From Macrostomum lignano (lineage: Eukaryota), in assembly GCA_002269645.1 (NCBI GenBank), contig NIVC01001143.1, forward strand, positions 256,012-320,011: 64,000 bases of DNA, written 5' to 3'. The notes under the pieces are model-generated. The model saw nothing but the letters and a program-made list of their open reading frames with translations. It searched no databases and was not told the DNA's origin. Shown here piece by piece: positions 1-64,000 of this stretch (within the stretch, counting starts at the first letter, position 1; each line of letters begins with the position of its first letter). Made by a program: the position numbers and the translations under genes.

Positions 1-826
1 ACCAGGTGTCCTGAACCAGGTGTCCTGAACCAGGTGTCCTGAACCAGGTGTCCTGAACCAGGTGTCCTGAACCAGGTGTCCTGAACCAGGTGTCCTGAAC
101 CAGGTGTCCTGAACCAGGTGTCCTGAACCAGGTGTCCTGAACCAGGTGTCCTGAACCAGGTGTCCTGAACCAGGTGTCCTGAACCAGGTGTCCTGAACCA
201 GGTGTCCTGAACCAGGTGTCCTGAACCAGGTGTCCTGAACCAGGTGTCCTGAACCAGGTGTCCTGAACCAGGTGTCCTGAACCAGGTGTCCTGAACCAGG
301 TGTCCTGAACCAGGTGTCCTGAACCAGGTGTCCTGAACCAGGTGTCCTGAACCAGGTGTCCTGAACCAGGTGTCCTGAACCAGGTGTCCTGAACCAGGTG
401 TCCTGAACCAGGTGTCCTGAACCAGGTGTCCTGAACCAGGTGTCCTGAACCAGGTGTCCTGAACCAGGTGTCCTGAACCAGGTGTCCTGAACCAGGTGTC
501 CTGAACCAGGTGTCCTGAACCAGGTGTCCTGAACCAGGTGTCCTGAACCAGGTGTCCTGAACCAGGTGTCCTGAACCAGGTGTCCTGAACCAGGTGTCCT
601 GAACCAGGTGTCCTGAACCAGGTGTCCTGAACCAGGCGTCCTGAACCAGGCGTCCTGAACCAGGTGTCCTGAACCAGGTGTCCTGAACCAGGTGTCCTGA
701 ACCAGGTGTTCTGAACCAGGTGTCCTGAACCAGGTGTCCTGAACCAGGCGTCCTGAACCAGGTGTCCTGAACCAGGTGTCCTGAACCAGGTGTCCTGAAC
801 CAGGTGTCCTGAACCAGGTGTCCTGA
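1..826. repeat. 14-bp minisatellite (accaggtgtcctga)n, ~59 near-perfect copies, truncated by window edge; probably intronic in the SHIP-like gene
   Basis: Direct 14-bp periodicity with a few variants (gcgtcc, gtgttc). Confidence 0.97.
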
Positions 827-1356
827 AGTCCATCTTCGACCAATTTCGTGTCTTCTTTAGCAATAAAATATGCAATTTAAACCTGAAGTCCATCTTCTTT
901 AATAATTATATTTCCTAAAATCCATAAGGCCGCGGTGCAGCCAAGGACCACTGTATATAGTTATATTCAGTGGTCCTTGGGTGCAGCAGCCACGTGACTT
1001 GGCGACGAAGACAGAAAAATTCCACAGGCTTGCGACGCTTTGGTTCGCAGCGCCCGGGACGCCCGCCTCCCAGTCGAGGGAGCGGCAGCTGTTGCAAATT
1101 AGCTGCGCACCCCGCCGAGTTCCTGGAACTCCGCGGCTGAGTTGCGATTTTTAATTTGCAAAATTCCCCCATCAGCCAAATGCGCGCAAGGCAGAAAGGT
1201 GACTGTCTGCCTGAAGGCTTGCAGTCCGCTTTGCAGGACATTGGGACGGATAAGGCAAGCGGATGCGGGTGGGCAGCTCGGTCTGAACCTCAGCCTGGAC
1301 CAGAGCTGCACCGCAGCAGTGACCGCCAGCGGTTGAATTGCTTATTGAACCAGACC

Positions 1357-1714
<358 letters not shown>

Positions 1715-1723
1715 CGCGCTCAC

Positions 1724-4700
1724 CCATATTCCAGGTGCCAGCAAACACGGACAGGGTGTCCGGGTCCAGCTCCCTGCTGTGAGTTCGCCGCATGTGGGTG
1801 ACCAGCTGGCAAAAGAGCTCCCGCTCGCGAAAGTCCCTGAACAGAAAGGAGTCCTTTTTTCTGTGCTCGCACTTCAGCTGCAGCAGGCACTTGTTGGTGG
1901 TGGACTTGATCACTCTCAGGACTGCAAAAAAGCGGTGGCAGGAGTCACGTGATTTGGGGTTGGAACTTCCTACCTAGCTGAGCTGTGACAGCATTCTTGA
2001 AACTATTTTCCCGTAAATTAATGAGTTTATTGACCCGCAGTTGACCCTTCGACTTGAGAGAGCAAATGAAACGGAAGCAAATCAATGGCCGCAAAGTCTT
2101 CGGCCGACTTTCCCGCTTAATATGAAACTTTCGACTACACTACAGCAGCGGGAGGCTAAGATGAAGGAGGCTGGGCACGGGAACTCAGGGGAATAGAGGG
2201 AGGGAGGACTCGAACCAACCAAGGAAATCGGCCGCCTCTGCAGGGTCGAAGCTCGCACCGCTCGGATTAGGGAGAATCAATAATTTAGCAATCAGCAGAG
2301 GCAGGCGGCAGTCCCCAGGCTTCCCCAGCCAGTTCAAAGACTACTAGCGGCATCTCTGTCCAGCATTTTTATTTACAACTACTTGAGCAGCTGAAGGTCC
2401 TTTGCAGGTCTCCACTGAGCCGGTCCTGTCATATTATTTCTGGCCACTAATTAGCAGCATCTCTAGGAGGGCTATTGGTAGCATCTGCATTCGTTTGCAT
2501 TATTCATTTCAAGGAGTACGGCTTGCCTACCCTGAGCCGGAAACTGCAACAGTTGCTCTGCGACAAAACTTTTCTGGGACATGATTATTGCACTCCTACC
2601 TGACTCCTACCTCACTAGCCACTGCAGTGTGAGCGTATTCTGTAGTTTAAAATGTTTAAAGTACAAAATCCAGACAATTAGACACGCCATTCCTTATCTT
2701 TACAATCTGAGAATTCGACTAAAACCCGCTCTCATTCCCATTAATTCCACCTTTTAATCCTAGCTTCTCACTAATGAAAGTATAGTTACCCAGCCCATAG
2801 ACTGCGGGCTGCCATAGTGGGTGTACATTGGTTAGGTTCTTCTACGAGTTATCTTTCCTTCCCTCTCACCAATGTACATTTAGCTCCTCGGCCCATAGAT
2901 TGCAGCCTGTCATAAGTGTGTATGTACACAATGGTTGGGGTCTTCTATATTTCCTTCCCTCTCACCAATGTACATTTAGCTTGGACTGCGGGCTGCTTAG
3001 TTAGTGTATGTACATTGGCTGGATTCTTCTAGCCTTTCTTCCCTCTAACAAATCTACCCTTAGCTTCCTCATAGACTGCGGGCTGTCATAGTGTATGTAC
3101 ATTCGTTATAGGGTCATCTATCTTTCCTTCCCTTTCACCAATGTACATTGCTTTACTGCAGACTGGGTTAAGAACGTTGGTCTATGTACATTAATTATAG
3201 CTTGGTTCTAGTAGTAAATTAGTAAATCCACAACCCCCCTTAAACTTTCTACTAAAACAAAATTAATAATTAATTTAGAAAATAATAACTTTACTTTTTT
3301 ACAAATGTTTAATATCATTCCTAGCCACCCTCCAATGACTGACCGCGGGCTGCCACAGTTAGTGTAACTGCATATAGGCAAACCAGACTGGTGCTACGTA
3401 CGGTAAGTGCACTTACTTTTATCGTGCGGAATAAAGGTGGTCTGTTCCAGGCTGATCTGGTTCGGCTTGATGAGGTGCAGGCGGCCCTGGCCAGGATCCA
3501 CCATGAGGAACAGGTCCTTCTGGCTCAGCTTGCCGGATGAAGACTTCACCTAAGGAAGGTTTCGAAAATTTCAATGCATTAAAAAGATTCGACAAACTTT
3601 TCCCGCCGCATCAGAATTCTAATAAAAGCAATTTCATCAAAAAACAAAATTCCAAAATGTAAAGTAGCCGAGGGATGGCGGCAGTTACCCCCGCCAAGAG
3701 TTTGAGCTGCTCCCATGTTGTGGAATGGGTGTCCCCTGTCCCCCAGCCGCTACCCCGACAGTCCCGCTGAGCCCGACGCAGTCAGCAGCCCGAGATGGAT
3801 GAGCTGAATTCCCATTTTAGATTTGCTCCCCCCTGTGTCTGAAAAAAGTTTGTCTCGGAGCGCAAAGTGCAGCATTGGAGGGGGGTCACCGCTGACCCCA
3901 CCGCCAATTTCAGCTTCATCGCTGCGACTCTCCAGCATCCGCTGGGATTTCCTTGCCGACACTCAATTTTGCAGCGCCCTGAAGGCGGCGCCCAAAACTT
4001 CCTATTGAGGGGGAAACTTTTCATAGTAAACACTGCATTAGAACCGAGACTCACTGCTCACTGGTCAATATCTTACTCAGGCCGGCAGCTCATTACTGGG
4101 CTCCGCGCACAGCTACTCATCCCTCACCCCGCGCATCATCCTGCATCGGGGACAAAAGGGAGCCGCCGACCCCCCAGTCTCTCCGCAGAAATATATTCCC
4201 CTCTCATTTCCCAACCAATTCTCCCAAAACTCAATAAGGCTACCCCAGGCCCCTGTTTGCCCACGCGGCTGCTCAGGCAGTGGAAAATCAATCTCAAGGT
4301 GGGCGCAGGAACCGACAGAGAAGCGGCAGCGGAGGTGCCGGGGGGGGGGGGTCAACTGCGCGCTCAGAAGTTGAAATTGCTCAGGGAAATTGAATTTCCC
4401 CTGTTCTCAAATCGAATTATCTTCTCATTCGGCATCAGCTGACTGACAGGTGGGCAGGTGATGCTGGGCGCAAGTTGCCCCGCGCCCGCGCACCCTCGCT
4501 GCTAATTCCAGCTTTCAGTGGGGAAGAGAGAAGTGTGGTGGGAGAGTGAAAGCGATGAAGTCAAGAGGCTGGGAGCTATGGGCGTTTAAGAGTCGCCACT
4601 TGATTGAGAGCGGGGTGAGGTAGTGAGTGTGGGAGGATAAAGTTGAGGGGATTTCAAGTTCCAAGGGATGAGGAATGGGCAGAGTCTCGCCCTCGCCCAG

Positions 4701-7700
4701 CCGGTGCCACCCAGCAGATGCCCTTTCGGGGCAGCAGCGGCGGCAGGCCGGCAGGCTAATTGGTTCAAGCGGCCGGCCTCTCCAGTTCCAACTGCGCACA
4801 ATATCGAAAAGCAGAAATATGAAGAGGAGAAAAGAAGAACAAGAAGAAAAGACAAGGCGGCGAAACATCAAATTAGTGCCTGGCCGGCGCGGTGCGGGCC
4901 TTCGCCTTCCTGCTGCTGCACTTGCCGCCCGGGAGCGCAGCTGGAAGTGGCGCCGCGGCCGGGCTGAACTCCGCCGCCCCCCCCCCCCTGCCAACCTGAC
5001 AGGCCGGCGCCTCCCGAGCAGAGGGCGGGAATTTCCTGAGGCTCCTGCGCTGCCCGTCTAAGGAGGGGGGCTTGGCAACTGATCGTGAATGAAATACATT
5101 CTGTGCCAGATATCACTGCCTGTGCCAGATATCAGTTCCTGTGCCAGATATCAGTGCCTGTGCCAGATATCAGTGCCTGTGCCAGATATCAGTTCCTGTG
5201 CCAGATATCAGTGCCTGTGCCAGATATCAGTGCCTGTGCCAGATATCAGTTCCTGTGCCAGATATCAGTTCCTGTGCCAGATATCAGTGCCTGTGCCAGA
5301 TTGCAGTGCCTGTGCCAGATATCAGTGCCTGTGCCAGATATCAGTGCCTGTGCCAGATATCAGTGCCTGTGCCAGATATCAGTTCCTGTGCCAGATATCA
5401 GTGCCTGTGCCAGATATCAGTGCCTGTGCCAGATATCAGTTCCTGTGCCAGATATCAGTGCCTGTGCCAGATATCAGTGCCTGTGCCAGATATCAGTTCC
5501 TGTGCCAGATATCAGTTACTGTGCCAGATATCAGTTCCTGTGCCAGATATCAGTGCCTGTGCCAGATATCAGTGCCCGTGCCAGATATCAGTTCCTGTGC
5601 CAGATATCAGTGCCTGTGCCAGATATCAGTGCCTGTGCCAGATATCAGTTCCTGTGCCAGATATCAGTGCCTGTGCCAGATATCAGTGCCTGTGCCAGAT
5701 ATCAGTGCCCGTGCCAGATATCAGTTCCTGTGCCAGATATCAGTGCCTGTGCCAGATATCAGTGCCTGTGCCAGATATCAGTTCCTGTGCCAGATATCAG
5801 TGCCTGTGCCAGATATCAGTGCCTGTGCCAGATATCAGTGCCTGTGCCAGATATCAGTGCCTGTGCCAGATATCAGTGCCTGTGCCAGATATCAGTTCCT
5901 GTGCCAGATATCAGTGCCTGTGCCAGATATCAGTGCCAGTGCCAGAAAATATCTATAGGCATTGAACTACCGGTACACATGAGCAGCGAAATTTAGAAGC
6001 CGGAAGAAAATTTAGAAGTGGCTTTTCAACACCTGTTCGCGCACATTATTTGCATCTCTTAGCAGCAACCAGCGGAAACCCGAGGCCCACCTACTCATTC
6101 CGCAATCTCTTCAAATCCACTGCGCAGAGGCCCCAGGTGCGCAGCTGAAGAGGCCTTGTTGTATAAATTGAAAAAATCAGAATCCTAGACTCCCACCGAG
6201 CTTTGGGTCCCTATAAAATTCTTTGTAAGTTCACGGCCGCGCTGCCATGGGAATAATTAACTCCTGAGAATTCTCGCCAGCCAACCCCATAAAAAAGCAT
6301 TGCTTTTTTCATCCGAAAACTGAAATTTACACAAAGCTTGCAGACTTTTCACACAACTGTTATCAAAATTTCACTTAACCTGCTTTGTTGGATTGGCAAT
6401 GCTTACTTACATAAATTCACACAATTTACTGATACAGATTCACACAATTTACTGATACAGATTCACACAATTTACTGATACAGATTCACACAATTTACTG
6501 ATACAGATTCACACAATTTACTGATACAGATTCACACAATTTACTGATACAGATTCACACAATTTACTGATACAGATTCACACAATTTACTGATACAGAT
6601 TCACACAATTTACTGATACAGATTCACACAATTTACTGATATGGATTCACACAATTTACTGATACAGATTCACACAATTTACTGATTCAGATTCACACAA
6701 TTTACTGATATGGATTCACACAATTTACTGATATGGATTCACACAATTTACTGATACAGATTCACACAATTTACTGATACAGATTCACACAATTTACTGA
6801 TATGGATTCACACAATTTACTGATATGGATTCACACAATTTACTGATACAGATTCACACAATTTACTGATATAGATTCACACAATTTACTGATACAGATT
6901 CACACAATTTACTGATACAGATTCACACAATTTACTGATACAGATTCACACAATTTACTGATATAGATTCACACAATTTACTGATACAGATTCACACAAT
7001 TTACTGATACAGATTCACACAATTTACTGATACAGATTCACACAATTTACTGATATGGATTCACACAATTTACTGATACAGATTCACACAATTTACTGAT
7101 ATAGATTCACACAATTTACTGATATGGATTCACACAATTTACTGATATAGATTCACACAATTTACTGATATGGATTCACACAATTTACTGATATGGATTC
7201 ACACAATTTACTGATATGGATTCACACAATTTACTGATATAGATTCACACAATTTACTGATATGGATTCACACAATTTACTGATACAGATTCACACAATT
7301 TACTGATACAGATTCACACAATTTACTGATATAGATTCACACAATTTACTGATATGGATTCACACAATTTACTGATACAGATTCACACAATTTACTGATA
7401 TGGATTCACACAATTTACTGATAAAGATTCACACAATTTACTGATACAGATTCACACAATTTACTGATATGGATTCACACAATTTACTGATATAGATTCA
7501 CACAATTTACTGATATAGATTCACACAATTTACTGATACAGATTCACACAATTTACTGATACAGATTCACACAATTTACTGATACAGATTCACACAATTT
7601 ACTGATAAAGATTCACACAATTTACTGATATAGATTCACACAATTTACTGATACAGATTCACACAATTTACTGACATAGATTCACACAATTTACTGATAT

Positions 7701-10700
7701 AGATTCACACAATTTACTGATATGGATTTACACAATTTACTGATACAGATTCACACAATTTACTGATACAGATTCACACAATTTACTGATACAGATTCAC
7801 ACAAATTACTGACATAGATTCACACAATTTACTGATATAGATTCACACAATTTACTGATATGGATTCACACAATTTACTGATACTGATTTACACAATTTA
7901 CTGATACAGATTCACACACTTTACTGGCATAGATTCACACAATCTACTGGCATAGATTCACACACTTTAACGATAAAAATGATTGTCACACACTTCTCAG
8001 CCAGCTTATCGAGCATAAAATCCTGCCTGCGGATTCAGTGAACCCAACTCAGAGCTCTCAGGCAGCCACTCGAATTCAAAACAAATTCCCCAATCAGGGA
8101 AGAAATTCCCACCCAGCCCCAGACTCTTCCAGCTAGGATAAGCAGCTGAGGCTCAGGTGAGGCTGCAGCCCAGCGCCAGCCCTGCCTGTGCTCAAGCAGC
8201 CATGCTAAATAGCTGTGCACCGAAACTACTCGACCGAGAGACGCCTCAAGCCTGCAGATTGTGTTTTCTTTCAGCTTGTATTTTGGAGCTGGCATGCCGA
8301 ACAAAGCAGCAGACAGGGGGGGGGGGGCTCTTGTAGCACCAACTCCACCCTCCTGCCACTCAAGCCCTGTCTGCTACATCCAAATATGAGAGGTGGGGGC
8401 GTCAGTTTGAAAGACGAATTGTTCGAGTTGCTTTTACAAAGCCAGGCAGAGAGCAAAGCGAGCCGGTGGTTGCTACACACAGTACGAGTGGAGTGCAGGG
8501 TTGACCTCGACTGGAGACACTGGAGGCGAGGCCCGATCGCCTTTGACCCCGCAGAGCCCGCACAGCCGCCTGGGCCGCCCAACCGGCTTCACTATCGCCA
8601 TTTCTCACTCTTAAAAGCAATTCTTAGCCCGTGCGACTTTTAGAGGAAAAGGGGGCGGGGCGGCCGATTTCCGACTGCGGGTGCGAAAAGGCGGGCAGGT
8701 CTCAGAGCTCACATTGGAGAACGAGAGGGGTTGGGAGGGGGAGCACAGCCCCGTTGTAGAGGCATGCCGCGGCAGCAATTAGCACATAATTTACTTGCTT
8801 TTTGAGAGCCGACTGTGCGCAGTGCGCATGCAAAATAAGCAGCGCTGCCGGCGGTTCAGGAAGCGACTTTGCATGAGTCAGCAGCCGCAGCCGCGGCACT
8901 TACACGCACGCACAGCGCACGGCTGCCCACCACCTAACTGTGGGAATCCCCTCTGCCCTGTGCTTAACCGCCGGGATCAACTCAGGCGGAACAGCGGGCC
9001 AACCACCCCGCCCCCCCTGCTGCCGTTGAAATCGCAGCATTGGACTGGCGCTCATCGGCTGCTGCTCAAATTTGAAGGATTTGCGCTGACAGGGACAAGA
9101 CGCATTGATAAATGAAGCCTGAACTAAGATCGCTTCATGCATATACTTTGCGTTATGCGCGAGCTGATGGGCCAAAGGCGAGGTATGAGGAGGGCGGCTA
9201 ACAAGGCGGCCGGCATCAAGGAGCCGCGGGCGGCCGGCCTTCGCCCCCTCCCCGCCTCTCTGTTTTGCATCAGAGTAAACAAGACAGCGGGTGGCGGAAG
9301 ACCGAACGACTTTCGCTGAGTAATCCGTCCCGGCCAGGGCATCGAACCCCCAACCCCACCCCCGGACACCCGGGCTGAGAGTGAGTCAGTCGGCCCGCCG
9401 GCTCTCTCTGCAACCGCGGCCAATTTCTTGGCTTATTAGCATAATTAGGTCCCGGCTTCGTGACGCGCTTTGATGATGTCGGGAGACACGGTGGAAATGC
9501 GACACCTCCTACTGCAGTCTGGCGTTGTCTGAGTTGAGCTGAGTCACGCTGATAGTCAGATGCAACACGGAACCGATGCAAAAAAGTTGGAAGAGTAACA
9601 GACACCACACAGTGAGGGGACAAATAGACACATCACAGTGAGGGGACCGACAGACACAACACAATGAGGGGACAGACAGACACATCACAGTGAGGGGACC
9701 GACAGACACAACACAATGAGGGGACAGACAGACACATCACAGTGAGGGGACAAATAGACACATCACAGTGAGGGGACCGACAGACACAACACAATGAGGG
9801 GACAGACAGACACATCACAGTGAGGGGACCGACAGACACAACACAATGAGGGGACAGACAGACACATCACAGTGAGGGGACCGACAGACACAACACAGTG
9901 AGGGGACAGACAGACAGACACATCACAATGAGGGGACAGACAGACACATCACAGTGAGGGGACCGACAGACAACACAATGAGGGGACAGACAGACACAAC
10001 ACAGTGAGGGGACAGACAGACACAACACAGTGAGGGGACAGACAGACACAGCACAGTGAGGGGACAGACAGACAGACACATCACAGTGAGGGGACCGACA
10101 GACACAACACAATGAGGGGACAGACAGACACATCACAGTGAGGGGACCGACAGACACAACACAATGAGGGGACAGACAGACACATCACAGTGAGGGGACC
10201 GACAGACAAAACACAATGAGGGGACCGACAGACAACACAATGAGGGGACAGACAGACACAACACAGTGAGGGGACAGACAGACACAACACAGTGAGGGGA
10301 CAGACAGACACAGCACAGTGAGGGGACAGACAGACACAACACAATGAGGGGACAGACAGACACATCACAGTGAGGGGACCGAAAGACACAACACAATGAG
10401 GGGACAGACAGACACAACACAGTGAGGGGACAGACAGACACAACACAGTGAGGGGACAGACAGACACAACACAATGAGGGGACAGACAGACACAACACGG
10501 TGAGGGGACAGACAGACAGACACAACACAGTTGAGGGGACAGACAGACACAACACGGTGAGGGGACAGACAGACACAACACGGTGAGGGGACAGACAGAC
10601 AGACACAACACAGTGAGGGGACAGACAGACACAACACGGTGAGGGGACAGACAGACAGACACAACACAGTTGAGGGGACAGACAGACACAACACGGTGAG

Positions 10701-13698
10701 GGGACAGACAGACACAACACGGTGAGGGGACAGACAGACAGACACAACACAGTTGAGGGGACAGACAGACACAACACGGTGAGGGGACAGACAGACACAA
10801 CACGGTGAGGGGACAGGCAGACACAACACAGTTGAGGGGACAGACAGACACAACACAGTGAGGGGACAGACAGACACAACACGGTGAGGGGACAGACAGA
10901 CAGACACAACACGGTGAGGGGACAGACAGACAGACACAACACGGTGAGGGGACAGACAGACAACACAGTTGAGTTGACAGACAGACACAACACAGTTGAG
11001 GGGACAGACAGACACAACACAGTGAGGGGACAGACAGACACAGCAGAGGATTAAAACACACATCCAGACACACATGTGGGAAAGGGCAGGCCCGTGAGCA
11101 GGCCATCAGACCATCAAAGAGAAGTGCACTCATGCAGAGCGCACCTCCCAGACATTCAACCTTTGCAAAGTTGTCTAACAGAATCAAAACTGTACCAAAG
11201 GACAGAGCAGTGAAGGAGTGCAGTAGTTCATGCCGCATTGCACCGGGGGGTGTCAGGTGACATCCCGTCAATACTGAGGACACGGGCCGCAGCTTCTCAT
11301 CAAACTGGTCAGAAGTTCTTTCATTGTCGCTGCAGGCTCACTAATGAATCGGTGATGAGGCCAGGGGTTGTCTCCCGTCTCCCTCCTCCCCAAGCCGCTG
11401 CTCCCGTAGACCTGGTGGCCGAACCCCCCCCGCCCCTCCGCCCCCCCCCCCCCCAGTGGCGGTCAGGTGAGAAACAAGCGGCAGAGGGGAGATACCAGGG
11501 AAATCCCATAGAAGCCCAGCCCGGGCTGTGGGGTGGGGAGCAGCGACCGGCGGGCCGGGTAAAAGTGCAGCCGCACTTGATCTGCTCAGCCCGTTGAGTA
11601 GGGAGGGCGCCTGCCTGGAGCTGCACCTGAACTCGTCCACCCCGGTCAATCAATTGAGAGAAGAGCTGGCGGCCGGAGTGGCCGGCTGGGGCTCACACGG
11701 CTGGGCCCCGGCTTAGCAGCCCCTGCCTTACCTTGCGCTACTGCAGAGATCGCAAGTCCAAAAATAGAGCGCGTGAGAGAGAGAAAGAGAGCGAAAAACA
11801 AGAAGGTCTCGAGTGGGAGAGGGTGAAAGCGGCAATGAAATTTAGTCGAGTACGATTGTGAAGTTTATTGCTCGTGTATGCAAAAGCCTTCGCGTGTTCC
11901 ATTTATAGTCATAGGCAAGACTAGCAATCCAATCTATTGCCTGGTTAGATTAGCAATCCACTCTATTCCCTCATCCACATTGGCTAGACTAGCAATCCAC
12001 TCTATTGCCTGGTTAGATTAGCAATCCACTCTATTCCGTCATCTACATTGGCTAGACTAGCAATCCACTCTGTTCCCTCATCCACATTGGCTAGACTAGC
12101 AATCCACTCTGTTCCCTCATCCACATTGGCTAGACTAGCAATCCACTCTATTGCCTGGCTAGACTAGCAATCCATTCTATTGACTCATCTGCATTGGCTA
12201 GACTAGCAATCCACTCTATTCCCTCATCCGCATTGGCTAGACTAGCAATCCACTCTATTGCCTGGCTAGACTAGCAATCCACTTTATTCCCTCATCCGCA
12301 TTGGCTAGACTAGCAATCCACTCTATTGCCTCATCCGCATTGGCTAGACTAGCAATCCACTCTATTCCCTCATCCGCATTGGCTAGACTAGCAATCCACT
12401 CTATTGCCTCATCCGCATTGGCTAGACTAGCAATCCACTCTATTGCCTCATCCGCATTGGCTAGACTAGCAATCCACTCTATTGCCTCATCCGCATTGGC
12501 TAGACTAGCAATCCACTCTATTGCCTCATCCGCATTGGCTAGACTAGCAATCCACACTATTCCCTCATCCGCATTGGCTAGACTAGCAATCCACTCTATT
12601 GCCTCATCCGCATTGGCTAGACTAGCAATCCACCACCGACTTGCTCGCACCTCGAACAGCGGCTTGGTGATATTTGAATGCGGCATGCGGCCTCTCCCAC
12701 CGCCACCGCCGCCGCCTTCAAAGCTGAGCTGGAAGGCCTGCGGGCAGTAGCCGCTGCCTCCGCCGCTGCCCGCGCTGCTGGCAGTGGCAACCGCGCCGTC
12801 CTCCGCGCCTGCCTCGCCGGCGGCGCCACCTCCTGGGTCCTCCGGCGTCGTCACCAGGAAGGAGCGCAAGGCGTCGCAGACTTTGTCCTCCAGCTTTTCG
12901 TACTGCGACTTGAGGCTGGAGACCCGCTCCAGCAGCTCGAAGATGTCGGCCCCGTCCAGCTGCGGGTGCGACAGAGTATTATGTCTAAACAATAGAATCT
13001 ATACTCATCTAATCACTATCTATAGTATGTCTCGTCAATGTCCATCCAATGCCCAATCAATGCCTATGCAATATGCATGCAAATTCTCTTATACTTGTAG
13101 TTTCCTATAGCTGCATGTGTTTAAAATATGTCGACCCTCAGCTGTAAGCAATCAAAAAAGATCCCCCATCTTGACATGAAAATCTTGGCAATGACTCGCA
13201 ATGACTCAGAGAATTCGCGAGCAATGAATAACGATCCTGGTTGAATCGCTGTAGCGCAGGGGCGATTTAACAGACAGATTGGCTTAATAACCCCCCCCCC
13301 GGTCACTGACTGACTCACGAGCTGCCTCACCCCAGATACTCCAATCGCTCAAGCCCAGTTTCTCAGACCCAGTCTGGCGTAAGTGCATCAACGATATAAG
13401 GTCATCCTCAATGCTGATCCCGGGATTTGATGATGCGCGGCTCTTCAAAGCAAATAACAGAAGGCAGGCGGGCGGGCCCGTGACTCACCGATCTCTTGTT
13501 CAGCTGGGAGGCCTTCGTGCCGCAGAACAGCTCGGAGATCAGCTCCAGCAGCAGCTCAAAGTAGCGCACTTCGCTGCGAATAAATTTTGTGGAGGCTTTG
13601 TCGTGATTTTCTAAGAAATATCGACACAATATGTTTATATGATACTTTATGAAGGCCTGTCTTGTCTCTCTGTTATAGTGAATGTCTCTGCCTTAGTC

Positions 13699-13793
<95 letters not shown>

Positions 13794-36300: not shown

Positions 36301-39300
36301 CCGACAGGTGCCATTGCGTCGACTTCCAGCTGGTGAAGCTGCAGGAGGCGCCCGAGGCTGTGCCGCACGGAGAGACGCCCCGTCATCTGCAGGTGAATTG
36401 ACTGAGTTTCGGTGATTAGTACTGGCATAAATCTAGATATGCGATGTGGTGTGCCGCGTGTGCTCATGGTGTTTAATGTAGTGTGCTCATGGTGTTTAAT
36501 GTAGTGTGCTCATGGTGTTTAATGTAGTGTGCTCATGGTGTTTAATGTAGTGTGCTCATGGTGTTTAATGTAGTGTGCTCATGGTGTTTAATGTAGTGTT
36601 CTCACAGTGTTTACTGTAGTGTGCTCATGGTGTTTAATGTAGTGTGCTCACAGTGTTTACTGTAGTGTGCTCATGGTGTTTAATGTAGTGTGCTCATGGT
36701 GTTTAATGTAGTGTGCTCATGGTGTTTAATGTAGTGTGCTCACAGTGTTTACTGTAGTGTGCTCACAGTGTTTACTGTAGTGTGCTCATGGTGTTTACTG
36801 TAGTGTGCTCATGCGTTTAATGTAGTGTGCTCATGGTGTTTAATTGCATGCTAACTTACCAAACTGTCCACCTGTCAGGTGTACCTAGACCGCTACCAAT
36901 GCGACCGCATCGCCCCTGGCAACCGGGTCAGCATTGTCGGCGTCTACAGCGTTCGCGGCCAGGCGCCCAAAGGCAGCGGCAACCTGGGCGGCCCCGGAGT
37001 TCGCGCCACCTACGTGCGCGCCCTGGGCATCGCTCTCGAGGAGTCATCGCACGGAATCGGCGGCGCGCCTTCCGACGAGGAGGAAGAGGAGTTCCGGCGC
37101 CTGGCCGCCAAGCCGGACATTCAGGAGCGCCTGGCGCGCAGCATCGCGCCCTCCATCCTGGGCTCCGTGGACGTCAAGAAGGCCATCTGCTGCCTGCTGT
37201 TCGGCGGCTCCAGGAAGCGAATGCCCGACGGCCTCTACAGGCGCGGCGACATCAACGTACTGCTTCTGGGCGATCCAGGTATGATTAAACTGCTTTGTCT
37301 GTTATTTACCTGCTCAGCTGAGCCACATCTCACCCATGAGAGAGCGGGCAGCACCTGCTCAGCTGAGCCACATCTCACCCATGAGAGAGCGGGCAGCAAA
37401 TGCTCAGCTGAGCCACATCTCACCCATGAACGAGCGGGCAGCAAATGCTCAGCTGAGCCATATCTCACCCATATCTCCAGCAGTCCCCGCCCACCCACTG
37501 CAGGCACGGCCAAGTCGCAGCTGCTGAAGTTCGTTGAGAAGTGCGCCCCAATCGCCGTGTACACCAGCGGCAAGGGCAGCTCGGCGGCCGGCCTGACAGC
37601 GTCGGTCATCCGCGACCCGTCGTCGCGCGGCTTCGTCATGGAAGGCGGCGCCATGGTGCTGGCCGACGGCGGCGTCGTGGCAATCGACGAGTTCGACAAG
37701 ATGCGCGAAGACGACCGGGTGGCGATTCACGAGGCCATGGAGCAGCAGACCATCAGCGTGGCCAAGGCCGGCATCACCACCACTCTGAACAGCCGTTGCT
37801 CCGTGCTGGCCGCCGCCAACTCCGTGTTTGGTAAGGTTTAGGTCTTGGGTGTTTGGCAGGGTTTAGGTCTTGGGTGTTTGGCAGGGTTTAGGTCTTGGGT
37901 GTTTGGTAGGGTTTAGGTCTTGGGTGTTTGGCAGGGTTTAGGTCTTGGGTGTTTGGTAGGGTTTAGGTCTTGGGTGTTTGGTAGGGTTTAGGTCTTGGGT
38001 GTTTGGTAGGGTTTAGGTCTTGGGTGTTTGGTAGGGTTTAGGTCTTGGGTGTTTGGCAGGGTTTAGGTCTTGGGTGTTTGGCAGGGTTTAGGTCTTGGGT
38101 GTTTGGTAGGGTTTAGGTCTTGGGTGTTTGGTAGGGTTTAGGTCTTGGGTGTTTGGTAGGGTTTAGGTCTTGGGTGTTTGGCAGGGTTTAGGTCTTGGGT
38201 GTTTGGCAGGGTTTAGGTCTTGGGTGTTTGGTAGGGTTTAGGTCTTGGGTGTTTGGTAGGGTTTAGGTCTTGGGTGTTTGGTAGGGTTTAGGTCTTGGGT
38301 GTTTGGTAGGGTTTAGGTCTTGGGTGTTTGGTAGGGTTTAGGTCTTGGGTGTTTGGTAGGGTTTAGGTCTTGGGTGTTTGGTAGGGTTTAGGTCTTGGGT
38401 GTTTGGTAGGGTTTAGGTCTTGGGTGTTTGGTAGGGTTTAGGTCTTGGGTGTTTGGTAGGGTTTAGGTCTTGGGTGATTGGTAGGGTTTAGGTCTTGGGT
38501 GTTTGGTAGGGTTTAGGTCTTGGGTGATTGGTAGGGTTTAGGTCTTGGGTGTTTGGTAGGGTTGCATCAAATGCATCAAATCATCGAGGCACTAAGAAAA
38601 CTTCCTATGCACCAATGTGGCTTCTAACTTGAATTTGGTGCACTAATCAATAAGAAATAGACTATGCAAAGTAGGCTTGGCATAGTAGAGATCACTCTGC
38701 TACTTGAGTAGAACCAGTCGACCTACTATCAGTAGTCAGTACGGGGGTAGACTGCTACAAATATTACTTAAATTCTGTGCTATGCTGGAATATTCTCACC
38801 GAGTGTCACGTGACTCCACCTCCGACAGGCCGCTGGGACGAGACCCGGGCCGCCGGCGAGAACATAGACTTCATGCCGACCATCCTGAGCCGATTCGACA
38901 TGATCTTCATCGTCAAGGACGAGCACAGCGAGGCCCGCGACACCGAGATGGCCCGCCACGTGCTGCAGGTCCACCTGCGCGGCAGCGTCTTCGGTGCCGC
39001 TGCCGAAGCCGCAGCTGCCGGTGGCGCCCCGGCCGTCTCCGAGGACGAAGTGCCGCTGGACAAGCTGCGCCGGTACATCTCCTTCTGCCGGGACCGCTGC
39101 GGCCCCAGGCTGAGCGAGGCGGCCGCCGCCCGCCTGGAGAATGCCTACGTTGCCATGCGGGGCGAGGCCAAAGAGATCGAGACTGCGGCCGCCTCGTCCG
39201 CTGGCGGCGCCGTGTCTGGCAAGCACAGGTGAAGAAGGGTGCAGGGTGCACGTGAACTGGTTCATTACATGGGGTAAGCAGAGCTTAGGACAGGGCAGTG

Positions 39301-40730
39301 AGCTAAGGACAGTGAAGATAGCTAAGGACAGTGAAGACAGCTAAGGGCAGTGAAGATAGCTAAGGACAGGGCAGATAGCTAAGGACAGGGCAGATAGCTA
39401 AGGACAGGGCAGACAGCTAAGGACAGGGCGGACAGCTAAGGACAGGGCAGACAGCTAAGGACAGGGCAGACAGCTAGGGACAGGGCAGACAGCTAAGGAC
39501 AGGGCAGACAGCTAGGAACAGGGCGGACAGCTAAGGACAGGGCGGACAGCTAAGGATAGGGCAGACAGCTAAGGACAGGGCAGACAGCTAGGGACAGGGC
39601 AGACAGCTAAGGACAGGGCGGACAGCTAAGGACAGGGCAGACAGCTAAGGACAGGGCAGACAGCTAGGGACAGGGCAGACAGCTAAGGACAGGGCGGACA
39701 GCTAAGGACAGGGCAGACAGCTAAGGACAGGGCAGACAGCTAAGGACAGGGCAGCCAGCTAAGGACAGGGCAGACAGCTAAGGACAGGGCAGACAGCTAA
39801 GGACAGGGCAGACAGCTAAGGACAGGGCGGACAGCTAAGGACAGGGCAGACAGCTAAGGACAGGGCAGACAGCTAAGGACAGTGAAGACAGCTAAGGACA
39901 GGGCAGACAGCTAGGGACAGGGCAGACAGCTAAGGACAGGGCAGACAGCTAAGGACAGTGAAGACAGCTAAGGACAGGGCAGACAGCTAGGGACAGGGCA
40001 GACAGCTAAGGACAGGGCAGACAGCTAAGGACAGGGCAGACAGCTAAGGACAGGGCAGACAGCTAAGGACAGGGTGGACAGCTAAGGACAGGGCGGACAG
40101 CTAAGGACAGGGCAGACAGCTAAGGACAGGGCAGACAGCTAAGGACAGGGCAGCCAGCTAAGGACAGGGCAGACAGCTAAGGACAGGGCAGACAGCTAAG
40201 GACAGGGCAGCCAGCTAAGGACAGGGCAGACAGCTAAGGACAGGGCAGACAGCTAAGGACAGGGCAGACAGCTAGGGACAGCACAGCTAGTGCTACACGC
40301 CCTAATCCGCCAGCCACTCCCATCCGCTGCCAGGCAGGTGATCCCCATCACGGTGCGCCAGCTGGAGGCGCTGGTGCGCATCTCCGAGTCGCTGGCCAAG
40401 ATGCGCCTGGCCTCCTTCGCCACGGAGGCGGACGTGGAGGAGGCGCTGCGGCTGTTCCGCGTCAGCACGCTGGACGCCGCCAAGGAGGGCAGCCTGGCCG
40501 GGGCCGAGGGCTTCACCAGCCAGCACGATCACGAGCAGCTGGTGCAGGCCGAGCGTCAGGTGAAGCGCCGCTTCCTAATCGGATCGCAGGTGAGCGAGAG
40601 CACCATTGTGACGGACTTTGTTCGGCAGGGCTACCCGGAGCCGGTGGTGCAGAAGGTGCTGTCGCTCATGCTGCGCCGCGGCGAGATCCAATACCGGATG
40701 CAGCGGCGCATCCTGTACCGGGTCAAGTGA
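33356..40730 (+). CDS. MCM5: DNA replication licensing factor MCM5, complete, 750 aa
   Basis: Exons 33356-33507, 35180-35387, 36024-36392, 36879-37278, 37504-37830, 38829-39228, 40334-40730 (2253 nt, phases consistent). MSGFD start, zinc finger (CRSC...CPLDP), Walker A GDPGTAKS, Walker B IDEFDKM, arginine finger [16 protein letters not shown]5-type C-terminus [10 protein letters not shown]. Confidence 0.97.
35565..35818 (+). mobile_element. tRNA-derived CORE-type SINE, near full length, in MCM5 intron 2
   Basis: A box GTAGCCCAGTGG (35571), B box GGTTCGATTCC (35617), MIR-CORE-like gtgtccttgagcaagacactt...ctgtaaaatggg, (att)n tail. Confidence 0.85.
36457..36843. repeat. 23-bp minisatellite (tgtagtgtgctcatggtgtttaa)n in MCM5 intron 3
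   Basis: Direct. Confidence 0.95.
37309..37475. repeat. 45-bp repeat (~3.5 copies) in MCM5 intron 4
   Basis: tgctcagctgagccacatctcacccatgagagagcgggcagc repeated. Confidence 0.93.
37824..38562. repeat. 25-bp minisatellite (gtgtttggtagggtttaggtcttgg)n, ~29 copies, starting at the MCM5 exon 5 donor
   Basis: Direct; the unit includes the last 7 exon nt and the donor. Confidence 0.96.
39283..40280. repeat. 19-bp minisatellite (gacagctaaggacagggca)n, ~52 copies, in MCM5 intron 6
   Basis: Direct. Confidence 0.96.
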
Positions 40731-40778
40731 GCCCCCGGCAGCTTGGTGAACTTTGATTGATATGAACTCCCCGTCACA

Positions 40779-40784
40779 AATAAA
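40779..40784 (+). promoter_or_regulatory. Polyadenylation signal of MCM5
   Basis: AATAAA ~49 nt after the MCM5 stop codon. Confidence 0.65.
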
Positions 40785-41329
40785 GTGCACTGTCCTTCCC
40801 AACCTCTTCCCATACTGTAGCCGAGTTACCGTAGGCCGCACGCACCGCATCGCTGCATTTCTAACTATTAGTTAATTATTAATTTAAAACAATGACCGCT
40901 TTTTTATCCCCCACCAGAAACTAAACCTGTTTTTATTGCCGCATTTCTGCGCAACGCTCTGTTGAAATTTTCTGCACTTTTTATTGGCACAGTTCGCCTT
41001 TCTGCTCATTTAATTCAATCTTATTTTTACTCTTAATAATGCAATTCAAATTCTGAATGCCGCATTTTCGCTGAACTGCAATTCGCTAATTATAATTCTA
41101 TTTTTTATAATTTATAACTTGCTTCTACAAGTTTTTGCTCGAGTCTCCGAACAGCCGCTCTGGAGAACTGGACGCCGCCCTGACCGGCACAACAATGCGC
41201 AGTGGTCTTTTGCGTTTGCTTTGTGATTTACTATGGAAATTGGGGTGAACCGCTGCCCTGAATAGCGCAAGTTTTGTCGTGCTTTACAGGAAATCATCTA
41301 CCGACTCACCCTAGAAATCGTCTCTGGCC

Positions 41330-43467
41330 CACCCTTACCCACCCTGCATATAATCCCTGACCCACCCTTCATATAATCCCTGACCCACATTTCATATCAT
41401 ACCTGACCCATCCTGCATATCATCCCTGACCCATCCTGCATATCATCCCTGACCCACATTTCATATCATCCCTGACCCACCCTGCATATAATCCCTGACC
41501 CACCCTTCATATAATCCCTGACCCACATTTCATATCATACCTGACCCATCCTGCATATCATCCCTGACCCACCCTGCATATCATCCCTGACCCACCCTGC
41601 ATATCATCCCTGACCCACCCTGCATATAATCCATGACCCACCCTTCATATCATCCCTGACCCATCTTGCATATAATCCCTGACCCACCCTTCATATAATC
41701 CCTGACCCATACTGCATATAATCCATGACCCACCCTGCATATAATCCCTGTCCCACCCTGCATATAATCCCTGACCCACCCTGCATATAATCCATGACCC
41801 ATACTGCATATAATCCATGACCCACCCTGCATATAATCCCTGTCCCACCCTGCATATAATCCCTGACCCACCCTGCATATCATCCCTGACCCACCCTGCA
41901 TATCATCCCTGACCCACCCTGCATATCATCCCTGACCCACCCTGCATATAATCCCTGACCAATCCTGCATATCATCCCTGACCCATCCTGCATATAATCC
42001 ATGACCCACCCTGCATATCATCCCTGTTCCACCCTGCATATAATCCCTGACCCACCCTGCATATCATCCCTGACCCACCCTGCATATAATCCCTGACCCA
42101 TACTGCATATAATCCCTGTCCCACCCTGGATATAATCCCTGACCCACCCTGCATATCATCCCTGACCCACCCTGCATATCATCCCTGTCCCACCCTGCAT
42201 ATAATCCCTGACCCACCCTGCATATCATCCCTGACCCACCCTGCATATCATCCCTGTCCCACCCTGCATATCATCCCTGACCCATCCTGCATATCATCCC
42301 TGACCCACCCTGCATATCATCCCTGACCCACCCTGCATATAATCCATGACCCACCCTGCATATCATCCCTGACCCACCCTGCATATCATCCCTGACCCAC
42401 CCTGCATATAATCCATGACCCACCCTTCATATCATCCCTGACCCACCCTGCATATAATCCATGACCCACCCTGCATATCATCCCTGACCCACCCTGCATA
42501 TAATCCATGACCCACCCTTCATATCATCCCTGACCCATCTTGCATATAATCCCTGACCCACCCTTCATATAATCCCTGACCCATACTGCATATAATCCAT
42601 GACCCACCCTGCATATAATCCCTGTCCCACCCTGCATATAATCCATGACCCACCCTGCATATAATCCATGACCCATACTGCATATAATCCCTGACCCACC
42701 CTGCATATCATCCCTGACCCACCCTGCATATCATCCCTGACCCACCCTGCATATAATCCATGACCCACCCTTCATATCATCCCTGACCCATCTTGCATAT
42801 AATCCCTGACCCACCCTTCATATAATCCCTGACCCATACTGCATATAATCCATGACCCACCCTGCATATAATCCCTGTCCCACCCTGCATATAATCCCTG
42901 ACCCACCCTGCATATCATCCCTGACCCACCCTGCATATCATCCCTGACCCACCCTGCATATCATCCCTGACCCACCCTGCATATAATCCCTGACCAATCC
43001 TGCATATCATCCCTGACCCATCCTGCATATAATCCATGACCCACCCTGCATATCATCCCTGTTCCACCCTGCATATAATCCCTGACCCACCCTGCATATC
43101 ATCCCTGACCCACCCTGCATATAATCCCTGACCCATACTGCATATAATCCCTGTCCCACCCTGGATATAATCCCTGACCCACCCTGCATATCATCCCTGA
43201 CCCACCCTGCATATCATCCCTGTCCCACCCTGCATATAATCCCTGACCCACCCTGCATATCATCCCTGACCCACCCTGCATATCATCCCTGTCCCACCCT
43301 GCATATCATCCCTGACCCACCCTGCATATAATCCCTGACCCATCCTGCATATCATCCCTGACCCACCCTGCATATCATCCCTGACCCACCCTGCATATAA
43401 TCCATGACCCACCCTGCATATCATCCCTGATCCACCCTGCATATCATCCCTGTCCCACCCTGCATAT
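41330..43467. repeat. 23-bp minisatellite (cctgacccaccctgcatataatc)n, ~92 copies, with a higher-order duplication
   Basis: Direct; identical ORF translations recur at a 1035-bp offset. Confidence 0.96.
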
Positions 43468-44419
43468 TGTGCTAACTTTAATGACTGAGGCAGTAGTGTT
43501 GAACTCTAGGAGTGAGAAAGAAAGTGCCCGCTTGAGAGCTTGGCTGATTCAAATCACTAAGCTGGTCAATAACAATCGCCAATGCTAGTGAGTCAGCAAC
43601 TCAGTGCACGCAAACTATCACAAAGTTCATGGTGTCACTACATGTATGTCACACATCATCGCTGACCCATCACAAGAATGCCCCTGACTCGTCCCAAAAC
43701 AAATCGCAGAGATCCTGAGTCAATTGGGAACTTCATGCACAGAAGTGCAACTTCAAAGGCCTCGCGGGAATTGCTGTCAGTTTAGCTGCAACCTGCTGCA
43801 GTTTAGGCTTTGACAGCTGTGGGATTCCGGGAATTCCTTATTTGGCCGGGCCATGGGCCACATCGCGGCTGTGCCTCGCCAGTCGCCAGCGCTTTGCGAG
43901 GGTCCCGAGATTTTATTTGGGAAGTTGCGCCCTGCCTGCGATCGCATCTGCGCTGCCATCGTGGTTTTCCCCGGGCACCCCCCCCCGCAGCGCATAAACT
44001 TTCTCTTACCCAGCCCTTCACTCCAGCTTCCCCAGCCCCATCGCTGGTCGGCAACGCGCAGCCAGCGGGCGAAAACACGGGCTCTGTTTATTTCGCGACA
44101 TTTTCTGCTGTTACTGTGGGGGCAACTTGCTGCTGCATGGATGGCAACGGCCGCCCATTGGCCTGCAGGTCCTTATGTATATGGCAGGGCAAGCCTCTCT
44201 AAGTCGAATTGGAGTTGCGGCCATGCGTTGCAAGCAGAACAGGCGATTGTAAATTTTTATTGCACTGATAGAGACAATTCACTTTACCTGATTTTTCTAC
44301 TTTAGTGCCCGGTCTGCCGCTAAATTGATCCCCCGTGCAAAACTGAAGCTTTGAAAGCTGAGGCAGATTCCCGCTTGACTCTGCAGTTCCGCTTAAGGTA
44401 AGTCTGTATATCGCACTGC

Positions 44420-45357
44420 AGGGGAGAATGAGAGCGAAGGCGGGGAAGAATGAGAGGGGAGGGTGGGGAAGAATGAGAGGGGAGGGTGGAAAAGAATGAG
44501 AGGGGAGGGCGGGGAAGAATGAGAGGGGAGGGGGGGAAGAATGAGAGGGGAGGGCGGGGAAGAATGAGAGGGGAGGGTGGGGAAGAATGAGAGGGGAGGG
44601 TGGGGAAGAATGAGAGGGGAGGGTGGGGAAGAATGAGAGGGGAGGGTGGGGAAGAATGAGAGGGGAGGGCGGGGAAGAATGAGAGGGGAGGGCGGGGAAG
44701 AATGAGAGGGGAGGGTGGGGAAGAATGAGAGGGGAGGGTGGGGAAGAATGAGAGGCAAGGGCGGGGAAGAATGAGGGGAGGGCGGGGAAGAATGAGAGGG
44801 GAGGGCGGGGAAGAATGAGGGGAGGGCGGGGAAGAATGAGAGGGGAGGGCGGGGAAGAATGAGGGAGGGCGGGGAAGAATGAGAGGGGAGAGCAGGGAAG
44901 AATGAGCGGGAGGGTGGGAAGAATGAGAGGGGAGGGCAGGGAAGAATGAGAGGGAGAGGGCAGGGGATAATGAGAGGGGAGAGCAGGGGAGAATGAGAGG
45001 GGAGGGCAGGGAAGAATGAGAGGGAGAGGGCAGGGAAGAATGAGAGGGAAAGGGCAGGGAAGAATGAGAGGGAGAGGGCAGGGGAGAATGAGAGGGGAGG
45101 GCAGGGGAGAATGAGAGGGGAGGGCAGGGGAGAATGAGAGGGGAGGGCAGGGGAGAATGAGAGGGGAGGGCAGGGGAGAATGAGAGGGGAGGGCAGGGGA
45201 GAATGAGAGGGGAGGGCAGGGGAGAATGAGAGGAGGAGAGCAGGGGAGAATGAGAGGAGGAGAGCAGGGGAGAATGAGAGGAGGAGAGCAGGGGAGAATG
45301 AGAGGAGGAGAGCAGGGGAGAATGAGAGGGGAGGGCAGGGGAAATGAGAGGGGGCAG
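44420..45357. repeat. Purine-rich ~21-23-bp minisatellite (ggggaagaatgagaggggaggg-like)
   Basis: Direct; G-tract rich. Confidence 0.95.
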
Positions 45358-46099
45358 GAGGCTCTGTCTGCAGTGTGGATATTGGATAGCTACTTGAGCC
45401 GGACTGCATGAAAGCCCCCTTCAGAAAGCTCTGATTCGAGCCTCGGGTACGCGAGAAGTGGCCACACGCGGTTGTAATTTATGCGCAGGGCTTGACGCAG
45501 ACTTCCTGCTCCAGTGCTCTCCTGGAACTCTTGTAGCAGTTCTGCGCTGACCAGAACTACGAGCTATAGATGCGCACTCGGTCGCGCTAATAGCGGCAGC
45601 AGCGGATTCGGAAATGCGTGGCCTGTCATTCAAAACTGATGGCGCGCGCGGGTCAAGTAGGGGGCTGCTGGCCTGTCTTGTTGCGCACTTTCCGAACTGT
45701 GCTGGGTACGTTTTTTACAGAATCCATGCCGCATCTGCTATGGCAACCCGCAACCATGCAGGTCCGTTACGCTTTCCACTTCCACCCTGGAAATGATGGA
45801 CCATCGTAGAGGGAGGGAATTGCGGCCATCAGTCATCGGGTGGCGGCTGCGCGCAGCTGGCGATGAAGCAGCGACCTCCCTGTTTCTTTTGTATAGAAAT
45901 GCAACTTCTGCAGCTTCTGAAATGAGGGCTGCTGGAAGTGCGCGGCGGCTCCAACTTTATCGATCTGTTTACAAATTTTATTGCCCTGATGTAGCTCCGG
46001 TATTTGTATGCTTTTGCTAGGCTGTTTCTAGGACATTTTACACAGTTTCTATATGGTGATGCTAGACTTTAAATATCAATACGCTATTTCTATGGCGTA

Positions 46100-46750
46100 C
46101 ACATGTAGCTGTGCTGTTTCTATGTGTTTTTATGGTGCTTCTATGGTGTTTCTATGGTGCTTCTATGTGTTTCTATGTGTTTCTATGGTGTTTCTATGGT
46201 GTTTCTATGGTGCTTCTATGTGTTTTTATGTGTTTCTATGGTGTTTCTATGGTGTTTTTACGTGTTTCTATGTGTTTCTATGTGTTTCTATGGTGTTTCT
46301 ATGTGTTTCTATGGTGCTTCGATGGTGCTTCGATGGTGCTTCTATGGTGTTTCTATGGTGTTTCTATGTGTTTCTATGGTGCTTCCATGGTGCTTCGATG
46401 GTGCTTCTATGGTGTTTCTATGGTGCTTCGATGGTGCTTCGATGGTGCATCGATGGTGCTTCTATGGTGTTTCTATGGTGTTTCTATGGTGCTTCTATGG
46501 TGTTTGTATGGTGTTTGTATGCGTTTCTATGTGTTTGTATGGTGTTTCTATGGTGTTTCTATGGTGTTTCTATGTGTTTATATGGTGTTTCTATGGTGTT
46601 TCTATGGTGTTTCTATGTGTTTCTATGGTGTTTCTATGGTGTTTCTATGTGTTTATATGGTGTTTCTATGGTGTTTCTATGGTGTTTCTATGTGTTTCTA
46701 TGGTATTTTATGTGTTTCTATCGTATTTTATGTGTTTCTATGGTGTTTCC
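46100..46750. repeat. 9-11-bp degenerate repeat (atggtgtttct / atgtgtttct)
   Basis: Direct. Confidence 0.93.
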
Positions 46751-47758
46751 AAGGAGCTGTTTTTTTTCTAGAAAAATTTGCAATGCTGTTTCTAGGGCTT
46801 TTCTTCATGCTAAATTGCCAGGGCGTTGCTATGGAATCTCTAGGCCCTTGGATGCTGAGTCTGATGGCTGCAATCCAAATAGCGCCACACGGGAACAGAT
46901 CCCTACTCGCAAAAAATGGAAGTCTCCTGTTCCGCCCACTTCTCAAATATTTTCTTTGCTAAAGGCGGGGGCGCACAGAAAGAGGCTCTGAGGTGCATGA
47001 TCGATGAGCTCAGGCCTATGCATTGAGTCAACAATTAATGCAGGCGGCCCAGCCTCCCCCCCCCCCCCAGCAACCCGTGATCAGCCACTCGGCCTTCTGC
47101 CGATCAGGGCATTATCAGAACCCAATAGCAGCTGGACAGACAGAAAAAAAACATCTTTACGATATCCTAATCCCAGTTTCCTACAAAGCTTCATCATTGC
47201 CATCCGGCCGTCTGGAAGATGATAAAGCAATCAGATCGGAAAGGGGAGGATCAGCGGGGCTCAAGCGATGCTGATTAATCCGCAATCTGTCTGACTGGCG
47301 GGCCCGCGCACTCCAGCAGCTCCGGGATTCTGGGAAACGCCATTTCATCCTGCCGCACTATACCCGCGCCCCAGCAACTCGATGACGTCCTTCAGCTGGA
47401 AAGGAAAATCGCCGAGAGGATGAGTGCTTCATCTTGCCCACTTTCTCCATCACAGAGAGAGGCATTGGCGGTCTCAATCAAAGTAATGGACTCGGCTTAT
47501 TGAAGAGCAATATTGGCTCTGAGTGCCTCTACTGGCCCGCGTTTGCTTAAGTCGGATGGCCGGGGCGGGGGCCGCCAGCTCCCGATAAAAACTGGCCCTC
47601 TTGGGGAAAATTTCTGGAAGCCAACCAACCGCTTTCCAGCCCTCCCATCTGCTGCCCTAGCAACTGGAGCGAGCAGTATAGAAATCGCATATTTTGGAAC
47701 TCCGAAGGCTGCACTGAATTTTCTCGCTCTCCCCGCCTTGCACAGCTCGCTGGCACCT

Positions 47759-49744
47759 ATGCCGCAGAATCTCGTCCTCATCATCTGCGCCTGCGTCGCT
47801 GCCGCCGCCGCCGCCGCAGCTGGCAGCGACGCCTCCTCGGACATCGCCGAGGCCTCCAGTCTCCTTGGCAACAGCAGCGAGCCGCCCTGCTACCCGGAGG
47901 CCGCCGCCTGCCGCCTCTACGGCGACTGCTGCCACGCTGTGGCCAACCGCAGCGGCGTCGCCCTCCGGCAGCTCGAATGCGCCCCGGCCAGCAGCCTCGG
48001 CGTGCTGTTCAACGACGGAGCCGGCGAGGACGGCGCCTTCGTCAGCCTGGTGCAGAGCTGCCCGCCCAGCGCTCCGCCCGGCGACCCGGATGTCCGGCTC
48101 TGCTACAGCCAGCAGGCCGAGCCGCGCAGCCTCTTCGACCCGCGCCACCTACCGGCGATGTCGCCTGACGGCCTGCTGTTCCGCAGCGCCCACTGCGCTC
48201 GCTGCAACGGCCGGCGCCGGCTGCTGTGGCCGCAGGTGTCTGTCCTGTGCGCTCCGGGCAGCCCGAAGACCGCCGCCAACCTCAGCAAGGAGCAGATCGA
48301 GCAGTTCCTGCGCCAGGAGCTCGCCAGCGGGCGGGACCTGCCGCCTGGCTGCCTGGTGGCCACCCGCTTCCCCGGCCGGCCGCTGCACCGCTGCTACGGC
48401 CCCGGCCTCGTCCAGCACTGCGTCAATTTGTCGGCCACCACCGAGCAGCGCCAGCTATGCGAGGACGGCGGCCTGGTGGCCATGAACTACTCCGCCTGCG
48501 GCGGCGTGTTCCGCAACCAGGCCTGTCGGGACTGCTTCGGCGTCTGCCCGGAGTTCGGCTTCGGCGCCTTCGGCAGCTTCGGCTTCGGCGGCGGCCGAGG
48601 CGGCGGCGTGCTCAGCAACGTGGTGAACTTCTGGATCCCGCTGCGAGAGCCGGTGTCCAGCGGCGACGTCCAGACGTTCGACACGCAGTGGGTGGCGGAC
48701 GGCTCCTTCAAGGGGAATGTCAGCGACAACGCGACTTCCGCTGCGACGACTGGCGGAGCCGCCACCGATGCGGCCGCCGACGAGGAATCCGGCTGGGTGC
48801 AGCGGCTCGTGCTGGTCGTCTCCTACGCCGTGTCCATCGCCTCCCTGACGCTGCTGCTCGCCGTGTACGCCTTGCTGCCGCACCTGCGCAACCGGGCCGG
48901 CCAGCTGCTGATGTCGCACGCAGCCTCCGTCCTGGCGTTGCAGGCGGCCCAGCTGCTCAGCCTGTGCGCCGGCCAGCAGCTCGGCGGCGGCTGCATCGCG
49001 CTGCACTTCTTCTTTTACTTCTGCATGGCGGCCGCCTTCGTGTGGGCCTTCCTGTTCGGCTGGGACCTCCTGCGCACCTTCGCCTCCCTGCTGCGCAACT
49101 CCGCCTTCAAGCCGAGCCGCTACGGCCGCTTCGCCCTGGTGGGCTGGGGGCTGCCGCTGCTGCTCACCGGCCTGCTGCTCGGCCTCCACCTCGGCATCGG
49201 CCTGCTGGACTCCGGCTGCCGCTACCGCCCCGACCGCGTGGCCTTCATGCTGGGTCTCAGCTTCGGGCCGCTGCTGGCCGCCCTGCTGTTCAACCTGGCC
49301 ATCGTGCTGCTGCTCGGCCTGCAGCTGCTGCGCACCTACCGGGAGACTCGCTCGGCCGGCCGCAGCTCCGCCGCCAAGCTGTGCGCCATGACCGCCAAGG
49401 TGTCCGTGATCATGGGCGCCGCCTGGCTGCCGTACTTCCTGGCCACTCTGCTGGACCGCGGCCGCAACCCCGGCACCGTCGGGTTCGCCTCAGAGCTGCT
49501 GTGCAGCCTGCACGGCCTCCTGCTGGCCGTCGGCTTCACCGGCAACCGCCGCGTCCGGGCCCGGCTGTCTGAGATCACCTCCTCGGCGCTGAAGTCCTCC
49601 AGCGGCAGCGGCGGCGCCAAGGGCTCCGAGGCCTCGCGGATGACGCTGGCGCGGCGGTCGCAGGACGCGGGCCGCGGCGTCCAGGTGCAGCGGCTGCTCG
49701 CGGACAAGCCGCAGCCCGGGCAGCTCAACGAGTCTCCGGCTTGA
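47759..49744 (+). CDS. Intronless class B (secretin/adhesion superfamily, Methuselah-like) GPCR, 661 aa
   Basis: ATG 47759 followed by a signal-like LVLIICACVAAA; Cys-rich ectodomain (CRLYGDCC, FRSAHCARCNG, FRNQACRDC); seven hydrophobic segments with class B motifs LRNRAG (ICL1), C at the top of TM3, GWGLP (TM4), VIMGAAW, LHG (TM7). Confidence 0.9.
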   Translation: MPQNLVLIICACVAAAAAAAAGSDASSDIAEASSLLGNSSEPPCYPEAAACRLYGDCCHAVANRSGVALRQLECAPASSLGVLFNDGAGEDGAFVSLVQSCPPSAPPGDPDVRLCYSQQAEPRSLFDPRHLPAMSPDGLLFRSAHCARCNGRRRLLWPQVSVLCAPGSPKTAANLSKEQIEQFLRQELASGRDLPPGCLVATRFPGRPLHRCYGPGLVQHCVNLSATTEQRQLCEDGGLVAMNYSACGGVFRNQACRDCFGVCPEFGFGAFGSFGFGGGRGGGVLSNVVNFWIPLREPVSSGDVQTFDTQWVADGSFKGNVSDNATSAATTGGAATDAAADEESGWVQRLVLVVSYAVSIASLTLLLAVYALLPHLRNRAGQLLMSHAASVLALQAAQLLSLCAGQQLGGGCIALHFFFYFCMAAAFVWAFLFGWDLLRTFASLLRNSAFKPSRYGRFALVGWGLPLLLTGLLLGLHLGIGLLDSGCRYRPDRVAFMLGLSFGPLLAALLFNLAIVLLLGLQLLRTYRETRSAGRSSAAKLCAMTAKVSVIMGAAWLPYFLATLLDRGRNPGTVGFASELLCSLHGLLLAVGFTGNRRVRARLSEITSSALKSSSGSGGAKGSEASRMTLARRSQDAGRGVQVQRLLADKPQPGQLNESPA

Positions 49745-51499
49745 AGCCCCTCTGCTGGCGGATGAGCAGATTAATTATTTCTGCTCAGAGGGGGGTTAGA
49801 ATTCTGACTGAATTCTGATCAACTTTTTCTGTTGTCTACGAGGCTGCTCGATCAGATGTTATTCGACAAGAAGATATGAATCTAAAATTGATTGTTGAGC
49901 TGCTCAAGTCATGAGCATAGACTCAATGAGCATCTGACAGAAACTAATCGTGGCGACCATCTTTCCTCTAGTAGCTGCTATACTGCAAAAACAAAGTTTT
50001 ACATAACCGATTTCAGTGGGACAGCTGACGCCCTTAATCTCCCCTGCAAGAATCCCTGTTGCAGTTCCTGTTGTAAACCCTTCTCTCAGTACCCGGGGCC
50101 GAGAGCAGTCTCTCTGCCCTTCTTTTTCCGTGGAACTGATTGTTGGGCGATTAGTAAATTCTCGCAACTGTTCATGTTTCCAACATTCATACTAACCAAT
50201 AAATAACAAATACTGCACCTATAACACATTCTACAGTGTACATCGCAGTTACTGTACATTTGTATTCGTTTAGCAGCAGTTTCCGATCCGCAACAAATCC
50301 TGCTTAATCGTTTAATTGTAAAATTCAAATAAAACCCTCTTAACCCTATCTTTTATCCGCCGAGATGCCAGTAGCTTGTAGTCAACAATATGCTTATTCT
50401 ACTACTTAGTTTCCCCCGGGCCGTTGTGAGTAGTGTAGAATGCGAATTTGTGTTGTTATTAAACGTGTAAAAAGAGACTATAAAAATTGCTTATTCAAAT
50501 TATAGCGCTCTACGAGTATAATTATTATTCATGGACAACTAAAGCCCAAAGTCACTGGCTCCTGCTGTCCATGCTATTAATATATAGTGCGCAGAAGATA
50601 CAAAAATTTATCAACTGGACTTCAACCCTCGCATTCTTCTCTATTGCTAAATAGCAAGACTGAATCGTTGACTTTTGAATTAAATTATCCTTTTTAAACC
50701 AAACCTCAACAGCCTACTCATCAGTAGACAATAGGCAAGATTGCATCTATTTTGACCACCTGAATGAACACAGAAGGAACTGAATCCGTGAGTTGCATTC
50801 TGCACAGATCTGGTGCTGCATGGCGGCTAACAGTGAGTGAAGCACAGCAAAGGCGTTAGTTTTGCAATGTATTTGACGAATTAATCAATCTTAATAAATT
50901 CAATGATTTGTGCGCGAATCTCCTGATCACAAATCCGACAAGCGGCAGCAGAGCAGTATAATATCAGTATAATATAATTCATTTATTGTTAAAGCAGAAC
51001 AGAACAGGTGTTAACAAGGTAAAATAGCAAATGTACGCTCGTACTATCGATTGATCTGTTTAATGTGCGTAAACAGTTTGAATACTCTGTGATAAATAGC
51101 AAGATTAAAAGATTACACAGCAAATAATATCAGCTGATGAAGCGGGATCCAGCAGCCTCTCTGAAGTTCCGAAATAGATAATTATAACGTAACATATGTG
51201 TAATAAAAAACAAAGCTAGGAAGCAGATAAAATTGGTTGCTAGGGCTAAGTTATTGCACTAAGATCTGCCATGTTAATCAGCTGGCATGCAGATTATAAT
51301 ATAGCAAAGTGTTAATTTTCATTGTATAGTACTGCATAAGCATAATAGTCAGTAGTATATGGCATGTGAGTCAGCCAGTTCGGATATACGATATAATCTA
51401 GATTAGCAAGCCTAAAAATTTATATGAAATAAATTTGAGCATGCAAGCCCCAAGCCAGCGATAAGTCCTGATGAAGCAAGGCTTGAGCCCAGCCTCCTC

Positions 51500-54400
51500 T
51501 TAGCGAGCCAGCTTGTGGATTTTGGCCAGCCGCTTGCGCAGTTCGGTTGGAAATTTCTCATAGCACGGCTTGCAGACCGGCTTCAGGTCGTACTCGTAGA
51601 ACTTCGTCCTGCGGCGGCGGGGGCGGTGAGTGCAAAACTGTACATTAGTGAGGGATGGCAGCTTCCTGCCGTGCAGCCAGTGTTTTGCATTTCTGGTCTG
51701 CTTCTTTTGCCTGCAGTTTAATTTCGCCTTGCTGCAGAAATATCAAAATAGCTGCGTGGCAGTATAGCCATAGCTGCCTGTAGTTGTGGGGTAGGCAGTG
51801 GGGTAGGCAGTGGGGGATCCAGGCCCAGGCCAAGAAGTGTCCCAGAGTCACTAGTGAGTAGTTTGCCATGTCTCTTTAGCGATTCTTGTCTCAGTAACTT
51901 TTTAACGGGATAATAATAACGATAATAATAATAATAATAATAATACTTAATTGATTACACCTGCCCTAGTGGGCAGATGTGCAACCGACAGCTCATCTGA
52001 AGGCTGCGTACGGCTGTTCAGTCCAAGGACTGGGAAGGGGAGTTTCAGCACACATCTCAATTACCCTCAATTACCCCGGTGAACTGAAGCAATGCCGAGT
52101 TAAGTGTCTTGCTCAAGGAATCGAACCCCCGACCTTCAAGTCGTGAGTCACGGGGGGGGGGGCACAAGCAGCATCCGCAGACCCAGCGCACTCACTTTTG
52201 ATTCATCTGCCTGTCGCAGACGGAGCACTGGAAGTGGGCGGAGCACCAGCTCTTGCAGCAGGCCTGGACGCACTCGTCGCTGATGGTGTCGTTGCAGACA
52301 AAGCAGGCCTGGCCGAACAGCTGCTGGAAGTGGGTCTCGCAGTAGGCCTGCAGCGCGGGATTTGGATTAGAGAGCGATTATCGATTAGGTTAAGGGAATT
52401 ATCACTTGGATTATCAGTCGGATTAGTGGCAATTCTCATTTGGATTAGGGGAGATTCTCAATCGGATTAGGGACAATTCTCATTTGGATTGGGGAAGATT
52501 CTCAGTCGGATTAGGGGGGCGATTCTCAGTCGGATTAGGGGGGCAATTCTCATTTGGATTAGGGGAGATTCTCAATCACATTAGGGGAGATTCTCAGTCG
52601 GATTAGGGGAGATTCTTAATCGGATTAGGAGCAATTCTCTGTTGGATTAGGGGAGATTCTCAGTAGGATTAGGGGGGCGATTCTCAGTAAGATTAGGGGA
52701 GATTTTTGAATCGGATTAGGGGAGAGTCTTAATCGGATTAGGGAAGATTTTCAATCGGATTAGGGAAGATTTTCAATCGGATTAGGGAAGATTTTCAATC
52801 GGATTAGGGAAGATTTTCAATCGGATTAGGGAAGATTTTCAATCGGATTAGGGAAGATTTTCAATCGGATTAGGGAAGATTTTCAATCGGATTAGGGAAG
52901 ATTTTCAATCGGATTAGGGAAGATTTTCAATCGGATTAGGGGAGATTTTCAATCCTCCCACCTGTCCGCGCCGCTCAAAGAAGCGGGTGCCGTTGAACGG
53001 CTTCTCGCAGACGGCGCACACGAAGTGCTCCACGTGCCAGGCCTTGTTGATGGCGTGCACCACGCGCTCCTCAATCGGCCGGCGGCAGCGGGCGCAGACG
53101 GGGACGCCCAGCTTGTCGAAGCAGCGGATGCAGTACAGCTGGTCGTCCTTCTCGCGGGCTTCAGCGGTGAGCTCGGCGCGGCAGCCGGTGCAGTTGAAGT
53201 GGTAGGGGTGGTAGTTGTCGCCCTTGAAGCGGAGCACCTGGTCGGCCTCGATGATGTCGTGGCAGCGGTTGCAGAGGAAGCGGGCGGCGCCCCGGACCCG
53301 CTCCTTGGCGTTGCAGTCCTTGCACAGGGCGCGGCCGAGGTTCTTCACGAATGCGTCGGTGAGGGCCAGGCCGCACAGCTGGCAGGTGAAGCAGTCCGGG
53401 TGCCAGGAGGACTGCATGGCGCGGATCACCCGGCCGACGATGAACTCGCCTGATAAGGGAGGCGAAACAGATGGATCCAGATTCCTGATGTACAGATCTA
53501 GATGAATGCTGTACAGATCTAGATGAATGCTGTACAGATCTAGATGAATGCTGTACAGACCTAGATGAATGCTGTACAGATCTAGATGAATGCTGTACAG
53601 ATCTAGATGAATTCTGTATAGATCTAGATGAATACTGTACAGATCTAGATGAATGCTGTACAGATCTAGATGAATGCTGTACAGATCTAGATGAATGCTG
53701 TAGAGATCTAGATGAATTCTGTATAGATCTAGATGAATGCTGTACAGATCTAGATGAATGCTGTACAGATCTAGATGAATTCTGTATAGATCTAGATGAA
53801 TGCTGTATAGATCTAGATGAATGCTGTACAGATCTAGATGACTGATGTATATAGATCTAGATGACTGATGTATAGATATAGATGTCTGCTGTATAGATCT
53901 AGAGGCCTGAGATATAGATATAGAAAATCTGACAAGCAACTTACACACCCGCCAAAGCAACTTACACACCCACCAAAGCAACTTACACACCCACCAAAGC
54001 AACTTACACACCCACCAAAGCAACTTACACACCCACCAAAGCAACTTACACACCCACCAAAGCAACTTACACACCCACCAAAGCAACTTACACACCCACC
54101 AAAGCAACCTACACACCCTAGGTTGCAACCTACACACCCTAGGTTGCAACCTACACACCCGCCAAAGCAACCTACACACCCGCCAAAGTAACTTACACAC
54201 CCGCCAAAGCAACCTACACACCCGCCAAAGCAACTTACACACCAACCAAAGCAACCTACACACCCGCCAAAGCAACCTACACACCCACCAAAGCAACCAA
54301 CACACCCGCCAAAGCAACCTACACACCCTAGGTTGCAACCTACACACCCGCCAAAGCAACCTACACACCCTAGGTTGCAACCTACACACCCGCCAAAGCA

Positions 54401-57400
54401 ACCTACACACCCGCCAAAGCAACCTACACACCCGCCAAAGCAACCTACACACCCGCCAAAGCAACCTACACACCCGCCAAAGCAACCTACACACCCTAGG
54501 TTGCAACCTACACACCCGCCAAAGCAACCTACACACCCGCCAAAGCAACCTACACACCCTAGGTTGCAACCTACACACCCTAGGTTGCAACCTACACACC
54601 CGCCAAATCAACCTACACACCCTAGGTTGCAACCTACACACCCACCAAAGCAACCTACACACCCGCCAAAGCAACCTACACACCCTAGGTTGCAACCTAC
54701 AAACCCGCCAAAGCAACCTACACACCCTAGGTTGCAACCTACACACCCTAGGTTGCAACCTACAAACCCGCCAAAGCAACCTACACACCCTAGGTTGCAA
54801 CCTACACACCCTAGGTTGCAACCTACACACCCTAGGTTGCAACCTACACACCCTAGGTTGCAACCTACACACCCTAGGTTGCAATCTACACACCCGCCAA
54901 AGCAACCTACACACCCTAGGTTGCAACCTACACACCCGCCAAAGCAACCTACACACCCGCCAAAGCAACCTACACACCCGCCAAAGCAACCTACACACCC
55001 ACCAAAGCAACCTACACACCCGCCAAAGCAACCTACACACCCGCCAAAGCAACCTACACACCCGCCAAAGCAACCTACACACCCTAGGTTGCAACCTACA
55101 CACCCGCCAAAGCAACCTACACACCCGCCAAAGCAACCTACACACCCGCCAAAGCAACCTACACACCCGCCAAAGCAACCTACACACCCACCAAAGCAAC
55201 CTACACACCCACCAAAGCAACCTACACACCCGCCAAAGCAACCTACACACCCACCAAAGCAACCTACACACCCGCCAAAGCAACCTACACACCCACCAAA
55301 GCAACCTACACACCCACCAAAGCAACCTACACACCCACCAAAGCAACTTACACACCCGCCAAAGCAACCTACACACCCTAGGTTGCAACCTACACACCCG
55401 CCAAAGCAACCTACACACCCGCCAAAGCAACCTACACACCCGCCAAAGCAACCTACACACCCTAGGTTGCAACCTACACACCCGCCAAAGCAACCTACAC
55501 ACCCTAGGTTGCAACCTACACACCCACCAAAGCAACTTACACACCCGCCAAAGCAACTTACACACCCGCCAAAGCAACCTACACACCCGCCAAAGCAACC
55601 TACACACTCGCCAAAGCAACCTACACACCCTAGGTTGCAACCTACACACCCACCAAAGCAACCTACACACCCGCCAAAGCAACTTACACACCCGCCAAAG
55701 CAACCTACACACCCTAGGTTGCAACCTACACACCCGCCAAAGCAACCTACACACCCGCCAAAGCAACCTACACACCCGCCAAAGCAACCTACACACCCTA
55801 GGTTGCAACCTACACACCCACCAAAGCAATCTGCACACCCACCAAAGCAACCTACACACCCACCAAAGCAACCTACACACCCGCCAAAGCAACCTACACA
55901 CCCACCAAAGCAACCTACACACCCGCCAAAGCAACCTACACACCCGCCAAAGAAACCTACACACCCACCAAAGCAACCTACACACCCACCAAAGCAACCT
56001 ACACACCCGCCAAAGCAACTTACACACCCGCCAAAGCAACCTACACACCCTAGGTTGCAACCTACACACCCGCCAAAGCAACCTACACACCCGCCAAAGC
56101 AACCTACACACCCTAGGTTGCAACCTACACACCCACCAAAGCAATCTGCACACCCACCAAAGCAACCTACACACCCGCCAAAGCAACCTACACACCCGCC
56201 AAAGCAACCTACACACCCACCAAAGCAATCTACACACCCACCAAAGCAACCTACACACCCACCAAAGCAACCTACACACCCGCCAAAGCAACCTACACAC
56301 CCACCAAAGCAACCTACACACCCTAGGTTGCAACCTACACACCCTAGGTTGCAACCTACACACCCGCCAAAGCAACCTACACACCCGCCAAAGCAACCTA
56401 CACACCCACCAAAGCAACCTACACACCCACCAAAGCAACCTACACACCCGCCAAAGCAACCTACACACCCACCAAAGCAACCTACACACCCGCCAAAGCA
56501 ACCTACACACCCACCAAAGCAACCTACACACCCTAGGTTGCAACCTACACACCCACCAAAGCAACCTACACACCCTAGGTTGCAACCTACACACCCACCA
56601 AAGCAACCTACACACCCTAGGTTGCAACCTACACACCCACCAAAGCAACCTACACACCAACTTGCAGCGCAGACTCACCGCACTTGGCGCAGCAGGGCTT
56701 GAACAGCACACTGAAGTCGTGCTCGCAGTACTTCCTGCCGTCGAACTGAAAAGCAGCAAAATGCAAGCAGGCTGCACGCAGAACTTCGGAGAGCACAACA
56801 TCACAGCAGCAACAGCTCTTACCTCGTAGAATCGGCCGCCCTCAAACGGCCGGAAACACTGGGCGCACCTGGAAATGCGGCATGCCAGTTAAGCATTGAT
56901 GGTAAATTGATGACGGCAGGCCAGAGCCAGTGTGATGAATAGATAGAACAATATAAACAAAAATAAAAAGATGGGACAACACAGAGGCTGAGCATTCAAT
57001 CGCTGGTACATTTTATTATGCCATTTAAATAACCAATCAAGTGTGCTGGCCGACAGAACTGGACAAGGTAAGCAGTCAGCAAACAACAAATAAGCAATAT
57101 AAATTTAAATAAAGTATACAGGCCGCTCCAGTGGATTGGCAGCGCAGACAGACGGACTCTGCATGACAGCAGCGCCAAGCCATACTGTGTGCCATGGCGA
57201 GTGTGCATGGGGCGATGGGGCTCACCGGCCTGGATGTCACTTTGTTACTCATTAGTACTCTTGCTAATCACCTCAATCCATCTATCGATTTCTATAAGAT
57301 ATTTAAAATCAGTCCCGTTGAGATCCCTAGAATGAATCCCATTAAGATCCCTAGAATGAATCCCATTAAGATCCCTAGAATGAGTCCCATTAAGATCCCT

Positions 57401-59310
57401 AGAATGAATCCCATTAAGATCCCTAGAATGAATCCCATTAAGATCCCTAGAATGAATCCCATTAAGATCCCTAGAATGAATCCCATTAAGATCCCTAGAA
57501 TGAATCCCATTAAGATCCCTAGAATGAGTCCCATTAAGATCCCTAGAATGAATCCCATTAAGATCCCTAGAATGAATCCCATTAAGATCCCTAGAATGAA
57601 TCCCATTAAGATCCCTAGAATGAATCCCATTAAGATCCCTAGAATGAGTCCCATTAAAGTCCCTAGAATGAATCCCATTAAGATCCCTAGAATGAGTCCC
57701 ATTAAAGTACCTAGAATGAATCCCATTAAGATCCCTAGAATGAGTCCCGTTGAGATCCCTAGAATGAGTCCCGTTGAGATCCCTAGAATGAATCCCATTA
57801 AGGTCCCTAGAATGAATCCCATTAAGATCCCTAAAATGCCTTAAAATGCCTCAAGTAATCGCAATCCCGAGAGAAGCAGTGAGATCAGTTACAGCACTAG
57901 ATAATTTGTCTTGAGCCCCACAAATAAGTCAAAGTGCAGCTTCCTCAACCAGCGCAATCATTATTGAATCCACTAAAAGTGCAAATCCCAATAAACCAAA
58001 TCAGTGAAATGTACTTTTACAATAAAATAATTGGAAAGTACACGACAACATATCAAGACCACTCGCTAGGCTGTATAATCGCAGTTGACAACATGAGAAG
58101 TCGAGTAAAGCTGAGAAGCGCCCCCTGTTCGACAGGAGGAGGACTTACACAAAGCAGTGCTGGTGCCAGAAGCGGCCCTCATAGGCCAGCACCCCGCTAA
58201 CCAGGCTGCCCTCGCAGTGGGCGCAGCTGCGAGCGCGGGCAGCGCCGTCGCCGCTAAAGGCGGGCGTTATCGAGCAGTGTGATTTTGTTTAAAACAATTG
58301 CATTTTTAGTTGCTATGGCATAACTCGAGCGGATAATTACTAGACAGAAGTGAATTAAAGTGGTCAACAAATAAGTTAACAATCTGCAAATAAGCTGCGT
58401 GTGCACAGCTGCACACCCCAGTAGTTCATAGCCTGAGATTTTTATGACCAAAAAATTATTATTTTATTAGTCAGAAAAACTGGATCAAAACTGAGCACCT
58501 GGGAGGGCGGTGACTGCAAACCGAGCATCTGGGAGGGCGGTGACTGCAAACTGAGCATCTGGGAGGGCGGTGACTGCAAACCGAGCATCTGGGAGGGCGG
58601 CGACTGCAAACTGAGGATCTGGGAGGGCGACGACTGCAAACTGAGCATCTGGGAGGGCGACGACTGCAAACTGAGGATCTGGGAGGGCGGCGACTGCAAA
58701 CTGAGCATCTGGGAGGGCGGCGGCGACTGCAAACTGAGGATCTGGGAGGGCGGCGGCGACTGCAAACTGAGGATCTGGGAGGGCGGCGGCGACTGCAAAC
58801 TGAGGATCTGGAAGGGCGGCGACTGCAAACTGAGGATCTGGGAGGGTGACTGCATTAAACTGAGGCATGAATTCCCCAGATCTGATGACAGAACAAAATC
58901 GGTCAAGCGCAAGCAGGCAGCCGTGCGGACTCACACAAAGCAGTGCTCATGCCAGGCCTCGCCGCCGGCCCGGAACACCCGATCGGCGCGGCCGAACGTC
59001 TCGCCGCAGCGCTGGCAGGCCGAGGACTCGCCGACACAGACGTTGGCCGAGCCGGCCGGGCCGCTCAGCTGCATGCGGCTGTCAAAGGAGAAAAAAAAAA
59101 GAGGGTGCAAATTTCTGCTTCTAAAAGATAAGAAACACAATTCGAGCCAGGAGTCACAACAGTTGATTTCCAAGCTCACTCGAATCCGCCCTGCACCATG
59201 TCCAGCTCAGTCTGGTAGTGGTCAAGGCTGTTATTGCTGCCGTCCAGGTGCCTCCCAGCGGCGCCATCAAAATTGACAGGCAGGTGTCCGGAATTGTAAG
59301 TGGCAGCCAT
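51500..59310 (-). CDS. LIMS1/PINCH-like: PINCH / LIMS five-LIM-domain adaptor (UNC-97 type), 378 aa with exon A or 365 aa with exon B
   Basis: Exons (minus): 59310-59180, [A 59078-58935 or B 58253-58149], 56868-56823, 56745-56679, 53449-52962, 52347-52196, 51608-51500; all phases fit. Matches LIMS motifs [73 protein letters not shown]. An upstream exon may exist. Confidence 0.95.
51907..52152 (-). mobile_element. Second copy of the CORE-type SINE, 5'-truncated and internally deleted, in the last PINCH intron
   Basis: Reverse complement shares gactcacgacttgaaggt..ggttcgatt, tccttgagcaagacactt, gcattgcttcagttcacc, cggttgcacatctg and an (att)n tail with the 35565 copy. Confidence 0.85.
52372..52954. 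repeat. 22-bp minisatellite (gattagggaagattttcaatcg)n filling a PINCH intron
   Basis: Perfect next to the donor at 52961 and degenerate toward the acceptor. Confidence 0.95.
53488..53905. repeat. 21-bp minisatellite (gtacagatctagatgaatgct)n
   Basis: Direct. Confidence 0.94.
53935..56660. repeat. 21-bp minisatellite, ~130 copies, two main variants (gcaacctacacacccRccaaa / gcaacctacacaccctaggtt)
   Basis: Direct; starts ~15 nt after the donor at 56678. Confidence 0.97.
57308..57838. repeat. 24-bp minisatellite (gatccctagaatgaatcccattaa)n
   Basis: Direct. Confidence 0.95.
58149..58253 (-). CDS. Alternative PINCH exon B encoding a second version of the N-terminal half of LIM1
   Basis: CCTTTAG acceptor and GTAAGT donor; 105 nt, phase 2-2; [35 protein letters not shown]. 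Confidence 0.8.
58497..58866. repeat. 30/33-bp minisatellite (tgcaaactgaggatctgggagggcggcgac)n between the two alternative PINCH exons
   Basis: Direct. Confidence 0.93.
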
Positions 59311-59355
59311 TGCCTGCAACAGAACAGCATTTCAAATCTATTAACATTCAAAATA

Positions 59356-64000: not shown

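Follow-up and report, generated by a model that had tools for sequence, protein, structure and literature searches.

Homologous exons that arose by tandem duplication and are spliced in a mutually exclusive manner are classically known from Drosophila Dscam and the tropomyosins. Exclusive choice in such genes is enforced by frame disruption, steric hindrance, spliceosome incompatibility, or competing RNA pairings. The ILK-PINCH-parvin adhesion complex is assembled and stabilized when LIM1 of PINCH binds ILK. Macrostomum lignano is a tractable model for regeneration and stem-cell biology in which RNAi and transgenesis are established. LIM1 of PINCH binds the ankyrin repeats of ILK (PMC3561323, PMC8799556), as the preliminary description of this locus had stated, and in vertebrates PINCH1 and PINCH2 are competitors for the ankyrin-repeat domain of ILK, as the title of PDB entry 3IXE states.

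In M. lignano, the PINCH gene has a second version of the exon that encodes the LIM1 first zinc finger. This exon B is located between exon A and the exon that opens the second finger with CAQCF; the observation is confirmed. We consider it fairly likely that exon B is a genuine alternative exon of the coding sequence, kept by selection and used as a regulated homologous cassette and not as one half of a strict mutually exclusive pair.

Gene organization

The window is the whole 64,000-nt stretch of M. lignano DNA that was analyzed. A PINCH/LIMS gene spans positions 59310-51500 on its minus strand, and its initial identification as PINCH holds: five tandem LIM domains and a short basic C-terminal tail are collinear with known PINCH proteins. 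Human PINCH1 matched e3-e7 by tblastn, from LIM1 through the tail. A search with the full-length protein returned 364 proteins at E ≤ 1e-20, headed by the locus's own GenBank protein, PAA71746.1 (P0001, 378 aa). Among the best 120 of the 364, most matches named by their source are LIMS1/LIMS2, unc-97, or stck, with 49–67% identity. The annotated protein uses exon A, following an e1-A-e3... model from which exon B is left out. The features are as follows.

e1: 59310-59180, minus strand; 131 nt, ATG at 59310, donor GTGAGC, identical to the PAA71746.1 N-terminus
Exon A: 59078-58935, minus strand; 144 nt, phase 2 to 2, encodes the canonical "type 1" LIM1 first finger
A-B intron: 58934-58254, minus strand; 681 nt
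Exon B: 58253-58149, minus strand; 105 nt, phase 2 to 2, unannotated, alternative first zinc finger
B-e3 intron: 58148-56869, minus strand; 1280 nt, with a 24-nt minisatellite at 57313-57838
e3: 56868-56823, minus strand; 46 nt, phase 2 to 0, start of the constant second zinc finger of LIM1
e4: 56745-56679, minus strand; remainder of the LIM1 second finger and start of LIM2
e5: 53449-52962, minus strand; encodes, with e6 and e7, LIM2-LIM5 and the C-terminal tail
e6: 52347-52196, minus strand; encodes, with e5 and e7, LIM2-LIM5 and the C-terminal tail
e7: 51608-51500, minus strand; encodes, with e5 and e6, LIM2-LIM5 and the tail, TAA at 51502-51500

Exon coordinates and phases were recomputed from the window. 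Those reported earlier for e1, A, and B are all correct, as is the start of e3 at 56868; e3 ends at 56823 instead of 56822. Counted from its ATG, e1 is 131 nt long and therefore ends in phase 2. This ATG is preceded, at a distance of 3 nt, by an AG acceptor. Exon e3 begins G/TGC GCC CAG TGT TTC (CAQCF), and its first G makes a complete Val codon with the terminal GT of either exon A or exon B. The A-B intron holds a 30-nt minisatellite of about 12 copies (58488-58846), whose copy number varies among three M. lignano genome copies. The introns of e5-e7 are also packed with minisatellites.

Exon B

As first described, exons A and B are homologous and phase-compatible, and the LIM1 first zinc finger is complete in either one; exon B is unannotated, being omitted from PAA71746.1. 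The two exons are adjacent, both run from phase 2 to phase 2, and their fingers align at every ligand, with 38% identity. The exon A acceptor (...ttctcctttgacag/C) has a strong polypyrimidine tract and is paired with donor GT/GTGAGT. The exon B acceptor (...cgcccgcctttag/C) is weaker than that of A; its donor, GT/GTAAGT, is the consensus. Tandem duplication of the exon for the LIM1 first finger is the likeliest reading of how B arose, and the earlier proposal of exon duplication is supported.

The exon B product consists of a 9-residue linker, GDGAARARS, and a finger of the form C-x2-C-x16-H-x2-C. This finger reads CAHC-x16-HQHC-FV and e3 opens with CAQC, which places it within the LIM first-finger pattern C-x2-C-x16-23-H-x2-C, where the second-finger C-x2-C comes after a two-residue spacer. 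Joined to e3, the finger matches Pfam LIM (PF00412) with an E-value of 1.7e-24 for B and 2.8e-27 for A. In the isoform-B N-terminus the Pfam LIM match covers residues 54-106 and profile positions 1-55 of 58, and the same N-terminus matches the solved PINCH LIM1 structures 1G47, 3IXE_B, 2KBX_B, and 3F6Q_B (E 1e-17 to 1e-19). When all six frames of the 64 kb were scanned for C..C-x14-24-[WYF]H..C[FL], the motif was present at two places only, A and B, with a mean of 0.02 matches in composition-preserving shuffles; the exon B motif is no chance occurrence. Exon B has a GC content of 0.71 and a GC3 of 0.85, while the whole coding sequence has a GC3 of 0.90 and the introns a GC content of 0.39–0.52. 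Use of B as an alternative first coding exon was ruled out by upstream in-frame stops and the lack of an ATG, so B must be spliced to e1 or A. No protein sharing three 5-residue words with this exon B was found in the collection searched; the annotated isoform likewise has no RNA-derived copy there, so this absence carries little weight.

Exon B in other M. lignano copies

Two near-identical genome copies (L002 and L003) match exon B at 105 of 105 nt, and the exon is absent from the GenBank model of each of the three close copies. In unique intron sequence, 33 of 1105 sites (3%) differ from L003, giving P of about 0.04 for zero changes in B, although divergence among the three close copies is too small for a strong selection test.

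A diverged paralogue (L004) is 75% identical to the window protein from CAQCF onward and has the same exon order, e1, A-like, B-like, and e3. Its two first-finger exons are as follows.

A-like exon: 10935-11120 of L004; 186 nt, phase 2 to 2
B-like exon: 12230-12376 of L004; 147 nt, phase 2 to 2

Both exons retain all four zinc ligands and the W-H. Between the paralogues, the B fingers are 38% identical and the A fingers 57%, against 75% identity in the remainder of the protein. The UniProt model of the paralogue, A0A1I8IS40 (P0022), joins the B-like finger straight to CAQCF, but is a partial, odd model with no start codon and with in-frame intron sequence read upstream of B. The B finger and second finger of the paralogue have a predicted-structure pLDDT of 81–92.

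A similar exon in other phyla

RefSeq isoforms from 11 genera encode an extra finger, here called type 2, between the type 1 finger and CAQCF. These genera are the gastropods Patella, Haliotis, and Gigantopelta, the bivalves Crassostrea, Ostrea, Saccostrea, Mizuhopecten, Pecten, and Argopecten, the brachiopod Lingula, and the bryozoan Watersipora. Examples are the models from Patella vulgata (XP_050389046.1), Lingula (XP_013382896.1), Haliotis (XP_046381595.1), and Crassostrea (XP_052705865.1). The swap of first fingers first proposed for M. lignano is not what the N-terminal PINCH isoforms of its relatives display: the modeled isoforms carry type 1 only or types 1 and 2 in tandem, the second copy being added, not swapped. 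The tandem oyster isoform P0178 is encoded unbroken on 2 RNA-derived Logan contigs, against 56 that carry type 1 only. Forms with B and without A are rare, namely Ostrea edulis X3 (P0181) and the M. lignano paralogue model A0A1I8IS40. Ostrea X3 enters the second exon from a different N-terminus, without skipping exon 1 from a shared upstream exon.

The exon order is the same on a metagenome-derived contig (L008). The window, L004, a second contig (L005), and L008 all have the exon, with phase 2 to 2, between those for the type 1 finger and CAQCF; a GTAAGT donor ends the type 2 exon on both L005 and L008, and the phases are the same in L005. A profile search of the word-indexed database with type 2 fingers gave one match, P0204; an exhaustive search of representative sequences was more productive. 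Against the two finger HMMs, exon A reaches 44.6 bits with type 1 and 23.0 bits with type 2. Exon B scores 22.8 bits on type 2 and 19.0 on type 1. In controls, every type 1 finger favors its own model by at least 10.3 bits and, in leave-one-out tests, every type 2 finger favors its own by at least 13.7 bits. Since B prefers type 2 by just 3.8 bits, it is not a proven orthologue of the type 2 exon in other phyla. No paper was found that describes a LIMS1/PINCH type 2 exon, nor one on mutually exclusive or tandemly duplicated exons in PINCH/LIMS1.

The Patella tandem isoform and the M. lignano paralogue B-only model served as structural proxies for the A+B and B-only forms. An AlphaFold2 model of the Patella isoform has both fingers folded (pLDDT 78–88), and matches the solved PINCH1 LIM1 (3F6Q_B) with a 2.3 Å rmsd over 61 columns at 62% identity. 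The part of the model matched in 3F6Q_B is most likely the type 2 finger together with the second finger.

Probable use and origin of exon B

The preliminary description read A and B as mutually exclusive exons and A+B as a broken module. The adjacency, homology, and shared phase and orientation of the exons stand; enforced exclusivity is not supported. Strict exclusion would place exactly one of A and B in each mRNA and give two five-LIM isoforms differing in the first finger of LIM1. One first finger does suffice for a canonical LIM domain, and the B-only database forms P0022 and Ostrea X3 fit such a scheme, but the latter starts from another N-terminus and the locus has no enforcing feature in its sequence. 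Exons A (144 nt) and B (105 nt) are both divisible by three, so that A+B, A only, B only, and double skipping are all in frame. The 681-nt A-B intron and the GT-AG splice sites present no short-intron or U2/U12 barrier, and a search for docking/selector pairings at the locus turned up no shared docking site, just inverted repeats that are weak and scattered. Most of these repeats pair a GC-rich stretch of exon A with minisatellite. Moreover, the second exon co-occurs with the first in every relative with listed isoforms, and the tandem mRNA is real in oyster. The reading of A+B as broken is not supported: the form is in frame, and in relatives its counterpart is modeled as a tandem and present on oyster RNA contigs. 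Strict exclusion is unlikely. As no sequence feature forces a choice between A and B, a regulated homologous cassette exon is the best description. It is improbable that B is instead a relic, a decaying old duplicate no longer spliced in M. lignano whose intactness reflects recent divergence of the copies. Such a relic would agree with the lack of B in the three GenBank models and in the proteins of the collection searched, with the much faster evolution of B fingers than A fingers (38% versus 57% paralogue identity), with scores for B of about 19–23 bits on either finger HMM versus 45–75 for typical members, and with the weaker polypyrimidine tract. However, neutral sequence should be scrambled at 75% paralogue identity, and yet at both loci the frame is still open and the length a multiple of three, with AG/GT sites, the four zinc ligands, and G..WH..CFV all retained. 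The GC3 of B is in line with the coding bias of the gene, and the exon has 0 substitutions in 105 nt against 3% in the flanking unique intron.

The history of B, as distinct from its use, may also be read in two ways. The A/B duplication is probably the same ancient event that lies behind the mollusc, brachiopod, and bryozoan type 2 exon, and exon B may be orthologous to that exon. Alternatively, A and B were duplicated within the flatworm lineage before the paralogues split, and the likeness to type 2 is convergence. This reading, which we regard as somewhat unlikely, draws on the small HMM preference for type 2 (3.8 bits for B and 3.5–4.5 bits for the paralogue B), on Schistosoma and Echinococcus PINCH proteins among the matches that have a type 1 finger only, and on nemertean, cephalopod, and chiton isoforms that, among those listed, are also type 1 only. 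It is opposed by the position, phases, and linker-plus-finger layout common to three other phyla and two contigs (L005 and L008), and by the CxHCE common to B, the bryozoan type 2 finger, and the metagenome exon P0204. In addition, the S-N-G of type 1 fingers is replaced in B by an aromatic Y-x-G-x-x-WH, and the type-2-like exons P0263 (VAYNGKLWH) and P0321 (VAYQGRVWH) bridge the gap.

Under the preferred reading of B as a regulated cassette, the default mRNA would be e1-A-e3, and exon B is presumably used in M. lignano mRNA by one of two routes. B could follow A (A+B), leaving finger A as an extra, separate N-terminal finger, a form documented in relatives, or B could take the place of A (B only). 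When included, B would directly precede the constant second finger (CAQCF...), so that the B finger and not A would complete LIM1. Inclusion would thereby change half of the domain that docks into the ILK ankyrin groove, and would presumably affect binding to ILK or other partners.

An exon that swaps half of LIM1 would provide built-in tuning of the complex, and appears conserved across several spiralian phyla. With slightly less than even confidence, we suggest that an alternative homologous exon adding or swapping the first finger of PINCH LIM1, undescribed so far, predates the split of flatworms, molluscs, brachiopods, and bryozoans and has persisted ever since. If true, ILK-PINCH-parvin would have two LIM1 flavors superphylum-wide, among them a "one-and-a-half LIM" form that carries an orphan finger; affinity for ILK, stability, or the choice of partner may vary between the forms. 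Because B is missing from all three GenBank models, the finding also corrects the local annotation.

Comparison with known systems

Like classic mutually exclusive exons, A and B are adjacent same-phase duplicates that would give alternative versions of one structural element. In contrast, each classic enforcing mechanism was looked for at the M. lignano locus and none was found, and relatives make the double-inclusion mRNA. Sequence alone is thus insufficient ground to call a duplicated in-frame exon pair mutually exclusive.

The type 2 exon resembles Macrostomum B in its frame-preserving position between the exons for the type 1 finger and for CAQCF, and in encoding a linker (5–15 residues in type 2) followed by a finger, which in type 2 reads C-x2-C-x18-19-H-x2-C-F-V or -S. 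The type 2 exon is optional in mollusc, Lingula, and Watersipora isoforms, as B would be. Macrostomum B differs in a finger 2 residues shorter, in the absence of the type 2 core E-Q-M-V-N-[YF]-N-G, and in its weak type 2 score (+3.8 bits); type 2 is known from isoform models, whereas B is known from genomic DNA.

Vertebrate LIMS1 and LIMS2 likewise offer different LIM1 versions to one ILK site, with a nearly invariant second finger (CAQCF...). Vertebrates obtain LIM1 diversity through gene duplication and whole proteins, whereas M. lignano would obtain it through an alternative exon of one gene, in the first finger only.

Gene model and exon anatomy

The minus strand of the window carries the PINCH/LIMS gene that holds the A/B region. 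The spliced model using exon A, the annotated exon for the first zinc finger of LIM1, is identical to its top database match, the 378-aa M. lignano protein PAA71746.1 in GenBank (BOX15_Mlig024389g1). The contig behind that protein, NIVC01001143.1 (L001), agrees with the window at 100%. AG precedes each exon from A through e7, and GT follows each from e1 through e6.

Exons of the PINCH gene in the window
59310–59180, minus strand: e1, 131 nt, opens at the ATG, ends in phase 2
59078–58935, minus strand: exon A, 144 nt
58253–58149, minus strand: exon B, 105 nt, unannotated
56868–56823, minus strand: e3, opens with CAQCF
56745–56679, minus strand: e4
53449–52962, minus strand: e5
52347–52196, minus strand: e6
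51608–51500, minus strand: e7, TAA at its end

The layout in the preliminary description is all present: the coordinates of A and B, their phase 2 boundaries and the phase 2 end of e1. The first base of A and of B completes a codon, and the terminal GT needs the G of e3. Both exons encode complete fingers, C-x2-C-x18-H-x2-C in A and C-x2-C-x16-H-x2-C in B, each followed by FV; CAQC from e3 then starts the second finger. Either exon joins e3 to complete LIM1, as had been proposed, with a significant Pfam LIM match both ways. The first-finger motif occurs exactly twice in 64 kb in six frames (0.02 per shuffle). Exon B differs in composition from its introns, with GC 0.71 and GC3 0.85 (CDS GC3 0.90). 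Upstream of B the frame contains stops and no ATG, so no protein starts there and splicing to e1 or A is required.

Other features of the gene were noted. An AG acceptor (gttgcag/gca) is found 3 nt upstream of the e1 start codon (window 59311–59320), which suggests an upstream 5′UTR exon or a spliced-leader trans-splice site. The ends of A and B (12 coding and 8 intron bases; minus strand, window 58931–58950 and 58145–58164) match at 19/20 positions (CACTGCTTTGT/GTGAGTCC vs CACTGCTTTGT/GTAAGTCC), and both include TTT, a rare codon in a gene with GC3 0.90. A short gene-conversion tract or a common splicing constraint could account for this likeness; the A and B ends of the diverged paralogue show no such mutual match. 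Several PINCH introns (window 51786–59403) are mostly minisatellite of period 21–30 nt, with main arrays at 53934–56658, 53489–53903, 52409–52954, 57313–57838 and 58488–58846. The e4–e5 intron includes one 2.7-kb array in which a 21-mer is repeated ~130 times. Two neighboring genes on the plus strand are marked by their domains: secretin-family 7TM receptor in an ORF at 47513–49744 (PF00002, E 7e-17) and MCM P-loop in an exon at 36879–37841 (PF00493, E 3e-77).

Copies and paralogue in M. lignano

Two more near-identical PINCH copies, L002 (NIVC01000194.1) and L003 (NIVC01000195.1), bring the total in the assembly to three. Minisatellite copy numbers vary among them. Divergence from the window across unique intron sequence is ~0.3% for L002 and ~3% for L003; exon B is identical at 105/105 nt in both. 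The L003 comparison is a weak test, with 33/1105 intron sites differing and exon B unchanged (P ~0.04). After the L003 copy comes a 791-aa ORF; its matches, to DUF4371 and weakly to hAT-dimerization, suggest a transposase.

More telling on conservation is the diverged paralogue L004 on NIVC01001978.1 (proteins P0123 and P0004), with 75% identity to the window protein from CAQCF onward. Its exon order is that of the window: e1, A-like, B-like, e3. Both finger exons run from phase 2 to phase 2 with lengths divisible by three.

Finger exons of the paralogue L004
10935–11120: A-like exon, 186 nt, end TGCTTGAA, donor gtgagt
12230–12376: B-like exon, 147 nt, acceptor ctcag before G, end TGCTTCGT, donor gtgaga

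Frame, splice sites, the four zinc ligands and G..WH..CFV are kept at paralogue divergence. On this sequence conservation, B-type exons are judged to be under selection in both genes, since a neutral intron would not stay so intact. Finger identity between the paralogues is 38% for B and 57% for A, and B-type exons evolve fast. The extra copies and the paralogue are in line with the hidden polyploidy described in this species (PMC10468722).

UniProt A0A1I8IS40 (P0022), a partial model of the paralogue with in-frame intron sequence read upstream, joins the B-like finger straight to CAQCF without A. The longer linker of the B-like exon (12230–12290) holds an extra CxxC (CRVC) upstream of the finger proper. 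Its in-frame ORF extends ~160 nt upstream, where other possible phase-compatible acceptors occur.

A second finger exon in other phyla

PINCH homologues, their cluster members and RefSeq isoforms were surveyed. A second finger between the canonical finger and CAQCF is present in gastropods (Patella, Haliotis, Gigantopelta), bivalves (Crassostrea/Magallana, Ostrea, Saccostrea, Mizuhopecten, Pecten, Argopecten), the brachiopod Lingula and the bryozoan Watersipora. Canonical fingers (type 1) follow C.RC.EGF...E.IVNSNGE.WH..CFV. Extra fingers (type 2) follow C.KC......E.MVN[YF]NG.VWH..CFV, with a 5–15-residue linker in front. The second finger was not seen in the listed nemertean, cephalopod, chiton, parasitic flatworm, ecdysozoan and deuterostome proteins, a limited list from which absence is unproven.

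An exhaustive profile search returned many short genomic ORFs resembling type 2 exons. L005 (ENA ERZ28566637) has a type 2-like exon whose flanking DNA has the same acceptor and donor phases. On the 487-kb contig L008 (ENA ERZ26222911, ctg1020404_27x_l) the order is type 1 exon, type 2 exon, CAQCF exon. Both assemblies are filed as metagenomes. Their contigs hold intron-bearing animal PINCH, the whole gene in L008 and the finger exon with its splice sites in L005, and probably come from a host or a co-sampled invertebrate.

Finger HMMs were built from non-Macrostomum fingers and used to score those of Macrostomum. As controls, type 1 fingers all score at least 10.3 bits higher on the type 1 model than on the type 2 model, and type 2 fingers all score at least 13.7 bits higher on theirs (leave-one-out).

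Scores of Macrostomum fingers (type 1 HMM; type 2 HMM)
Window A: 44.6 bits; 23.0 bits
Window B: 19.0 bits; 22.8 bits
Paralogue B: 19.8–20.6 bits; 23.3–25.1 bits

By these scores window A is clearly assigned to type 1. B and the type 2 exon agree in position, phases and linker-plus-finger layout, and weakly in sequence. CxHCE is common to B, the bryozoan finger and the metagenome exon P0204 (CAHCEAVLDLDCPILNYHGQVWHPQCFT). At the site of the type 1 S-N-G, B reads Y-x-G-x-x-W-H. One ancient duplication behind B and type 2 is likelier than two, but is not proven.

Use of A and B

The preliminary description proposed A and B as candidate mutually exclusive exons, and exclusivity is not supported. 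Both lengths are multiples of three, so A+B is in frame, as is skipping both. A 681-nt intron separates the two exons, and all splice sites are GT-AG. Docking/selector type complementarity was sought at the locus and none was found. Nothing in the locus sequence enforces exclusivity. The polypyrimidine tract of A is much stronger than that of B, as would be expected if A were used by default and B under regulation. Exon duplication, its place in the first finger of LIM1 and alternative use remain plausible.

The suggested comparison with isoforms of other animals does find a second finger exon, but in tandem with type 1. Isoforms listed in type 2-bearing species have type 1 only or both in tandem; the sole type 2-only isoform listed, Ostrea edulis X3, enters from a different N-terminus. 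Two Logan contigs of 1.4 kb, each from its own sequencing run, encode the tandem isoform P0178 of oyster (372 aa) uninterrupted, so it is a real spliced mRNA. It looks like a minor form, with two contigs vs 44 and 12 for the type-1-only P0176 and P0177. In relatives the exon behaves as an add-on or cassette, not a strict alternative.

AlphaFold2 predicts both fingers of the Patella tandem N-terminus as folded (pLDDT 78–88; linker 67). The best match of this model to solved PINCH1 LIM1 bound to ILK (3F6Q_B) has 2.3 Å rmsd over 61 columns at 62% identity; we take this contiguous match to span both the type 2 and the constant finger. The oyster mRNA and the Patella model contradict the earlier view that including both exons breaks the module. 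The paralogue B finger plus second finger, modeled as a proxy for the window locus, gave pLDDT 81–92.

Whichever finger is encoded directly upstream of e3 would complete LIM1. The default mRNA would use A; inclusion of B would make B the first finger of LIM1. With both kept, A would become a separate finger at the N-terminus, joined through the 9-residue linker GDGAARARS. B without A would yield a clean five-LIM PINCH that differs in its first finger. LIM1 lies in the ankyrin groove of ILK and by itself suffices for binding to the ankyrin-repeat domain (PMC3561323, PMC8799556), which supports the partner named previously. Swapping half of LIM1 could change how strongly or how selectively it binds ILK, or leave finger A available to another partner.

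No paper describing the type 2 exon was found in a literature search; RefSeq isoform models of other species already include it. New here are the unannotated exon B of M. lignano, in all three close copies and the paralogue, the widening of the exon's range to flatworms, and its recognition as an add-on or cassette in relatives instead of a strict alternative. Alternative exons born by tandem exon duplication are a well-known class, and the A/B pair belongs to it.
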